The notes below the pieces were generated by a model, which saw only the letters and a program-made list of their open reading frames with translations, did not search any database and was not told the origin of the DNA. From Nanobdellota archaeon (lineage in GTDB: Archaea > Nanobdellota > Nanobdellia > Pacearchaeales > GW2011-AR1), in assembly GCA_038046005.1 (NCBI GenBank), contig JBBSXB010000003.1, positions 17,328-81,327 of the forward strand: 64,000 nucleotides of DNA, in the 5' to 3' direction. Below are positions 1 through 64,000 of this stretch, one piece after another. The first letter of the stretch is position 1, and each line of letters opens with the position of its first letter. The translations under genes were made by a program, and so were the position numbers.

Positions 1-108
1 TGCATGAGGGAGTTTCCAAGATAGTAAGTCTTAAGTTGTAGTTCATGACTTCGTAAACTTCGTTTCCGTCGTATGCATGAAGGTGTAAGCAAAATTGTGA
101 GTTTGAAA

Positions 109-531
109 CTATAGATCACAACATAAAGGATATTTATCAAGTTCAGCACATTTTCCCTTTGCTAAATTTCCAAAAACTTGACTAACTAATTTTCTTGCTC
201 TTGGAGAAGTTGTAATTTTATCTAATGCACCGTCAAGAGTTTTTTTGAGCTTTGGAATATCATGCGCATTTATTACTCTTCCTCTAATCGCATTTATTGT
301 AAAAAATTCCCAGTCTAATTCTTCTAAATCAAACGAGTGTCCTTTTCCCATGCTAAAATTGTAAAATCCTTCTAGATTATTCAAATATTTTTTGGCAGAT
401 TCTATAATATGGGCTTTTCTTATAATGTAGTCTGGTTTTGCATCAGCTAAATCTGCAATAGCAGCATAGAGAAAGCCAAAGTGATAAATTTCAGATCTTT
501 TTTCTAAAGCCGATACAGTGCAAGCACCCAT
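109..531 (-). CDS. hypothetical protein (140 aa)
   Basis: Intact ORF, divergent from the downstream TA pair; no recognisable motif. Confidence 0.4.
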   Translation of the reverse strand: MGACTVSALEKRSEIYHFGFLYAAIADLADAKPDYIIRKAHIIESAKKYLNNLEGFYNFSMGKGHSFDLEELDWEFFTINAIRGRVINAHDIPKLKKTLDGALDKITTSPRARKLVSQVFGNLAKGKCAELDKYPLCCDL

Positions 532-615
532 AAAAAGAATAGTTCATTTGATTTTATAAAAATATGTATCTTTTATTATAGAAACCTTTATATATCAATT
601 GATATACACTATATT

Positions 616-897
616 ATGGAAACAGAAACATCGAATCCAATTGCGAGAAGCCCAACTTTAGATACTGTGATAATGGTGGAGAAAGCAATAGAAAAGTATA
701 GTGGAGATTTTAACAGGACTGAATTATGGAAAAAACTGCCTAAAAAAGTTATGTGGCAGACATACTTAGTTATCTTAGATTATTTAGAAAACATAAACAA
801 AATAGGAATTGCTCGAAACGGAATTTTAGTTTATATCTGGAGTCCGGAAGTTGCAAAAAAGTTTATGAACATGAAAGGTGTTGATTATAAAGATTAG
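616..897 (+). CDS. hypothetical small protein, putative antitoxin partner of the downstream RelE-like toxin
   Basis: 93-aa ORF ending 2 nt before the RelE/YoeB-like ORF (coupled pair); no identifiable antitoxin fold, so the role is by position only. Confidence 0.35.
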   Translation: METETSNPIARSPTLDTVIMVEKAIEKYSGDFNRTELWKKLPKKVMWQTYLVILDYLENINKIGIARNGILVYIWSPEVAKKFMNMKGVDYKD

Positions 898-899
898 AA

Positions 900-1229
900 A
901 TGGACAAAAAAGTAATTGTTAAATTCAAAAACCCTTTGTTAAAAAAGAATTTCGATGAGCTTTCTGAAGATGATCCTTTAAAAAAGAGGATAAGGAGAAC
1001 AATTGAGGGAATTAAACAAAATCCTTTAAGTTATGGCCAGCCAATAAATAAGAGCAAAATTCCTAAAATTTACTTTAACGAAGGTTTTACAAATGCTTTT
1101 TGGGTTGATTTAAGCAAGTCTTGGAGGTTAATTTATACTCTCACTTCTACTAGCGAAGTTGAGATATTAGCAATTATTTTAGAATGGTTTACAAGTCACA
1201 AAGATTATGAAAAAAGATTTAACTACTAA
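900..1229 (+). CDS. RelE/YoeB-family type II toxin-like protein
   Basis: 109 aa; C-terminal pattern FWVDLSKSWRLIYTL...EVEILAIILEWFTSHKDYEKRF resembles the RelE/YoeB core (W-R-[LIV]-[IV]-Y ... H-[KR]-x-x-Y). Small size and tight coupling to the upstream small ORF. Confidence 0.55.
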   Translation: MDKKVIVKFKNPLLKKNFDELSEDDPLKKRIRRTIEGIKQNPLSYGQPINKSKIPKIYFNEGFTNAFWVDLSKSWRLIYTLTSTSEVEILAIILEWFTSHKDYEKRFNY

Positions 1230-1521
1230 AATGAAAATAATAACCAAATATTATGATAAGGGTGGAAAACTAAAAATATTAAAAAATATTGGAAGCAATA
1301 ATGTTAACTCTACTATAAGATTTAAGATTTTAAAAAATAAAAGAGAGTTTCCATGTTGTGATTTTCAGGGAAAATGCACAAATAAAGCATGTGCAGAGGT
1401 TTATCCCAGTCTTATGAAAAACAGTAATAAAGGTTGGAGTTATCTTTGTAAGAAACATTATTACCAAGAACAAAAAAGATTGAAATGGAAACTCCCTTCA
1501 TGTTTAAATGTTGAGTGGTGA
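1207..1521 (+). CDS. hypothetical Cys-rich small protein
   Basis: 104 aa with CCDFQGKCTNKAC...YLCKKHY; overlaps the 3' end of the toxin ORF by 23 nt, so the start is uncertain. Confidence 0.3.
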   Translation: MKKDLTTKMKIITKYYDKGGKLKILKNIGSNNVNSTIRFKILKNKREFPCCDFQGKCTNKACAEVYPSLMKNSNKGWSYLCKKHYYQEQKRLKWKLPSCLNVEW

Positions 1522-1601
1522 TTGAAATTGGCCATAGAAAAAATATCTATAAATGAGTTTGAAACTATAGCATCTAATCTCCACTAATTATTTATATTCG
1601 G

Positions 1602-2225
1602 ATGTCTTCTTTTTACATGGAAAAAACTGAGCTTTTGGCTTCCTTGAAGAAACAAGGTTTTTCTGAGAAAATAATAAATGCTTTTGCTGCAGTTGATAGA
1701 AAGAACTTTATTCCTCCTCTGATTAAATTCTTGGCTTATGATGACAACGCTTTGCCTATTGGCCACGGCCAGACAATTTCACAGCCGCATACAATTGCAG
1801 TGATGCTGGATTTGTTGCATCTAAAAAAAGACCAAAAAGTTTTGGAAGTTGGATGCGGAAGCGGTTATGTTCTGGCTTTAATGTCTGAAATAGTTAGCGA
1901 GAACGGAAAAGTCTATGGTTTGGAGATAATACGGGATTTGGTAGAGCGGTCAAAAAAACCTTTGTATAAATATCAGAATGTTCAGGCTCTTTACGGAGAT
2001 GGCCGATTTGGCATGCACGAAAAAGCCCCATTTGACAGGATTTTGATAAGCGCGGCTCTCACCACTATTCCGGAATATTTGGTGAACCAGCTCAATAATG
2101 ATGGAATCATTGTTGCTCCTATTGGTAATGAGAGCATGCAGTCTTTAGTTGCCTACAAAAAATCAGAAGATGGTTTATCCATCATAGAACAAGTTCCGGG
2201 CTTTGCCTTTGTGCATTTTGTTTAA
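1602..2225 (+). CDS. pcm: protein-L-isoaspartate O-methyltransferase
   Basis: GHGQTISQPHTIAVMLDLL and VLEVGCGSGYVLALM SAM motif; about 207 aa, typical of PIMT. Confidence 0.85.
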   Translation: MSSFYMEKTELLASLKKQGFSEKIINAFAAVDRKNFIPPLIKFLAYDDNALPIGHGQTISQPHTIAVMLDLLHLKKDQKVLEVGCGSGYVLALMSEIVSENGKVYGLEIIRDLVERSKKPLYKYQNVQALYGDGRFGMHEKAPFDRILISAALTTIPEYLVNQLNNDGIIVAPIGNESMQSLVAYKKSEDGLSIIEQVPGFAFVHFV

Positions 2226-2298
2226 CAGAGCTCTCGCACGTTATAAAAAATAAAGAATAAAAAGTAAAATAAAAAAAGAAAATTAAAAATAAAAGACT

Positions 2299-3585
2299 TT
2301 AGTAATAACTTTCTCCGAATTCTCCAGATTTTTCAGGCTTCTTTCCAATTAATACAATCAAAACAATTAACAATACGATAAAGATTATCGCAAGGACAAC
2401 TGTTAAGATAACAATTGGGCTAGTTTTTGTTGCTGATTCTGTTGCTGTTTTTCCAGATGTGTTTCCGCTGAACTCTATTGAGTTTAGGGTTTCACCTTTC
2501 AAGCTGAATACATTAACTTTGAAGTTGTATTCTCCTTGTGTATTTGGATCGACAGTAACGGTTTTACTTCCGCCAGCAGGCACGAAAACGATTGTATCGC
2601 TTAGTGTAGCCGGTGATTCTGCAACAAGTCTGTAACCAATAACGCTGTCAGTTGGGTTTACAAGCCAGATGCTGTTTCCAGATTTGAAAACAGTGCTGTC
2701 AAAATCGTTTTGGACAACAACTTCAACATTTTGTGTTGATGTAGTGTCTCCGTTTTGGACAGTTATTTCTAGGTTGTACTTACCAGCTTGAACGTCGTAT
2801 GGTAATGCTAGGTTCAATGTACCGCTTACGCTTTCAACGCCGTCTTTAACACACTTTCTGTGAAGTGTATCATATCCATATGGAAGATCAGCTGCGTCAC
2901 CCTCAAGTTGACCATAATCAGCATTGTCATTGCAAGTTATTGCAACAAGATCTCCAAAGTAGCTGCTCTTTTGAAGTCCGAGAGTAGCTATTTTAGCTGT
3001 TACGTAAAGGTCGTTTAAGTCATTGTAACCAATGTTTTTCAAAACAATTTGAACTGGGAATGTTTTTCCAGCTTGTAATGTTTGATCAACACTTACAGAC
3101 TTTATAGCAACATCGTATGTAGCTCTTTGGATTCTAAGTGGTATTACGATTTCGTCATTTGCATACTTATCGCCTTCAATCTTTATCTTAAGACTGAATT
3201 CGTTACTTAGATCATCCTTAAGCTCGTTAGGGACAGTTATTGTCAATGTCTTTTTGTAGCTCTTATTCTGTTCAACATTGAAAAGAGTTGAGTCTACATT
3301 AGCATTGGCACCATGTCCTCTGATTTCAGCGTTTATCATGACATTTCTGTCATATTGAAGGGCAGTAAACCACACGTCAACTTGAACACTGTCACCAGCT
3401 TGGACACTTAAAGAATCGCTTGATGCAGTACCGTAAACAGTAGTTCCATCAACATCAACTCTTACACTGTTAGCTAAGTCACTAGCGCCTACGCTAGAAA
3501 CTACAACCAATATTGCCACAACCGCTAGGAAAGAAACCAAATATTTTTTGGCTTCCATTTTTTGTTTCATTAGATTTAATTGCAC
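2299..3585 (-). CDS. cell-surface protein with CARDB-like repeats; N-terminal signal/anchor and C-terminal TM anchor
   Basis: Hydrophobic N-terminus, repeated beta-rich segments (e.g. QAGKTFPVQIVLKNIGYNDLNDLYV), and a C-terminal hydrophobic stretch PIVILTVVLAIIFIVLLIVLIVLIGKK followed by a charged tail. Confidence 0.6.
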   Translation of the reverse strand: MQLNLMKQKMEAKKYLVSFLAVVAILVVVSSVGASDLANSVRVDVDGTTVYGTASSDSLSVQAGDSVQVDVWFTALQYDRNVMINAEIRGHGANANVDSTLFNVEQNKSYKKTLTITVPNELKDDLSNEFSLKIKIEGDKYANDEIVIPLRIQRATYDVAIKSVSVDQTLQAGKTFPVQIVLKNIGYNDLNDLYVTAKIATLGLQKSSYFGDLVAITCNDNADYGQLEGDAADLPYGYDTLHRKCVKDGVESVSGTLNLALPYDVQAGKYNLEITVQNGDTTSTQNVEVVVQNDFDSTVFKSGNSIWLVNPTDSVIGYRLVAESPATLSDTIVFVPAGGSKTVTVDPNTQGEYNFKVNVFSLKGETLNSIEFSGNTSGKTATESATKTSPIVILTVVLAIIFIVLLIVLIVLIGKKPEKSGEFGESYY

Positions 3586-3732
3586 AAAGAATCTTTATTC
3601 TTTGTTAAAAATATGACCTAAAAATCATTTATAAACTTTATGGTGACAACACAACATACTGATTATATGGTATTAATTTATTCACTGGAAGTACTGACAT
3701 TTAGTGGTCGAAAATCCGGTTTTCACTGCGTG

Positions 3733-4512
3733 TCATAATTTGTTATAAATTTTCAGACTTTTGACAGCATCACCGACGGTGTCTGGAGCCTCGTTTATTA
3801 TGAAATAGCTGTTGCTTTTCGGCAGATTGTTCAACAGCTTTTTTATCTCTGATTCAGAAGTTTCTTTGTGTTTTTTCTCTCCTTTTTCTCCATATTCAAT
3901 TCCCGAAAAATGAATATGCCACTCTTTTTCTTTGTTGAATAATTTTGCAGCTTTTTCAAAATTGTAATCTTTTTCTCTGGCTAAAATATGTGCAAAATCA
4001 ATGCAAAAACTACACCCAGTTTCATCAACAAGTTTCTGTATTTCTTCAAGACTCCCAAAAACATTTATTTTTCCGGTTGTTTCTGGAGCAAGTTCAGGAG
4101 TGTATTTTTTCTCTTTCCTTATTTTTTGCAATTCAATGATTTCATTCTTTATTTTTTCATATGTTTCATTTTTTTCAGATTTCCCATAATAACCTGGATG
4201 AAATATGACTCTCTTAGCCTTTAGCCATGTGCCAACTTTCAAGCATTCCAGTATTCTTTCTTTGCTTTTCTCTATTTTATCTTTTTCAGCAGAATTCAGA
4301 TTAATCCAGTATTGTGCATGAATGCTCAAATAAATTCCAAGCCTTTCTGCAGCTCTCCCAATTTCTTCAGCATCTTTTTGTTCCTTAATGTATGCACCAT
4401 AAGTGAATGCAATTTCACAAGCTCTTAATCCTAATTTATGATACTCTTCCAGATTTGAAATTGCTTCATTAACTCCCCCTAATCCAGATGGTCCGAATTT
4501 TATATTGAACAT
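3733..4512 (-). CDS. nfo: endonuclease IV (AP endonuclease family 2, TIM barrel)
   Basis: Nfo-like motifs: IHAQYWINLNS, FHPGYY, LAPETTG, FCIDFAH, HIHFSG, matching the metal-ligand pattern of Nfo. Confidence 0.75.
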   Translation of the reverse strand: MFNIKFGPSGLGGVNEAISNLEEYHKLGLRACEIAFTYGAYIKEQKDAEEIGRAAERLGIYLSIHAQYWINLNSAEKDKIEKSKERILECLKVGTWLKAKRVIFHPGYYGKSEKNETYEKIKNEIIELQKIRKEKKYTPELAPETTGKINVFGSLEEIQKLVDETGCSFCIDFAHILAREKDYNFEKAAKLFNKEKEWHIHFSGIEYGEKGEKKHKETSESEIKKLLNNLPKSNSYFIINEAPDTVGDAVKSLKIYNKL

Positions 4513-4562
4513 TTTTTAGAAAGATGAAAATAGTTTAAAGAGGTTTTGATTTGAAAATCAAA

Positions 4563-5069
4563 CTATTTTGTATGCAATCTTTTCCATACTTCAAGTTCTT
4601 GAAATGGAATTACACAATACTCTTTATCTGGGTCTAAAATTCCATCACAAACAACTCTTAATTCTAGCCAACCATTTTTAGATGGACTGAAAGCATGTTT
4701 TCTTTTTACAGGGATTTCAATTCCTGAGTGGTCTGTGTGAATAAAATAACCTTGGCTTTCTCCATCTTCAAGTATACTAAAGTAACAGCCTCCTCCCCAA
4801 ATTATTTTAACAAATTCTGTTACATCGTCATGAAAGTGTAAATCAGATGGTCTCAGAAATCCAACATCTATTATTGTTCTGCCTATTTTTTGTATATTTT
4901 CATCACTAAATTGCTTTCTAAGAAACAATCCCGATTTTGAGTCAGCAACATATCCTTTAGACTCAAGCTCAGTAGCCATTTTGTTTATTTTACGAATAGA
5001 AGCATGTTCGTCATACCATCTTGCGAGATGTTTGTTTCCCCTAATTTTATCAAAATAGTCCACCATCAT
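4563..5069 (-). CDS. hypothetical protein (168 aa)
   Basis: Intact ORF; His-rich segments (LHFHDD, FIHTDHSG) but no confident family. Confidence 0.4.
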   Translation of the reverse strand: MMVDYFDKIRGNKHLARWYDEHASIRKINKMATELESKGYVADSKSGLFLRKQFSDENIQKIGRTIIDVGFLRPSDLHFHDDVTEFVKIIWGGGCYFSILEDGESQGYFIHTDHSGIEIPVKRKHAFSPSKNGWLELRVVCDGILDPDKEYCVIPFQELEVWKRLHTK

Positions 5070-5110
5070 TTCTTCAATTTCTCTCTCTTTTTAAGAATTA
5101 TTGTAGTTAA

Positions 5111-6298
5111 CTACAAACTGAACAATTGTATATTCGTGTCAGCCGTTGAGAAATTGTTTGCTACTATGACTTTTACTCTGGCGTTTTCCGCAGCCCTTAT
5201 TATCGGTGTTGTGGCTGCTCCGTCAATTATGATTACTGCCGGTTCAATCCTGTTCTTGTTTATGTATAAGGTTAATGTTTTTAATGATATTCTTTTGATT
5301 TCCTTGAAATTTTCATCAAGCAATATTGCCTGTTTTGAGCCTTGATTTTCTTCTGAAAGTTTTTTTAATTTTTCAAGATTTTCCTCGCTAAGGATTTCTT
5401 TTTTTTGTTCAGGTTTATGTTCTCTTCTTTCTTCTCTATGATTATTATCTCTGGAAAAGCCAGAGAAGCTTCCATTCCTTTTTTCCCTTGAAAAATATTC
5501 TTCCGGTGTCAGTCTTTTTCTAAGGCTCATAAGGATTTCTTTTCCGGCAAGCTCCTCTACTTCTTTTCCTTCAGGCGCAACACATATGTATTTGACTTTT
5601 GCGTTGTCAACAACATTCTGTGCAATGAGTTTTCCGCCTCTATCGCCATCTATAAATAAAATAATATCTTTTTCATTGCTCAGTCCTTTTATTTCTTCAG
5701 GAAGCTTTGTTCCATTCATTCCAATGACATTTTTTACGCCATTTTTCAGCAAGTTCAAAACATCTGCTCTTCCTTCAACAACGATAACTTCTGGATCAGA
5801 TAAATCTCCGCATGGAAGTTTTCCCTCTCCATACTCTCTGAGTTCAGCCATTTTGGTTGACTCTTTTATCTGGGTTGTTATGTCTCTGCTGTTTGTACCT
5901 TCTTGAAGTCCCTGCATGAGTTTTTTCGCCCTGTCAATTATGTATTCTCTCTTGCTGCCTCTTACGTCCTCAATCTTTGTGACTTCGATTTGGGAATCGC
6001 AAGGCCCTATTCTTTCAATAGTCTCTACGGCAGCGGCTATCAATGTTGTTTCAGACTGGTCCAAAGCTGTCGGAATCAATATTTTTCCAGTAGTCTTCTT
6101 GTCGCTTCTTTCAAGCTCTACTTCAATCCTTCCGATTTTCCCTTCTTTTTGAAGCTCTCTCATTTCAAGATCTGAACCCAAAAGACCCTCTGTCTGTCCA
6201 AATATGGCTCCGATTATGTCTGGTTTTTCCAAAGCGCCCTCAGCAATAAAGGTTGCATGTATCATGTATTTTATCGATACCGGGCTTATTTTTGCCAT
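5111..6298 (-). CDS. dnaG: archaeal DnaG-type primase (Toprim domain)
   Basis: N-terminus MIHATFIAEGALEKPDIIGAIFGQTEGLLGSDLEMRELQKEGKIGRIEV is typical of archaeal DnaG. Toprim signature VIVVEGRADVLNLL...ILFIDGDRGG. Confidence 0.85.
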   Translation of the reverse strand: MAKISPVSIKYMIHATFIAEGALEKPDIIGAIFGQTEGLLGSDLEMRELQKEGKIGRIEVELERSDKKTTGKILIPTALDQSETTLIAAAVETIERIGPCDSQIEVTKIEDVRGSKREYIIDRAKKLMQGLQEGTNSRDITTQIKESTKMAELREYGEGKLPCGDLSDPEVIVVEGRADVLNLLKNGVKNVIGMNGTKLPEEIKGLSNEKDIILFIDGDRGGKLIAQNVVDNAKVKYICVAPEGKEVEELAGKEILMSLRKRLTPEEYFSREKRNGSFSGFSRDNNHREERREHKPEQKKEILSEENLEKLKKLSEENQGSKQAILLDENFKEIKRISLKTLTLYINKNRIEPAVIIIDGAATTPIIRAAENARVKVIVANNFSTADTNIQLFSL

Positions 6299-6476
6299 GT
6301 TCTACTCCTATGTTTATTTAATTTGAAATCTATGATTTCACTAGAAAAATATCTTGTTTACTAACTAACTGACTTAAACTTCTCACGAGAAATGAATGTG
6401 AGTGTGAAAGTGATTGTGATAATATGATGATATTTTCCTAAACTACAAGGCTTGGTGCTTTTTTAAGGGTTTCGGT

Positions 6477-6794
6477 TTAATATCTTTCTACATTAATAGG
6501 AATAAGACCACACAAATTGTCTTTATTATAAACAGAAATAACTGGTTTTCCTATAAGATACTCTGATCCTTTGACCCCATACATTTTTAAGAATTTCTGG
6601 AAATCCTCAAACTCTAGATACATACTGTTGCGTAAGCCAAGATTTGCTACACCAATTTCTGTGACTCTTCCTTCTCCCACGAAAACTATTTTTTCGATAA
6701 ATCCTGTTTTTCCTTCCAAATCCCATGGATGCTCAGGAAAAATTTCCGTATTGCTAATGTTTACTTCTATCTTTTTATTTTTCTCTCTTACCAT
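6477..6794 (-). CDS. hypothetical protein (105 aa)
   Basis: Intact ORF; no motif recognised. Confidence 0.4.
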   Translation of the reverse strand: MVREKNKKIEVNISNTEIFPEHPWDLEGKTGFIEKIVFVGEGRVTEIGVANLGLRNSMYLEFEDFQKFLKMYGVKGSEYLIGKPVISVYNKDNLCGLIPINVERY

Positions 6795-6840
6795 AATCTC
6801 CTTAGAAAATCTCTGTTTATAAGAATTATTGTGGTGGATT

Positions 6841-7152
6841 TTATTTTGTCTCTTTATTTATCCATTTCTCGTAATCTTCGTTAGCTTCAACGTCAAATTT
6901 CATTATACAAGGCGTTTCATAAGGATGGATCTGTTTAATTTCACTCTTTATTTCATTCCAGTTCTCTTTTTTTGACTTAACAATAGACACTACCTCATTA
7001 GCACTATCTATCTTTCCCTTCCACCAATATGCACTCTGAATTGGAAAATAGTTGACGCAGGCAATAAGCTTTCTTTTGAGTAAATGTTCACACACTTTTT
7101 TAGCTTCACTTAAACTTTTATGTGTTATATAAACAATGATAAAGCCCATCAC
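6841..7152 (-). CDS. cutA: divalent-cation tolerance protein CutA
   Basis: IVYITHKSLSEAKKVCEHLLKRKLIACVNYFPIQSAYWWKGKI...HPYETPCI matches the CutA1 fold signature; about 103 aa. Confidence 0.8.
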   Translation of the reverse strand: MMGFIIVYITHKSLSEAKKVCEHLLKRKLIACVNYFPIQSAYWWKGKIDSANEVVSIVKSKKENWNEIKSEIKQIHPYETPCIMKFDVEANEDYEKWINKETK

Positions 7153-7185
7153 TTTCAGAAATAATCATTCTATAAAAATCTATCT

Positions 7186-7854
7186 TCACAAACCCAGTTC
7201 TTTGTTCAAATCAAAACTATCTGTATATTCTGGTTTAACGGACCTTTCAGTCCTTTTTTGTTCTGTTCTTGCTCTTGATTCAGTTTTGTTCTCTTTTAGT
7301 GTGAAATATTCTTTTATCTTCCCAGTCTGCTCGTAAAGGCTCATCAATTTGCTTTTTATGTCCTGTCTTTCAGCTTCGGAAAGTCTCATCTGCAAAAGCT
7401 TTTCATAAAGTTTTATTGCGTTAGCTCTTCTTCTTTCTTTAACATAAACTTCTGCCTGCCTTTTGCAAAAATCTTTCACTGCAGAAAAAATTCCCTCTCT
7501 TTCCTTAAGTTGCGCCTCTCCAAGAGCTTTTTTTAAAGCCTCATCAAGCATCATCAAATCTCCACCCTTCACATAAAATTCAACTTCTTTCATGTGCGCA
7601 TTTATTTTTTCCTTAAAAGTTGTTGAAAGAATAGAAATATTGTTGTACATTTTAGCAGCCTCGACAAACATGCCTTTTTTGTCATAAAGCTCAGCAAGTT
7701 TCTGATACAAAAACTTTTTTTTGTCAGTCGCCAAATCTCTTTCTTTAACCATTCTCGACAAATGATCAATTTGAACAAAATCTCCTTTACCTTTCAAGAA
7801 AGCTTCAACCTCGGTTTTAGACATGTCCCCCTTTAATATCTCTCTTTTTAACAT
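7186..7854 (-). CDS. hypothetical coiled-coil protein (222 aa)
   Basis: Lys/Glu-rich helical sequence; no catalytic motif. Confidence 0.4.
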   Translation of the reverse strand: MLKREILKGDMSKTEVEAFLKGKGDFVQIDHLSRMVKERDLATDKKKFLYQKLAELYDKKGMFVEAAKMYNNISILSTTFKEKINAHMKEVEFYVKGGDLMMLDEALKKALGEAQLKEREGIFSAVKDFCKRQAEVYVKERRRANAIKLYEKLLQMRLSEAERQDIKSKLMSLYEQTGKIKEYFTLKENKTESRARTEQKRTERSVKPEYTDSFDLNKELGL

Positions 7855-7907
7855 AACTAGATTAATTGTGCCGGCTTTTTAAGCATTACTGATATTGAGA
7901 ATATGAA

Positions 7908-8294
7908 TTAATTTTTTTGAGCGTATTTTCTATTTATGAAATTTTCTATACTTGAACTAAATTCAGGAATAATTTCTTTCCATTTATCTGCTCCAATTGG
8001 TACAGTGATTACTTTTGCACCAAGTTCCATTGCTTCCTTTTTGAAGGCTTCAGACAAACCTTCACCAACAAGGACAATAGACCCAATACCTTTTTCATTA
8101 GCTTTTCTTAAAATCTCAACCTTTCTTTCGCTTAAGTCCTCCATAACAAGTACGTCATAATCTAACCTTCTTAATCTGCCATTTACTTTATTTTGTTTAG
8201 ACACAACATCATATTTAAAATCTCCAACTTCTCTTCTTAACATTACTCCTAAAACAGAATTGTAAACGCCAAAATAAAGTACATTTTCATCCAT
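7908..8294 (-). CDS. hypothetical protein (128 aa) downstream of EF-1alpha, where S10 is normally found
   Basis: Intact ORF; the sequence is not S10-like. Confidence 0.4.
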   Translation of the reverse strand: MDENVLYFGVYNSVLGVMLRREVGDFKYDVVSKQNKVNGRLRRLDYDVLVMEDLSERKVEILRKANEKGIGSIVLVGEGLSEAFKKEAMELGAKVITVPIGADKWKEIIPEFSSSIENFINRKYAQKN

Positions 8295-8304
8295 TTTTCA
8301 AGAA

Positions 8305-9582
8305 TTATTTGTGTTTGACAATCTCAATGCAAACACCTGCAGCAACAGTTGCTCCAGCATCTCTTACAGCGAACCTGCTCATGTATGGATTGTTCTTTTG
8401 TGTTTCCAAAGCAAGGTTTCCTTGTGGCTTTATTCTTACCTTAGCAACATCTCCATTTTTCAAGAAGTCAGGATTTTCCTTTATGACCTGTCCTGTTTTT
8501 GGATCAATCTGTGCTATAAGCTCAGTGAACTGGCATGGCACTTGTGCTGTGTGAACGTGAAATACTGGTGTGTAACCTTTAGCCAAAACAGTTGGGTGGT
8601 TTATTACTGCAATCTGTGCAATGAATTCCTCAACAATTGGAACCGGGTGGTCAGCTGCGCATATAACATCTCCTCTTGCAATATCTTTCTTTCCAACGCC
8701 CCTTATGTTTATTCCAACATTGTCTCCTGCAACTGCTTCAGGAAGTGTTTCATGGTGAGCTTCTATTGTTTTTATCTCGCCGTCAATTCCTTTTCCTGTT
8801 CTTCCAGGCAAGACTTTGATTTTCATTCCAACTTTCATTTTTCCAGTTTCAATTTTTCCTACAGGCACTGTTCCAATTCCTGTGATTTCATAAACATCTT
8901 GGACAGGCATTCTCATTGGAAGGTCTGTTGGAGGTTCTGGTTGTGGGAACAAGTCCATTTGCTCTAGGATTGTTGGCCCAGTGTACCAAGGCATGTTTGC
9001 AGATTTATTCTTAACATTATCTCCTTTAAGTCCAGCGCACGCAATGTAAGCAGCAGCAGTAATCCCAACCTGGCTTAAAAGTTTTGTAACATCTTCCTTG
9101 ACTTTGTTGAATCTAGCTTGATCATAACTCACAGCATCCATTTTGTTGACTGCTATGGCTACATTCTTAACTCCCATTGTTCTTAAAAGCCACAAGTGTT
9201 CAGTTGTTTGAGGTTCGACTCCTGAAGGTGCAGAAACAACAAGGAATGCGCAGTCAGCCTGCGAGGCTCCAGTTATCATGTTCTTGACGAAGTCTCTGTG
9301 TCCTGGTGCATCAATGATTGTGATTTGGAATTTCTGAGTCATAATCTTTCTATAAGCCAAGTCAATTGTAACTCCTCTTTCTCTTTCTTCTTTAATCTTG
9401 TCCATAACATAAGCGAATTCAAAACCAACTTTGCCATGCTTTTCAGCTTCAGCTCGTAACTTTGTCATTTCTTGTTCAGTAACAGCTCCAGTGTCGAAAA
9501 GCAATCTTCCGACTACGGTTGACTTTCCAGCGTCAACGTGACCGACGAACACAACGTTCATATTTGGTTTTTCTCTTGCCAT
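8305..9582 (-). CDS. tuf: translation elongation factor EF-1 alpha
   Basis: GHVDAGKST P-loop, DAPGHRDF, NKMD; about 425 aa full length. Confidence 0.95.
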   Translation of the reverse strand: MAREKPNMNVVFVGHVDAGKSTVVGRLLFDTGAVTEQEMTKLRAEAEKHGKVGFEFAYVMDKIKEERERGVTIDLAYRKIMTQKFQITIIDAPGHRDFVKNMITGASQADCAFLVVSAPSGVEPQTTEHLWLLRTMGVKNVAIAVNKMDAVSYDQARFNKVKEDVTKLLSQVGITAAAYIACAGLKGDNVKNKSANMPWYTGPTILEQMDLFPQPEPPTDLPMRMPVQDVYEITGIGTVPVGKIETGKMKVGMKIKVLPGRTGKGIDGEIKTIEAHHETLPEAVAGDNVGINIRGVGKKDIARGDVICAADHPVPIVEEFIAQIAVINHPTVLAKGYTPVFHVHTAQVPCQFTELIAQIDPKTGQVIKENPDFLKNGDVAKVRIKPQGNLALETQKNNPYMSRFAVRDAGATVAAGVCIEIVKHK

Positions 9583-9663
9583 TTGTTATAACAATTTTCC
9601 GTAGAAAATTTGATATTTATGTAAAAAAAATTAGGTTTATAAAGTTTTTGGTAACAATGAATT

Positions 9664-9996
9664 TTAACCTCTTGTTTGTTCAGGCGCTATCGTCAAATCT
9701 TTTGCGTTGTACCACAACCAATAAGGCTCTTCTTTATAATAAAAATGAGCTCTGACTCTTTTTTTACTTTCATCAATATTTGTTACAAGACCTATCATTC
9801 TATTTGGAAAAGTTTTTCCATCCTCTTCTCTATCTGGCAAAGATTTAACTCCTCTTTTTATTACGACTTTTTCCTCCAAGACCAAATCATTTATTTTTAA
9901 CATGCAAATACTTAGAAAAATCTCTTTAAAAATTTTTGTGATTACTGATTTTGAATAACCCTTAATATACATATAATTTTTAAATTCTATTCCCAT
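9664..9996 (-). CDS. hypothetical protein (110 aa)
   Basis: Intact ORF between the EF-1alpha and EF-2 loci; no motif. Confidence 0.35.
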   Translation of the reverse strand: MGIEFKNYMYIKGYSKSVITKIFKEIFLSICMLKINDLVLEEKVVIKRGVKSLPDREEDGKTFPNRMIGLVTNIDESKKRVRAHFYYKEEPYWLWYNAKDLTIAPEQTRG

Positions 9997-10004
9997 CTTG
10001 TATT

Positions 10005-10763
10005 ATGGTCAATATCATTTATTCTGACAAGTTTACAGATGAAGAAGTAAATTTATTAAATAAAAAATTTAAAATAATTTTTACCAAATTCAAAGAATTT
10101 GATTCTTTAAGCATGGAAATTGGTTATAAAGAAAAAAGAAAATATACGATTGGTAAACCTATTGGGACTTTGTTTATTGAAAGAATTTCTAAAAAAACTC
10201 CAAATTTTGCGCAAGCAAGCGCTAATATTCACAGATTAATTTTGTCTGTTAAACCTTATGAAGAAATTAGTTTTTATAACCTCGGCCATGAATTATCTCA
10301 TTTTTTGCAGTATAATAATACAATTCCATTTGGTGAGCTAAACTCTGATATTTTTGTGTTATCAAAAGGAGAACCTTTTTTGGATGATATTCCTGTTTAC
10401 TTTTTCTATTCATTAATACTTCTTAACAATAAAATTAATGAGGAAAAAATTGATTCTACTCTAAAATTTGAAGAATTAATAGATTTTATAGAAAAATATT
10501 TTAAATCTAAGGATAAACACACTGATTTTAGATTACTAATCTCTGATGGATGCAAGAAATTATTACAATCAAAAAAATTTAACGATGACTTTATTTTTTT
10601 ATTGGCTGAAACTTACGATTTGATTTTAAAATATTTAAAAAAATCAGCAACAACTTATAGGGAAATATCTAAAATGGAAGTGCATAAAAGGGAAGAAATT
10701 TCACTAGATATAATTAACAAAGTTGAAAATTTACCCAATGATATTGTTAATGCTCTAAACTGA
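10005..10763 (+). CDS. hypothetical protein with HExxH (HELSHF) motif, putative zinc metallopeptidase-like
   Basis: 252 aa; LGHELSHFLQY zincin-like motif. The same HELSHF motif recurs in the 257-aa ORF at 55988..56761. Confidence 0.4.
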   Translation: MVNIIYSDKFTDEEVNLLNKKFKIIFTKFKEFDSLSMEIGYKEKRKYTIGKPIGTLFIERISKKTPNFAQASANIHRLILSVKPYEEISFYNLGHELSHFLQYNNTIPFGELNSDIFVLSKGEPFLDDIPVYFFYSLILLNNKINEEKIDSTLKFEELIDFIEKYFKSKDKHTDFRLLISDGCKKLLQSKKFNDDFIFLLAETYDLILKYLKKSATTYREISKMEVHKREEISLDIINKVENLPNDIVNALN

Positions 10764-10797
10764 TTTTAATAATTTTGTTTGTAACACAAACACCTTT

Positions 10798-12987
10798 TTA
10801 CTGATTCTCAGCCAAACCTTTTCTGCTTCTTATTTTCCTTATTACTTCATCCTGCAATGAGGTGGGTGTTTTTTCGAAGAACTGATCAGATAAAGATGAA
10901 ACTCCTCTTCCTTCTGTTGCAGATCTTAAATCAGAACTCCATCCAAGCATTTCAGCGACGGGAAGTTTTGCTTCTATTGTGACTCCAGAATCATCTTGCT
11001 TGACATCTAAAAGTTGTCCTCTCTTGCTGGATATTAACTTATTCACTTCTCCCAAAAATGAAGTTGGCGCTTCTATTATGTGAACTTGAATAGGCTCAAA
11101 CATTGAGGGTGATGCTTCTTTCATTGCTTCTTTGATTGACTCTCTCACTGCTGGATAAACTTGAGCCGGACCTCTGTGAATTGCATCCTCGTGAAGTTTT
11201 ATATCTGCTAAAGAAATTTTCATTTTCATGCATGGCTCTCTTGCCAAAGGTCCTTGGTTTATAACCATTTCAAACGCGTCTAAAATCATATCTATTACTT
11301 CTCCAAGATGGACTTCTCCTCTTGTTTCATCCACTAACATATTCCCTTTATAGACATCTCTTATACCTCTTATAGAATCTCCATCCCATCCTAATTTTGA
11401 CAGCACATCAAACGCTTCCTGACTTTTCTTTTTTATTCTTCCCTCTCTCAATTCTCCGTTTCTTATCGCCTGATAAACATCATCTTCTAATGGCTCAACG
11501 CTCATAAAGAAGCTGTTATGTTTGTTTGGGCTTCTTCCTTCAACAGCTCCTGATTTTTTTAAAACTGTTTCTCTATAAACAATAATTGGTGAAGAAGTCC
11601 TTATTGATAACCCTTTTTCAGTCCTTATTCTGTTTTCAATTATTTCAAGATGCAATTCTCCCATTCCAGACATAAGATTTTCTCCCGTCTGCTCATTGAT
11701 TTCAATTTTTATAGACGGATCTTCTTTTCCAACTTTTTTCAATATTTCAACAAGCTTTGGCAAGTCAGCTGTTTTTTCAACTTCAATGGCTTTAGTGATA
11801 ACCGGTTCAAAAATATGTTTTAATTCTTCGAATGGAGTTTGTGGCTCTAATGTGATTGTTTCTCCGGCTTCTCCCGCAATACCAGAAATAGCCAAGACAT
11901 TTCCTGCAACAATTTCATCAATTTGTTCTGGTTTTATTCCATTATACACAAAAAGCTGTTGAATCTTTTGTCTTTGTTTTGCAAGATTAAGATAAACTTC
12001 CGTGCCAGGTTTTAATGTTCCTGAGAAAAGTCTTCCGGCAGAAATTTCTTTTCCAGATCTTGGCTCAATAACAATTCTTGTAACAACAAACGCAATCTCT
12101 CCTTTTGGATTGCAATTTTTTAAATCTTTTCCGAAATCAGTTTCAGAATCTCCATGCCATATTTTTGGAATTCTATACTTCTGAGCTTCAATTGGATTTG
12201 GAAGATGCTTTACTACCATGTCTAAAAGAACTTCGTAAAGAGGCGCGTTTTTCCAGCACCACTCTTTTCTATCCTCTTCACTCATTTCATAAAGTGCTAA
12301 AATGTCCTTGAAATTAATTCCCTTTTTTTGCATGAATGGAACAGACATTGCCCAGTTTTCCCTTGCTGATCCGAATGCAACGCTTCCATTTTTGATGTCA
12401 ACAGCCCAACTTTCTTTAAATTCACTCTCCGCCACTTTTCTTATTAATTCATTGAATTCGTGGAAAATTTCAACAAATCTTTGCTGCATTTGTTCCGGAG
12501 TCAGTTTCAATTCTTTTATTAATCTGTCAACTTTATTTATGAACAAAACAGGTCTTACTCTTTCTCTTAATGCTTGTTTGACTACTGTTTCTGTTTGTGG
12601 CATTATCCCCTCAACAGCACATACCAAAACAATAGTTCCGTCTATGGCCCTCATAGCTCTTGTAACATTTCCGGAGAAATCGACGTGACCAGGAGTGTCA
12701 ATCAAGTTAATCAGATATTCTTCCCCATGATAGTCATGAACCATTGAGACATTTGCAGCGTCAACTGTCATAAGTCTTTCCTGTTCATCAGAATGTTGCC
12801 ATGTTGCCATTCCTGCTTCAAGGTCTCCTGCAGATTTCGAGGCCATGTAACCGGATGCGGCAAGAAGATTGTCTGTCAAAGCAGTTTTACCATGATGAAT
12901 ATGTGCCGAAGTCGCAATATTCCTAATATTCTTTTGGTACTTATTGATTCTCTTTATCTTGTCAAATTGTGATTCTTTTTCTGCCAT
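10798..12987 (-). CDS. fusA: translation elongation factor EF-2
   Basis: AHIHHGKTALTDNLL G-domain, DTPGHVDF; 729 aa. The diphthamide-region-like GEVHLGEV... segment is present. Confidence 0.95.
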   Translation of the reverse strand: MAEKESQFDKIKRINKYQKNIRNIATSAHIHHGKTALTDNLLAASGYMASKSAGDLEAGMATWQHSDEQERLMTVDAANVSMVHDYHGEEYLINLIDTPGHVDFSGNVTRAMRAIDGTIVLVCAVEGIMPQTETVVKQALRERVRPVLFINKVDRLIKELKLTPEQMQQRFVEIFHEFNELIRKVAESEFKESWAVDIKNGSVAFGSARENWAMSVPFMQKKGINFKDILALYEMSEEDRKEWCWKNAPLYEVLLDMVVKHLPNPIEAQKYRIPKIWHGDSETDFGKDLKNCNPKGEIAFVVTRIVIEPRSGKEISAGRLFSGTLKPGTEVYLNLAKQRQKIQQLFVYNGIKPEQIDEIVAGNVLAISGIAGEAGETITLEPQTPFEELKHIFEPVITKAIEVEKTADLPKLVEILKKVGKEDPSIKIEINEQTGENLMSGMGELHLEIIENRIRTEKGLSIRTSSPIIVYRETVLKKSGAVEGRSPNKHNSFFMSVEPLEDDVYQAIRNGELREGRIKKKSQEAFDVLSKLGWDGDSIRGIRDVYKGNMLVDETRGEVHLGEVIDMILDAFEMVINQGPLAREPCMKMKISLADIKLHEDAIHRGPAQVYPAVRESIKEAMKEASPSMFEPIQVHIIEAPTSFLGEVNKLISSKRGQLLDVKQDDSGVTIEAKLPVAEMLGWSSDLRSATEGRGVSSLSDQFFEKTPTSLQDEVIRKIRSRKGLAENQ

Positions 12988-13061
12988 GAAATTTGTCCTA
13001 ATGCATATTTAGAATATACTTTAATTGAAAAAATGCTTTTTAAAGTTGTTGGTAAGAAAAA

Positions 13062-13496
13062 CTATTTGTGCTCACAATTATCTGGCACTCTGATATGATT
13101 AACATGATATTTCTTCATAAATTCAATAGTTCTCGAATCTTTATCAAATGGTCCACCAAATCCAACATAACCATGTGGGCATCCACCCATTTCTTCACTT
13201 ATTATTTTTCCATCGCCTGTTTTTAACTCCTCTACTTTTATAACCATTCTATTCAGTTCAGGCTCGTATTCTACACTAAATGCTTCTATAGTTGCGCTAA
13301 AGTTTGCATATTTTGACGAGTGTTTTATTGGACCAACCTGATTTACCAGAATTTTAAATTCATCAGAAACAGATTTTTCCAATTCGGAGACTTCATCTTT
13401 AAAGCCTTCCCAAATTTGTTTTCTTACTTCTTGTATTCTTTTCACTCTCTCTTGATAAGAATTATTAACTGCTTTAAGTTGTTCTTCGAAACCCAT
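13062..13496 (-). CDS. hypothetical protein (144 aa)
   Basis: Intact ORF inserted between S7 and EF-2; C-terminal GGCPHGYVGFGGPF...DNCEHK. Confidence 0.4.
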   Translation of the reverse strand: MGFEEQLKAVNNSYQERVKRIQEVRKQIWEGFKDEVSELEKSVSDEFKILVNQVGPIKHSSKYANFSATIEAFSVEYEPELNRMVIKVEELKTGDGKIISEEMGGCPHGYVGFGGPFDKDSRTIEFMKKYHVNHIRVPDNCEHK

Positions 13497-13634
13497 ACTA
13501 AGATTATAAGATTGTTATTTATAAGAATTATTGTACTAAGTTATCTAAATTCAAGAGGACTTGTACCTAAATTCAAAACCATTAGGTATATTCTTTTGTA
13601 TTTTTGAAATATAGTCTAAATTCTTTTGCCAGGC

Positions 13635-14042
13635 CTAGACTTCAATTATGCTATCTAAAAGATTTATATCTATCTTTGCTCCACCATTAGAAGCAGAAGC
13701 ATTGAGATTCTGGAAATTTATTTTTTCAATTTTTAATGTTTTTCTGCCCTGCCATGGTAGAGGAACATCTCTGTCAAGATTTTTATTTCTGTCAATTTCA
13801 GAATTAAACCACTCTGAATATAATCTTAAAACCTCCTGTTTAGTGCAACAAACATCGCCTCGGATTTTTGTACCAAGTAAACTAACTGATGTTTGAGTAG
13901 ATGTAGCGATTTCACCAGCCATTTGATTTATGGGTGAATAATCAAAACCTGAGTCCTTATCTACTGAGAAATATGCTGTTGCGTTTTTAATCGGAATAAA
14001 ACTTAATATCTTTTCTAAATCAGAAATTTTTATGTCACTCAT
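13635..14042 (-). CDS. hypothetical protein (135 aa)
   Basis: Intact ORF inserted between S7 and EF-2. Confidence 0.4.
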   Translation of the reverse strand: MSDIKISDLEKILSFIPIKNATAYFSVDKDSGFDYSPINQMAGEIATSTQTSVSLLGTKIRGDVCCTKQEVLRLYSEWFNSEIDRNKNLDRDVPLPWQGRKTLKIEKINFQNLNASASNGGAKIDINLLDSIIEV

Positions 14043-14087
14043 GTCTAATTTTATAATTTCACCCTTTAAAAGAATTATGGTGATGAT

Positions 14088-14699
14088 TTACCTTGCGCTG
14101 TCAGCCTGAGCTTCAGCTTCTTTTTTCTTTCTGACAGCAAAACTATCTCCATTATTGTCTGCAGCAAGCATTATCTCTTCAGCTAGTCCTTGAACAATAG
14201 TTTTCTTTTTTCCGAAAGCTTTATCTGATGCGCCATGAACAATGTGTTTTACTGCAAGGTTAACTCTTCTTAAAGGTGAGACATCAACAGCTTGGGGATA
14301 TCTTGCCCCACCATATTCTATGACTGTTATTTCATCTCTGGGTGCAGAATTTTCTATCGCTTTAATAAGAACTTGCACTGGATTTTTCCCAGTTTTTTCG
14401 GCAACTATCTTTAGTGCATCCAAAACAGTTCCCATGTTTTTTGTATACTTTCCGCTTGATCTTCCAAACATTATCCTGTGCTTTTTACCTCTATGCCCAG
14501 CAACGGCAAGCTTATTCATAAGCCTTTCAACAATGTTGACTTTTAACTGCCCCATTTTCTGGACATTTCTTCCATAGCTTTTTAGGATTAATTTTGGCTC
14601 AAGGTTTATTACATCTTTTAGCCCCGGATCTTCTACTACAATTTCTTGCATATCATAAAGATCAAATATCTTAAAAATTGGAAGTTTAGTTTGTATCAT
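14088..14699 (-). CDS. rps7: 30S ribosomal protein S7
   Basis: Archaeal/eukaryotic S5e-type S7 sequence (KHRIMFGRSSGKYTK..., ENSAPRDEITVIEYGGARYPQAVDVSPLRRVNLA). Confidence 0.9.
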   Translation of the reverse strand: MIQTKLPIFKIFDLYDMQEIVVEDPGLKDVINLEPKLILKSYGRNVQKMGQLKVNIVERLMNKLAVAGHRGKKHRIMFGRSSGKYTKNMGTVLDALKIVAEKTGKNPVQVLIKAIENSAPRDEITVIEYGGARYPQAVDVSPLRRVNLAVKHIVHGASDKAFGKKKTIVQGLAEEIMLAADNNGDSFAVRKKKEAEAQADSAR

Positions 14700-14700
14700 T

Positions 14701-14856
14701 TTATTTTTTGTATTCTATATAGACAGTTCCTGATGGAGTAGTCTTAACTGTAGCATTATCTTCATTTAGCCTTAAACCAAGTTTTAAAACTAATCCCTTT
14801 CCCAATACAACAGTTGTTACTGTGTCATATCTTGGTTGATATTTATTTTCTATCAT
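14701..14856 (-). CDS. possible small ORF (51 aa) between S12 and S7
   Basis: Reverse-strand reading gives MIENKYQPRYDTVTTVVLGKGLVLKLGLRLNEDNATVKTTPSGTVYIEYKK. It is below the ORF-track cutoff and its ATG lies 1 nt after the upstream stop, so its reality is uncertain. Confidence 0.2.
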   Translation of the reverse strand: MIENKYQPRYDTVTTVVLGKGLVLKLGLRLNEDNATVKTTPSGTVYIEYKK

Positions 14857-14857
14857 T

Positions 14858-15088
14858 TTAATCTAAAAGTTCCCCGCTTCTTGCTAATGGTGTAACAATC
14901 ATAACCAATTTTCCATCTTTTCTTTTTTTTATCTCAACAGGATTATCAAACTGATGGGTTTGATAATCCCCTCCTCTTATTCTTGTTTGACCGTCCTCAC
15001 CAAGATATTTTACTTCTCCCCATACATTTTGTTTATCTGTAAATAATATATCATTAGGTATTCTGTCTCCAACTTCGTATTCTGTCAT
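14858..15088 (-). CDS. hypothetical small protein (76 aa) inserted between S12 and S7
   Basis: Intact ORF abutting S12 (2 nt gap); no motif. Confidence 0.35.
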   Translation of the reverse strand: MTEYEVGDRIPNDILFTDKQNVWGEVKYLGEDGQTRIRGGDYQTHQFDNPVEIKKRKDGKLVMIVTPLARSGELLD

Positions 15089-15089
15089 T

Positions 15090-15512
15090 TTATCTTCTAC
15101 CCTTTTCTATTTTTCCTCTAACTAAAAGATGCAGAGGTTGATCATTTACTTGAATTACCTGATATCTGACTCCAGGAATGTCTCCCTTACTTCTTCCTTG
15201 CTTTCCACCAATTCTTTCTATAAGAACTTCATCGTGTTCATCAATAAATTTTTGTGCCAGATTACCTGGAATAAATGCTGTTACAGATTTTCCATTTTTC
15301 TTTAGCTGAACTTTGCAGCATTTTCTCATTGCTGAGTTTGGCTGTTTTGCTTCTTTTTGAATTTTTGAAAGAACAATTCCCCTTGCTTGATTTGCCCCCT
15401 CTAATGGGTCAGATTTTGCGTAAAGATTTAGAGTCTTAACTATGTAATGTCTGTCACTCCATCTAAATTTTTTCCTATCTTTGACTTTCTTTTTTGCAGC
15501 TTTTAATGACAT
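15090..15512 (-). CDS. rps12: 30S ribosomal protein S12
   Basis: [25 protein letters not shown]...RGGRVKDLPGVRY-type S12/S23e sequence; 140 aa. Confidence 0.9.
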
Positions 15513-15558
15513 ATGATTATACGAGAAAATTAGTTTTTAAACCTTATTGTGGAGGAAT

Positions 15559-15837
15559 TTATCTTAACAATGAATAGTGCAAGAACTCATTTAAACTGTA
15601 ATCTCTTTCTTGTTTCTTTTCTTTTTGCCCACCCCATTCAGAAATAAATGAAGTTAAAACATCTGTTAGAGATTTTTTTCTTGGTGGATTATTACTAATT
15701 CTTATTTTATCTCCTTGAACTCTACTTACATAACCAACAACGAATTTTTGCGGGCCTCGCAAGACTACTTTTTTCCCAATATCCTTTTCGGAAATATCTA
15801 CTGCAAGTTTTTGAGGATACGAAGGAAAGTCTTTCAT
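15559..15837 (-). CDS. hypothetical protein (92 aa), possibly a divergent L30e-like protein
   Basis: GKKVVLRGPQKF...KIRISNNPP loosely recalls the L30e GKxVLG...KLVIIAxNxPP pattern, but the match is weak and the gene order is non-canonical. Confidence 0.3.
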   Translation of the reverse strand: MKDFPSYPQKLAVDISEKDIGKKVVLRGPQKFVVGYVSRVQGDKIRISNNPPRKKSLTDVLTSFISEWGGQKEKKQERDYSLNEFLHYSLLR

Positions 15838-15879
15838 AGAATCATTACTCGCCTCTCCCCTTTAAATATTATTCGTTTT

Positions 15880-16296
15880 TCACTGAATCCTAAACTCTTT
15901 TCCAAAAAAATCCTTTATGATTTTTTGCATCTCTAAAAGTCTTCTCTTGTTTCTTCCTATAAGTGCGGCTTTGTTTTGTGAACTTGCATTCAACACAATC
16001 TCTCCTTCATTAATACTCAGGTCTTTGAATGTTACAGGGTCAACAATATTCTGCACAAATTGTTTGGCGTATTCAATTCCTTCAGGCATGGGAATGATTC
16101 TAATCCTTCTCCCAAGAATTTCACTAATTCTTCTTATGTTTCTGGCCTTTTCTCCCAAAGCTCTAGGTATTAGTGGTTTAGGGATGCAATAAAAAATTGT
16201 TTCATTATATTTAAAACAGAAATTAGTTCTGACACCTGTGACTTTCTCAAACAAGTTGAGATGTCTCATAATCTGCATGTCAATAGTTGTATCCAT
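15880..16296 (-). CDS. nusA: archaeal NusA-like KH-domain transcription factor
   Basis: KH-domain sequence (IIPMPEGIEYAKQFVQNIV...LIGRNKRRLLEMQKII) and conserved position between rpoA and S12. Confidence 0.7.
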   Translation of the reverse strand: MDTTIDMQIMRHLNLFEKVTGVRTNFCFKYNETIFYCIPKPLIPRALGEKARNIRRISEILGRRIRIIPMPEGIEYAKQFVQNIVDPVTFKDLSINEGEIVLNASSQNKAALIGRNKRRLLEMQKIIKDFFGKEFRIQ

Positions 16297-16368
16297 AGTG
16301 TATTATTCTCTTAAAAAAAATTTCTTTATAAATTTATGCTTAATAAGTTTATTTGAGAAAACAAAGAT

Positions 16369-19300
16369 TTATTTATTTGCCCTGTCAACTATCTCGCTTT
16401 TGGCAGTTTTCAATTCACTATCTTTCTTTTTCAAAGGTCCGACAATTTGAACAAGCAGTCCAGGTAATCCGGTTCCAACCGGAACAGGCTGATTCAAAAT
16501 TATGTTTTCTATTACACTTGTTAATTTATCCTTGCTTCCTTTTATCGTCGCATTTACAAATTGTTTTACAGGAGTTTCAAAAGTCGCTCTTGCCAAAATC
16601 GAGGCTTTTTGCGCTATGATTCCTATTCTTGTAACTCCCTTAACATCTCCAGTATTAGTCATCGCATCTGCAACAAGCTTCAAGTGTCTCTGATCAATGT
16701 CAAGTCCTTGAGGTTTTATAACAGCCTTGATTTCCTCAATAATCAGCTGTCTTGCAACTTCAATTCCAAAAACTTCCGCAACTTCATGAAGGTCATTTGA
16801 AATTGTTTTATTAGGGTTTACTTCTTTGAACAACAAAACTTTTTTCAAGTTAGTTCCCAAAGTTACAATAACATAATCTCCTTCTCTCTTGACAATCAAC
16901 ACTTGCTTGACTCCTTTTATTCCAGAAATGATTGTGTCTTTTACCTTTTCTTTAAGATTATAAATTTCCTTGAAACCTTGATCTTCCAAACTCAAAGTTA
17001 TAGAATCACTTTTCTCTTTAACCTTAAATCCAAGTTCATTCAATCTTGACACAACACTTCCAATAGACATATGGACTCTTTTTAATCCTTCTTTGTCAAT
17101 TTTTATTTCAATTTTCTTATCGGTAAAATCAAGATTAACTTCAGAAGCTATTTCTTTCATAGTGACTTCTTTTATTTTTTCAGCAAGAACTTTGGCATCT
17201 TTTTCATTGTCATATTCTTTTTTCAAATATATCTCCATTTTTGGTGAAGAAGGTTTTTTTCTCGCATCAAATATTTCAATAAGTCTTGGAAGTCCTTGAG
17301 TTACCTGCATTTCAGAAACCCCTGCATAGTGGAATGTTCTCAAGACCATTTGTGTTGAAGGTTCTCCAAAAGACTGTGCAGTTATGATTCCAATAGCTTC
17401 TCCCGGCTCAAGCTCTTTCTTGTCATATTGCTTTGCTACGTCTATTCCATCATCTCCATAAATGAACTGTATTATATTATTATTGCTGTCTCTTATTGTT
17501 CCGTCATATTCTTTTCTTAAATCTTGCAGCGCATTTGCCAATCTTCTGTACAAATAACCGGACTTAGGAGTTCTCAAAGCCGTATCCATAAGTGTTGCTC
17601 TTCCGGTTATTGCTCCAAAGAAAAATTCGCTAGGCCTCAGTCCTTTGATAAATGAACTTGCAATGAACCCTCTTGATTGTGGGGAAAGATCTCCTTTCTT
17701 GAAAAAAGATAAAGTTCTTCCAGTGTAACCAATATCAATTCTTTTTGCTTCCAAGTCCTGTTGTCCGACGCAACAAGCCATCTGCGTTATGTTAAGTATG
17801 TTTCCGCCACCACCACTTCTTATCATGTATGTAACTGGATTTTCTTCAGGGAACTGATCTTTGATTAATTCCCCAATTTTTGTTCTTACTTCATTCAAAG
17901 TCCTGAGTATCTTTATTTCCCTTGATTCTTCAATACTTTTTCCAGGAAGCAATTCAAGCGTTCCGTTATTACATTCATCTATTATTTCATAAGCTTTCTT
18001 TTCAGCCCTCTCTATAACTTTTTTAGATTCGTCAGCTATTTTTTCATCAACATCAAAATCTTCCAAGGCGATTGTGATTCCTTTGTCGTTCAAATAATTC
18101 TTCCCAAGATTGAATGCTTTTTTTATTGTCTCAAAAGTTTCATATCTGCCAAATTTTCTGTCAAGCTCCCTTATCAATTCTCCGTCTTCTTGCCCAAACA
18201 ATGTCTTATCAATGATTCCTTTAATTACTTCCCCATCTTTTATTGTTATAGAATTGTTTGAAAAGTTGACTTTTGGAAGTATGTTTGAGAAAATTTCCAT
18301 GCCTGAAATTGTTTTTTTTGTGAAAACATGGTCAATTCCAGATTGATAAAACAATTGATTAACATACTCTTTTGAAAAATTCTCTAGCCCTAAAAGATAA
18401 TTCCCTGTTATTGAATCTGCGATGCAACCTATCTGATTGGTCCCATTCTTTGAAGAAATCAGATTTTCTTTTACGTCCAAAAGCACTTTTGCTTCTGCTC
18501 TTGCTTCTTCTGTTTGAGGAGAGTGGATGTTCATTTCATCTCCGTCAAAATCAGCGTTATAAGGAGCAGCAACGGCTGGATGGAGTCTGAAAGTTCTTCC
18601 AGGCAAAACTCTTACATAATGTGCCATCAGACTTCCTTTGTGAAGGCTCGGGTGTCTGTTGAATAAAACAATGTCCCCATTTCTCAAATGTCTCTCGACT
18701 TGGTATCCCGGTGTCAATTCACTTATTATTTCATCCTTTAAATCCGGCGTTATTTTTTTTCTTTTTCCGTCGGGTCTTATTACATAATTTGCTCCAGGAT
18801 ATTCTTCACCCTTTTTTATTAGTGCCTTCATGTTCTCAAAATTAAGATCGTTGACAGTCTCTGCAACAGTAACAACTCTTGCAATTTCGTAGGGAATTCC
18901 AACCTCATTAATCTGGATTGAGGGGTCAGGCGAAATAACTGTTCTTCCAGAATAATTTACTCTTTTACCTGCAAGATTTTTTCTTATTCTTCCTTCTTTT
19001 CCTTTTATTCTTTCTGAAATTGTTTTCAATGGCTGGCCGCTTCTGTGCCTTGCAGGAGGAATTCTTGCAACAGTGTTATCAAAAAAAGTTGTTATATGGA
19101 ATTGCAGTAAATCCCACAAATCTTCTATAATTACTTCCGGTGCTCCGGCATTCAGATTTTCCCACAATCTTTGATTTGCTCTTATAATATCAGAAAGCTT
19201 GTGTGTTAAGTCATCTTCACTTCTTTCTCCAGTTTCAAGAATGATACTTGGTCTGACTGTTACAGGAGGAACTAAAAGTCCTGTTAAGACTCCCCACTCT

Positions 19301-19857
19301 GGTCTGCATGAACTAGGTTCAACCCCAATTTTTCTTAATTCAGCGTCTGGAATATTAGATAGAATTTCTCTTATTTCCGTTGGGAACATTCTTGACTTTC
19401 CCTTGTAGAAAGTTGTTGGCTTTTCAAGCTTTACTTTTTCATTGGCTGTTTGACAGTATGGGCATTTTTTAACATCTTTTGCTCTCTTTACTCTTTGACT
19501 TGGGGGATATTTTGTAAGATCTTTTTCTTCAAGCATAAGTTTTCCACAGGCTCTACAAAAACATCTTAAACCCATTTCTATTAAAGGTACATAATTAAGA
19601 TGAATAACTGATCTTGCAAGGTCAATACTTCCTGGATGCCCTAAACATTCTTTTATTCTTCCCCCACAAGTCCTGCATCTTACTCCCGGATCAATTGCTC
19701 CAAGTCTTAAATCCATCAAACCACCGTCGACAGGATAGCCGTCAATATCATAAAGTTCTGGAGTCACAATTTTTGCAGAAGATAATTTTTTAATCTGCTC
19801 CGGACTAAATAAGTTGAACCTTATTTCCCCGATTTTTTTTCTTAGTCTTTTTTGCAT
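16369..19857 (-). CDS. rpoA: DNA-directed RNA polymerase subunit A, with A' and A'' apparently fused in one 1162-aa ORF
   Basis: Zn-binding N-terminus (CRTCGGRIKECLGHPGSIDLA). Catalytic NADFDGDEMN, bridge-helix region (TGRATLMDTALRTPKSGYLYRRL) and A''-type trigger-loop region (GIITAQSFGEPSTQMVLRTFHYAGV) all lie in one uninterrupted frame. Confidence 0.9.
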   Translation of the reverse strand: MQKRLRKKIGEIRFNLFSPEQIKKLSSAKIVTPELYDIDGYPVDGGLMDLRLGAIDPGVRCRTCGGRIKECLGHPGSIDLARSVIHLNYVPLIEMGLRCFCRACGKLMLEEKDLTKYPPSQRVKRAKDVKKCPYCQTANEKVKLEKPTTFYKGKSRMFPTEIREILSNIPDAELRKIGVEPSSCRPEWGVLTGLLVPPVTVRPSIILETGERSEDDLTHKLSDIIRANQRLWENLNAGAPEVIIEDLWDLLQFHITTFFDNTVARIPPARHRSGQPLKTISERIKGKEGRIRKNLAGKRVNYSGRTVISPDPSIQINEVGIPYEIARVVTVAETVNDLNFENMKALIKKGEEYPGANYVIRPDGKRKKITPDLKDEIISELTPGYQVERHLRNGDIVLFNRHPSLHKGSLMAHYVRVLPGRTFRLHPAVAAPYNADFDGDEMNIHSPQTEEARAEAKVLLDVKENLISSKNGTNQIGCIADSITGNYLLGLENFSKEYVNQLFYQSGIDHVFTKKTISGMEIFSNILPKVNFSNNSITIKDGEVIKGIIDKTLFGQEDGELIRELDRKFGRYETFETIKKAFNLGKNYLNDKGITIALEDFDVDEKIADESKKVIERAEKKAYEIIDECNNGTLELLPGKSIEESREIKILRTLNEVRTKIGELIKDQFPEENPVTYMIRSGGGGNILNITQMACCVGQQDLEAKRIDIGYTGRTLSFFKKGDLSPQSRGFIASSFIKGLRPSEFFFGAITGRATLMDTALRTPKSGYLYRRLANALQDLRKEYDGTIRDSNNNIIQFIYGDDGIDVAKQYDKKELEPGEAIGIITAQSFGEPSTQMVLRTFHYAGVSEMQVTQGLPRLIEIFDARKKPSSPKMEIYLKKEYDNEKDAKVLAEKIKEVTMKEIASEVNLDFTDKKIEIKIDKEGLKRVHMSIGSVVSRLNELGFKVKEKSDSITLSLEDQGFKEIYNLKEKVKDTIISGIKGVKQVLIVKREGDYVIVTLGTNLKKVLLFKEVNPNKTISNDLHEVAEVFGIEVARQLIIEEIKAVIKPQGLDIDQRHLKLVADAMTNTGDVKGVTRIGIIAQKASILARATFETPVKQFVNATIKGSKDKLTSVIENIILNQPVPVGTGLPGLLVQIVGPLKKKDSELKTAKSEIVDRANK

Positions 19858-19864
19858 TTTTTAT

Positions 19865-22800
19865 TTATTCATATTTATTTTTTAATCCAAACGTTGTATG
19901 AATGTGCAATCCTTGTAATTCTTCAACAAGTAATTTGAACGCATATGAGATTTCAACAAATTCTATTTTCTCGCTGCTGCATATAGGGCAGGAGACTTTT
20001 TTCCTTATATTATCATCAACGGCTGTAGCGCCACATTTGACGCATATTGGCAAAACAACTTTGTCGGAGCTGTATCTTTCTTTTAACAACAAAGCCGCTC
20101 CATGCGCAACTAAAACTTGTTGCTCCATTTCTCCAAGCCTTAAAGCTCCCCCTCTTGATCTTCCTTCTATAGGCTGTCTTGTCAGCAAGGCGATTTTTCC
20201 TGAAGCTCTTCCGTGAAGCTTGTTTCCAACCATATACTTTAATTTCAAATAATAAAGATTCCCAACAAATATTTTTGACTCTATCTTTCTTCCAGTTACT
20301 CCATTATACATTGTTTCTTTTCCATCATATCTAAACCCTAAAGCTTTAAGTTGTTCTTCAAGTTCTTTTTTACTTTCTCCGGCAAAGCAAGTTCCGTCGA
20401 TAACTTTTCCCCTTAAACATCCAACCTTTCCTGCAAGCAGTTCTAAAAGATAACCAACAGTCATTCTGCTTGGAAGTCCGTGAGGATTAAAGATTACGTC
20501 TGGTTTCACTCCTCTTGCTGTGAATGGGACATCTTCTTCAGGCACTATCAGCCCAAGAACTCCTTTCTGTCCGTGGGAAGTTGCAAATTTATCACCAACT
20601 TCGGGAATTCTTTGATCCCTTGTTTTTACTTGGGCAATCTTATTTCCTTCATTATCTTCAGTAATAAAAACAGATTCTACAGTCCCCTTTTCTTCTTGTC
20701 TCATAGTCACGCTTGATTCTTTTTTTGTTCTAACGGAAATTTCTCTAGCTTCTGACAGGAATTTTGGTGGTGAGACTTTTCCAATTAAAACATCTCCCTC
20801 AGAAATTTCGGCTTCTGGATGTGTTATTCCGTCATCATCTAAAAGTCTGTAGCTTGATTCTGTCTTATATCCTGAAGAATCTTTTTCAGGAATTCCTATT
20901 TCATCTCTTAACCCTCCAGCATAATGCATTTCAACTGCTGAATATGGCCTGTAATAGAAGCTTCTTCCAACTCCCCTATCAACACTTCCTTTATTGAAAA
21001 CAAGTGCATCTTCCATATTGTAACCATCGTAAGTCATGATCGCAACAACTAAATTTTGTCCTGCGGGATAAATGTTTAAAGTGTCATAAACAAAGCTTTT
21101 AACAATTGGTTTTTGAGGGTATTGCAAAATGCTGACATCAGTGTCAATCCTACACAGATAATTTGCGGCATAAATTCCCAAAGCCTGCTTTTGTGTTTTA
21201 CTTCCTCTGTTCAGTCTGGAACTCTGATCGTGATTTGCATAAGGTACAAGGCTTGTAACAACTCCAAATACATCTAAAGGATCTATTTCGAGATGGGTGT
21301 GCTCCGACGTTATTTCTTCTTCATAAAGTGCAACTAATGTATTTTCCTCTTCAGAGGCGTCTAAATATTCAATAACTCCACTCTCAACTAAATACTGCCA
21401 ATCGATTTCTCCCTGTTCTATTCTTACAATATGCTCATTTTTTAATCTTGAAGATCCGTTGTCAACAATTATTAAAGGTCTTAAAACTCTCCCAGCTTCC
21501 GTTGATATCAAAATGGTCTGGAATTTTTCGTTATCTCTGACATTAAGCTGAACGGGAAGCTGATTGTTCCTTCTTTTTTCTCTTATTTTAGTCACAAAAT
21601 CTTTTGGATTTTCAATCGTTCCAATAAACATTCCATTTAAGAAAACATCAGTCTCTTTATTATTATTATTATCTTCTGTTCTCAATCCAAAATTTTGAAG
21701 ATCTTTTATGAATTTTTCTTCGTCAAGGTCAATTCTTGTCGAGACTCTGCTCAATATTGCGAGATTCTTTCTAAGACCAATTTCTGTTCCTTCTGGAGTT
21801 TCTATGGGGCAGAATCTTCCGTAGTGAGTTGGATGCAAAGTTCTCGCCTTAAAATTTTCTTGGTCGCTTGAAAGCATACTTGAAACTCTTTGAAGCTGTG
21901 AAATTGTTGCAAGATAATTTGTTTTGTCCATGTTCTGTGTTATTCCAGATCTTTCCCCTGTCCAACTTCCTGTTGCAATTGCTGATTCGACTCTATGCGA
22001 GAATAATGTAGACTTAGCAATTATCTTTATGGAGAAAAACTTTTTTCTCTTGGAGGATTTTTGCAGAGAGTATTGTATGTCTCTAATTAAAATTCCCAAG
22101 TTAACTCTGAATAAAGTTGCTAAAAGATCTCCAGAAAGTCTTACTCTCTTATTTGCATAATGGTCTTTGTCTGTTCTCAATTCAGGATTTTCTTTAGAAA
22201 GCAAAAATTGTTTTATTAATTTGCACAATGTAACTCCTTTCTTTATTCTGTCTTCTTTTTTCTGTCCAATGTGTGGAAATAAGTATGAGTCAATTCTTTG
22301 TTTTACTCTATCAAGAATTTCTTTTTTTGTTCCCTGTAAACTGGTTTTTTCAGCAATAAACATCATAGCATCTTCTTTGGTTGCAATATTGACAAACTCA
22401 TACAAGTTAACAATAACACTGTCTGTTTCTTTTTTTATGTATCTTGCAATGTCAGATTCTTTTATTAATCCCAAAGCTTTAAGCAAAACAATTGCAGGAA
22501 TATTTTTGAATTTACCGAATGAAACTTCAAAAAGTCCTTTTTTATCCTCTGTGATTGTTGTTGGGATTCTGTATGTTCCTTTTAATGAGAAAAGTTTTAA
22601 GACTAAATTTCCTCTTGAATCTGTTTCAACAAAAGGCTGGTTTTCAGCTAAGTCCTCAGCCATTACCATAACCCTTTCATTTCCTTTTATTAAGAAATAT
22701 CCCCCAGGGTCTAGAGGGTCAACATAATTTGCAATCATGTCATCTTTTTGCATACCCCAAGTGTTGCATATCTTGCTTCTTACCATGACTGGAATTTTCC

Positions 22801-23131
22801 CTATTTCAACTTCCTCAGAATCAACTTGTCCATCTTTTTTAACAGTCATTTCTAAATGTATTGGGGCAGCATATGTAAGATTTCTAATTCTTGCATCAGA
22901 CGGCATTACCATAGAAGAACTTCCATCGGCCTCCGTTATTACTGGTCTGCCGGTTTTTATTTTTCCCAAGGTTATTTCAAAATCATTGTTTTCTATAGTT
23001 GAAGCAATTTCGTCAACAATGTCCTGCATTCTTTTCTCTATAAAATTATTAAAAGAAATTATGTTTGACTCTACGAGTGAGTGCTTTTCAAGGTATTTTT
23101 TCACAATTAAGTGCTGTGTGTCCTTAGGCAT
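19865..23131 (-). CDS. rpoB: DNA-directed RNA polymerase subunit B (unsplit)
   Basis: 1088 aa with Rpb2-like motifs throughout (GQKGVLG..., C-terminal Zn ribbon CVKCG...CPICS). Confidence 0.95.
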   Translation of the reverse strand: MPKDTQHLIVKKYLEKHSLVESNIISFNNFIEKRMQDIVDEIASTIENNDFEITLGKIKTGRPVITEADGSSSMVMPSDARIRNLTYAAPIHLEMTVKKDGQVDSEEVEIGKIPVMVRSKICNTWGMQKDDMIANYVDPLDPGGYFLIKGNERVMVMAEDLAENQPFVETDSRGNLVLKLFSLKGTYRIPTTITEDKKGLFEVSFGKFKNIPAIVLLKALGLIKESDIARYIKKETDSVIVNLYEFVNIATKEDAMMFIAEKTSLQGTKKEILDRVKQRIDSYLFPHIGQKKEDRIKKGVTLCKLIKQFLLSKENPELRTDKDHYANKRVRLSGDLLATLFRVNLGILIRDIQYSLQKSSKRKKFFSIKIIAKSTLFSHRVESAIATGSWTGERSGITQNMDKTNYLATISQLQRVSSMLSSDQENFKARTLHPTHYGRFCPIETPEGTEIGLRKNLAILSRVSTRIDLDEEKFIKDLQNFGLRTEDNNNNKETDVFLNGMFIGTIENPKDFVTKIREKRRNNQLPVQLNVRDNEKFQTILISTEAGRVLRPLIIVDNGSSRLKNEHIVRIEQGEIDWQYLVESGVIEYLDASEEENTLVALYEEEITSEHTHLEIDPLDVFGVVTSLVPYANHDQSSRLNRGSKTQKQALGIYAANYLCRIDTDVSILQYPQKPIVKSFVYDTLNIYPAGQNLVVAIMTYDGYNMEDALVFNKGSVDRGVGRSFYYRPYSAVEMHYAGGLRDEIGIPEKDSSGYKTESSYRLLDDDGITHPEAEISEGDVLIGKVSPPKFLSEAREISVRTKKESSVTMRQEEKGTVESVFITEDNEGNKIAQVKTRDQRIPEVGDKFATSHGQKGVLGLIVPEEDVPFTARGVKPDVIFNPHGLPSRMTVGYLLELLAGKVGCLRGKVIDGTCFAGESKKELEEQLKALGFRYDGKETMYNGVTGRKIESKIFVGNLYYLKLKYMVGNKLHGRASGKIALLTRQPIEGRSRGGALRLGEMEQQVLVAHGAALLLKERYSSDKVVLPICVKCGATAVDDNIRKKVSCPICSSEKIEFVEISYAFKLLVEELQGLHIHTTFGLKNKYE

Positions 23132-23170
23132 TTTTTAAATGAATTTGATATTTATTCAGTTTATACTCAA

Positions 23171-23380
23171 CTAAACAACAACTCTGTAGTAGGATACAGT
23201 TTTTTCTTCGAACTTTCTTTCAATTTTTATCATATCTCCAACTTGGCAGCCTTCTGGCAGCCCCGGATCAGTTGAAAGAATTTTTGGAATTTGTGCTTTT
23301 GAAATATTCAGTCTTGCTGTGAATTCTGCGACTTCTTTTTCAGATAATTTCACGTGTTTTGGTTGTAGAATATGTGGCAT
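23171..23380 (-). CDS. rpoH: DNA-directed RNA polymerase subunit H (Rpb5-like)
   Basis: 69 aa (HILQPKHVKLSEKEVAEF...QIPKI...DPG...GDMIKIERKFEEKTVSYYRVV), located immediately upstream of rpoB. Confidence 0.8.
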   Translation of the reverse strand: MPHILQPKHVKLSEKEVAEFTARLNISKAQIPKILSTDPGLPEGCQVGDMIKIERKFEEKTVSYYRVVV

Positions 23381-23520
23381 GTTAGGGGCAAATGGGAAAT
23401 TTTAGCTAGTTCTCCTTGAATTTATTTAGCAACTCTAGGATAATAAAAGATAACAAAAATTGGTTTAAAAAGCTTTCTGTCTAATGGATTTTTTGAGAAA
23501 ATATCTCCTTAGTGCCAAAG

Positions 23521-24222
23521 TCATTTAGGTATGACTGCTATTCCATCAAGTATTTCCATGATGTATTGGTCATCCTTATTCAGGCCTAAAAATCCAACAA
23601 CCTGAAGAGTATCCGGATTAACTGACTTTGTTGGATAATGTATTGCATGAGGATCTCCAAATTTATCTCCATTTCTCCTGTAACCTTTAGTTAATCCGAC
23701 TTGCGGGTCAGCTTTTGTTTTCAATAATAAAGTTCTTCCATAAACATCTGGAATTTGACCTAACCAGCCTAAAAGATTTATACCAAATCTATTCCCTTCT
23801 TTAGTAGTTGACAATTCTTCCAAACATATAGCATTCTCACAAACATCATTTCCACGAATAGAAAACAAAGGGAAAAAAGCCTCCATAACAACCTCTTTTT
23901 TACTTCTAGGAAAAACTCTTTCTGGCTTTATTCTAAATTGATATTCTTCTGGAACAATTAATTCTTGCGCAGAATAAAGTGAAGTGTCTCCTGTTCCATC
24001 TCCCGAAACAAAAGCAATTACACTCATTATTTTTGCTGGTCCTTTACGAATATTTACTTTAATCTCAGCTCTAGCAGTATATGCTTTTTTTTGGATAAAA
24101 GTAAACTGAGATGGATCAAAAAACTGTAAATCATTTCCAAAAAGTCCTTGATACGTTCCACAAGCGTTTGGAAGCTCGTTTTCTGCAAGTTTTAAACACT
24201 TAACTAATTTTGATTTTTCCAT
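23521..24222 (-). CDS. hypothetical protein (233 aa)
   Basis: Intact ORF; no motif recognised. Confidence 0.4.
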   Translation of the reverse strand: MEKSKLVKCLKLAENELPNACGTYQGLFGNDLQFFDPSQFTFIQKKAYTARAEIKVNIRKGPAKIMSVIAFVSGDGTGDTSLYSAQELIVPEEYQFRIKPERVFPRSKKEVVMEAFFPLFSIRGNDVCENAICLEELSTTKEGNRFGINLLGWLGQIPDVYGRTLLLKTKADPQVGLTKGYRRNGDKFGDPHAIHYPTKSVNPDTLQVVGFLGLNKDDQYIMEILDGIAVIPK

Positions 24223-24253
24223 AGATTTAATATAAACTAATTATATTTAAGGA

Positions 24254-24814
24254 TTATTGTACTTCCTTATATCTAAAACAAGAAGTTATATGGTCATTTA
24301 CCATTCCAGCAGCCTGCATAAAAGCATAGCAAATAGTGCTTCCAACAAACTTAAAACCTCTTTCTTTCAAATTTTTACTCATTTCATCAGACTCTTTTGA
24401 GGTTGCAGGTAATTCTCTAGTTGTTTTGAACTTATGTTTTATTGTTTTGTGTTTTGTGAACTGCCATATATATTTGTCGAAACTCCCAAATTCTTTCTTG
24501 ATTTCCAAGAATTTTTGAGCATTTGTTATTGTTGCTGTGATTTTCTGTCTGTTTCTTATAATGTTAGCATCATTCAGAAGCCTATTCATGTCTTTTTCAC
24601 CATATTTTGAAACTTTTACAGGGTCAAAATTACTAAATGCTTTTTCAAAACCCCTCCTTTTTTTAAGGACAATTTCCCAACTCAATCCCGCCTGGAATGC
24701 GTCCAGGACTAAAAATTCAAAGAGTTTTCTATCATCATAAAGCGGAACTCCCCATTCTTTGTCATGATAGTCAATCATCAATTGATTTTGGCCAGGCCAT
24801 TCACATCTTTTCAT
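24254..24814 (-). CDS. tag: DNA-3-methyladenine glycosylase I
   Basis: Strong colinear similarity to Tag (YHDKEWGVP..., LDAFQAGLSWEIVLKKR, GFKFVGSTICYAFMQAAGMVNDH). Start placed at MKRCEW; the alternative ATG at 24844 would overlap the neighbouring ORF. Confidence 0.8.
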   Translation of the reverse strand: MKRCEWPGQNQLMIDYHDKEWGVPLYDDRKLFEFLVLDAFQAGLSWEIVLKKRRGFEKAFSNFDPVKVSKYGEKDMNRLLNDANIIRNRQKITATITNAQKFLEIKKEFGSFDKYIWQFTKHKTIKHKFKTTRELPATSKESDEMSKNLKERGFKFVGSTICYAFMQAAGMVNDHITSCFRYKEVQ

Positions 24815-24821
24815 TTTGATT

Positions 24822-25379
24822 TTAGACAATTTTTCTTTCTCCAATAAAATTGACTTTAGAAGGATTGTGAACTACCCAAGAATCATGAATCTTACGATAT
24901 TTTCCTTCTCCCCCTTCAAGTGCAAGTAGCCCATCATACCCTAGAGATTCTATATGTCTAGAAAAAATATCTCCATGGCTAAATGTTATTTCTTTAATTC
25001 CAGATTTAATATATTTCTTATTTCTTATATCTTCAATAGCTTTTTTTGTTGATGCTACAACATACCATTTTTTAGCATGTTTTAATTTGTCGGTTAAAAC
25101 TTCTAAAAAGCTAGCCATTACTATATCCAGAGTCTTTATTTCTCTAAAATCTAAAAAATTTAATCCATCCACACTTACAGAATAAACAACTGGCGTTTTT
25201 GTATTTTGTGATCTAAGTTTGGCATAACCCTCAGCAGATTCTATATCAGAAGTAAGGTAGATGCCCTCTCCAATAGTGTCATCATATGCCTTTCTAAACA
25301 CTCTAATTCCCAATTCTCCTGAGCCATGATATAGGGGTTCTATTCCTCTTACGATTGAAACCAAATTATTTTTTAACAT
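24822..25379 (-). CDS. hypothetical protein (about 185 aa)
   Basis: Intact ORF. The track start at 25415 would overlap tRNA-Lys, so an internal Met (about 25379-25391) is the more likely start. Confidence 0.35.
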   Translation of the reverse strand: MLKNNLVSIVRGIEPLYHGSGELGIRVFRKAYDDTIGEGIYLTSDIESAEGYAKLRSQNTKTPVVYSVSVDGLNFLDFREIKTLDIVMASFLEVLTDKLKHAKKWYVVASTKKAIEDIRNKKYIKSGIKEITFSHGDIFSRHIESLGYDGLLALEGGEGKYRKIHDSWVVHNPSKVNFIGERKIV

Positions 25380-25390
25380 ATTCAAAAACA

Positions 25391-25464
25391 TGGCCCCGAT
25401 GGGATTTGAACCCACGACACCCGGATTAAAAGTCCGGTGCTCTACCAGGCTGAGCTACGGAGCC
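25391..25464 (-). tRNA. tRNA-Lys (anticodon UUU), CCA not encoded
   Basis: Reverse complement GGCTCCGTAGCTCAGCCTGGTAGAGCACCGGACTTTTAATCCGGGTGTCGTGGGTTCAAATCCCATCGGGGCCA folds as a cloverleaf: 7-bp acceptor stem with one G-U pair, D arm, CCGGA/TCCGG anticodon stem with loop CUUUUAA, T arm GTGGG/CCCAT with TTCAAAT loop. Confidence 0.85.
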
Positions 25465-25529
25465 GTCTAAATTAAGGATTAAAAATAGTTTATAAAAGTA
25501 TTTATAATTCCTTTTTATAAACAGATCAT

Positions 25530-25793
25530 ATGGCCGAAAGTTTAGTAGATTATCACACATATAGAAGAAAGAGGAGAGGATTATTGACAAAAAAAGGATT
25601 CGATTTAGTTGCTAATACAAACCCAAATAATGATCAATATAGAAGATCGCAAGAAGAATTATCAGAATTGAACTTCGTAGATTTGTCCGAAGAAGTTATT
25701 TCTCTTTATACAAAAATTTCAATCGCATTTCCAAATGAGGCTAAAATATGGAAATTGGAGCAACTTTGCCTAATGTCTAAAACACTAGGATGA
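25530..25793 (+). CDS. hypothetical protein (87 aa)
   Basis: Intact ORF; no motif. Confidence 0.3.
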   Translation: MAESLVDYHTYRRKRRGLLTKKGFDLVANTNPNNDQYRRSQEELSELNFVDLSEEVISLYTKISIAFPNEAKIWKLEQLCLMSKTLG

Positions 25794-25795
25794 TC

Positions 25796-26140
25796 TTATA
25801 AGAAATGTTTTAATTCGTCCTCAAAGTCTTCCTCAGATCGTGAACCTACAAACTGTTTAGAGACTTTTCCATCTTTGAAAAGGACGAAGTTAGGAATTGA
25901 CCTCACACTGAATTTGTTGGCGAGTATCTGATTATCTTCAATGTTAACTTTGCCGAATTTTATTTTTCCCTTAAATTTGTCATTAAGCTCTTCAATAACA
26001 GGAACCATCATAACACAAGGCATACACCAATCTGCGAAAAAATCAACAAGCACAGTTCCACTTTTTATAAATTTTTCAAATTCTCCGTTAGTCAGTTCAG
26101 GAATCTCATGATTTTTAGCCATTTTAATATCCATATACAT
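25796..26140 (-). CDS. trxA: thioredoxin
   Basis: WCMPC active site inside a thioredoxin-fold sequence (VLVDFFADWCMPC...IPNFVLFKDGK). Confidence 0.8.
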   Translation of the reverse strand: MYMDIKMAKNHEIPELTNGEFEKFIKSGTVLVDFFADWCMPCVMMVPVIEELNDKFKGKIKFGKVNIEDNQILANKFSVRSIPNFVLFKDGKVSKQFVGSRSEEDFEDELKHFL

Positions 26141-26178
26141 GTTCTAAGAAAGACCTATATTTATAAAAGTTTTGGGGA

Positions 26179-26886
26179 TTATCTTAATATCTTTTTTAAT
26201 GGGCCAAGCGCACTTCTTGACCACGCTTCAACTTCAACGCCGTTTTGTGCACAGAGTTTTTCCAAGTCACTTATTGAAAAAGGCTTTATCCATGCAATTT
26301 CTTTGTCTTTAGGTAAAACAAGTTTCGCATTAGTTTTTATTAAATAGAGCATCCCAAAATGAACTTGGTGTACGTCATGATCATGATATATGTATCCTAA
26401 CAACTCTTCCCCTAAAATTTCTCCCCTTACATCAACTTCTTCTGAAATTTCTCGCCTCATACTTTCTCTAATAGGATTTTTAACACCATCTTTAGGTTCT
26501 ACATGCCCTCCAAAACCCCAACTTACTTTTCCTTGAAGTCGGTCTTCGGAATAATTCTGTTTTTCACTGGATCTTTGATATCCAAAAATTCTTCCAGTTT
26601 CAGGATTAGCAATAATAACATAAGCAATAGGCTGTTTGTAATTTGGATTTCTTTCAGCATTGCCATTTGGATAATCTGCAGGCTCACTCGTGCTTCCTCT
26701 TCTCATAACGCTCATATTTTGTAAGATTCTGGATTCGTAATCAAGGCTCTTTGCAGGTCTGAATCCTTCAAAAAAATCTTTTCCATTATCAAACAGAATA
26801 TCTTTGTTAACAACAATTATCTTCTGATCTGCTTTTGACATTCTTAATTTAATGATTTTTGTTTTATAAAGAAATTTGTTATGCAA
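26179..26886 (-). CDS. Nudix hydrolase domain protein
   Basis: Nudix box GGHVEPKDGVKNPIRESMRREISEEV (Gx5Ex7REUxEExGU) in the C-terminal half of the 235-aa ORF. Confidence 0.7.
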   Translation of the reverse strand: MHNKFLYKTKIIKLRMSKADQKIIVVNKDILFDNGKDFFEGFRPAKSLDYESRILQNMSVMRRGSTSEPADYPNGNAERNPNYKQPIAYVIIANPETGRIFGYQRSSEKQNYSEDRLQGKVSWGFGGHVEPKDGVKNPIRESMRREISEEVDVRGEILGEELLGYIYHDHDVHQVHFGMLYLIKTNAKLVLPKDKEIAWIKPFSISDLEKLCAQNGVEVEAWSRSALGPLKKILR

Positions 26887-26901
26887 AATATATTTCTATT
26901 T

Positions 26902-29900
26902 TTAACATTTATTATAAGTACAACCGCTGCATTTAACACATCCTTCTTCATGAATTAATCTTCCAGAACAATTTGGGGTGGGGCACTTTTCTGAGTAAGC
27001 CCTCTTTTTGTTACCATTTGTTTCTTGAGGTTTATTCTTGTCTAAATTTAAATGTTCAATTTCCTCTGGAAGTCTTCTTGTTTCATAATTATCCTTTCCT
27101 TTTCTTAAATAGTCGGAAGCTTCTCTATCTGCGTGATCATAGTCAATCTCTCCAAGAAGTATAGATCTTATTCCAAATAATTCCTTCATAGCATTAAACT
27201 TCATTATGGCTCGTGCAAATCCCATAGGTAGAGATTCAACCGCCCCCCCTCTTGTTGCAAGTGCAACTCCAGATCCAATATCTTTAAGCTGGGCAATTAT
27301 TTCATCGGCAGGCAGATGGTTTCTCAAGAACAAAGAAGTCAATCTTCCAAATCCTTCCATTGTTGCAGTTTCTTCTTTTCCCGAGTTTCCAAGTTGGGCA
27401 AAAACTTCAACAGGGGCAAAATTTCTGTGGGGATCAACAATAACTTCCATATGTATATTTCCATACGGTGTTTCTTGTCTAATTTTTACTGCAGGCATTA
27501 CTGGGGGGACCTTTATAGGCTCTCTTCTGATAATTTCCACTTTATCTTCAAGACTTTTTCCCTTGTCTCCATCATAATTAACCCCTTTTACTTTGAGGGG
27601 TTGATCTTTTCTTGTTCCGTCTCTGTAAAAAGTTACACCTTTAATCCCAAGCTCATGAGCTAATAAGAACGCTCTCTCAACATCTTCAAGAGTCGCATTG
27701 TGCCTGAAGTTTGTTGTTTTGCTTATTGCATCGTCAACATGTCTTTGCACAACAGCTTCCATCTTTAAATGGTCCTCCGGAATTATGTCATAAGATGTTA
27801 CAAATATCTTTTTTATTCTGCCAAGATTTCTTTGTCTTGATTTAAATGAATCTTCACTTTCTCCCCCTTGTCTTGTAATCTCATATCCTTGAAGAGACCC
27901 ACCAGATAGAGCTACACTTTGAGCACTATCGATAAATCTGTGTAATTTGTCTTTGTTATCTTCTTTGAAAAAGAAAGGATATTTCTCAAGTTTTTCATTT
28001 AAAACAGAATTGAATATGTCAATTTTTGTTCCTTGAACTGTAGTTCTTTCATATGCCAAGGCATATTCAGGTTCCATCCCTCCAGTGGTTTGTGCGACAG
28101 TTCCTGTTGTTCCAGTAGGTGCAAGAGTCCTAACAATGGCGTTTCTTTTTGGTCTTCCATGCCTATGATGACTATATTTGAAATTGGGAAATGCGCCGAA
28201 TTTTTCCGCTTTTCTGAAAGATGCTTCATCACTTTCCTTTTCCCAGAATGTGAGAAGTTCATCAACAAAATCTCTCCCCTCTTTAGAATCATAAGGAATT
28301 TCTAATCTGTAAAGCATATTTGCTAATCCCATAAATCCCAACCCAATTTTTCTGTTGCTCTTCTGGGTTTGTTCAATCTCAGGAGCCGTAAACTCATTTT
28401 GGTCTATTGCATTATCCAATATTTCGTACATTAAGTTAATATCTTTTGCAAATTTTTGTTCGTCAACTAAGTATCCTGATGGGGCATTTTGATCTTTTAC
28501 TAAAATTTTTTCTAAATTTATATGCCCTAAAACACAAGCCTCATAAGGAAGTAATGGTTTTTCTCCGCAAGGGTTTGTCGCTCTTATAACTCCGACTCCA
28601 ATTGGTACATTTGCTAATTTTCCCTCATAATCTCTTTCCCAAACATGCTCTCTAACTAACTCCTCTAATGGTGCGTCTGGGCTTTTTGTTCTAAGTTTGT
28701 CAACAGTAGTTTTTGCTTCTTCATCAGCTTGTTCAATAAGATATTTGGCGTAATGATCTGGGTGTGTTGGATTATGGTCATTAATGTGTCCTGTAAAAAT
28801 TGCACCGGGTTCTCCATTGAACCACGCTCCGAATGCAAGATGTCTTAAAACTTTTTTAGCATCTAGGTAAACAAAATTATTTTCTCCAACTTTTCCAATA
28901 ATTCTGTCCGACTCATCTAACCCCTCAGGAACCCACGGACTTAGTACATCCACACCATTTTCTCCTATTTCCAAAGATGCAATCTGTTTTTTGTTTGTTT
29001 TTGTGATGTCTATGGCTTGTTTCAATTGATCTCCAGTATAAAATTCTTTGATGTGCGGTCTTCTGCTTGGATTATAATGTGTATTTCTTAATTTGTAGAA
29101 TCTTCCTTCTCCATCGTTTTTTGCTGCTTCAACAAAATCATGGTCAATAGCAACAGAAATATTTGCGGCAGAAATCTCCCCATCTTGTCTTTTTGAATAT
29201 AGAAATCTCATAATGTCCGGATGATTCCAATCAAGCATGAACATATTTGCTCCATCTCTCTTTCCTCCCTGATTCATTGTTTTTCCAAGCACCTGTCCTA
29301 CCATCTTCATGAAAGATATAGGGCCGTCGGTGATTCCTCCTGTTGAATGAACTGCCTCATTTGCGGGTCTTAATTCAAAGTTAAATCCAGTTCCTCCAAC
29401 TTCTGCTTGGATATCTGCAGCCATCTTTAGCGTTTTGAAAATTGAATCTCTTGAGTCATACATAGGAAGCACGAAGCATGCAAATAGCTGTTCTCTTATT
29501 CTTTTCTCTAAGCCTAAATCATTTGTAATCCGCTGAGAAACATTCTGCCCTTCAAGAGATTTCTCAATCTGACTTGAGATAAGTGTGTGGCCCCCATTTG
29601 CCATGTAAGGAGTATTTGGGAAGACCTCTTTATTGATCATCTTGTAAAAAACTTCTTGTGTTGTTTGATCCAAATTCACAGAAGGATCGTTTTGTTTAAG
29701 CCCTTGAGCAACATTTAACGCTACCCTATAAAAAATAACTTCTGGGGTTTCTCCAAATCTTTTGGTCTCAGGAGATTTTCTTCCCCATTTGTCTAAAACT
29801 ATCTTATTATAATTTCTGTCTATTGTTGGGTCACTCATTGATTTGTATACTTCGTTAGCAACATACCTCGGAAGACCTCTCAATCTTCCCACCAAAACGT

Positions 29901-30024
29901 CATGGTCATAGAGTTTTACTTTTTCTGTTTTTTCATCTCTCTTAATTTCAACTTCAAAGTTTGCAACTAAAGGTGAAATTTTATCATAAACACTTTGTTG
30001 ACTTTGTGAGTATGTTTCTCCCAT
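26902..30024 (-). CDS. nrdJ: class II (adenosylcobalamin-dependent) ribonucleotide reductase
   Basis: Active-site NPCGE (TNPCGEKPLLPYEACVLGHINL) and a class II-type C-terminal Zn ribbon (CPTPNCSGRL...CVKCSGCTYNKC); 1040 aa with no intein blocks seen. Confidence 0.9.
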   Translation of the reverse strand: MGETYSQSQQSVYDKISPLVANFEVEIKRDEKTEKVKLYDHDVLVGRLRGLPRYVANEVYKSMSDPTIDRNYNKIVLDKWGRKSPETKRFGETPEVIFYRVALNVAQGLKQNDPSVNLDQTTQEVFYKMINKEVFPNTPYMANGGHTLISSQIEKSLEGQNVSQRITNDLGLEKRIREQLFACFVLPMYDSRDSIFKTLKMAADIQAEVGGTGFNFELRPANEAVHSTGGITDGPISFMKMVGQVLGKTMNQGGKRDGANMFMLDWNHPDIMRFLYSKRQDGEISAANISVAIDHDFVEAAKNDGEGRFYKLRNTHYNPSRRPHIKEFYTGDQLKQAIDITKTNKKQIASLEIGENGVDVLSPWVPEGLDESDRIIGKVGENNFVYLDAKKVLRHLAFGAWFNGEPGAIFTGHINDHNPTHPDHYAKYLIEQADEEAKTTVDKLRTKSPDAPLEELVREHVWERDYEGKLANVPIGVGVIRATNPCGEKPLLPYEACVLGHINLEKILVKDQNAPSGYLVDEQKFAKDINLMYEILDNAIDQNEFTAPEIEQTQKSNRKIGLGFMGLANMLYRLEIPYDSKEGRDFVDELLTFWEKESDEASFRKAEKFGAFPNFKYSHHRHGRPKRNAIVRTLAPTGTTGTVAQTTGGMEPEYALAYERTTVQGTKIDIFNSVLNEKLEKYPFFFKEDNKDKLHRFIDSAQSVALSGGSLQGYEITRQGGESEDSFKSRQRNLGRIKKIFVTSYDIIPEDHLKMEAVVQRHVDDAISKTTNFRHNATLEDVERAFLLAHELGIKGVTFYRDGTRKDQPLKVKGVNYDGDKGKSLEDKVEIIRREPIKVPPVMPAVKIRQETPYGNIHMEVIVDPHRNFAPVEVFAQLGNSGKEETATMEGFGRLTSLFLRNHLPADEIIAQLKDIGSGVALATRGGAVESLPMGFARAIMKFNAMKELFGIRSILLGEIDYDHADREASDYLRKGKDNYETRRLPEEIEHLNLDKNKPQETNGNKKRAYSEKCPTPNCSGRLIHEEGCVKCSGCTYNKC

Positions 30025-30461
30025 TACAGCTCCTTTATCTCTCGTTTAAAATCATTTATATCCTTGAAGTCTCTATAAACAGAAGCGAATCTTATGTACG
30101 CAACATTGTCTAATTTTTTTATTTTTTTCATTACAATCTCCCCTATAACAGAACTCTGCACCTCTTTTTTCCCCCTCTTTCTCATTTGTTCTTCAATTTC
30201 GTTTATCATTTTTTCAATTTCCTCTTTTGGCACGGGCCTTTTCTCAAAGGCTCTATGAATTCCGGTCTCGAGTTTTTCCCTCTCAAATCTTTCTCGTCGA
30301 CCATCTTTCTTTACCACATAAAAGTCACCTTTAGTTATTTTTTCGTAAGTTGTGAATCTTTTTCCGCATTTCAGGCATTCCCTTCTCCTCCTTGTTCCCT
30401 CAGGCGAGTCTCTCTTATCTGTAACTTTTGAATCTGAATGTGAGCAGTATGGGCAAATCAT
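30024..30461 (-). CDS. nrdR: transcriptional repressor NrdR (Zn ribbon plus ATP-cone)
   Basis: MICPYCSHSDSKVTDKRDSPEGTRRRRECLKCGKRFTTYEKI is the canonical NrdR N-terminus. Start placed at MICPYC; the stop overlaps the nrdJ start as TAATG. Confidence 0.85.
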   Translation of the reverse strand: MICPYCSHSDSKVTDKRDSPEGTRRRRECLKCGKRFTTYEKITKGDFYVVKKDGRRERFEREKLETGIHRAFEKRPVPKEEIEKMINEIEEQMRKRGKKEVQSSVIGEIVMKKIKKLDNVAYIRFASVYRDFKDINDFKREIKEL

Positions 30462-30481
30462 GTTTTTTGTAACATACAGTC

Positions 30482-30528
30482 TATACAACAGGTTGTATGT
30501 TCGTTTCTCCTAAACACCTATAGGTTGT
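30482..30528 (-). promoter_or_regulatory. two candidate NrdR boxes upstream of nrdR-nrdJ
   Basis: Palindrome ATACAAC-AG-GTTGTAT (30482..30497) and imperfect palindrome AACACCTATAGGTTGT (30513..30528), centres 31 bp apart. Both resemble the NrdR-box consensus acaCwAtATaTwGtgt and sit 20-70 nt upstream of the nrdR start. Confidence 0.4.
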
Positions 30529-30650
30529 GTTTGCTATTCCTGAATACCTAAAGCGTATTTAAAGATTTATGATTATTTTTAAGTGATAAGATTTTAATTT
30601 TCATTTTTTACAACAATAATCCTTAAATACCAAACATAAATCAAGAAAAC

Positions 30651-31160
30651 ATGGAACTTGACATACTTACGAGATTCAAATCTGATGATGGTAGAGTCTA
30701 CGTATTCAATCATAATTTTGATAGTGTTTACAAAAATATTCCAAACGCAGTAAGGCATTTTAATGACACAATTCACAAGGAGAGCCTGGAAGAAGTTCGA
30801 GGCCGTGCATTTAGCTTAGTCAATGCAATAATGTGGGGAAGTGATGAGGGAGATAAAATGATAGACTTTTTTGGAATAGGTCCAAATTATTCTTTAGATG
30901 GTGATTGGAATTCAAACCCTGATGTTTTTTCTTGGGTGACTAGAAATGGGTTAATTGTTCCCGGTAAAAATATTTCGGAAGTTACATGTGGTAAAGGATT
31001 AATTATCTTGGGAGAAGAAGAAAGATATAGAAGATCAACACTTGAGGACAGTTATCTTTCAATACCTCCAAAAATAGGAGAGTTAAAGTTAATGATTGGT
31101 GACTATGCGACGCCGGAAGAAAGAGAAAATTTGCTTAGCCTAATTGCTTCTCAAAAATAA
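30651..31160 (+). CDS. hypothetical protein (169 aa)
   Basis: Intact ORF; no motif. Confidence 0.35.
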   Translation: MELDILTRFKSDDGRVYVFNHNFDSVYKNIPNAVRHFNDTIHKESLEEVRGRAFSLVNAIMWGSDEGDKMIDFFGIGPNYSLDGDWNSNPDVFSWVTRNGLIVPGKNISEVTCGKGLIILGEEERYRRSTLEDSYLSIPPKIGELKLMIGDYATPEERENLLSLIASQK

Positions 31161-31552
31161 ACAGCGTCATAAACTTTTGAAAGAACATTATTTATTATCA
31201 TTTCTTTTGCAGCAGTCATTCCTTCTTCATTCATAATCAAGCTTTCTTTCGGTCCTATGCGGTATTTGTCAATAACTAAAACAAGATTGTCGCAGTTTTT
31301 CGGCAAATTTTCAGAAATTTTATTCATCAAGTCAAGATCATTCACTCTTATTGTAAAAAACAATCTGTAATCAACAATGCTAACGTCAATATTGTCTATT
31401 GGAAAATCAACAAAATCAATGACATTCCTTAAATGGTTGTGTTGTGTATGCTTAAATTTTATTTTATGGAACTTAGCCCAGTGTTCTATTTGTGCTATCA
31501 AAACTAAAGCGTGTTTTTTTATAAATAACTTTTGACAAGGTTTATAAATCAT
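31151..31552 (-). CDS. hypothetical protein (133 aa)
   Basis: Intact ORF convergent with the previous one; no motif. Confidence 0.35.
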   Translation of the reverse strand: MIYKPCQKLFIKKHALVLIAQIEHWAKFHKIKFKHTQHNHLRNVIDFVDFPIDNIDVSIVDYRLFFTIRVNDLDLMNKISENLPKNCDNLVLVIDKYRIGPKESLIMNEEGMTAAKEMIINNVLSKVYDAVYF

Positions 31553-31613
31553 AAAAAATTTATTTACTAACTTCTCTTATCAAAATTAAGAAATTAAATA
31601 AGAGGGATTTAAC

Positions 31614-31865
31614 ATGGATGACAAAAAATATCAAATGCCAGAAGATAGAGGCCATAAAACTATAGATAAAATACCTGAAGATCTTAGACCAGCCTCCACT
31701 AGAGAAGTTTATCCTCTTGGACAGCCAGGTGCAGCAATGCGGGAAGCCCACAATTACTTTTTTAGCACACTTAAAGGAATGGGTCTTATAACTTTTGATT
31801 ATGAGACCTATACTAGAAAACACATGGGGCAGCCTAAAGGCGGAAAAGACGATGACGATAAATAA
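31614..31865 (+). CDS. hypothetical protein (83 aa)
   Basis: Intact ORF upstream of the beta-propeller gene; acidic C-terminus. Confidence 0.3.
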   Translation: MDDKKYQMPEDRGHKTIDKIPEDLRPASTREVYPLGQPGAAMREAHNYFFSTLKGMGLITFDYETYTRKHMGQPKGGKDDDDK

Positions 31866-31930
31866 CCAATAGCTTCAATTACCTTTGAACCCTTCGCTTC
31901 ATTTATAAATAAGTTGTTCTTTAGTTTGTC

Positions 31931-34222
31931 ATGGCCGACGACAAAAAATTCATACTGATGAATCTTGATGATGAAAGATCAAAGAAAGTTGCAGAAGTAA
32001 TAAGCAATCCAACTTGCAAAAAGATTCTCAATTATCTTGCAGACAATAAAGAAAAGTCTGAGGAAGATATCGCCAAGGATTTAGGTATTCCTTTGAATAC
32101 TGCAGAATATAATTTAAAGAAATTAGTTGAGTCTGGCCTTGTTGAAAAATCAAAAAACTTTTTCTGGAGCAAAAAAGGCAAAAAAATAAATCTTTATAAG
32201 CCTGCAAACAGACATATAGTCATATTCCCAAAAAAGAGGCCCGACATGAACCTATTAAAGACAATTGTCCCGATACTGATAATTGGGGCTGCTTTAATTG
32301 CAATAATTGCTTTACTTTCCAATAATGACCAAACTTCAAGCCAGGAGCTAAACAAATTTTCTTCATTAGATGACCTTAATAAATTTTTGAAAGACAATCA
32401 GGTTGAGCAGGGAAGAGGATCAATGTTTGAGTCTGCTGGTGTAGCAAAAGGAACAGTAGCATCTGCATCTGGTGCGGCGGATTCAGCAGCACCTAGCGCA
32501 CAGGGTGCAAGCGAGTATTCTTCAACAAACATACAGGTAGAGGGAGTAGATGAATCAGATGTAATAAAAAACGATGGAAAATACATTTATGTTGTTTCAG
32601 GAAATAAGGTTGTAATTGTTGATGCTTTTCCAGCAGACAGCATGAAAGTTTTAAGTGAAATAAATCTTAGTGATTCTGTAGGGGAAATTTTTGTTAATGG
32701 GAATAGGCTTGTTGTTTTTACAAGACAGTATTCTCCAATTCTTTATGGGGGAATAAGATGCATGGCAGTAGGATGTATAATGCCCCCTTATCGTGATGAA
32801 TCAAAGACGGGAGTTTTTATTTATGATATTTCAAACAGACAAGATCCTGTTTTAGATGATAATATCTCTCTAACTGGAGATTATGTTTCATCAAGAATGA
32901 TTGATAATTACGTTTACTTAGTCGCAAACCAGTATGCTTATCCAGAAGGTGTTCTTCCAGCCTATGATAAAAATGGAGAAACAAGTGTTGTTAAAGCAGA
33001 TGAAGTTTACTACTCTCCTATAAGAGATCAGTCTTTCCAATTTACAAACATACTCACGATTAACATTAATAATGGGGAAACATCTGAAAAAACAGTTTTA
33101 ACAGGTTCTTCTCAGACAATTTTTGTTTCAAAAGAAAACATTTACACAACCTATACCAAATATCCTTATTGGTATGGTGGAAGAGAGTCAGATTTAGAAA
33201 AAACAATAATAAATAAATTTTCAATAGATAAAGACGAAGTTCAATTTTTGTCTAGTGGAGAAGTTTCTGGGCATTTATTAAATCAATTTTCAATGGATGA
33301 AGACAAAGATTATTTTAGAATTGCAACAACAATTTCAGGATATGTCAATAACAGAGACACTTCAACAAACAATGTTTACGTTTTAGATAAGGAATTAAAT
33401 GTTGTTGGAAAAATAGAGGGAATAGCCCAGGGTGAAAGCATTTATTCTGTAAGATTTATTGGGGACAGGGCCTATATGGTTACATTCAAGCATGTTGATC
33501 CTTTATTTGTTATAGGATTGGAGGATCCAACAAACCCAACCCTTTTAGGAAAGCTAAAAATTCCGGGTTATTCAGAATATCTTCATCCTTTAGATGAAAC
33601 GCATCTTATAGGTGTTGGTAAAGAAGTTGATGAAAGCATTGATGCAGACAAAGTTCATACAGAGGGGGCTGTTTACTACACAGCCATCCAAGGAGTAAAG
33701 CTTGCAATATTTGATGTTTCTGATGTCAATAATCCAATAGAAATGTACAAAGAGGTTATAGGGGACAGGGGAACACAAAGCCCTGCAGAAACAGATCATA
33801 AAGCATTTTTGTTTGACAAGAAAAGAAATTTGTTAGTTATACCAATAACTGTAGCAGAGCTTAAGCCTGGCCAGTCAAAAGATATGGAGGGTGAGTTCAC
33901 ATTCCAAGGACTTTATGTTTATAATGTAAACCTTGAAGAAGGGTTCAATCTTAAAGGAAAAATAACCCACTATGAAGATGACGCGGCATTTAAGAAATCA
34001 GGGTATTACTTTTATGGCGGAGATAAAAGCATTTCAAGATCTTTATACATGGATGATGTTTTGTATTCATTCTCCCCTTCAATGATAAAGGCAAATGACC
34101 TTAATACGCTAGACAAGATAAACTCTGTTGATTTGCCATATGAAAGCACAAACTACTATAATTACTGTGGTGGTGGAGGAATTGCAGTAGCAGAAGTCGT
34201 TACTGGTGTTGCTGTGAAATAA
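31931..34222 (+). CDS. membrane-tethered ArsR-like wHTH protein with large extracytoplasmic beta-propeller-like domain
   Basis: N-terminal ArsR-type HTH (KKILNYLADNKEKSEEDIAKDLGIPLNTAEYNLKKLVESGLVEK), a single TM (LLKTIVPILIIGAALIAIIALL), then about 600 aa of beta-rich repeats typical of archaeal secreted beta-propeller proteins. Confidence 0.6.
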   Translation: MADDKKFILMNLDDERSKKVAEVISNPTCKKILNYLADNKEKSEEDIAKDLGIPLNTAEYNLKKLVESGLVEKSKNFFWSKKGKKINLYKPANRHIVIFPKKRPDMNLLKTIVPILIIGAALIAIIALLSNNDQTSSQELNKFSSLDDLNKFLKDNQVEQGRGSMFESAGVAKGTVASASGAADSAAPSAQGASEYSSTNIQVEGVDESDVIKNDGKYIYVVSGNKVVIVDAFPADSMKVLSEINLSDSVGEIFVNGNRLVVFTRQYSPILYGGIRCMAVGCIMPPYRDESKTGVFIYDISNRQDPVLDDNISLTGDYVSSRMIDNYVYLVANQYAYPEGVLPAYDKNGETSVVKADEVYYSPIRDQSFQFTNILTININNGETSEKTVLTGSSQTIFVSKENIYTTYTKYPYWYGGRESDLEKTIINKFSIDKDEVQFLSSGEVSGHLLNQFSMDEDKDYFRIATTISGYVNNRDTSTNNVYVLDKELNVVGKIEGIAQGESIYSVRFIGDRAYMVTFKHVDPLFVIGLEDPTNPTLLGKLKIPGYSEYLHPLDETHLIGVGKEVDESIDADKVHTEGAVYYTAIQGVKLAIFDVSDVNNPIEMYKEVIGDRGTQSPAETDHKAFLFDKKRNLLVIPITVAELKPGQSKDMEGEFTFQGLYVYNVNLEEGFNLKGKITHYEDDAAFKKSGYYFYGGDKSISRSLYMDDVLYSFSPSMIKANDLNTLDKINSVDLPYESTNYYNYCGGGGIAVAEVVTGVAVK

Positions 34223-34225
34223 TTT

Positions 34226-34255
34226 TATTATTTTTATTTATTTTATAATTTCATT
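34226..34255. repeat. AT-rich repeat copy 1 (ATTTTTATTTATTTTATAATTT)
   Basis: 22-nt exact match to 37918..37939 and 16/17 match to 35545..35561; lies between the convergent stops of the beta-propeller gene and the AbiEi-like gene. Confidence 0.5.
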
Positions 34256-34821
34256 ACTCTTTCTCTAATTTTTAGAGGATATTTTTTTAAATAATTTAGC
34301 AATTTTTGCTTATCAATTTTCTTTTTTATTGTATTCAAGGTTTTTTTATCCATTTTCTGATGGAAAACAACCATATCTATAAAGGTCTTTTCTAAATCTG
34401 AATAAGGAAGATAAAAATTACCTTCTTCTATATAATCTGATCCAAAAAAATATTTTTTATTAATATTCCTTAACAAAATATTTCTGCCCATTAAACTTCG
34501 TACGCCTCTTCGAACTTTTTTTGTGGTGATGATAACTGGAATTGTTTCTTGCTCCCAAATTCCATAATGGCTCAGAGCACTTTGCAAACCAAGATAAGCC
34601 GGCTTAAAAGAGAAAACTGCCAAAGATATTTCATTATGTTTAGTGTAAACTCCCTTGCCTATTTTTTTTATTTTTCCCTTTTTTAACAGATTGTAAACCA
34701 ACAATTTAGCGTAATTGCTATTTTTGGATTTGCCAATTATTCTCTCTAACGACTTAAAATCTAAAATCGGGCTTTTCTCAAATAAGGCTTCTATTTTTTC
34801 TAAATGTATTTGTTTTCCCAT
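34243..34821 (-). CDS. AbiEi-like antitoxin / COG5340-type transcriptional regulator (type IV TA)
   Basis: 192 aa; N-terminal wHTH-like region ending in the KKGKIKKIGKGVYT (RGvY-type) motif of AbiEi N-domains. Overlaps the upstream nucleotidyltransferase gene by 22 nt. Confidence 0.5.
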   Translation of the reverse strand: MGKQIHLEKIEALFEKSPILDFKSLERIIGKSKNSNYAKLLVYNLLKKGKIKKIGKGVYTKHNEISLAVFSFKPAYLGLQSALSHYGIWEQETIPVIITTKKVRRGVRSLMGRNILLRNINKKYFFGSDYIEEGNFYLPYSDLEKTFIDMVVFHQKMDKKTLNTIKKKIDKQKLLNYLKKYPLKIRERVMKL

Positions 34822-35453
34822 TTTCGTTTTATGTAATTAATCATTTCATCTGCAGAAGGAACTATTCCTTCAAGCAAAATAACCTTTAAATCTTCCTCGT
34901 CAATTGGTTTTTTATAATTATTAATCAAGTTCCCGACTTCTTTTATTGTTCCAGGATTCTCTACAATTTTTAGCAAAAAGAAAACATCCCACAAATCCCT
35001 GACTTTAAATCTCTTCAAATATGTGTTGGATTTTTCAGATAAAAAAGATTCAGGAGTTAGGCTGTAGATCGACACAATATTTCCATCAGACATTTCATAG
35101 TCACAAATTATTCCAGAAATTTTTTGAAAAGTTGCTTCTAATCTTATCAACAGCCTGTTTAACTCTAATTCAGAATAAACGCTTGTTTCTGAAATTTTTC
35201 TCTTTTTAATCTCAAATCCCGCTTTTTTTAAATTTTCAAATAAAATATCTATTTTTTTCCTGTCTTTAGGGAGATAAAAATCCAAATCTTCTGAGAACCT
35301 CTTTCCATCATAGCATCTCCAAATAGCTGTTCCTCCATGCAAAACAGCCTTATCAAAAACAGAGTAAACTTCTTTTACAATCAAATCCTGAGCATAAGCT
35401 ATCTTCCTATGGATTTCTCGTTTTAACTTTGTTTGCAAAGGTATCTTTATCAT
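34800..35453 (-). CDS. AbiEii/DUF1814-family nucleotidyltransferase toxin (type IV TA)
   Basis: HGGTAIWRCYDGKRFSEDLDFYL matches the GGTAL...R.SeDIDf nucleotidyltransferase motif of AbiEii. Confidence 0.7.
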   Translation of the reverse strand: MIKIPLQTKLKREIHRKIAYAQDLIVKEVYSVFDKAVLHGGTAIWRCYDGKRFSEDLDFYLPKDRKKIDILFENLKKAGFEIKKRKISETSVYSELELNRLLIRLEATFQKISGIICDYEMSDGNIVSIYSLTPESFLSEKSNTYLKRFKVRDLWDVFFLLKIVENPGTIKEVGNLINNYKKPIDEEDLKVILLEGIVPSADEMINYIKRKWENKYI

Positions 35454-35500
35454 ACTATCTACAAAAGGTATACATTTATATATCTTTCGTTAACATCACA

Positions 35501-35567
35501 TTTCAGCAAGTGTAACAGCAGTGTTCAAAATCAAATAATTTTTTATTATTTTTATTTATTTTAAAAT
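35501..35567. repeat. direct repeat copy A: duplicate of the SIMPL 3' coding end plus AT-rich tail
   Basis: tttcagcaagtgtaacagcagtgttcaaaatcaaataa plus T-rich tail matches 37874..37940 over about 65 nt with 5 mismatches; the two mismatches inside the coding part are synonymous (GTA/GTG Val). Confidence 0.65.
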
Positions 35568-35571
35568 CTTA

Positions 35572-36270
35572 CTAATTTTTTTGGTCGTGATACATCACCC
35601 ATCTATTGAGATACATAAAAGGAATGTCTATAATACCAACTAGCCACTTAACCAATGTTAATCCAATAATCAATGGAAGTATTGGTTGAACCCCTGCAAA
35701 TGCAATAGTAACAAATAAAATTGAATCTATCGCCATTGATGGTATGGAACTAAGCGCATTCCTTGCCCATAAATGTTTACCTTTAGTTACTTTTTTAAAA
35801 ATAGAAAAGATGTAAGCATCTAAATTTTCACTTATCAAGAAAGCTATCCATGATGCGAAAATAATTCTCGGAACTTGGCCGATTATTAATGATAATGCGT
35901 TTTGGTTGGTCCAAAACGGAGCAGAAGAAAAAGAAAGAACTAACCATGAAAAAAATGCTACTGCAACTTGAGCTATGAATGCAATAAAAATCATTTTATG
36001 TGTTTCTTTCCTTCCAAATTTTTCATTTACAATATCCGTCATCAAGAATGTAACAGAAAAGATCAAAACTGCCGCTGGTGCATAAAAAGTTGCAAAGCCT
36101 AAATCAAAACTTGCAATTTTAACTGCAGCAATATTACTAAATGTTATAAAGGCAATATAAAAGCCAATTATTGCATCTGGCCTCTGATATCTTCTAACAT
36201 ATAAAGAACCAATAATTGTAACAGCGCTAATCAAAATTATCCAAAGAATAATTAATATTAAGTCATTCAT
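35572..36270 (-). CDS. DUF165/YhhQ-family membrane transporter (queuosine-precursor transporter family)
   Basis: Six-TM protein colinear with YhhQ (FLMTDIVNEKFGRKETHKMIF, VPRIIFASWIAFLISENLDAYIFSIFK). Confidence 0.6.
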   Translation of the reverse strand: MNDLILIILWIILISAVTIIGSLYVRRYQRPDAIIGFYIAFITFSNIAAVKIASFDLGFATFYAPAAVLIFSVTFLMTDIVNEKFGRKETHKMIFIAFIAQVAVAFFSWLVLSFSSAPFWTNQNALSLIIGQVPRIIFASWIAFLISENLDAYIFSIFKKVTKGKHLWARNALSSIPSMAIDSILFVTIAFAGVQPILPLIIGLTLVKWLVGIIDIPFMYLNRWVMYHDQKN

Positions 36271-36304
36271 TGTGGATTAAACAAAATAGTATTTATTAAC
36301 TTTA

Positions 36305-36958
36305 TCATTCCAAAACATAGAGTTTCCAATTAAGTTTTTGAAATTTCTCTTCAGAAACTTGAGCTATCTTATAATTATATTTTTTGATCAATTCTAAAAG
36401 TTTCTTTTCATTAGCCACATCACCACTAGGGATAAAGACTTTTCCATTTTTAGTCAAGTGATTTTTTACATCTTTTAACAATCTTTCATGAAGTTTAAAA
36501 CCCGTGTCAAACAAAAAATGTCCAACTTCACTTTTATAATCTACATCCGCAAAAGGCAATTGAGAGATTATTAAGTCAAATTTTTCTTCCTTTTTAATAT
36601 TTTCAAACAAGTCACTTTTTCTTACTTCAATTATTTTATTTAGTTTATGAAAAGTGACATTTTCTTTTGCATTTTGTAAAGAATTATTGTCAATGTCTAT
36701 TGCTAAAACTTTTCTTGCACCCCTTTTGGCAGCGATTATGGCTTGAACACCAGTCCCTGTCCCAACATCTAAAACAACGCCTGCATTTCCTGGAATTCTT
36801 TTTGCAGTCATTTCAGAAGAAAATGAAAATGGTGAATCAACAGGAAAAACATTTTTGTGAATAATTATCTTATACCCTAAAAAATCAACAATTCGCTTTT
36901 TCTGCGTTTGAATGTCTTTAATAAAATTTAACGTAATTTCTTGTGGTTGTTTAGCCAT
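36305..36958 (-). CDS. class I SAM-dependent methyltransferase (HemK/Mtq2-like small-domain MTase)
   Basis: VLDVGTGTGVQAIIAA SAM-binding motif I and an acidic motif II; SQLPF in place of the NPPY-type motif IV. Confidence 0.65.
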   Translation of the reverse strand: MAKQPQEITLNFIKDIQTQKKRIVDFLGYKIIIHKNVFPVDSPFSFSSEMTAKRIPGNAGVVLDVGTGTGVQAIIAAKRGARKVLAIDIDNNSLQNAKENVTFHKLNKIIEVRKSDLFENIKKEEKFDLIISQLPFADVDYKSEVGHFLFDTGFKLHERLLKDVKNHLTKNGKVFIPSGDVANEKKLLELIKKYNYKIAQVSEEKFQKLNWKLYVLE

Positions 36959-37091
36959 TTAATACCTAAATGTTTATGATTTATAATATTATTCTCTTAT
37001 AATTTCTTCTCAACTTAAGTACTATAAACATCAATTGGCCTTCCACCAAAAACTTTAAAAACTATGGCTTCTATAGTTACTATAGGGTAAA

Positions 37092-37304
37092 ATGGAAATA
37101 ACAACAATTCAATTAAGCAAGGAAACTAAAGACAAAATATCCTCTTTTGGGACAAAAGGAGAGAGTTATGATGAAATTATTAGAAGGATTTATTCTATAG
37201 CAGTTAAAGAGCAGTTGAGAGATTTTCTGATGTCTGATGAGGGATTTGTTCCTATTGAAGATGCCATAAAAGAGGCAGAGAAAAAATGGCCAAGCAACAA
37301 TTGA
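37092..37304 (+). CDS. hypothetical small protein (70 aa)
   Basis: Intact ORF ending just upstream of, and in a different frame from, the SIMPL reading frame. Confidence 0.35.
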   Translation: MEITTIQLSKETKDKISSFGTKGESYDEIIRRIYSIAVKEQLRDFLMSDEGFVPIEDAIKEAEKKWPSNN

Positions 37305-37401
37305 TGCAACTCCAGATTTAGTAAAAGTTTATTTTAATGCTGAGACAAGTGGAGCAACAAGCCAGGAAGCTAAAGACAAAAATTCTGAAATTGTTGATAA
37401 C

Positions 37402-37911
37402 ATGATAACAGCTCTTGTTAAAGATGGATTTGAAAGAAAAGACATCCAGACGCAGGGGTTCAACATTTATCCAGACTATTCTTGGGATAACAACAAACAA
37501 ACTCTTAAAGGATACAAAGCTACACACTCAATCGTTGTACAGCTATCAACAGCCCAGACAGACAAGATAGGCAAAGTGATAGATGATGGGGTTGATTCTG
37601 GTGCTTTGATAAGCTACATAAATTTTGAGCTTAGCACTGAAAAGCAGAATGAATACAAAGCTCAGGCAATAAAACTCGCTGCAGAAGATGCAAGAGTAAA
37701 AGCAACGGCACTTGCAAGTGGATTGCAAAAAGAACTTGGAAGTCTTGTATCTGTGTCGGACAACAGTTTTGATTATAGGCCTTGGCCAATGTATGCTTCT
37801 GCAGATTCTGGAGGAGCAAGTGTTGCAATGGCAAAAGAAGCCGCAACAAATATACAGCCAGGAACACAACAGGTTTCAGCAAGTGTGACAGCAGTATTCA
37901 AAATCAAATAA
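37402..37911 (+). CDS. SIMPL/DUF541-domain protein, apparently lacking signal peptide and N-terminal strand (possible 5'-truncated gene)
   Basis: Colinear with SIMPL proteins from ...PDLVKVYFNAETSGATSQEAKDKNSEIV onward. The frame is open back to a stop at 37267, but no ATG/GTG/TTG exists upstream of Met at 37402 and no signal peptide is encoded. Confidence 0.55.
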   Translation: MITALVKDGFERKDIQTQGFNIYPDYSWDNNKQTLKGYKATHSIVVQLSTAQTDKIGKVIDDGVDSGALISYINFELSTEKQNEYKAQAIKLAAEDARVKATALASGLQKELGSLVSVSDNSFDYRPWPMYASADSGGASVAMAKEAATNIQPGTQQVSASVTAVFKIK

Positions 37912-37940
37912 TTTATTTTTTATTTTTATTTATTTTATAA
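37874..37940. repeat. direct repeat copy B (authentic SIMPL 3' end plus downstream AT-rich tail)
   Basis: See copy A. The tail ATTTTTATTTATTTTATAATTT is also present at 34226..34255. Confidence 0.65.
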
Positions 37941-38372
37941 TTTTTTTTCAATAAGAACACCTTTTTCACTAGGAACAAGCCCGACTTTTTCGTACAATTT
38001 CATTGGCCTAGAATCTTTTTCAACAATTCCCATAAATTTTTTGAATCCTCTTTCTTTATAGATCTCAAATATTTTATCTAAAACAATTGGAGTAATATAT
38101 TTTCCTTGAAATCTCTCTGCAATAGCTAGCTCTTCTCCAAATGCAACCTCTCCAGGACACATGAAATTGGGATTTATAGCTATAAAACCAGCAACCTGGT
38201 CGTCATACCTTATTACATAAAGATCACAATTTTTATTATAAAATTGAATTTTTTTCATTGCCTTTTCAAGAGTCCAACTCTCATCATATGGTGGTTTTGA
38301 AAATTCACTTGCATATATTTTAGCAATTCTTTCAAGCTCATTTTGAGCAGCTATTCTTAATTCTGTGACCAT
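37935..38372 (-). CDS. GNAT-family N-acetyltransferase
   Basis: 145 aa with acetyl-CoA binding motif-like segment (KERGFKKFMGIVEKD..., QVAGFIAINP...). Confidence 0.7.
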   Translation of the reverse strand: MVTELRIAAQNELERIAKIYASEFSKPPYDESWTLEKAMKKIQFYNKNCDLYVIRYDDQVAGFIAINPNFMCPGEVAFGEELAIAERFQGKYITPIVLDKIFEIYKERGFKKFMGIVEKDSRPMKLYEKVGLVPSEKGVLIEKKL

Positions 38373-38495
38373 CTTGTTTATCTCTTATAATTTTTACTAG
38401 CTTCAATTGTTTCTGCAAATAGATCTGCAATCTTATCAAAGAAATGCATGCTTTCTTTTAGGTTGATAATAGAAATTGGTTTGGCTACACCCATT

Positions 38496-38861
38496 TCACT
38501 GCCGGCTCTCAATTTCTATACTCCTATCGCTTGAAAGATAAAGTTTTGTATTGGTGTCATAGTCCAATGCTTTAAAATAGAAATTTGGTTTTTTTAATTC
38601 TAAGTTATAATCTTCATTCTGTGGGCTAACCCATAAAAATGCCTGTTTTTTACCAAATAAAGGGCCAATATACCTCAATCCATCAAGCCAATCAAAATTA
38701 TCTCTACTATATTTATGTAAGTTAGTTGCTTCATAGAACTTATCAATCATTGCGGCCTCTAAACCACCAATATTTTCTCTTATATACTGAACATAAAGCT
38801 CTTCACTATTAAGGATTCTGTTTATTTCTTCTTCACTTAATCTATTTGTCTTAGTTGTCAT
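38496..38861 (-). CDS. hypothetical protein (121 aa)
   Basis: Intact ORF; no motif. Confidence 0.4.
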   Translation of the reverse strand: MTTKTNRLSEEEINRILNSEELYVQYIRENIGGLEAAMIDKFYEATNLHKYSRDNFDWLDGLRYIGPLFGKKQAFLWVSPQNEDYNLELKKPNFYFKALDYDTNTKLYLSSDRSIEIESRQ

Positions 38862-38983
38862 GAAAAATGGTATTACCTCTTCTTTAAAAATCTTTCTTCC
38901 TCCGTTACACCACCCTCTTTTTCTTAATATAACAAATTTTATATAGTTACACTACCTTGTAGAAAAAGACAAAAAGAGAGGTT

Positions 38984-41620
38984 TTGAAAATGAATTTTTA
39001 TAAGAGGTACATACATAAAAACGGCAAGAAGCTTGGTCCATATTATTATTCCAACAAAAAAGTTGACGGAAAAGTAATATCAACTTATCTTGGAACAGAA
39101 CCGCCGAGCAAATTTAGGCAATTAAAGCTTCCTAAAAACACGTTGAAGTTTGCGATAATAACTCTCTCTACGATAAGTCTAGTCTTATTGGTCAATCTTA
39201 TTTTTCATTTACAGTTATTCTCAACAGGAAACATTCCATTATCAACAATAGATGAGCAAAAAACTCCAAAAGACATAGTTAGCGGATTAAATAATACAAA
39301 CATAACAAATAGAACTCAGTCTAATCCCATTCAGCCAACAATTAACACTATTCAAAGTCAAGCAGTTATTAATCAGCCGGTAAAATGGTCGAAAGAAATT
39401 CAGCTTGAAAAACCAGGAAAAATTATAGTTCAATTGCCAAAAGAAGCCCAAAATATATTAGTTTACAAAGTAAACTCAGATGGTCAAAAAGAAAAAGTTG
39501 ACGATAAGCAAATATCAATTACAGCAAAAGTCTCATCTGAAATAAACATCGATCAAACACGTGAAAAAAAAGAAAGCCCTATTTTAAAATTCTTTAAAAA
39601 AATAATAAGCTTCATAACAGGAAAAGCAGTTACAATTCAAGACACTAAAGAAATAAAAGAAATCACTATAAATGAAAACGCAAAAGAATACGTAATTGAA
39701 TATGAAACATCTTCTCCTACAATAACAGAGCACGAATCAGCAAATGGTAAGACAATTATGCTCTCTAATGCTGGCAGCGTAAGCTATCAAAACGTTTTAG
39801 TTTTTACAAATATTCCAGAAACTCTGAATGTAAAAAGTCCAGAAAATATAAGGGTGTATTGGAATGAACAAAATAAATTTATCCAGCCTGAAAAAATTGA
39901 AGATAAGAACAGCAACGGAATTTATGACTACATAGAATGGATTGCTCCTTCTTCAGATAACCAAACTTTTGAGATAATTGTAATAACAAAAGCAGAACAT
40001 CTTGACGGCAATAGGCAATTCATCTCAGATATTTACGAACAAGTTAAAGATATTGATGATGTCTGGAGTGAGGAAATCCCTAGCCAAGATTATGTTAGGA
40101 TCACATTTGAAAAAAATCTCACAAACCAAAACGATATTACAATTTTCCCTAGAATTATTAAGGGAAACCCAAGAATAGAAGTTTATGAAGAAAATACAAA
40201 TAATTTAATCGCAGAATTCACAAATTTAACAAATGAAGAATACAATACAATTTATCTAACAAACTTGCAAGGAGAACAGGATGTCTTTGACTTAAAAATT
40301 ATTGGAGGCAGTTTAGAATTTGACCATATGATTGATCCGACAGCACAGCCAGGAGGAGCTCCAAGTTTAATGGCTCAAGTTTGTTCAGCAGAAGACAACG
40401 CAGCACAAGGTTCTTTTGCTGGAACTTGTGATGGAGTTTATCCAAGAGCTTGCGGTACTGGAAATGACCTTGTAAGTTGCAACGACAATATAAGAGAAAC
40501 CCATACTTCAGGCAACACTGCAAATTGGGGAGGAATTAAAATTCAAACCTTCAACAGTTCAGTAACTAACTGCCAATCAATAAGCCAGGTGTTTTTCTGT
40601 TACGAAAGATGGGTTTCTGCAGCAACAATAACGCAGTGTGATATTTCAGTGGACGCAAACGGCGGAGCCTCTTACAGCGTAGTTACCTCAATATGCCCCA
40701 CAACATTAATCAATTCTGGAATTACATGTACTGATGTAACTTCTTTGGAAAGCTGGGCATGTTCAAATTTCTTTGGTGCTTCCGGAACAAGAGCTTTGGC
40801 AAAATCAGAATTCAGGAAGTCTGGGGGCGGAGGAACAAGAACAATGAATTGGGATGTTTTTTACTTCAATATCACATATACGCAAGCAAATCAAGCTCCA
40901 ACAATAGACTCTATAAGTTCTATTCCTTCTTTGCCGCCTATTGAAAATAGTATGAGGCCGGTGACATTCAATGTTTCAGTTTCAGATCCAGATGGGTACA
41001 CAGACATAACAAGTGTTTCCGCACAATTCAGCATGGCGGGAGAACCAACAAGAATAAACTCGTCATGCACATTACAAAACGGAGCAGGGAACAATGCAAA
41101 CTATTCTTGCACTATCAACATGCAGTACTATGACAAAGATGGGAACTGGAATGTAACGATTAACGTGACAGACTCGCAATCACAGCAGGGCACAAACAAC
41201 TCACAAATATTTGTCTACCAACTTCTGAAAGCAATTGTGATAAATTCTCCAACGACTGGATTGACTTGGCCAGGTTTATCCCAAGGCCAGACAAATATTT
41301 TTTCCAACAACGACCCGACAGTAATTGAAAATACTGGAAATTATCAAGGGCCAATTTTAATAACAGCATTTGATCTTTTTGGGCAGACAAATCCAGCCCA
41401 GATAATTTCAGCATCTAACTTCATTGCAGGTCCAGCATCAGGTTTAGAGTGTACTGCAACACAACTCTCCAACAATTTCCAAATTTCAATAGCAGGAAGT
41501 AATTTGCTAAGAGGTCCTGGAGCACAAACACAAATTTATTATTGTTTAAATTCTGTTCCGTTAGTTTCATCTCAAGATTATTCAGCATCAGGAGCAAGCA
41601 GCTGGATTATTGCAGTATAA
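38984..41620 (+). CDS. large N-terminally anchored surface protein (878 aa), Asn/Thr/Ser-rich with Cys-rich central region
   Basis: Single TM near the N-terminus (FAIITLSTISLVLLVNLIF) and many N-x-S/T sequons. The C-terminal ~220 aa is paralogous to the next gene. Confidence 0.6.
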   Translation: MKMNFYKRYIHKNGKKLGPYYYSNKKVDGKVISTYLGTEPPSKFRQLKLPKNTLKFAIITLSTISLVLLVNLIFHLQLFSTGNIPLSTIDEQKTPKDIVSGLNNTNITNRTQSNPIQPTINTIQSQAVINQPVKWSKEIQLEKPGKIIVQLPKEAQNILVYKVNSDGQKEKVDDKQISITAKVSSEINIDQTREKKESPILKFFKKIISFITGKAVTIQDTKEIKEITINENAKEYVIEYETSSPTITEHESANGKTIMLSNAGSVSYQNVLVFTNIPETLNVKSPENIRVYWNEQNKFIQPEKIEDKNSNGIYDYIEWIAPSSDNQTFEIIVITKAEHLDGNRQFISDIYEQVKDIDDVWSEEIPSQDYVRITFEKNLTNQNDITIFPRIIKGNPRIEVYEENTNNLIAEFTNLTNEEYNTIYLTNLQGEQDVFDLKIIGGSLEFDHMIDPTAQPGGAPSLMAQVCSAEDNAAQGSFAGTCDGVYPRACGTGNDLVSCNDNIRETHTSGNTANWGGIKIQTFNSSVTNCQSISQVFFCYERWVSAATITQCDISVDANGGASYSVVTSICPTTLINSGITCTDVTSLESWACSNFFGASGTRALAKSEFRKSGGGGTRTMNWDVFYFNITYTQANQAPTIDSISSIPSLPPIENSMRPVTFNVSVSDPDGYTDITSVSAQFSMAGEPTRINSSCTLQNGAGNNANYSCTINMQYYDKDGNWNVTINVTDSQSQQGTNNSQIFVYQLLKAIVINSPTTGLTWPGLSQGQTNIFSNNDPTVIENTGNYQGPILITAFDLFGQTNPAQIISASNFIAGPASGLECTATQLSNNFQISIAGSNLLRGPGAQTQIYYCLNSVPLVSSQDYSASGASSWIIAV

Positions 41621-41654
41621 AAAACTTTAAAAACAACTAAATCTTTGGCTTATC

Positions 41655-42545
41655 ATGAAGAGTAAAAGAGGTTTGTATTTTGCAATTTTAATATTCAGCG
41701 TTTTAATATTGTCTTCTGTGGTTTCTGCAAGTTTTTGGGACTCGATTCAAAAAGTTTTCACAGGAAAAGCGTCTTCACAATCTCAAAATGTTTCTGTGAC
41801 TGTTGCAGGAGGAAATCCTGTGACAATTGAAGTTCCAACACTTTCTGCTTTTCCAATAGAAGACAATCTAGTTGCTATCGTCTTCACAGCAAATGTTTCT
41901 GATGTTGACGGCATTAATGATATAAATGATTCAAGCGTAGCATCCAAACTTACAAATGGGGCAACAACAAGAAATGGGGTCTGTTCATTAATTGGAAGCA
42001 TAAGCTCTACAGCAAAGAGTTATTCCTGTTCAATTGACTTATGGTATTTTGACTCATCAACTCCTTGGGCATTAAATGTTTCTGCAAAAGATTTTGGTAA
42101 TGGAACTTTAATAAGCAACACTTCAGTTTTCACATACAACCAACTAAAAGCAATGGTCATTTCTCCACTAACTTTAACCTGGCCAACAGTTGTTACAGGA
42201 GCCGTAATTCAGCAGTCAAACAATGACCCAACAATAATAAACAACACTGGAAATTACAACGGAGTTATTTCGGTAACAGCCAGAGATTTGATTGGAGAGA
42301 CCAATCCTCTTGAAATATTGCCTACAAATTCATTCAGGGCAGGCCCAACATTAGGAACAGAATGCACAGCAACCGCGTTGGTTAATGACACTATGGTCTC
42401 AATAACAGGAAGCAACTCAAACCCCGGAAATTTAAGTGCAGGAGGAGGACAGGCAAATCTTTATTATTGCATTCCTTCTGTCCCATTAATATCTTCACAA
42501 GTATATTCAACTACAGCAGGAGGAAGCTGGGCTGTACAATATTAA
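41655..42545 (+). CDS. secreted surface protein (296 aa), paralog of the C-terminal domain of the upstream gene
   Basis: Signal peptide. Alignable blocks YNQLKAMVISP/YQLLKAIVINSP, NNDPT[IV]I[NE]NTGNY, ECTATAL/ECTATQL, YYCIPSVPLISSQ/YYCLNSVPLVSSQ. Confidence 0.6.
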   Translation: MKSKRGLYFAILIFSVLILSSVVSASFWDSIQKVFTGKASSQSQNVSVTVAGGNPVTIEVPTLSAFPIEDNLVAIVFTANVSDVDGINDINDSSVASKLTNGATTRNGVCSLIGSISSTAKSYSCSIDLWYFDSSTPWALNVSAKDFGNGTLISNTSVFTYNQLKAMVISPLTLTWPTVVTGAVIQQSNNDPTIINNTGNYNGVISVTARDLIGETNPLEILPTNSFRAGPTLGTECTATALVNDTMVSITGSNSNPGNLSAGGGQANLYYCIPSVPLISSQVYSTTAGGSWAVQY

Positions 42546-42546
42546 A

Positions 42547-43077
42547 ATGAAAAAAACAATTTTACCCGTGCTAATTGTCCTTTCTCTATTCAGTTTTATT
42601 AGCTCAGCAGGAATCGCCTCTCCTTACTGGGAAAATAATCCCCTAAACATGAATTATGGGGAAACAAAAACAATTGAGCTGAATCTTCAAAACATGGTTG
42701 GAGATGAAGACATTACTGTCAAAGTGATTATCAAACAAGGAGAAGATATAGCAACTCTTGACAAAGATACTTATACTGCTGCAGCAGGAACATCAGATAC
42801 ATTAATTCCTTTGACAATAAAAATTCCTGAAAATTACGGAAAACCATCTCAAACAGTTGAGATAGAGACAAAAACAGTGACGCAAGACCAAGGAGGAATG
42901 GTCACATTAGGGACAGGATGGACAACTAAGTTTGATGTTTTGTTATCAGAAAAATCAGATTCAGCTTCTGGAGGAGAATCTGGCTCTTCAACAGCAAAGA
43001 TAATTGCTTTGGTAATAGCTATTATAGTCTTGATCTTAATAATCTTTTTTGTTATGAAAAGAAAAAGAAAGGCATAA
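42547..43077 (+). CDS. small surface protein with signal peptide and C-terminal TM anchor (176 aa)
   Basis: N-terminal hydrophobic signal; C-terminal AKIIALVIAIIVLILIIFFVMKRKRKA. Confidence 0.5.
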   Translation: MKKTILPVLIVLSLFSFISSAGIASPYWENNPLNMNYGETKTIELNLQNMVGDEDITVKVIIKQGEDIATLDKDTYTAAAGTSDTLIPLTIKIPENYGKPSQTVEIETKTVTQDQGGMVTLGTGWTTKFDVLLSEKSDSASGGESGSSTAKIIALVIAIIVLILIIFFVMKRKRKA

Positions 43078-43125
43078 ATCTTTTTCAACCCCAAAATTTA
43101 TAATCTATTTTATCTATTTTAATTA

Positions 43126-44319
43126 ATGAAAAGGGTTATCTCTATACTGGCAATATTCTTTGTGTCAATTTTAATATCAAATTATGTTAAAGCAGAAATA
43201 ACGGGGGGAGCAGCCTCTCAACCCCAAAATGTTTCCATATTTGTATTGCCTGGTCTGCCCGTAATTAACATATATTCCCCACAAAACATTACCTACACAA
43301 ACACAAGTGTCTTGTTAAACTATTCAATATCAAATAACTTTAGTTCTGCTTGGTATAATATAGACAACTCAGATAATGTAACACTTCCAAACTCATCAAA
43401 TTATTCAATAACACTAGCTTCTTTTTTAGGAAGCCATTTTCTTTATTTATATGCTAACAATAGCCAAGGGCTTAGTTTTTCAAAAATTGATTTTAGTATT
43501 TCAAGCCAGCCTACACAACCGCCAAGTTCTGGAGGCAGTGGAGGAGGTGGAGGTTCCGGCGGAGGCATTTCAGGCATAACTGCATTTGACTTGGAAAAAA
43601 ATTTACTCCAAGTTTCATTAACACAAGGAGAAACCAAAACAGAGAATATTAAAATAAGAAATGTTGGGACTTCAAGAATAACGGTATCTATAGAGACTTT
43701 AGACTTGGAAAATTTTATACTAATTGAAGAAAAAAATTTAACCCTTAACGTAGGGGAAACAAAAGAGTTAGAAGCCCATTTTTTTGCATTATCTAATTTT
43801 CCCCCAGGAGTGTACTTTGGTAAAATAATATTCACTTCTGGAAGTTTTAGGGAATCAGTTGTTTCGGTTGTTGATGTGAAGCAGAAGAACGCTCTTTTTG
43901 ATGTAAACCTCGAAGTTCTTCCCAACTATAAAACAACTTCTCCCGGGAAAAAGATTTCTACTCTTATAGACATGACCAATATTGCATTCAGAGGAACACC
44001 AATTGATGTTGACCTGTCTTTAAGGATAACTGACGTTGACAAAAAAATAGTCTATGAATCTTCAAAAGAGACAATTGCTGTAAGAGACAATTTATCCATA
44101 ACAAGGCAGCTTCAGTTGCCAAAAAATCTTGCGTCAGGAACATACTTTGTTTTGGGGGAAATTTTGTACAATAATGTTTCTGCAAGTTCTTACGATACGA
44201 TTGATGTAAAAAGTGATAAGCTTTCTATCTGGATTATCTTATTGGTTGTTCTGGCTTTTATTATATGGGCATTTTTGATTTGGTGGAAGATTCATAAGAA
44301 CAGGAAGAGAAGAAGATAA
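43126..44319 (+). CDS. surface protein with Gly-rich linker and C-terminal TM anchor (397 aa)
   Basis: Signal peptide, SGGSGGGGGSGGGISG linker, CARDB-like beta domains, C-terminal IWIILLVVLAFIIWAFLIWWKIHKNRKRRR. Confidence 0.55.
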   Translation: MKRVISILAIFFVSILISNYVKAEITGGAASQPQNVSIFVLPGLPVINIYSPQNITYTNTSVLLNYSISNNFSSAWYNIDNSDNVTLPNSSNYSITLASFLGSHFLYLYANNSQGLSFSKIDFSISSQPTQPPSSGGSGGGGGSGGGISGITAFDLEKNLLQVSLTQGETKTENIKIRNVGTSRITVSIETLDLENFILIEEKNLTLNVGETKELEAHFFALSNFPPGVYFGKIIFTSGSFRESVVSVVDVKQKNALFDVNLEVLPNYKTTSPGKKISTLIDMTNIAFRGTPIDVDLSLRITDVDKKIVYESSKETIAVRDNLSITRQLQLPKNLASGTYFVLGEILYNNVSASSYDTIDVKSDKLSIWIILLVVLAFIIWAFLIWWKIHKNRKRRR

Positions 44320-44376
44320 TCCTAAATCCTTTTTCTTCCTTTCATTTGGATTTATACGAATGAATGAAACAAAAAA

Positions 44377-46374
44377 TTATATTTTTTTGTTTCTTAATAA
44401 ATTAGCATTCATCACAACAGTTATACTTGATGCAGCCATTGCTATCTCAGCAATTATAGGATGCAACACTCCCGCAATTGCGGCCGGAATTGCAACAACA
44501 TTATATGCAAAAGCCCAGAATAAATTTTGTTTTATCTTAGAGAATGTGGCTTTTGATAACCTTATTGCAGCTACAACTCCAAGCAAAGAACCTCTTACTA
44601 AAACTAAATCTCCTGCCTCGATTGCAATATCCGACCCAGTTCCAATCGCAATTCCAACATTCGCCTGTTTCAATGCAGGAGCATCATTAATTCCATCTCC
44701 AACAAATGCAACCATTCCGTATCTCTGAAGCTCTTCAACTTTTTTTGCCTTGTCTTCTGGAAGAACATTTGCAATAACTTCTTTAATTCCCACTTGAGAA
44801 GCAATAGCTTTAGCTGTTCGTTCATTGTCCCCAGTAATCATCACAGTTTTGTATCCTTGTCTGCTTAAAAGCGAAATAGCCTTAACAGAATCTTCTTTAA
44901 CAGCATCGGCAACTCCAATAATTCCTAAAACTTTTTTATCCTGTGAAACAATTACGGCTGTATAAGCTTTATTCTCAAATTCCTCAATTTTTCCATTCAA
45001 ACTGTTCAACTTTATTCCTTTTTCTTTCATTAGTGTTGAATTTCCTATAACAATATTTTTGTTTTCTATTTTTCCTTCAACGCCTCTGCCTCTTAAAATC
45101 TTGAAATTTTTAACTCCTTTATATTTTTTCAATCCAGCTTTTGCAACAATTGCCTTTGACAAAGGATGCTCACTTAACTTTTCAAGGCTTCCTGCAATTT
45201 CCATTAAATAATTTTCTTTAACACTAGAATAAATTTCTCTAACTTCTGGCTTGCCTTTTGTTATTGTTCCTGTTTTATCAAAAACAATAATCTTGACTTT
45301 CTTCATTGTTTGTATTGCCTCCCCTTTTCTTATTAAAATTCCTTTTTTTGCACCAATTCCGCTTCCAACAGTCAAGGCAATTGGTACGGCTAATCCTAAG
45401 GCACATGGGCAGGCAATAACCAAAACAGAAATTGCAACTCCAATAGATCTTCCTAGTTCTCCGTTAAAATACCACCATCCCAAAAAAGTTAGGATAGTAA
45501 TGACCAAAATTGTTGGCACGAAAATGCTTGTAATTTTGTCAGCAAGTTTTTGTATTGGGACTTTGGTTCCCTGAGCTTCTTCAACTAATTCAATAATATG
45601 TGCAAGGAAAGTATCTTTTCCAATTTTAGTTACTTTAACATATAAAATTCCATCCTGATTTATAGTTGCTCCAATAACATTGTTCCCCTTTGTTTTATCT
45701 ACTGGAAGGCTTTCCCCAGTTACCATAGATTCATCAACAGCACTCTCTCCTTTAACAACAATCCCATCTGTTGGAATTTTTTCTCCAGGCTTTATTATAA
45801 TTATGTCTCCAATAACAACTTCAGAAATTGGTATCTCCACTTCATTTTTCCCTCTTAAAACTCGAGCGTTTTTTGCTCCAAGCTCTAAAAGTTTTTTTAT
45901 CTCTTGAGTCGCTCTTCCCCTTGCTTTAGCTTCTATATATTTTCCAGTCACAAAAATAGCCATTATCATTGCGGCAACTCCAGAATAGTCATTTATCTTC
46001 ATAAAAAATGTTAAAATTCCTGTTAGATAAGCAATGATTGTTCCCAAAGAGATCAAAGAATCCATATTGAAATAAAAAGTAAACAACCCTCTTAATCCAG
46101 ACTTTAATGTAGAAAACCCGAATATAAACACAACTGGGAATCCAAGAACCAACAAAATTATTATTGAGATTTGTTCATTAATTATAAATATGTCAAAAAA
46201 CCTCATTAGAATCATAAGTATTGCTATTGGGGTCGCAAAAATCCAGCTTCCAACAAGTTTCTTTTTCCAATCTTTAATTTCAGAATCTTCCGCTGGTTTC
46301 GAGTGGTCATGCTCATCCATATTTTTTATTTTATTATGTTCATGATTGTCACTCATATTATGTTGATGTTCCAT
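44377..46374 (-). CDS. copA: heavy-metal (Cu+-type) P1B-type ATPase
   Basis: CPC in TM6 ([15 protein letters not shown]), DKTGT phosphorylation motif, GDGINDAP hinge, His-rich N-terminus ([15 protein letters not shown]...) in place of a fused HMA domain. Confidence 0.9.
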
Positions 46375-46380
46375 TATAAA

Positions 46381-46593
46381 TTAGTCTATAGAAATAGCTC
46401 TATACCCTGCTCTTGCAACAGCTTTTTTAAGATCTTCCTGATTTGTTCTTTCATCAATCTCAACAAATGCTTTTTTTCCTATAACACTTACATTAACTTC
46501 TTTTACTCCAGGAACTTTTTTCAGGCTTCTCTCAATATTACTGGCACAGCTTGCGCAGTGCATTCCGTCTATATTTATTTTAATTTTTTTCAT
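46381..46593 (-). CDS. copZ: copper chaperone (HMA domain)
   Basis: 70 aa with GMHCASCASNIERSL metal-binding loop; 7 nt upstream of copA. Confidence 0.85.
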   Translation of the reverse strand: MKKIKINIDGMHCASCASNIERSLKKVPGVKEVNVSVIGKKAFVEIDERTNQEDLKKAVARAGYRAISID

Positions 46594-46600
46594 TTTTCCC

Positions 46601-46834
46601 CTATTTTTTTTGTATTTGTTTAATCAGCCAAAATATAAGTAAAATTATTGCTACTGTTATTAAAATCATAAAAAACCAGCCAAATGCATTCATCCCATAT
46701 CCTCCATAAAAACCCCCCATCATGCCGCTATAGCCCTCATAACCCATCATTCCATATCCAAAACCCCCAATTAACAGGAATGCAAATAATGCTACTAATA
46801 CGATTATCAGAGTGTTATCATTTTTATTTTTCAC
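46601..46834 (-). CDS. small two-TM membrane protein with Gly/Tyr/Met-rich loop
   Basis: GFGYGMMGYEGYSGMMGGFYGGYGM between two hydrophobic helices. Met-rich loops are typical of Cu(I)-binding proteins (inference). Confidence 0.45.
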   Translation of the reverse strand: MKNKNDNTLIIVLVALFAFLLIGGFGYGMMGYEGYSGMMGGFYGGYGMNAFGWFFMILITVAIILLIFWLIKQIQKK

Positions 46835-47189
46835 GGTTCATTTCCCTCAATATGTGTATACAATTTTCAGCCATGTGCTTTTCAATAATGTCCATCATGG
46901 GCTTTATAGTCTCTTCGTTTAACTCATAATACCTAAATTTTCCTTCACTTTCAACTTTTACAAAACCACATTTTTTTAATCTTGCTAAATCATGCGAAAC
47001 AGAAGTTTGATCCAAGCCTAACTCTTGCATAATTTCAGAAACATTCTTTTTCTCTTTTCTCAAAAAATTGATTATTTTCAGTCTTGACTCAGAGACAAGA
47101 GTTCCAAAAAATATTTTATACGCTCCATAAATCTCTTCTTCATTATATCCCTGGTGATGCATATGGTGCAGCATGTTTTTGTTTAACAT
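46824..47189 (-). CDS. ArsR/SmtB-family metalloregulator
   Basis: wHTH (SESRLKIINFLRKEKKNVSEIMQELGLDQTSVSHDLARLKKCGFVKVE) plus His-rich N-terminus (MLHHMHHQG); heads the cop genes. Confidence 0.75.
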   Translation of the reverse strand: MLNKNMLHHMHHQGYNEEEIYGAYKIFFGTLVSESRLKIINFLRKEKKNVSEIMQELGLDQTSVSHDLARLKKCGFVKVESEGKFRYYELNEETIKPMMDIIEKHMAENCIHILREMNREK

Positions 47190-47234
47190 ATGACAACAGA
47201 AATCATATGACCTTTTAAATGTTTCTATGTTGCA

Positions 47235-47690
47235 TCATTCATTTTTTTTCAACATCCGTAGACTCACAAGTAAAATTGCGACAACTAAAACCTGTATCTC
47301 AATTCCTTCAAACGGAAGACTGGCAAAGCTGAATGAAACACCAATAGCTCCAAAAATCAAAGGAAATAATCCTGTGATACAGAGAGGGCAAATTCCTACG
47401 ATAAGTCCGCCGACGCTGCCAACTCCTGCAGTTGCTATCCCTTCTCTGCATCTTTTTCTTTCCTTGTGTTTTATGTAAACTAGAACAGAATTAAATGCAA
47501 CCAACAATCCTATTATTACTGTCAAGACTATAGAAACTCCAAGTTTGAACCAATCAATACTATTAGCATATTTGATTATCGCTGGAAGCGTGTTGTAAAA
47601 TCCACTAAGAATAAAATTTAATAAAAGATATAAAATAAATATAAGAAACATCCAATAGACATATGGTTTTTGAAAAACTCTTTTTGTCAT
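47235..47690 (-). CDS. membrane protein with intramembrane CPLC motif
   Basis: 4-TM protein, GICPLCITGLFPLIFG; function unknown, metal or thiol handling inferred from context. Confidence 0.4.
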   Translation of the reverse strand: MTKRVFQKPYVYWMFLIFILYLLLNFILSGFYNTLPAIIKYANSIDWFKLGVSIVLTVIIGLLVAFNSVLVYIKHKERKRCREGIATAGVGSVGGLIVGICPLCITGLFPLIFGAIGVSFSFASLPFEGIEIQVLVVAILLVSLRMLKKNE

Positions 47691-47695
47691 GTTGC

Positions 47696-48085
47696 CTATT
47701 CAACAACCAATGTTCCATAACCCATTCCCATCCCGCAGGCGAATTTATAAGTTCCTGCTTTTGTTGGGGTGAATTCAACATAGTCACTTGGAGATTGAAG
47801 GCTCTTTCTTACGTTAAGACTTGGGATAGTAAAAGTTCTATAACATCCAACAACACTTTTGTCTAAACTTATTCTGACGGGCTCTCCGGCTTTCACATTT
47901 ACAGTGTTAGGATAATAATTATAGTCTTTTATGCTTAAAACTATATTTTGCATCTGACCTTGCTGAGTTATTGGGGGTATAGCAGAATTTCCTGTTGTAC
48001 TGTCTCCTTTATCTTTGCCAAATACAAATATTCCTCCAACAACTAAAACTGCTAGAATAAATATTAAGTAAAAATGTGATTTCAT
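47696..48085 (-). CDS. cupredoxin-like (Cupredoxin_1-type) extracytoplasmic protein
   Basis: TM anchor then VNVKAGEPVRISL...EFTPTKAGTYKFACGMGMGYGTLVV, resembling cupredoxin-like domains. Start placed at MKSHF, giving an ATGA overlap with the upstream gene. Confidence 0.6.
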   Translation of the reverse strand: MKSHFYLIFILAVLVVGGIFVFGKDKGDSTTGNSAIPPITQQGQMQNIVLSIKDYNYYPNTVNVKAGEPVRISLDKSVVGCYRTFTIPSLNVRKSLQSPSDYVEFTPTKAGTYKFACGMGMGYGTLVVE

Positions 48086-48561
48086 AATAATCCTCCACCA
48101 CATCCACATCCTCCACCTGAACCCCCACAACTTGATCCAGCTGCAAGAGGTTGTTCAGCATATGTTGGTTTGCTTCCATCATTTTCCAAGACAGTGAAAG
48201 TTCCTTTGTACATATTCATTGAGCATGCAATATTAAAAGTCCCTGCTTTGTCAGGAGTAAATTCTATTACATTATCATTGCTGTTTAAATTTTTTCTGAT
48301 ATTAGATGATGGTATGACCACTGATTTTGAGCATCCAGGCATTTTTGATATATCTCCCTCAATTCTTACAGGAACACCTTTTTTTACTGCTGACGGGGTT
48401 AAAACATAGCTCCCTCCTTCGACGTACATCTTTATGACTTGAACATTTCCTTGTGCAGGAAGCTTTTGTTCTGTTGCTGAAACACTTTGAGAAAGTATAA
48501 AATAGCCAACTAGAAGAATCATTAAAATGCTCAATACTCCAAATATCATGCTTTTTTTCAT
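48082..48561 (-). CDS. cupredoxin-like protein with C-terminal Cys/Gly-rich tail
   Basis: VIEFTPDKAGTFNIACSMNMYKGTFTV cupredoxin-like core; tail SSCGGSGGGCGCGGGLL. Start placed at MKKSMIF (ATGA overlap upstream). Confidence 0.6.
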   Translation of the reverse strand: MKKSMIFGVLSILMILLVGYFILSQSVSATEQKLPAQGNVQVIKMYVEGGSYVLTPSAVKKGVPVRIEGDISKMPGCSKSVVIPSSNIRKNLNSNDNVIEFTPDKAGTFNIACSMNMYKGTFTVLENDGSKPTYAEQPLAAGSSCGGSGGGCGCGGGLL

Positions 48562-49241
48562 CCGAATAATAAACTCCTTGGCCCAAAGACCATCAGCCAT
48601 GCAGTCGCTATAGTCAAAATAAAACTAATGACCATGGTCGAAAAGTGATCTGCAAAATGTTCTCTGTCTTTTTCCTTTGTCTCTCCGTAAATCATGTAGC
48701 TTAATCCAACTAATATCACTCCGCAGACAGTAAATATTACTATAGAAGCATATTTAAGATTATCGTTTAGCATCATAACTGCAGTCATTGCACCCATTAA
48801 GCCTCCCATAAATCCTGCCATTCCCCCTTCCATGAAACCCATTACCCCACAGCATAATCCATTCCAAATTCCTAATGCCATTCCAACTGCAATTCCAAAG
48901 ATACTTCCCCAGAACATTCCGTTAGTTGCCCCAACAAAAAATCCTGCCAAAAATCCAGCAATCATTCCTATTGTCATCCCAATCATCATTCCGCTCATAC
49001 ATCCAAAATACTTGTAAGCCTGGACCTGTCTGACTGTTGGAAGGATAAGAGCGTAGCTCAAAACCGCGAAAAACAGATAAAACCCATATTTTGGGATAAA
49101 ATTTTCAATGAATCTGAACTTAAGATAATAAATCAAGGCCAGCAAAACAAATGATGTTATCAGAGATATAAAAATAGTCTTGACAATTTCTCCCTCGACT
49201 CTCTTGCCATTTAACTCTTTGATAAATTCTTTTACTGCCAT
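48558..49241 (-). CDS. polytopic membrane protein rich in Met/Gly (GxxxG/Mx2-3M motifs)
   Basis: GCMSGMMIGMTIGMIAGF...GLCCGVMGFMEGGMAGFMGGLMGAM; no known family assigned. Confidence 0.45.
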   Translation of the reverse strand: MAVKEFIKELNGKRVEGEIVKTIFISLITSFVLLALIYYLKFRFIENFIPKYGFYLFFAVLSYALILPTVRQVQAYKYFGCMSGMMIGMTIGMIAGFLAGFFVGATNGMFWGSIFGIAVGMALGIWNGLCCGVMGFMEGGMAGFMGGLMGAMTAVMMLNDNLKYASIVIFTVCGVILVGLSYMIYGETKEKDREHFADHFSTMVISFILTIATAWLMVFGPRSLLFG

Positions 49242-49417
49242 TTTAATATGCTTTTGCTTATCATATGAAAAATAAAAACATAAGTATTTAAAACTTCCGA
49301 AGATTTAAACGGTTAGCTTGATATCTGGTTTTTAATTAAGAAATTAAACCTATCAAAATAAAATATTCTTAAATCCCGCATAAAATACATTTCAACTTGT
49401 TTATCTGACATACTCCC

Positions 49418-49666
49418 TTAATTAAAATATTTCAAGCAATCTTGTGTTTCTGCATGATGTCCTAAGTGTTCTTTCCAAGCAGTTATATCTTGTCCGGCTG
49501 GAGGCCTGCATTCTTCGGGCATGTTTGCGTAACTTCCAGAACTAACAGAATTAGCGCTGGCTTTCCCACCAAAATTTAGTTTAATAAGTCCAGCACTTAC
49601 TAGGCCCAAAAATAAAACAAGAATTATTGCTGCTCCATAAATTATTACTTTATTGTCCATTAACAT
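49418..49666 (-). CDS. small anchored protein with Cys/His motif (82 aa)
   Basis: N-terminal TM; ECRPPAGQDITAWKEHLGHHAETQDC. Confidence 0.35.
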   Translation of the reverse strand: MLMDNKVIIYGAAIILVLFLGLVSAGLIKLNFGGKASANSVSSGSYANMPEECRPPAGQDITAWKEHLGHHAETQDCLKYFN

Positions 49667-50140
49667 TTATCTCCTTACAGCTTTTACTTTTGTAAAAGAT
49701 GTTTGCGGAATTTTTAATTCCAGCTTTGCCATCTTATTTTTGTGATGCAACATAAATCCAATTCCAAAAATACTCGAGGCTATTCCAATCGAAAAGAAAA
49801 CTTTTTGGTAAGCCATTAAAAATGTAGCCAGTCCAGCTAGCCCAATAAACGGAATAATATTCAGTAAAAAATGAGAGCAGCAAACAACCATGCTTCCTCC
49901 AGAAACTGTTCCAGATGCTACAACTCCTGCGCTTATTCTAGCATCATACTTTATTGATAAATACAGACCTATCTGTGTTCCAAATCCTATTGCCAAAGGA
50001 ATAAGCCAATACCATAATCTTTTGAACTCGTATATTGCAATTCCGTAACCTTGAAATATAATAAGTATTAGCATAAAAAATAATAATATTCCTGCTCCAG
50101 ATAAAATTCCGTAAATCAATGCTTTTTTATTAATTTTCAT
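49667..50140 (-). CDS. membrane protein with vicinal Cys pair in a TM helix (157 aa)
   Basis: SGGSMVVCCSHFLLNIIPFIGLAG, reminiscent of the MerT-type CC motif (weak similarity). Confidence 0.4.
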   Translation of the reverse strand: MKINKKALIYGILSGAGILLFFMLILIIFQGYGIAIYEFKRLWYWLIPLAIGFGTQIGLYLSIKYDARISAGVVASGTVSGGSMVVCCSHFLLNIIPFIGLAGLATFLMAYQKVFFSIGIASSIFGIGFMLHHKNKMAKLELKIPQTSFTKVKAVRR

Positions 50141-50286
50141 TTTAGTCTTACATTATGCTAAGTAAACTAACAACTAATAATCCAATAATAATTATTACAA
50201 TTGCTATAACTTTCCAAGATACTTTCTTTTCTTCTTCTTGGCTGTCGTTATTTAAAGAAGAGTTTTGATTTTGACAGCAGTTCACT

Positions 50287-50487
50287 TTACACCCCATTAT
50301 GTTGGTTATGATTAGAATGGCCTCGCATCATCCATACATGAGCCCCAATCATCATTAAAACAACAAAGGCAAGAGTCCATTGAGAGGATACACCAAATTT
50401 TGGTAGTATTAAAAATAACAACATCGGAGCTAAGTGAGCCACTGTCATAATTATCATGTGTTTAGAATGATTATTTTCATGCATCAT
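50287..50487 (-). CDS. small His-rich membrane protein (66 aa)
   Basis: Two TM helices flanked by HENNHSKH and RGHSNHNQHNG. Confidence 0.35.
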   Translation of the reverse strand: MMHENNHSKHMIIMTVAHLAPMLLFLILPKFGVSSQWTLAFVVLMMIGAHVWMMRGHSNHNQHNGV

Positions 50488-50488
50488 T

Positions 50489-50965
50489 TTAGTTCATTTC
50501 TCCATAAACTGTATCATTGCTCAATTTTTGCCCAGCATATTTTTCTTCTAGTTTAGATTTTACTTCATCTTTTGTTTTTCCTTCGTTGTAAAGGCCCTTG
50601 GCGTACAAAGCGTCTTCGTAACACAAACCACATTCGCTGGCATGGGCATCCCATTTTCCTCCGCTATTAACATCTCCTTGCATGAAGCAGTCTAATAATC
50701 CACGGGAGTGAATTCTGCTTCCATGGGCTTCCGCACCCTCAGGAGTCCCACAACCACAATTGCATGGCAGACCATCAAGCCTTTCCTGGTTTAGTTTTGC
50801 ATAGGAATACGCTTCTTTTATTTGGGGTTTTAACATTGCATAATTTGGCAGATTCATGGGGTTTGCATAAGCCATTTTGATCAAAAAAATCCCGCCGACT
50901 ATACTAATTATCAAAATTCCAATCCAGATATAATTATAATTTTTCATTTTTACTCCTTGCAGCAC
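50489..50965 (-). CDS. anchored Cys-rich protein with PCYCGC-like motif
   Basis: N-terminal TM, then LPCNCGCGTPEGAEAHGSRIHSRGLLDC...ECGLCYEDA; the motif resembles the PCYCGC domain family. Confidence 0.45.
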   Translation of the reverse strand: MLQGVKMKNYNYIWIGILIISIVGGIFLIKMAYANPMNLPNYAMLKPQIKEAYSYAKLNQERLDGLPCNCGCGTPEGAEAHGSRIHSRGLLDCFMQGDVNSGGKWDAHASECGLCYEDALYAKGLYNEGKTKDEVKSKLEEKYAGQKLSNDTVYGEMN

Positions 50966-51426
50966 TCCAGAAATTTTTTTACTGATGTAAAAATTCCTTT
51001 TTCATTTTTATTTTCTATTTTTATCTTATCTTCAGACTGTAAATTCAGTTTCCAGAACAAGCCATAAAGTTCAGCAGCATCTTTATACAACTCTTTTGCC
51101 TCTTTTGTTTTTCCTTCTCTAAGAAGTCTGTTCCCAACCTCATACAATCTCATGCTTGAAGCAAGGAAATGCTTGCTCATGCACCATTTCTCACTTTCAT
51201 CATCTTTTTTAACTATCAAAGCAAGAAGTTTTTCTCTCAACTCTCTGACTTCATTTAATATTTCAAGATATTTATCTTCATTTGTTTTTACATAGCTGAA
51301 AAAAGCATGTTCCTCTAAACTGACTAGGTTCATGATGCTGATGCTTAAGTCTTCCCAAGCTGAAATATCCAGACTTTCTTTTCCCTTTATTTCTTCTATT
51401 TTTTTTATAAAATTTTTTGTTTCCAT
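50950..51426 (-). CDS. hypothetical soluble protein (158 aa)
   Basis: Helical, C-terminal CCKE; no family. Confidence 0.35.
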   Translation of the reverse strand: METKNFIKKIEEIKGKESLDISAWEDLSISIMNLVSLEEHAFFSYVKTNEDKYLEILNEVRELREKLLALIVKKDDESEKWCMSKHFLASSMRLYEVGNRLLREGKTKEAKELYKDAAELYGLFWKLNLQSEDKIKIENKNEKGIFTSVKKFLECCKE

Positions 51427-51427
51427 A

Positions 51428-51976
51428 TCAAAATATTACTAAAAACAAAATAGCGTTTAGTACTAAACCTCCAAATGTAAATATTATTGTTTGATAATTA
51501 AACAGGACTCTTCCTTTTTTTTGTTTTACCTTATTGCTGAATGAAAATGCCAAAAGAGAGACCAGGCTTCCGGACAAAGTTCCAAAAACAATTTTTTCTA
51601 TCCCAAAAATCCTATACACATTACCTAATCCGAAAAGGCCGGCATAATAAAAACTCAAGAATGTTAATACAAATGTTGCTGCAGTTATACTGGAAATCCT
51701 TAAAAATGGGCTTCCTCCGATATTTTTCTTTTTCAGTATGTTATTCACCCATAATGCGCTTGAAATTATCATTGCTCCAACAAAGATTCCTATTATTGAG
51801 TCATCCATTCCCAAAGACCTTGTTACTCCGACACCAATAATTGTTGCTCCTGTGCATAATGGGCAGTGGGCCATGACTCTTGGTATGACTGCAATTATGC
51901 TGATCAATGGCATAAGTAGCAAAGCTAATATTTTGTTTTTCTTCCGTTGTTTATCTTGCGCGTTTATCTTTGTCAT
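51428..51976 (-). CDS. membrane protein with CPLC motif (182 aa)
   Basis: VMAHCPLCTGATIIGVG in the first TM; second CPLC-containing membrane protein in the island. Confidence 0.4.
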   Translation of the reverse strand: MTKINAQDKQRKKNKILALLLMPLISIIAVIPRVMAHCPLCTGATIIGVGVTRSLGMDDSIIGIFVGAMIISSALWVNNILKKKNIGGSPFLRISSITAATFVLTFLSFYYAGLFGLGNVYRIFGIEKIVFGTLSGSLVSLLAFSFSNKVKQKKGRVLFNYQTIIFTFGGLVLNAILFLVIF

Positions 51977-52036
51977 ATTTCTTCCTATTATTATTTACTA
52001 TAAATTAAAAAATTAAAAAATAAAATTTAAAATTGG

Positions 52037-52273
52037 CTAACAGCCTCCGACCATTCCAGCCCCTGCAGATGTGCTTGGTGCACTGCCCTGAGCTTTTGCA
52101 GGAACTACTCCATGCATTTCATAGTTCATTTTTTCGTTTTCTGTCCAGCCAGATGTGTCAATTTTTTCATTTCCACTTCCTTCTGCACTTATAGTTGACA
52201 CTTTAAATGTCAAAAAGAGCACTACTAAAAACAACCCACCTATCACTATCCACATAAATGTTTTTCTTTCCAT
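52037..52273 (-). CDS. small anchored protein ending in GMVGGC (78 aa)
   Basis: N-terminal TM (WIVIGGLFLVVLFLTFKVS), Ser/Ala/Gly-rich linker, C-terminus ...SAGAGMVGGC-stop. Confidence 0.45.
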   Translation of the reverse strand: MERKTFMWIVIGGLFLVVLFLTFKVSTISAEGSGNEKIDTSGWTENEKMNYEMHGVVPAKAQGSAPSTSAGAGMVGGC

Positions 52274-52368
52274 ATTGAACCTCCTTTCATGTTTTGTATT
52301 TTCATTTTTATCATGTTTTTTCTCTCATTATCTTTAAAATAAAAAAATAAAAAAATAAAAAATTGTTT

Positions 52369-53076
52369 TTAGCAACCCCCAACCATTCCTCCTCCAGCTG
52401 GTTGTGTTTGGCCTTTTTCTGCTCCTCTATACAAGTTGCTTGCTAAGTTGATGTAGTTTGTTGGATCTACTCCTTTGGCTGTTAAAGCTTGAGCCTTTTG
52501 TTCATGAACCCCTGGAAAGAACAAAACTTTCCATTTTCCAAGTTCATTTAATATTTGTTCATCAGTTATGTCAGGATGTTTAGTTAGCAAATATTTTGCC
52601 AATCCCCTCATTGCATAACTATGTGCGCATCCACAAGCTCTTTGCCCATTGCTAAATACAAGACTTTGTGCACCACAGCAATACTCACAAGCGATTGAGC
52701 TACCTATTTTCACATATCGCTTCATTTGTGTTTCATCTAACTGCATATCTTCATAAGCAGTCAACTTTTGAATTGCTGCCTCAGTTGACTGGGCGTTGTT
52801 TGCAGAAACATCGTCATACTTAACTTTAAGTTCTGTTCCATACACCTCTGGAACTCCTTGGGGTATTATCTTAGACGCAGAAACAACTCCGGGCACAGTT
52901 GCTATAGACCCGCCAGTTGTGCTATCGATGCTGGAAATCTTTCCCACATCGTAAACTATCAATAAGGCGAGAACAGCTACAAGGGCAATTTGTATTGCAA
53001 ACTCATAGTTAAACTTTTTTTCTTTGTGTTCTATTTTGTTTTCATTTTTTTCCATTTTATTATTGCAACAATCCAT
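52369..53076 (-). CDS. anchored Cys-rich protein ending in GMVGGC (about 235 aa)
   Basis: TM anchor; CEYCCG...CGCAHSYAMRG block resembling the 158-aa PCYCGC-like protein; C-terminus ...PAGGGMVGGC-stop. Start placed at ATG (MDCCNN); a TTG 12 nt upstream is the alternative. Confidence 0.5.
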   Translation of the reverse strand: MDCCNNKMEKNENKIEHKEKKFNYEFAIQIALVAVLALLIVYDVGKISSIDSTTGGSIATVPGVVSASKIIPQGVPEVYGTELKVKYDDVSANNAQSTEAAIQKLTAYEDMQLDETQMKRYVKIGSSIACEYCCGAQSLVFSNGQRACGCAHSYAMRGLAKYLLTKHPDITDEQILNELGKWKVLFFPGVHEQKAQALTAKGVDPTNYINLASNLYRGAEKGQTQPAGGGMVGGC

Positions 53077-53081
53077 TTTAG

Positions 53082-53252
53082 TTAACAACCTCCAACCATT
53101 CCACTTGAAGCCGAAGTTGCTGCTGCCTGAGTTGTTTGCACTGCTGTGCTGACATCAACATTCCCCGATCCAAGTTTAAACGTTAGGAACAAAGTAGCTA
53201 TGAACAATACAGCTATTACTCCCCACAATACCGTTTTTCCTTTTATTTCCAT
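53082..53252 (-). CDS. small anchored protein ending in GMVGGC (56 aa, below ORF-track cutoff)
   Basis: Found by reading the reverse strand: MEIKGKTVLWGVIAVLFIATLFLTFKLGSGNVDVSTAVQTTQAAATSASSGMVGGC-stop. The N-terminal TM resembles that of the 78-aa paralog. Confidence 0.4.
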   Translation of the reverse strand: MEIKGKTVLWGVIAVLFIATLFLTFKLGSGNVDVSTAVQTTQAAATSASSGMVGGC

Positions 53253-53436
53253 GTTGTCCTCCTTTCAATTGTCTAATGAAGTTAAACATGCGGCTGGTTT
53301 TGTTTTCCATGCTTTTTTTAAGAAATAGAATTATATATGCTCTTTTGTGAAACTAGTTTCACTATGATCTTTTTAAAGAAAATATAAGAAAAATGTGAAT
53401 TTAAATAAAAATAAAGAAACAGAAAAAATTAATTTT

Positions 53437-53703
53437 TTAAGAAAATTTATTGTAGATTATGGCAAAAAACCATCCTATTATCCATCCAAGAACAAAAGCT
53501 TCAATCAAACCAATTATTATGCTTCCCAAGGAAACAGATGTTTTTGCTATTTGTGTTATATCAATTCCATGAAAGATATTGCTAAAGATGCTCGTTGCTG
53601 TCCCTGGAAAAACTAAGACAAAAACCGCGCATAAAAATGATACTCCTACAAAAACAACTCCAAGCGTGTTAGCAACTCTTTTTGGATTTAATTTATCAGC
53701 CAT
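53437..53703 (-). CDS. small membrane protein (88 aa)
   Basis: Three predicted TM helices; no motif. Confidence 0.35.
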   Translation of the reverse strand: MADKLNPKRVANTLGVVFVGVSFLCAVFVLVFPGTATSIFSNIFHGIDITQIAKTSVSLGSIIIGLIEAFVLGWIIGWFFAIIYNKFS

Positions 53704-53841
53704 TTTTTCCTCCTTTCAACTTTTTTCTTTTTGTTTATTTCAAAATTGCATAGTTTATTTTTATTGCATTCATCTCTACATTTGTACCAACCACTTAACT
53801 TATTTAGCCTTTTCATCTTGAATATGCATCACAAAATATTA

Positions 53842-54342
53842 TTAATTCTCTTTTAGCACAACAACATTAGTCATGCCCCTTCTCTTTCTTTCAACAAGGC
53901 CTTTCCCTTCCAATCTATCAATAATTCTGGACATCTTGGCTTTGCCAAACTCTGTTTTTTCAATTAAATCTGCCTGGAAAACTGCCCCTTGTTCTTCTAT
54001 TATTTTATAGACTGTTTTATCCTCACGACGTAGGTCTGTCACATCAATTTTTTTCCCTTTTTCTGGTTTTATTTTCTTAATGACTATTCTCTCATTTGGC
54101 TTTGAAAAAATTAAAAACAAACTAAAAATAATCAACACACCTATAATGCCCAAGGCTAGATATGTTTGATAATTTACAGAATCATACATCTCACAGGATA
54201 CAATATTCCCATGCTGTATAAAACAGCTATTTTGTACGGACTCAGTTAAAGTATTATTGAATAAATAAGTAAAAACTATGAGCAAAGCAGATATTCCTAG
54301 CAATAGCCAGCCAACATTTTTATTTTCCATTCTTATCCCCAT
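53842..54342 (-). CDS. membrane-anchored winged-helix regulator-like protein
   Basis: Two TM helices, then C-terminal wHTH (YKIIEEQGAVFQADLIEKTEFGKAKMSRIIDRLEGKGLVERKRRG). First gene of the unidirectional island. Confidence 0.5.
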   Translation of the reverse strand: MGIRMENKNVGWLLLGISALLIVFTYLFNNTLTESVQNSCFIQHGNIVSCEMYDSVNYQTYLALGIIGVLIIFSLFLIFSKPNERIVIKKIKPEKGKKIDVTDLRREDKTVYKIIEEQGAVFQADLIEKTEFGKAKMSRIIDRLEGKGLVERKRRGMTNVVVLKEN

Positions 54343-54461
54343 TACAACCTAATTTGAGTATGCTTTTGTTTATCATATGTTATCACCATACATGTGACTA
54401 TTTAAAGTTTTCTCTAAGGGCAAAAAATTAAGAATTAAAATTATAAAGTAAAAATAAAAAA

Positions 54462-55202
54462 TTAAGCAGCTAAAGCAGCGTCAATGGCCTGTTGGAATGC
54501 AGTAAAAGGTTGTGCACCACTTATTAATTTACCATTTACAAAAAATGCGGGTGTTCCTTGAACTCCATAGCTTTGACCTTCCGTAGAATCTTTCTGAACT
54601 TCTAAGGCTGTTTCTCCAGAATCTAGACAAGTGGCAAACTTAGTTGCGTCAAGTCCTAATTCCTGTGCATATTTTTTCAAACTAGGGACATCCAAAGCTC
54701 CCTGATTTGCAAAAAGTTTATCATGCATCTTGAAATATACAACATCTCCCCCTTGTTTCCTGGCACATTCTACAGCTTCTGCGGCTTTTTGTGCAAAAGG
54801 ATGAATACTATTCAAGGGAAAGTCTCTGAAGACTAATCTTGCTTTTCCAGTATCAATATAGTTCTTTTGTATCTGGGGCAAAGTGTCTGTCCAGAATCTT
54901 CCACAGAATGGACATTGGTAATCAGAAAATTCAACTATTGTAACCTTGGCATCTTTTTTTCCAGTCATTGCATCATCATCAATGCTTACTTTCACAGCGC
55001 TTGGTGTTGGTGCTGTAGGATTTGCAGTAGGTGTTGGTGCAACAGCTGCTCCTGTAGTTGGAGCTCCATTTTTTCCCAATCCGAAACCCCCTGTGAAAAG
55101 ACTTACCACTAAAAGTGCAGCGAAAACAAAAGCCGCTCCTTTCCATAAGCTATCTTTTTTTATGGTTATTGCCCCACTTTCTTCGTTTTTTTCTTCACTC
55201 AT
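54462..55202 (-). CDS. DsbA-like thiol:disulfide oxidoreductase (thioredoxin fold), membrane-anchored
   Basis: N-terminal TM, Ala/Pro/Thr linker, then FSDYQCPFCGRFW active site with DsbA-like surroundings. Confidence 0.75.
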   Translation of the reverse strand: MSEEKNEESGAITIKKDSLWKGAAFVFAALLVVSLFTGGFGLGKNGAPTTGAAVAPTPTANPTAPTPSAVKVSIDDDAMTGKKDAKVTIVEFSDYQCPFCGRFWTDTLPQIQKNYIDTGKARLVFRDFPLNSIHPFAQKAAEAVECARKQGGDVVYFKMHDKLFANQGALDVPSLKKYAQELGLDATKFATCLDSGETALEVQKDSTEGQSYGVQGTPAFFVNGKLISGAQPFTAFQQAIDAALAA

Positions 55203-55303
55203 TTTTATACCTCCTTACATTGATTAAACATGTTTGCAAATTTACTCAAAATAAGTAAAAATCCTAATAACTTATTTTTTATAAACTTTCTGGTTTTCGA
55301 AAG

Positions 55304-55972
55304 CTATTTTTCATATATTATTGATTCTTCTTTTGCGCCTAATTTTATCAAATTTTCTTTTATATCCTTCACAAAAAATGCTGGGCCACATACGTAAAAA
55401 TGCTGATTGAAATCTTTTATTCTTTTGCTCAAGAACTTTTTGTCTATCTTTCCGTGTTCATATCCTTTTCTTTTCTCTTCAGTCAAAGTCAAAATTAAAT
55501 TTTCTTTAAACGTATTGATTAACTCTTTTTCAAAAAGAATGTCTTCCTGCTTTTTATTTGAGAATATTAAGGTGTTGCCTTCTAACTTATTTTCTTTTTT
55601 AAGCTGTCTTGATATTGCAACAAAAGGAGTGACTCCTGTCCCTCCAGCAATGAAGACTCCCTTTCCTTTGTAACTTATTGTTCCAAATGGGTCTTCTATA
55701 ATCAATTCATCTCCCGGCTTCAATTCATGCAGCTTTTCAGTGACTCCGTCTTTGTATTTTTTTATTGTGAATTCTAAAACTAAATCATCATTTAAGCCGC
55801 ATATTGTGAAAGCTCTTTTTTTCTGTTCAAATCCGGGCTTGTTTATTGAAATATCAGTAGCCTGCCCAGGCACAAACTTGTAACCCTCTGGTTTTTCAAC
55901 TAAAAAACTCATGGCATTGTGGCTCATAAAACCAATCTTCATAATTTTCAGAATTTTTACTTTGTGGGACAT
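55304..55972 (-). CDS. FAD/NAD(P)-binding oxidoreductase (ferredoxin-NADP reductase-like)
   Basis: RAFTICG (RxY[ST]-type FAD motif), GGTGVTPF NAD(P) motif, C-terminal YVCGP. Confidence 0.65.
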   Translation of the reverse strand: MSHKVKILKIMKIGFMSHNAMSFLVEKPEGYKFVPGQATDISINKPGFEQKKRAFTICGLNDDLVLEFTIKKYKDGVTEKLHELKPGDELIIEDPFGTISYKGKGVFIAGGTGVTPFVAISRQLKKENKLEGNTLIFSNKKQEDILFEKELINTFKENLILTLTEEKRKGYEHGKIDKKFLSKRIKDFNQHFYVCGPAFFVKDIKENLIKLGAKEESIIYEK

Positions 55973-55987
55973 TATTTAACTCCGTTT

Positions 55988-56761
55988 TTAAATCGCTTTT
56001 ATCTCCTTTTCATATTTTTGGACAAATTTCCAGGATTTTTTTAAGAAATCTTCAAAATCTTCCCTATTGTCATAAAATTCCTGCAAATATAATAATAAAG
56101 GCTTACCATTTAATTTAAAATTTTCATACACATTATATGAAGTGAATTTATATTTGAATATTTTTTGAATCCTTTTATCATTTAAAATTATTTTAGGGAC
56201 CATTTCACTTAAATGCCAAATTAAGTGAGGATTATCAAATTCTTTTTCCTTAGTTTTTGGAAAAACTTTTTTCCATTTGTCAAAATATATAAAATGTGAT
56301 AGTTCATGAATAGCCACTCTTATCATATCTTTATCATTAAACCTATAGAAAAGATCAAATGTTCGAACTTTAATATATCTAGGGCAAATTGTGTTCAGAG
56401 AAACTCTCCCATAAACTTTTTTATCTTTTTCATCCCATTTTTGTTCTACAATTTCAGATAAGGCAAGCATTATTTTATTATTTATCTTATCCCACTCTTT
56501 TTGGAAATAATCTCTTTTTCTCTCTAACTCATTCTTTTCTTTTTTGAAAACTTCCTCAAAAAAATTATGCTCAATTTCTTTTCTTTTTTTTATCTCTTTA
56601 ACTCCATCCAATTTGCTCTTTAGTTTTGAATAACCTTCATAAATTCTGCTACTCCAATCCCAATTTCTTTTTTTAGATGGATTTAGAAAATGATGTATTA
56701 ACTGAAATGTTTCGTTTAATGGTGCAACACTAAATTCTAACTTAGGTATATTTTCTTTCAT
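55988..56761 (-). CDS. hypothetical protein with HExxH (HELSHF) motif
   Basis: VAIHELSHFIYF; shares the HELSHF motif with the ORF at 10005..10763. Confidence 0.4.
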   Translation of the reverse strand: MKENIPKLEFSVAPLNETFQLIHHFLNPSKKRNWDWSSRIYEGYSKLKSKLDGVKEIKKRKEIEHNFFEEVFKKEKNELERKRDYFQKEWDKINNKIMLALSEIVEQKWDEKDKKVYGRVSLNTICPRYIKVRTFDLFYRFNDKDMIRVAIHELSHFIYFDKWKKVFPKTKEKEFDNPHLIWHLSEMVPKIILNDKRIQKIFKYKFTSYNVYENFKLNGKPLLLYLQEFYDNREDFEDFLKKSWKFVQKYEKEIKAI

Positions 56762-57003
56762 TTTCCCTTTCTCCTATTCAGTTCCTTCACCAATTCATCA
56801 ACATCTTTCTTTGTCATACCATGAACGGCAGCTCCCTGTTCTATTGTTTCATGAACAGACATGGGGCATCCGACACACCCAAAACCAACTTCATAAAGTG
56901 TTTCCATGGCGTCCGGGTTTTCTTCAATGAGATCTCCAATTTTCATGTCTTTGGTTATTTTTTTCTTTGAAACTTTTGTTTTTTTTGGGATTTTGGGTTT
57001 CAT
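56758..57003 (-). CDS. DUF1858-type small redox-disulfide protein
   Basis: GFGCVGCPMSVHETIEQGAAVHG matches the DUF1858 (hybrid-cluster-protein-associated) family signature. Confidence 0.6.
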   Translation of the reverse strand: MKPKIPKKTKVSKKKITKDMKIGDLIEENPDAMETLYEVGFGCVGCPMSVHETIEQGAAVHGMTKKDVDELVKELNRRKGK

Positions 57004-57569
57004 TTTAAATGTTCTGTGGAGTTTAATAGATGAATTTTGTGTTTTTTATTTTCATTTATCTCAAAAACATTCACTGAGGTTGGTCCGGGAGTTTCCTGTT
57101 CTCTTATATAAATTGCTGGTTTATTCATTATCACAGACACAAAAGCTCTATTAAGCATACCATGACCAACAATCAAAACCGTTGAATTTTTATTTTTTTT
57201 GTAAATCTCGTTTAAAAAATTCTTACCTCTCACATACAATTGGTCAATTGTCTCAGAATCTTCTGGAAATTTTAATCCTTTTGTTTCCTTATATGTTTTT
57301 CCAGTAAAACTTCCAGCATGTATCTCTCTTAATTTGTCAGTGTAAAAAACTTTAACATTCTTGTGAAATTTAATTATCTCTTTTGTTGTATCAATTGCTC
57401 TTTTTAAGTCACTAGAATAGATTACATCAATTTTCTCGTCTTTCAATCTTAAAGCTAACTTTTTTGTCTGTTCTTTGCCTTCTTTACTTAAATTTCCAGG
57501 CATGTGTCCTTGATGTATCTCCTTTACATTTTCTTCAGTTTCACCATGTCTAACAATTATTAATTTCAT
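57000..57569 (-). CDS. histidine phosphatase (phosphoglycerate mutase family)
   Basis: MKLIIVRHGETEEN catalytic motif and a second His region (VLIVGHGMLNR). Confidence 0.8.
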   Translation of the reverse strand: MKLIIVRHGETEENVKEIHQGHMPGNLSKEGKEQTKKLALRLKDEKIDVIYSSDLKRAIDTTKEIIKFHKNVKVFYTDKLREIHAGSFTGKTYKETKGLKFPEDSETIDQLYVRGKNFLNEIYKKNKNSTVLIVGHGMLNRAFVSVIMNKPAIYIREQETPGPTSVNVFEINENKKHKIHLLNSTEHLK

Positions 57570-57573
57570 CTTC

Positions 57574-58707
57574 TCAAGAAAACCTTCTCAACTTTTCAAC
57601 TATTTTAGTTAGCTTTTCAATAACATAATCAATCTCTTCTTTTGTTGTGTACTTGCTTATGCTTATTCTTATTGAACCTGCCAGTTGTTTCGGATTTAAT
57701 CCAATTGCTTTCAAGACATGGCTTGATTCTTGAGAATGTGAAGCACAAGCCGAGCCTGTTGAAACATAAATTCCTTCATTCTCCAAATATCCTCCCAGAA
57801 CTTCGCCGTCTATATTGTTGAATGAAACGTTAATATTATTGCAGAGTCTTTTTTCTTTTGGCCCATTAAGATTTGTATTGGGAATTCTTAAAATTTTCCC
57901 TATTAAATAATCTCTTAATCCTTCCATGTTTTTCACGTCTTTCTGATTTGCAATTTCAACAGCTTTTGCGAATCCAACAATTCCAGAAACATTTTCTGTT
58001 CCAGATCTCATTTTTCTTTCGTGTCCACCGCCATGAAGCAAAGGATCTATTTTTATTCCTTCTCTTATATACAATGCCCCAACTCCTTTAGGGCCGTGGA
58101 TTTTGTGTGAATTCATAGTCATTAAATCAATATTCATTTTCTTTACATCAATAGGAACTTTTGTAAAACTCTGACAAGCGTCTGTATGAAATAAAACTCC
58201 TTTTGCTTTGCATATTTTTCCTATGTCTTCTATATTTTGTACTGTTCCTATCTCATTATTTCCATGTATAATTGAAACAAGGAAAGTTTTGTTTGTGATA
58301 GCTTTTTCAGCATCTTTAGGATTCACAAATCCTTCTTTATCAACACCTAAATAAGTCACTTGTGCAACATGCTTTTCAAGATATTTGCATGTATTAAGCA
58401 CACAATCATGCTCTATCTTAGAAGTTATTATATGTGTTTTTGAAGGATAGTTCGCATAAGTCAATCCAGTTATTGCAAAATTATTACTCTCAGTACCTCC
58501 TGAAGTAAAAACAATTTCAGAAGGTTTTGCGTTTATTGATTTAGCTATCATTCGCCTAGAATTTTCTAAAGCGTTTTTTGCCTCAAGCCCAAAAGTGTGG
58601 ATCGAAGAAGCATTTCCATACTTCTCGCTAAAATAAGGAAGCATTCCTTTCAAAACTTTTTCATCAACTTTTGTTGTTGCGGCATTGTCAAGATATATTT
58701 GTTTCAT
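57574..58707 (-). CDS. cysteine desulfurase (class V aminotransferase, NifS/IscS-like)
   Basis: PLP-lysine motif SHKIHGPKG and catalytic loop SGSACAS; 377 aa. Confidence 0.85.
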   Translation of the reverse strand: MKQIYLDNAATTKVDEKVLKGMLPYFSEKYGNASSIHTFGLEAKNALENSRRMIAKSINAKPSEIVFTSGGTESNNFAITGLTYANYPSKTHIITSKIEHDCVLNTCKYLEKHVAQVTYLGVDKEGFVNPKDAEKAITNKTFLVSIIHGNNEIGTVQNIEDIGKICKAKGVLFHTDACQSFTKVPIDVKKMNIDLMTMNSHKIHGPKGVGALYIREGIKIDPLLHGGGHERKMRSGTENVSGIVGFAKAVEIANQKDVKNMEGLRDYLIGKILRIPNTNLNGPKEKRLCNNINVSFNNIDGEVLGGYLENEGIYVSTGSACASHSQESSHVLKAIGLNPKQLAGSIRISISKYTTKEEIDYVIEKLTKIVEKLRRFS

Positions 58708-58708
58708 T

Positions 58709-59041
58709 TTAGGCTAGTTTATGACTGGCTTTTTCACACTTAGAACAAGGGGTTTTGCAAAAATTAGTGGAATGTTTGTCAATTAAATTTAATATTGGCA
58801 TTATAGTTTTTTTATTCAAGAAATAAATCCTTTCTTTTCCTTGTTTTTTTGACTCAACAATATTGCAGCATCTTAAAGAAGCAAGGGCATGAGAAAGCTT
58901 ACTTTGTTCAACTCCCAATTCCTTGTAAAGTTTTGTGACGCTTTTTTCTTTGTCTCTTAAACTTAAGACTATATCAATCCTTAATGGGTTTGCAAGATTG
59001 CTGAAAAAGAAATGGTACGATGCATTACCTGAATTACTCAT
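58709..59041 (-). CDS. ArsR-like wHTH regulator with C-terminal Cys cluster
   Basis: LANPLRIDIVLSLRDKEKSVTKLYKELGVEQSKLSHALASLRCCNIVE HTH; CKTPCSKC tail; stop 1 nt before the desulfurase start. Confidence 0.55.
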   Translation of the reverse strand: MSNSGNASYHFFFSNLANPLRIDIVLSLRDKEKSVTKLYKELGVEQSKLSHALASLRCCNIVESKKQGKERIYFLNKKTIMPILNLIDKHSTNFCKTPCSKCEKASHKLA

Positions 59042-59091
59042 ATGAAGCCATGTTCATATATATTTATAAATGTTTGGGATAAGAATGAAAA

Positions 59092-59712
59092 TTATGCTGA
59101 TCTTAATGCCTCTTTTAAATCTTGGCTCTTTGGCACGTCGCCAAAAAGCTTTTTTCTTAGATCATGCGGAGCCTCTTGGTAGGGGATTGTGAAAGATTCT
59201 TCTTCTAACTTAGAATTATTTTCATATTTTTCGTCTCTTGTATCTTTGACAGAAACCGCAGTTAGATGTAATCCTCCGGTGTTAGCTCTTTTTTCCAAAG
59301 GACCTTGACTAACTATCACAGATACAATAGTGTCATAGTCAAAAGATTTAGTTAGTTTGCCAAATAAACTTGGAGATGTTTGTGTGATCGTTCTATTTGA
59401 TCTATCTATCACTGTTCTAGTTTTACTTTGATTGTAAATTTCTTTAAAAATTCCTGGTGCAGTCGCTAGGGGGAGTAATCCAACAATCACTGCTCCAACA
59501 AGAGACCAACCAGCCTGGTCTCCATCAGCCCAACTTTCTTTCCATGCTTGAGCGTTCCAAATTCCATCAGGAACATGGCTTTCTGCAATCCTTTGAGTAT
59601 TAAGGTAAAGTCCAGTTGCTAATGCCCCAAACATTCCATAAAGAGCAGCAGTCTTTGTATAGGCGTTCTTTACTGCTTTTGTTGCAGAGGTAATTATTTG
59701 AGTTTGATTCAT
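59092..59712 (-). CDS. hypothetical membrane-associated protein (206 aa)
   Basis: Two hydrophobic segments near the N-terminus; no motif. Confidence 0.35.
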   Translation of the reverse strand: MNQTQIITSATKAVKNAYTKTAALYGMFGALATGLYLNTQRIAESHVPDGIWNAQAWKESWADGDQAGWSLVGAVIVGLLPLATAPGIFKEIYNQSKTRTVIDRSNRTITQTSPSLFGKLTKSFDYDTIVSVIVSQGPLEKRANTGGLHLTAVSVKDTRDEKYENNSKLEEESFTIPYQEAPHDLRKKLFGDVPKSQDLKEALRSA

Positions 59713-59799
59713 ATTTTTTCTATAATCTTCCTATTTTTAAATCTTTCTTTAGTCGCCATTTTCAAGTTACTTTAAACTATAAAAACCTTAGAATCAGAA

Positions 59800-60111
59800 T
59801 TATTTTCCTTTGTCTGCTGGCTGATAAATTCCATCTTTAAGAAAATAAGCTGTGCCATCATCTGCCTGAAAATAAGTAATCCCATTGTCACTCGTCTTTT
59901 TCGTGGTTGTTACAAAGCTTCCATCTTCTTGCCCTATAAACAAACAAGTATATGATCTGAGAAAATCTTGTGAAAAAGTAATTATATCTACAATTCCATC
60001 CCCAGTCAAGTCTTTATGTTCTTTGATTATTGGTTTAACACACCCAGCTAGTCCTAAAGCCAATATTCCTGCTCCTAATGTTTTTTGTAGTTTGTTCATT
60101 TTATTTTCCAT
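59800..60111 (-). CDS. small secreted/lipobox-like protein with DxTGDG Ca-binding-like motif
   Basis: Signal with GLAGC, then DLTGDGIVDIITF (FG-GAP-like / DxDGDG-like loop). Confidence 0.4.
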   Translation of the reverse strand: MENKMNKLQKTLGAGILALGLAGCVKPIIKEHKDLTGDGIVDIITFSQDFLRSYTCLFIGQEDGSFVTTTKKTSDNGITYFQADDGTAYFLKDGIYQPADKGK

Positions 60112-60430
60112 TCAATTGATTTTCTATTTTTTTGTACCGAGCTCGACAAACTTCCTCAGGATTTACATATGATGATTCTCTTTTTATCATTTCTGAAGCC
60201 GTAACATATCTTGTAATAGTTCCCTCATTAGTTCCATACAATGGTTTTTTGTGCCCTTGCCCCTCATTAGTTTCAATAACAATATCTGCAACACCATCAC
60301 CATTCAAATCTCTCATCTCTGCTGAAGCTGGTTTGTTCAAGTGTCCAGCATAAAAACCTACACCAAGTGCTAATACAGTTCCTGCTATTGCTCCAATCAA
60401 CCCTCCTCTAAATTCATCTTCATTAACCAT
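60101..60430 (-). CDS. paralogous small protein with DLNGDGVADIVIE motif
   Basis: Hydrophobic N-terminus, then DLNGDGVADIVIE; overlaps its paralog by 11 nt. Confidence 0.4.
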   Translation of the reverse strand: MVNEDEFRGGLIGAIAGTVLALGVGFYAGHLNKPASAEMRDLNGDGVADIVIETNEGQGHKKPLYGTNEGTITRYVTASEMIKRESSYVNPEEVCRARYKKIENQLNGK

Positions 60431-60495
60431 TCCAAAATTATAATATCTCCTTTTATAAAGATTTATATAAAAAATAAATCAAGCAACAGATCCTA

Positions 60496-63400
60496 TCAAG
60501 CTATGGCTTGTCCTGTAAGGGAAGCCTTGTTTTCCCAGGATTCTGGCTTCTCATTTTCGTCCATGAATTTGGAGCACTCTTCCTGGTTCTTTGGATCCTC
60601 GCAGTATTTTGTGCATTCTTCCTCGCTCTGGCATCCACCAGGGCCTTCTTTTCCTTTGTCTTGCTCTCCTCCTCCACCCATGACTTTTTCAAAAAACTGC
60701 TTTGCAAAGAATTTTCCACTGCCTTTTGCATCTTCAGGCGTAACAACTATCGAATTCATCAGACTATTAAACATGAAATACATTTTCACACCATCGACAA
60801 CGCCCTTTACAAGTTCTGTCTCTCTCTTTTTGTCCCAAGGAGGGCTTTGAAGCTCAACTCTCCCGCTTTCTTCATATTCAATTATGTCAAGCAATTTATT
60901 TACATCTAACTCAACTTTTATATTTTCTCCAGGATTCTGCTCAGGAGGCATTGGCTCAAAATAAATCAAGTCATTTTCATTTATCTTCATGTAAACATTA
61001 AAAGAAATCTCTCCTGTCTCAAAGTCTTTCAATTGAAGGATAAGATTCTCCCCGTATTTTTCATTGAAGTTTCTGATTTCTTTCACGAACTTACTATCCT
61101 CTCTTAATCTTTGCTTTTCCTCCTCTGAAAGAGTGTTTATTTTTTCTTCTTCAGATGGCCCAGGCAGCTCATGATTTTCCATTGATTTTTTCATCTCGAA
61201 TTTGAAGAATTCCCTTGATGGGAAAAGCCAAATCTTCATGTAAGGAGAAATGATTTCTTTCTGCTCTCCGAACTCACTTGTTGTCTTTATCTCTTCCCAA
61301 AATTCAACACTTCCATATTCTGTCTCGTATTTGAAATTAATAAGATTATAAGGCGGAAGTGAATCTTTATTCAAACATTCCAGTCTCTCTGTAATCTGCC
61401 TTGAAAGATCAACATCCCTCCAATACAGCTCAAATATTCCCGAGATATGCTCTTCCCATTTTTCAGCAGAATTGGCCACATACTTCTCAAAGAACCACGC
61501 TGCAAACTCTTGATTCAATGATTTTTCAAGTTCTCCTCTTTGTCTTATAAGGTTTTCAAGATCTTCTTTGCACCAGTCATTTCCGCCGTTTGAGTAATAT
61601 TTGTTTTTTATAAGATGGAAATTGCTGAAATCATCATCTTGGTTTCCAGCCCATCCGCCAAACCAGATAAATCCTTCTGTTTTTCCTTGTGCTTCCCTGC
61701 ATGACCCTCCGACAGTGAACACGAATTTTTCCTCTTTATGCTCTTCTTTTTCAGGTTCAACTCGTGTGTCTTCTCCTTTAAGGCATTTTTCAGAGCATTC
61801 TTCTGTGCATGAATCAATAGACACATCTGCCTTGCATTTTGTCTCACAGCTCACTTTTATTTCATCAACATTACACTCTAACTCTTCACCACAATCTTCA
61901 CGGATGCACTTTTCAACACACGGTCTGACCTCTCTGTCATAACACTCTCTGTCGCATCTTTCACCACACTCTTGAGTCCTTCTTTCTCTGTCATCCTCTC
62001 TTCTATCATCTTCTCTGTCTTGTTCATCAAATTGTTCTGGCTGCTGAAAATTTTCTTCTGGCCCTTGTACAGGAGGTTGGTCCCTAGGCTGTTCTGTTCC
62101 AGGCTCACTTGTTACACTTTCTTCTGGACTTGGGCTTTCTCCAGTACCGCCACTTCCACTTGTTTCTCCAGTGCTTCCCCCATCTGTAGGCACACTTTCA
62201 TCTCCTGTTGCAAATCCTGTTATTTTTCCTAATGACCTGAAAAAAGCGAAAATAAAATTTCCTGTAACAGGAGTTTCTTCAGCTTGTCCTTGGCTTCCAG
62301 TTTCCCCTGTATTTTCTTCAGGCTGCTCTGTTGTTTCTTGTTCAGGAGTTGTTTCTTCTGACACTTCTTCCTGTGTTCCGGGCTCTTCTGTTCCTGAGGA
62401 TGTTTGTTCTCCAGTTCCCTCTTCACTCTCTATGTCTTGAAAATATTCCTCGATTCCTTCGCTTATCTCTTCAACTTTTTCTGCTTGTGGTATTGTGACA
62501 CATCTTCCATTGCTGCATACATCATTCTCATTGCCGCAGTCGCTTACAACAGCACACTCACTTCCAACAACCTCTGTTTCCTCAACTATCTCTGTCCCAA
62601 CTCCTTCCTCACACACAACTCCTGTGGCTATCCATAATCCATCAACACATCCTTCTACAACAATATCCTCTCCTGATGAGCAATGGTTTATTTTTTCCTC
62701 TCCGTCAGTGCATTCTGCCTTTCTGCATTCTGTCAACTCAATAATCTGGCACACTCCTTCTATGCATGATGCCTCTCCACACAACGGGTCAGTGCAGTCA
62801 TCATCTGTTGCACATGTTGAATTTTCTGACAAACATACAGGCTCAAGAGGGCAGCCATCTTCACCTGTGCCTGAGAAAATTACATTTCCCAGACATTCTA
62901 AAGCTTCATGTTGTGCGCATGTTGCACAGTCCTCTGGACAAGTTGTTTGCTCGTTTTCCTCGCAAATATGGTTTCCGCAGATAGACACATTTTCATTTTG
63001 AACAATTTCTTCTTTTGCCTGGCACGCGCTTGTAATGCAGTACAATTCTATTTTTTTCTCTGTTGTTTGGTTGTTTTCTTCAACAGTTTTAGTTTCATAT
63101 CCGCAGACTTTTCCCCCGCATTGTAAGTCAGCGCAGTCTATCTGATTGTTTTCATTGTCATCAACATTATTGTTGCATATTTCCTCGCCCCTCTCCTTGA
63201 ATTCTTCAACAAGTCTTTGCTCCCACTGCTTTTGCTCATAATAGAATTCTTTTTTTTGATAGCTTGAAAATAATTCTGTGTAGAAGCTTTTCCTTTCCTC
63301 ATAGTTTGCTTTTCTTAATCTATTTTCTTCCTGCCTTCTTTCCTGGTCTTTTTTTATCCAGCAATATGTTTCACCACATTTCATCCTTTCCTCTTCAGAC

Positions 63401-64000
63401 ATTGTTTCCCAGAAATTCTGGTAGTTTTTATCAAGAGCCTGCCATACATTGTTTGCCTGTTCGTTCCATGCTTCTGTCAGCATCCTCAGCTCGTTTGATT
63501 TTCTCATTGCAGACTGGTAATCTCCTAATCCTATCTGGCTCTTTATCTCATCAATCATGCTTTTAGTTTCCTGCTTGAAGCTCTCTGAGCTATAGCTCGA
63601 GTATTTTTCCCTTCCAGAATCAAAATTTTCAACATTTTCTACAGGCTTAAAGCCACGCCCTCTTCCCTCTATCCACATGTTAAGGTTTATCCAGCTCCAA
63701 CCACAGTCATCACACATCTCAAATCTCATCGTGGCATCAAAATTTTCCGCTTCATACAACTCAATTTCCCAGACAATAAGTTTTTGATCCTCTCTCTTGT
63801 TTTCAGAGCCAATGACATCATTCATAAGCTCCTGGCATTGTGAGGGGTTTTGGTTGAAGTATTTATTGAAAGCCTGTTCAATGCTTACAGTCTTGCTTGC
63901 AAGAATTTCAAGTGTTTCTCTGCTTGGACTGTTTGCATAATTTTCAGCAAGGGATTTTGCCTCGCTGATTTTGCTTTTTATATCTAATTGCTCTTCAGGG
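60496..64000 (-). CDS. very large acidic, Cys-rich protein (more than 1160 aa; N-terminus beyond the window edge)
   Basis: The frame stays open to the window end, upstream of the first Met at 63825. EGF-like Cys spacing (CGNHICEENEQTTCPEDCATC...), long Glu/Thr/Pro acidic tracts, a second Cys cluster (ECGERCDRECYDREVRPCVEKC...), and a ~400-aa Cys-free C-terminal domain. Confidence 0.5.
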   Translation of the reverse strand, partial: PEEQLDIKSKISEAKSLAENYANSPSRETLEILASKTVSIEQAFNKYFNQNPSQCQELMNDVIGSENKREDQKLIVWEIELYEAENFDATMRFEMCDDCGWSWINLNMWIEGRGRGFKPVENVENFDSGREKYSSYSSESFKQETKSMIDEIKSQIGLGDYQSAMRKSNELRMLTEAWNEQANNVWQALDKNYQNFWETMSEEERMKCGETYCWIKKDQERRQEENRLRKANYEERKSFYTELFSSYQKKEFYYEQKQWEQRLVEEFKERGEEICNNNVDDNENNQIDCADLQCGGKVCGYETKTVEENNQTTEKKIELYCITSACQAKEEIVQNENVSICGNHICEENEQTTCPEDCATCAQHEALECLGNVIFSGTGEDGCPLEPVCLSENSTCATDDDCTDPLCGEASCIEGVCQIIELTECRKAECTDGEEKINHCSSGEDIVVEGCVDGLWIATGVVCEEGVGTEIVEETEVVGSECAVVSDCGNENDVCSNGRCVTIPQAEKVEEISEGIEEYFQDIESEEGTGEQTSSGTEEPGTQEEVSEETTPEQETTEQPEENTGETGSQGQAEETPVTGNFIFAFFRSLGKITGFATGDESVPTDGGSTGETSGSGGTGESPSPEESVTSEPGTEQPRDQPPVQGPEENFQQPEQFDEQDREDDRREDDRERRTQECGERCDRECYDREVRPCVEKCIREDCGEELECNVDEIKVSCETKCKADVSIDSCTEECSEKCLKGEDTRVEPEKEEHKEEKFVFTVGGSCREAQGKTEGFIWFGGWAGNQDDDFSNFHLIKNKYYSNGGNDWCKEDLENLIRQRGELEKSLNQEFAAWFFEKYVANSAEKWEEHISGIFELYWRDVDLSRQITERLECLNKDSLPPYNLINFKYETEYGSVEFWEEIKTTSEFGEQKEIISPYMKIWLFPSREFFKFEMKKSMENHELPGPSEEEKINTLSEEEKQRLREDSKFVKEIRNFNEKYGENLILQLKDFETGEISFNVYMKINENDLIYFEPMPPEQNPGENIKVELDVNKLLDIIEYEESGRVELQSPPWDKKRETELVKGVVDGVKMYFMFNSLMNSIVVTPEDAKGSGKFFAKQFFEKVMGGGGEQDKGKEGPGGCQSEEECTKYCEDPKNQEECSKFMDENEKPESWENKASLTGQAIA

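Follow-up and report, generated by a model that had tools for sequence, protein, structure and literature searches.

The direct repeats that punctuate this locus are probably ordinary recombination debris and do not point to a new kind of mobile-element site. They are best read as relics of SIMPL alleles, each carrying its own putative terminator, and not as recombination sites. We consider it somewhat better than an even bet that the relics arose by stepwise displacement, in which one end of each incoming allele would have been anchored at the nearly invariant promoter and the other would have entered the resident SIMPL gene through an illegitimate join.

The window, i.e. the whole 64-kb stretch of DNA analysed here, comes from a tiny groundwater archaeon of the DPANN (Nanoarchaeota) lineage. 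The features of the locus, in the order of their coordinates, are as follows:

31868..31930, plus strand: promoter/operator element, conserved, ahead of the HTH gene; proposed to serve as the homology anchor on the left
31931..34222, plus strand: HTH_20-TM-beta-propeller gene, 763 aa (Pfam Beta_propel 1.3e-161, HTH_20 8e-11)
34223..34251, plus strand: tail copy 1, a T-rich terminator-like tract abutting the beta-propeller stop codon
34243..34821, minus strand: AbiEi-like antitoxin/regulator gene, 192 aa (PADLOC AbiEi 5.3e-21; weak Pfam AbiEi_4 match)
34800..35453, minus strand: AbiEii nucleotidyltransferase toxin gene, 217 aa (Pfam AbiEii 1.6e-12; PADLOC 5.8e-17)
35454..35491, minus strand: promoter-like AbiE leader, conserved, marking one border of the mobile unit
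35501..35538, plus strand: remnant of the SIMPL 3' end (final 12 codons and stop); may reach back to 35494
35539..35569, plus strand: tail copy 2, joined to the SIMPL remnant, with the Vut_1 3' end next to it
35572..36270, minus strand: Vut_1/DUF165 queuosine-precursor transporter gene (Pfam Vut_1 1.8e-45; TIGR00697 126 bits, over the cut-off)
36305..36995, minus strand: HemK2/PRK14968-like methyltransferase (MTase) gene with 37 nt of promoter (Pfam MTS 8.8e-17)
36996..37283, plus strand: segment without counterpart in relatives, bearing the DUF7557/VapB-like ORF
37092-37304, plus strand: DUF7557/VapB-like ORF (Pfam DUF7557 1.1e-10; VapB-like 2-67/69)
37285..37911, plus strand: 5'-truncated SIMPL gene (Pfam SIMPL 9.4e-48, profile positions 11-205)
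37912..37943, plus strand: tail copy 3, putatively the terminator region native to SIMPL; the stop codon of GNAT overlaps it
37935..38372, minus strand: GNAT acetyltransferase gene (Pfam Acetyltransf_1 8.7e-11), in the variable slot after the tail

A scan of the window for the 22-mer ATTTTTATTTATTTTATAATTT, with up to 3 mismatches allowed, detected it at 34230, 35548 (2 mismatches) and 37922 and at no fourth site, i.e. at one locus within 64 kb; the expected number of matches is 0.06, and 0 of 100 shuffles reached three. The threefold occurrence of an AT-rich tail reported by the sequence-only reading is therefore real, with the 18-nt core TTATTTTTATTTATTTTA identical in all copies, and the other repeat elements described there were likewise confirmed with small corrections of coordinates. 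The 38-nt 3' end of SIMPL is present twice (35501-35538 and 37874-37911; chance expectation 0.00), and its two copies differ, as had been noted, by two synonymous mismatches, both at third codon positions (GTA/GTG and GTG/GTA). Each full tail begins immediately 3' of an AAA TAA stop. Between the tails of copies 2 and 3 there are a few substitutions and one indel of 1 nt, and copy 2 is the only one with private substitutions (AAAATCT) and a longer T-run. The likeness of copy 1 to the others is confined to the tail, similarity 5' of AAATAA being at chance level. Copies 1 and 2 indeed bracket the AbiEi/AbiEii pair, and copy 1 contains the minus-strand stop codon of AbiEi (34243-34245) together with the last two codons of that gene; copies 2 and 3 flank the Vut_1, MTase, DUF7557 and SIMPL genes. 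The strain is represented by 13 public contigs, and these agree at the locus (one mismatch, in L012), so the repeats are not an assembly artefact.

Homology of the truncated gene to SIMPL begins at 37285, corresponding to residue 55 of a 262-aa relative (P0001); codons 1-54 are missing and with them the hydrophobic N-terminal anchor, and no in-frame ATG, GTG or TTG precedes 37402, in agreement with the earlier suggestion that start codon and signal peptide had been lost. What is left aligns with residues 55-262 of its L014 counterpart (93.75%). On the branch leading to the window we counted 26 synonymous and 14 non-synonymous changes (omega ~0.15), and estimated ~2% neutral divergence since the truncation. 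The remnant together with tail 2 is 92% identical to the SIMPL end and tail of L014, and copies 2 and 3 have three derived coding states in common (GTT TCA and ACA) that set them apart from L014 and L017. Both relics are 5'-truncated, co-oriented and situated downstream of the ~60-nt promoter.

Comparison with related loci bears out the view of the repeats as recombination scars. In L014-L016 and L017 an intact SIMPL gene is followed by a single tail with the same 18-nt core, and tail copy 3 is orthologous to the tails of L014 and L017; the tail is thus the native 3' flank of SIMPL. In L014-L016 and L017 the intact gene is preceded by a ~200-aa HTH gene (HTH200), a common arrangement found at 20 of 26 DPANN genome loci, or 20 of the 22 with sufficient upstream sequence. 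In L043 the order is beta-propeller gene, one tail, Vut_1, and both the AbiE pair and the SIMPL remnant are absent. This single tail is identical to copy 1 (29/29) and has the left flank of copy 1 and the right flank of copy 2, TACTAATTTTTTTGG. The tail is carried by only three related lineages. The 31868..31930 element is almost invariant upstream of HTH200 (L014, L017) and of the HTH-beta-propeller genes (window, L043, L046), and its near-perfect core of ~28 nt, TTGAACCCTTCGCTTCATTTATAAATA, has a single variable position, in L043. The HTH_20-TM-beta-propeller architecture is widespread among DPANN, and here this allele now holds the place of the relatives' HTH200-SIMPL.

The AbiE pair is, as judged from alignment of its copies, a self-contained mobile module of 1.24 kb (34256-35491). 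Its DNA is ~83% identical to independent copies in L047, L050, L051 and L052, which share the leader motif AACGAAAGATATATAAAT and lie in unrelated contexts; homology to them stops at 35491-35503 and 34256-34272, and flanking repeats, including the tail, are found at none of them. Like the known type IV toxin-antitoxin/abortive-infection AbiE systems, the module combines a DUF1814 nucleotidyltransferase with an AbiEi-family regulator in an overlapping two-gene operon, and its occurrence in variable regions and mobile DNA is likewise shared with them. In those systems the regulator gene precedes the nucleotidyltransferase gene (Dy et al. 2014, PMC3985639), whereas here AbiEii lies upstream of AbiEi, with an overlap of 22 nt. 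The module is also unusually conserved across DPANN, not only in DNA but also in protein, more than 120 AbiEii homologue clusters showing 73-89% identity.

Synonymous-site identity varies by segment, hence the locus is a patchwork. At 4-fold sites the beta-propeller gene is 0.83 identical to L043 against 0.59 for the backbone; Vut_1 reaches 0.68, below the beta-propeller gene (p=0.0075) and indistinguishable from the backbone, although the comparison of the two genes involves 81 Vut_1 sites and codon-usage constraint could account for part of the difference. The GNAT orthologue in L043 is at backbone level (0.58). The MTase gene is closest to L017, where it adjoins the SIMPL tail (L017 10822-11508 vs window 36309-36995, 90.7%), with a 4-fold identity of 0.82, where the backbone gives 0.55 (p=1e-4) and SIMPL 0.65 (p=0.03). 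Taken together, the values for the beta-propeller, Vut_1 and MTase genes indicate that the sides of the AbiE block differ in history. Contrary to what had been proposed, the 2.4 kb from copy 2 to copy 3 do not form one unit, since Vut_1 adjoins the single tail of L043 whereas the MTase gene has its nearest relative in L017. The left junction of the MTase segment lies at 36312/36313 and shows ATTCC microhomology; TCATTCC occurs at the Vut_1-side junction both in the window (by MTase) and in L043 (by GNAT). The 36996..37283 segment has no homology in L014, L017, L043 or L046, and the last ~6 codons and stop of its DUF7557 ORF come from SIMPL-derived DNA.

According to the displacement model, the ancestral order would have been promoter, HTH200, SIMPL, T-rich tail, one or two minus-strand slot genes, and a large conserved 878-aa gene ("big"), with the tail most likely acting as a putative oligo-T terminator for the plus-strand gene ahead. 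The locus would have recombined several times with DNA of co-occurring relatives. An incoming piece would pair with the resident chromosome at the near-invariant promoter, or further upstream, and its other end would join illegitimately within the resident SIMPL, so that a 5'-truncated fragment, its tail and the slot genes would be shifted downstream. One such event may have placed the MTase-DUF7557 segment in front of what remained of SIMPL (codon 55 onward) and tail 3. The most recent one would have brought in the HTH-beta-propeller gene, tail 1 and the mobile AbiE pair, joining 38-45 nt before the resident SIMPL stop, with the remnant, tail 2 and Vut_1 remaining. Tail 1 is identical to the L043 tail; the longer T-run and private substitutions of tail 2 fit an older, non-terminating resident copy. 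No intermediate haplotype was found, the contigs of this strain being identical and only three related lineages carrying the tail, so that we infer the order of the events; the same holds for their number and the anchoring mechanism. The beta-propeller-tail-AbiE donor that the model needs was not observed, the first beta-propeller-tail junction is left unaccounted for, and the presence of TCATTCC beside both MTase and GNAT calls for at least one further slot-gene replacement.

Displacement with one anchored and one illegitimate end, leaving orphaned 3' regions, has a precedent in Rhs, CDI and T6SS effector-immunity loci (Kirchberger et al. 2017, PMC5361080; on sequential displacement and orphaned 3' regions also Jackson et al. 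2009, as cited there). Common to these loci and ours are the conserved upstream anchor, alleles from relatives, the illegitimate downstream join, older 3' fragments pushed back in unchanged orientation with their own downstream genes, and a mosaic in which the closest relative differs by segment. In contrast, the displaced gene here codes for a SIMPL-domain membrane-anchored protein, toxin/immunity genes are absent, an HTH-TM-beta-propeller gene serves as the replacing allele in a DPANN archaeal host, only two relics are present, and the mechanism is deduced from sequence.

A possible but clearly less probable scenario is Campbell-type integration of circles into an L043-like ancestor (beta-propeller-tail-Vut_1-GNAT). 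One circle, excised imprecisely from a relative's SIMPL locus and carrying AbiE, 38-45 nt of SIMPL and a tail, would have integrated at the resident tail through a crossover with its own; another, with SIMPL from codon 55, tail, MTase and DUF7557, would have entered the Vut_1/GNAT junction via ATTCC. Both extra blocks are indeed circular permutations of the relatives' SIMPL-tail-(minus-strand gene), L043 equals the window without the material between tails 1 and 2, and ATTCC microhomology is present at the MTase junction. However, this scenario predicts equal divergence of the beta-propeller and Vut_1 genes from L043, which is not what we observe, and because tail 1 is wholly of the L043 type and all variant positions are in tail 2, the crossover is confined to the last 1-2 nt of the tail. 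Moreover, the AbiE module encodes no recombinase, its other copies have no hitchhiked flanks, and a SIMPL-tail-AbiE donor was looked for and not found. Less probable still is an intragenomic tandem duplication of SIMPL-tail-slot, followed by deletion or overwriting through AbiE, Vut_1 and DUF7557 insertions, with L043 as a cleaned-up deletion derivative. The three derived states common to copies 2 and 3 fit it, remnant-tail 2-(Vut_1)-MTase is colinear with SIMPL-tail-MTase of L017 and SIMPL-tail 3-slot-big with L014, and recombination between tails 1 and 2 would yield the L043 structure. Yet duplication leaves unexplained tail 1 after the beta-propeller gene and the segment-specific closest relatives and divergences, it needs more events than the other models, and copies 2 and 3 differ at ~6/68 positions, more than the ~2% neutral divergence since truncation.

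Besides recombination scars, the earlier reading had offered att-like duplications or a gene-cassette boundary element, neither of which is supported here. A dedicated att- or attC-like site, with the tail recognised by a recombinase encoded elsewhere and cassettes inserted beside it, seems to us improbable. To its credit, all six tail instances (three in the window and those of L014, L017 and L043) have a minus-strand gene within a few nt, five different genes follow them (AbiEi, Vut_1, GNAT, a 98-aa ORF and MTase), and the core is invariant despite near-saturated synonymous sites nearby. The repeats also resemble att sites of integrative elements (e.g. in tRNA-gene integration) as same-orientation copies of a gene 3' end flanking extra DNA. 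They differ in their divergence from one another, in that copies 2 and 3 do not enclose one single element, and in the position of the displaced fragment, which is found upstream of the gene and not downstream, at the element's far end, where an att site would be. No integrase, transposase or other recombinase was detected among the 28 ORFs scanned; the tail is non-palindromic and has no inverted-repeat structure, it occurs once each in the relatives' 20.8-kb and 8.9-kb loci, and other AbiE copies lack it. In a compact genome the events that survive are only those that preserve genes, and junctions abutting conserved elements are to be expected in any case. Chance resemblance of three unrelated T-rich terminators, finally, is refuted by the counts of 22-mer and 38-mer matches and the flank identity with L043, and we give it practically no weight: (T4-7 A)n tracts do occur downstream of at least three further genes of the window, and a degenerate tail pattern matches, by chance, at least 120 stretches of very AT-rich DNA in public metagenomes, but other T-rich tails reach just 14-15 of 18 core positions, part of copies 2 and 3 is SIMPL coding sequence, and the flanks align with relatives.

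Three unrelated genes in the window end in the same (T4-7 A)n style as the tail, which is thus most likely an ordinary archaeal terminator of the oligo-T type; its copies would be related by descent. Its exact sequence does not recur after many unrelated genes, only its style does. The contrast previously drawn with ordinary terminators thus fails for the nature of the tail and holds for its exact repetition, which alone calls for a recombination history. T5 is the minimal archaeal terminator, and consecutive oligo-dT tracts are found in nature (Spitalny and Thomm 2008, PMC2253867). The tail likewise presents T5 and T4 runs on the coding strand immediately 3' of the stop codon, several consecutive T-tracts in an AT-rich context, and a location where a transcription unit ends opposite a convergent gene. 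It differs from such terminators, its own function being putative, in that the exact 18-nt core is kept across four lineages, beyond the need for a generic T-run.

The genes of the locus and the three copies of the repeated T-rich tract (here called tails) are arranged as listed below.

Genes and tail copies of the locus (window positions)
31931-34222, plus strand: HTH_20-TM-beta-propeller gene
34223-34251: tail copy 1, directly after an AAA TAA stop
34243-34821, minus strand: AbiEi
34800-35453, minus strand: AbiEii
35539-35569: tail copy 2, directly after an AAA TAA stop
35572-36270, minus strand: Vut_1 queuosine-precursor transporter
36305-36958, minus strand: HemK2-like methyltransferase (MTase)
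37092-37304, plus strand: DUF7557 / VapB-like gene
37285-37911, plus strand: SIMPL gene, 5'-truncated
37912-37943: tail copy 3, directly after an AAA TAA stop
37935-38372, minus strand: GNAT gene
downstream of GNAT: 121-aa ORF (g121)
38984-41620, downstream of GNAT: gene 'big', 878 aa

The repeats claimed in a sequence-only reading of this DNA are real, and their chance origin is excluded. The 22-mer ATTTTTATTTATTTTATAATTT occurs only at 34230, 35548 and 37922 (up to 3 mismatches, 64-kb window; chance expectation 0.06), with no site outside the locus, and the last 38 nt of SIMPL are found at 35501-35538 and again at 37874-37911, with two third-position differences (chance expectation 0.00). 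The repeats are 30-70 nt long and diverged from one another, with an 18-nt core (TTATTTTTATTTATTTTA) that shows no difference among the three tails. In copy 1 the common part is the tail alone, as the likeness to SIMPL 5' of AAATAA is at chance level. The window, which comes from a Nanoarchaeota (DPANN) population of the Hainich groundwater, is AT-rich (GC 30-41% in 2-kb windows). The region is the same in 13 public contigs of the strain, bar one mismatch in one of them (L012), which rules out an assembly artefact as the source of the repeat structure. A stretch at 36997-37022 (TTATAATTTCTTCTCAACTTAAGTA), immediately 5' of the MTase promoter, resembles positions 1585-1610 of a relative's contig, L014, right after the tail (TTATAACTTCTTCTCAATTAAGTA), and could be a fourth, partial tail-flank relic; BLAST did not recover this match at E<0.05, and the relic was left as unproven.

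Comparison with relatives reveals two arrangements of the locus. In L014-L017, of which L017 is from the same well and belongs to another, syntenic species, the order is promoter, a ~200-aa HTH gene with a HTH_20 domain and a TM segment (HTH200), full-length SIMPL, one tail, one minus-strand gene and 'big'. The SIMPL of L014-L016 shows 94-95% protein identity to that of the window, and this intact order indicates that the tail is the native 3' flank of SIMPL in the clade. The gene in the slot after the tail varies: it is a 98-aa ORF (g98) in L014 and a MTase in L017, the latter 91% identical to the window MTase and located 5 nt after the tail. HTH200 lies directly 5' of SIMPL in 20/26 genome loci, i.e. 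in 20 of the 22 with enough upstream sequence, so that HTH200-SIMPL is, judged by gene order, a conserved gene pair in DPANN. HTH200 adjoins or overlaps the SIMPL start (e.g. L014 163-1559, L017 9399-10789; L014-L042).

The second arrangement is found in L043, which carries the closest orthologue of the window beta-propeller protein (92%) in the order beta-propeller, one tail, Vut_1 (minus strand), GNAT (minus strand), 'big'. Positions 545-2957 of L043 match window 31860-34262 with 91% DNA identity, and 2918-3689 match 35541-36312 with 90%; the L043 tail is identical to copy 1 in 29/29 positions, while its right flank is that of copy 2. The window exceeds L043 by three pieces: the AbiE pair with a SIMPL remnant (35501-35538, adjoining tail 2) and one more tail; MTase-DUF7557-truncated SIMPL-tail 3, between Vut_1 and GNAT; and the 121-aa ORF. 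The AbiE block bounded by copies 1 and 2 is thus a presence/absence difference, being absent in L043. The same comparison contradicts the proposal that copies 2 and 3 bound one 2.4-kb module: the interval holds Vut_1, which in L043 stands beside the single tail, hence these 2.4 kb are not one unit. The exact core occurs once per close relative and is absent from the distant beta-propeller loci L044-L046 and the SIMPL loci L018-L042. Presence/absence at strain level was dismissed, as 13 contigs with the flanking proteins and the exact-MTase contigs are all identical to the window. Contig ends at 37359 were likewise rejected as a variant: the species of L017, which occurs alongside, has an identical 38-nt stretch there, and this identity would branch the de Bruijn graph and thereby end the contigs.

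Upstream, the two arrangements share a promoter region of ~60 nt, almost invariant 5' of HTH200 and HTH-beta-propeller genes in five genomes (window 31868-31930; L014 101-162; L017 9342-9408; L043 ~555-616; L046 ~7890-7940), with a near-invariant core of ~28 nt whose one variable position is in L043. The HTH200 and HTH-beta-propeller genes occupy the same chromosomal slot in different species. A local fusion origin of the latter gene was rejected, since HTH_20+beta-propeller is a widespread DPANN architecture and already from codon 1 the window coding sequence, its HTH included, belongs to the beta-propeller type. The promoter region also contains a near-palindrome CTTCAA-N-TTGAAC and a TTTATAAATA box, and is probably an autoregulatory operator of the shared HTH_20 domain.

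The window SIMPL corresponds to residues 55-262 of a 262-aa relative (P0001). The suspected loss of its start codon and signal peptide is borne out, the hydrophobic N-terminal anchor being missing and no start codon occurring before 37402. The DUF7557 stop codon lies within SIMPL-derived DNA, which places the breakpoint at 37283/37284. No trace of another SIMPL, of HTH200 or of the missing SIMPL 5' end was found in the window. Along the window branch of SIMPL we counted 26 synonymous and 14 non-synonymous changes (omega ~0.15, vs ~0.06 on the relatives' branches; Fisher p=0.063), which fits mostly purifying selection with neutral drift over about the last tenth of the branch, i.e. a recent truncation. 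The 169-aa "SIMPL" ORF should be annotated as a truncated relic and not counted as functional. A 23-nt direct repeat (37115-37137 and 37359-37381, 21/23 identical) occurs in DUF7557 (SKETKDKIS) and SIMPL (SQEAKDKNS) in the same frame; it was rejected as a junction feature, being at least 75 nt away from 37283/37284 and having its DUF7557 copy inside the profile-matched stretch, and is probably due to chance.

The histories of individual segments were compared by identity at 4-fold degenerate sites, for which the chance level is ~0.31.

4-fold-site identity by segment
Backbone genes ('big', g296, g169, GNAT), all species pairs: 0.49-0.64
Beta-propeller vs L043: 0.83 (p=4e-11 vs backbone)
Vut_1 vs L043: 0.68 (p=0.0075 vs beta-propeller; p=0.13 vs backbone)
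MTase vs L017: 0.82 (p=1e-4 vs backbone; p=0.03 vs SIMPL)
SIMPL vs L017: 0.65
SIMPL vs L014: 0.75 (vs 'big' 0.52, p=0.001)

These differences reveal that the DNA flanking the AbiE block on either side has different histories, which argues against a simple insertion into a L043-like ancestor.

The AbiE pair itself is a mobile module. AbiEii, identified by its DUF1814/AbiEii nucleotidyltransferase domain (Pfam PF08843, 1.6e-12, above cut-off; PADLOC AbiEii, 5.8e-17), has homologues with 73-89% identity in more than 120 DPANN protein clusters; in the copies fetched it is always followed by a ~193-aa AbiEi, in unrelated neighbourhoods. DNA homology (~83%) spans 34256-35491 in two independent copies and 34272-35503 in two others. 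The homologous stretch covers approximately the two genes and, ahead of them, a promoter-like leader of 38 nt; it ends where the SIMPL remnant begins. AbiEi (PADLOC, 5.3e-21) is in the same operon, overlapping AbiEii by 22 nt, and this combination of a DUF1814 NTase with an AbiEi-family regulator is predicted, from the genes, to be of the AbiE type IV toxin-antitoxin kind. In contrast to the published rule that the regulator gene precedes the NTase gene (PMC3985639), AbiEii is upstream of AbiEi here and in all DPANN copies fetched. Flanking direct repeats are lacking in five other AbiE loci; hence, the tail was not duplicated as a side effect of AbiE insertion. Viral contigs yielded no relative of the module, and a donor with the order SIMPL-tail-AbiE was sought among the closest AbiEii homologues, those fetched having unrelated contexts.

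Several further features of the module were observed. The toxin-antitoxin order with the 22-nt overlap is present in the window and most fetched copies (L047-L058), L050 and L051 being different. The module is far better conserved across DPANN lineages (73-89% protein identity) than SIMPL (mostly 59-74%, for the more distant homologues listed). It has an internal 25-nt direct repeat (AAAAAATAGAAGCTTTATTTGAGAA, coding strand) with a fixed 458-nt spacing, one copy inside AbiEii and one at the AbiEi start (window 34775-34799 and 35233-35257; L055 5702-5726 and 6160-6184); between its two copies the identity is 100% in L055 and 80-92% elsewhere among the modules, and the repeat could be a regulatory site.

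The tail has the characters of a terminator. All three tails (3/3) have runs of T5 (ATTTTTA), T4 and T3 no more than 30 nt from TAA; each is preceded by a gene or gene relic on the plus strand and faces a convergent gene on the minus strand. The minimal archaeal terminator signal is T5, and consecutive oligo-dT tracts are found in nature (PMC2253867). Of 66 crude gene calls, three unrelated minus-strand genes (ending at 2299, 52369 and 54462) have similar tracts behind them, (T4-7 A)n of 30-45 nt, which match the core in just 14-15/18 positions; these tracts show the general terminator style of this genome. Taken together, the minimal signal and the similar tracts suggest that the tail is most likely an ordinary terminator, contrary to the sequence-only reading, which preferred recombination features to terminators; the exact repetition, as opposed to likeness of style elsewhere, is due to descent, and in this respect that reading holds. 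A metagenome-wide search for the tail (pattern TAATTT N0-8 TTATTTTTATTTATTTTA) matched at least 120 stretches, the pattern being too low in complexity; the loci fetched were very AT-rich and none coded a relative of the local genes.

The best explanation of the locus is stepwise displacement at the promoter anchor, all steps of which we infer. Incoming DNA of a relative would pair at the conserved upstream anchor, its other end would join illegitimately within the resident allele, and the 3' part of the latter, together with whatever follows, would be pushed downstream. One such event would have left SIMPL from codon 55 onward with tail 3, GNAT and g121. The latest one would have brought the beta-propeller gene, tail 1 and the AbiE pair, with the join 38-45 nt before the resident SIMPL stop, leaving the SIMPL remnant with tail 2 and Vut_1. 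Tail 1 would then equal the L043 tail because both come from a recently shared beta-propeller allele, and the private changes of tail 2 would stem from its no longer being the terminator of a gene. In addition, further slot-gene replacements would be needed, i.e. MTase vs GNAT at a shared TCATTCC junction; this junction shares ATTCC microhomology with the L017 tail/MTase junction. No intermediate haplotype was found among the 13 contigs and the exact-MTase contigs of the strain.

The circular permutation of both extra blocks would also be compatible with Campbell-type integration of circles, but under this model the two sides of the AbiE block should be equally diverged, and they are not. Tandem duplication would account for the derived states common to copies 2 and 3, but neither for tail 1 nor for the patchwork of divergence. 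That the tail is a dedicated recombination site is suggested solely by five different genes abutting it in six instances, against which stands the lack of a recombinase, of structure and of recurrence elsewhere. We found no integrase or transposase domain in 28 ORFs of the window (8 local genes and 20 further ones), no inverted repeats in or around the tails, and, with E up to 0.1, no Rfam match that would point to a RNA gene in the region. An attC-type integron site is at odds with the lack of inverted repeat and integrase and with three copies in 64 kb at one locus; a transposon target-site duplication, with repeats of 30-70 nt that are diverged and with the lack of terminal inverted repeats and transposase; and an att site, which should recur on other copies of the element, with five other AbiE loci that have neither tail nor flanking direct repeat. 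Of the earlier interpretations, recombination scars are therefore retained, while att and cassette sites are not. A rather improbable extension is that the invariant promoter and terminator core are portable homology arms of an exchangeable cassette position in DPANN, by which co-occurring species swap surface-sensor alleles and stack accessory genes, the tail being conserved for recombination as well as termination. If so, the alleles swapped would be HTH200+SIMPL vs HTH-beta-propeller, those stacked would be toxin-antitoxin and other accessory genes, and a recombinase encoded elsewhere might help.

Under stepwise displacement, the locus would work in the manner of the sequential-displacement arrays known from Rhs, CDI and T6SS loci (PMC5361080), with a conserved upstream anchor common to alternative alleles, co-oriented 5'-truncated SIMPL fragments (35501-35538 and 37285-37911, both on the plus strand) and segments that differ in donor or divergence (0.83, 0.68, 0.82 and 0.65 vs 0.49-0.64 for the backbone). 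It is not a member of those families, as it lacks a polymorphic toxin with cognate immunity genes and comprises instead SIMPL, beta-propeller, transporter, MTase and GNAT genes. The locus adds one more case to a known type of genome mosaic, modest in interest and relevant chiefly to DPANN genome dynamics and annotation; neither a new class of mobile element nor one of recombination site is revealed by it. How genes come and go in the tiny genomes of DPANN archaea is poorly known. The locus offers a nucleotide-level example of gene turnover via recombination among related species in one aquifer: at a fixed chromosomal position one allele is overwritten by another, with which a toxin-antitoxin module arrives, and a conserved extracytoplasmic gene (SIMPL) is lost, leaving datable relics.

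Additional features were noted around the locus. Two small ORFs without Pfam match (133 aa, minus strand; 83 aa, plus strand) occupy 31151-31865, between a 169-aa gene and the promoter; in L014 and L017 both are missing and the promoter directly follows the 169-aa gene, which makes this a further indel at the same hotspot. The motif GTTACAC(C/T)ACC occurs twice, ~43 nt apart, upstream of the 878-aa gene (38904-38914 and 38947-38957); L014, L017 and L043 retain both copies and L046 retains the downstream one at least, and the motif is probably a promoter/operator element of this gene. A 197-aa ORF (24822-25415, minus strand) has weak matches to ART-PolyVal (ADP-ribosyltransferase) and DUF3990, both below Pfam cut-offs, and its called start overlaps a tRNA-Lys gene (25391-25464). 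One tRNA-Lys end (TACCAGGCTGAGCTACGGAGCCAT) is single-copy in the window (25440-25464), and in L017 25 nt of it are duplicated ~50 nt away (3137-3161 and 3212-3236), a pattern suggestive of a true att-like scar or of a small insertion.
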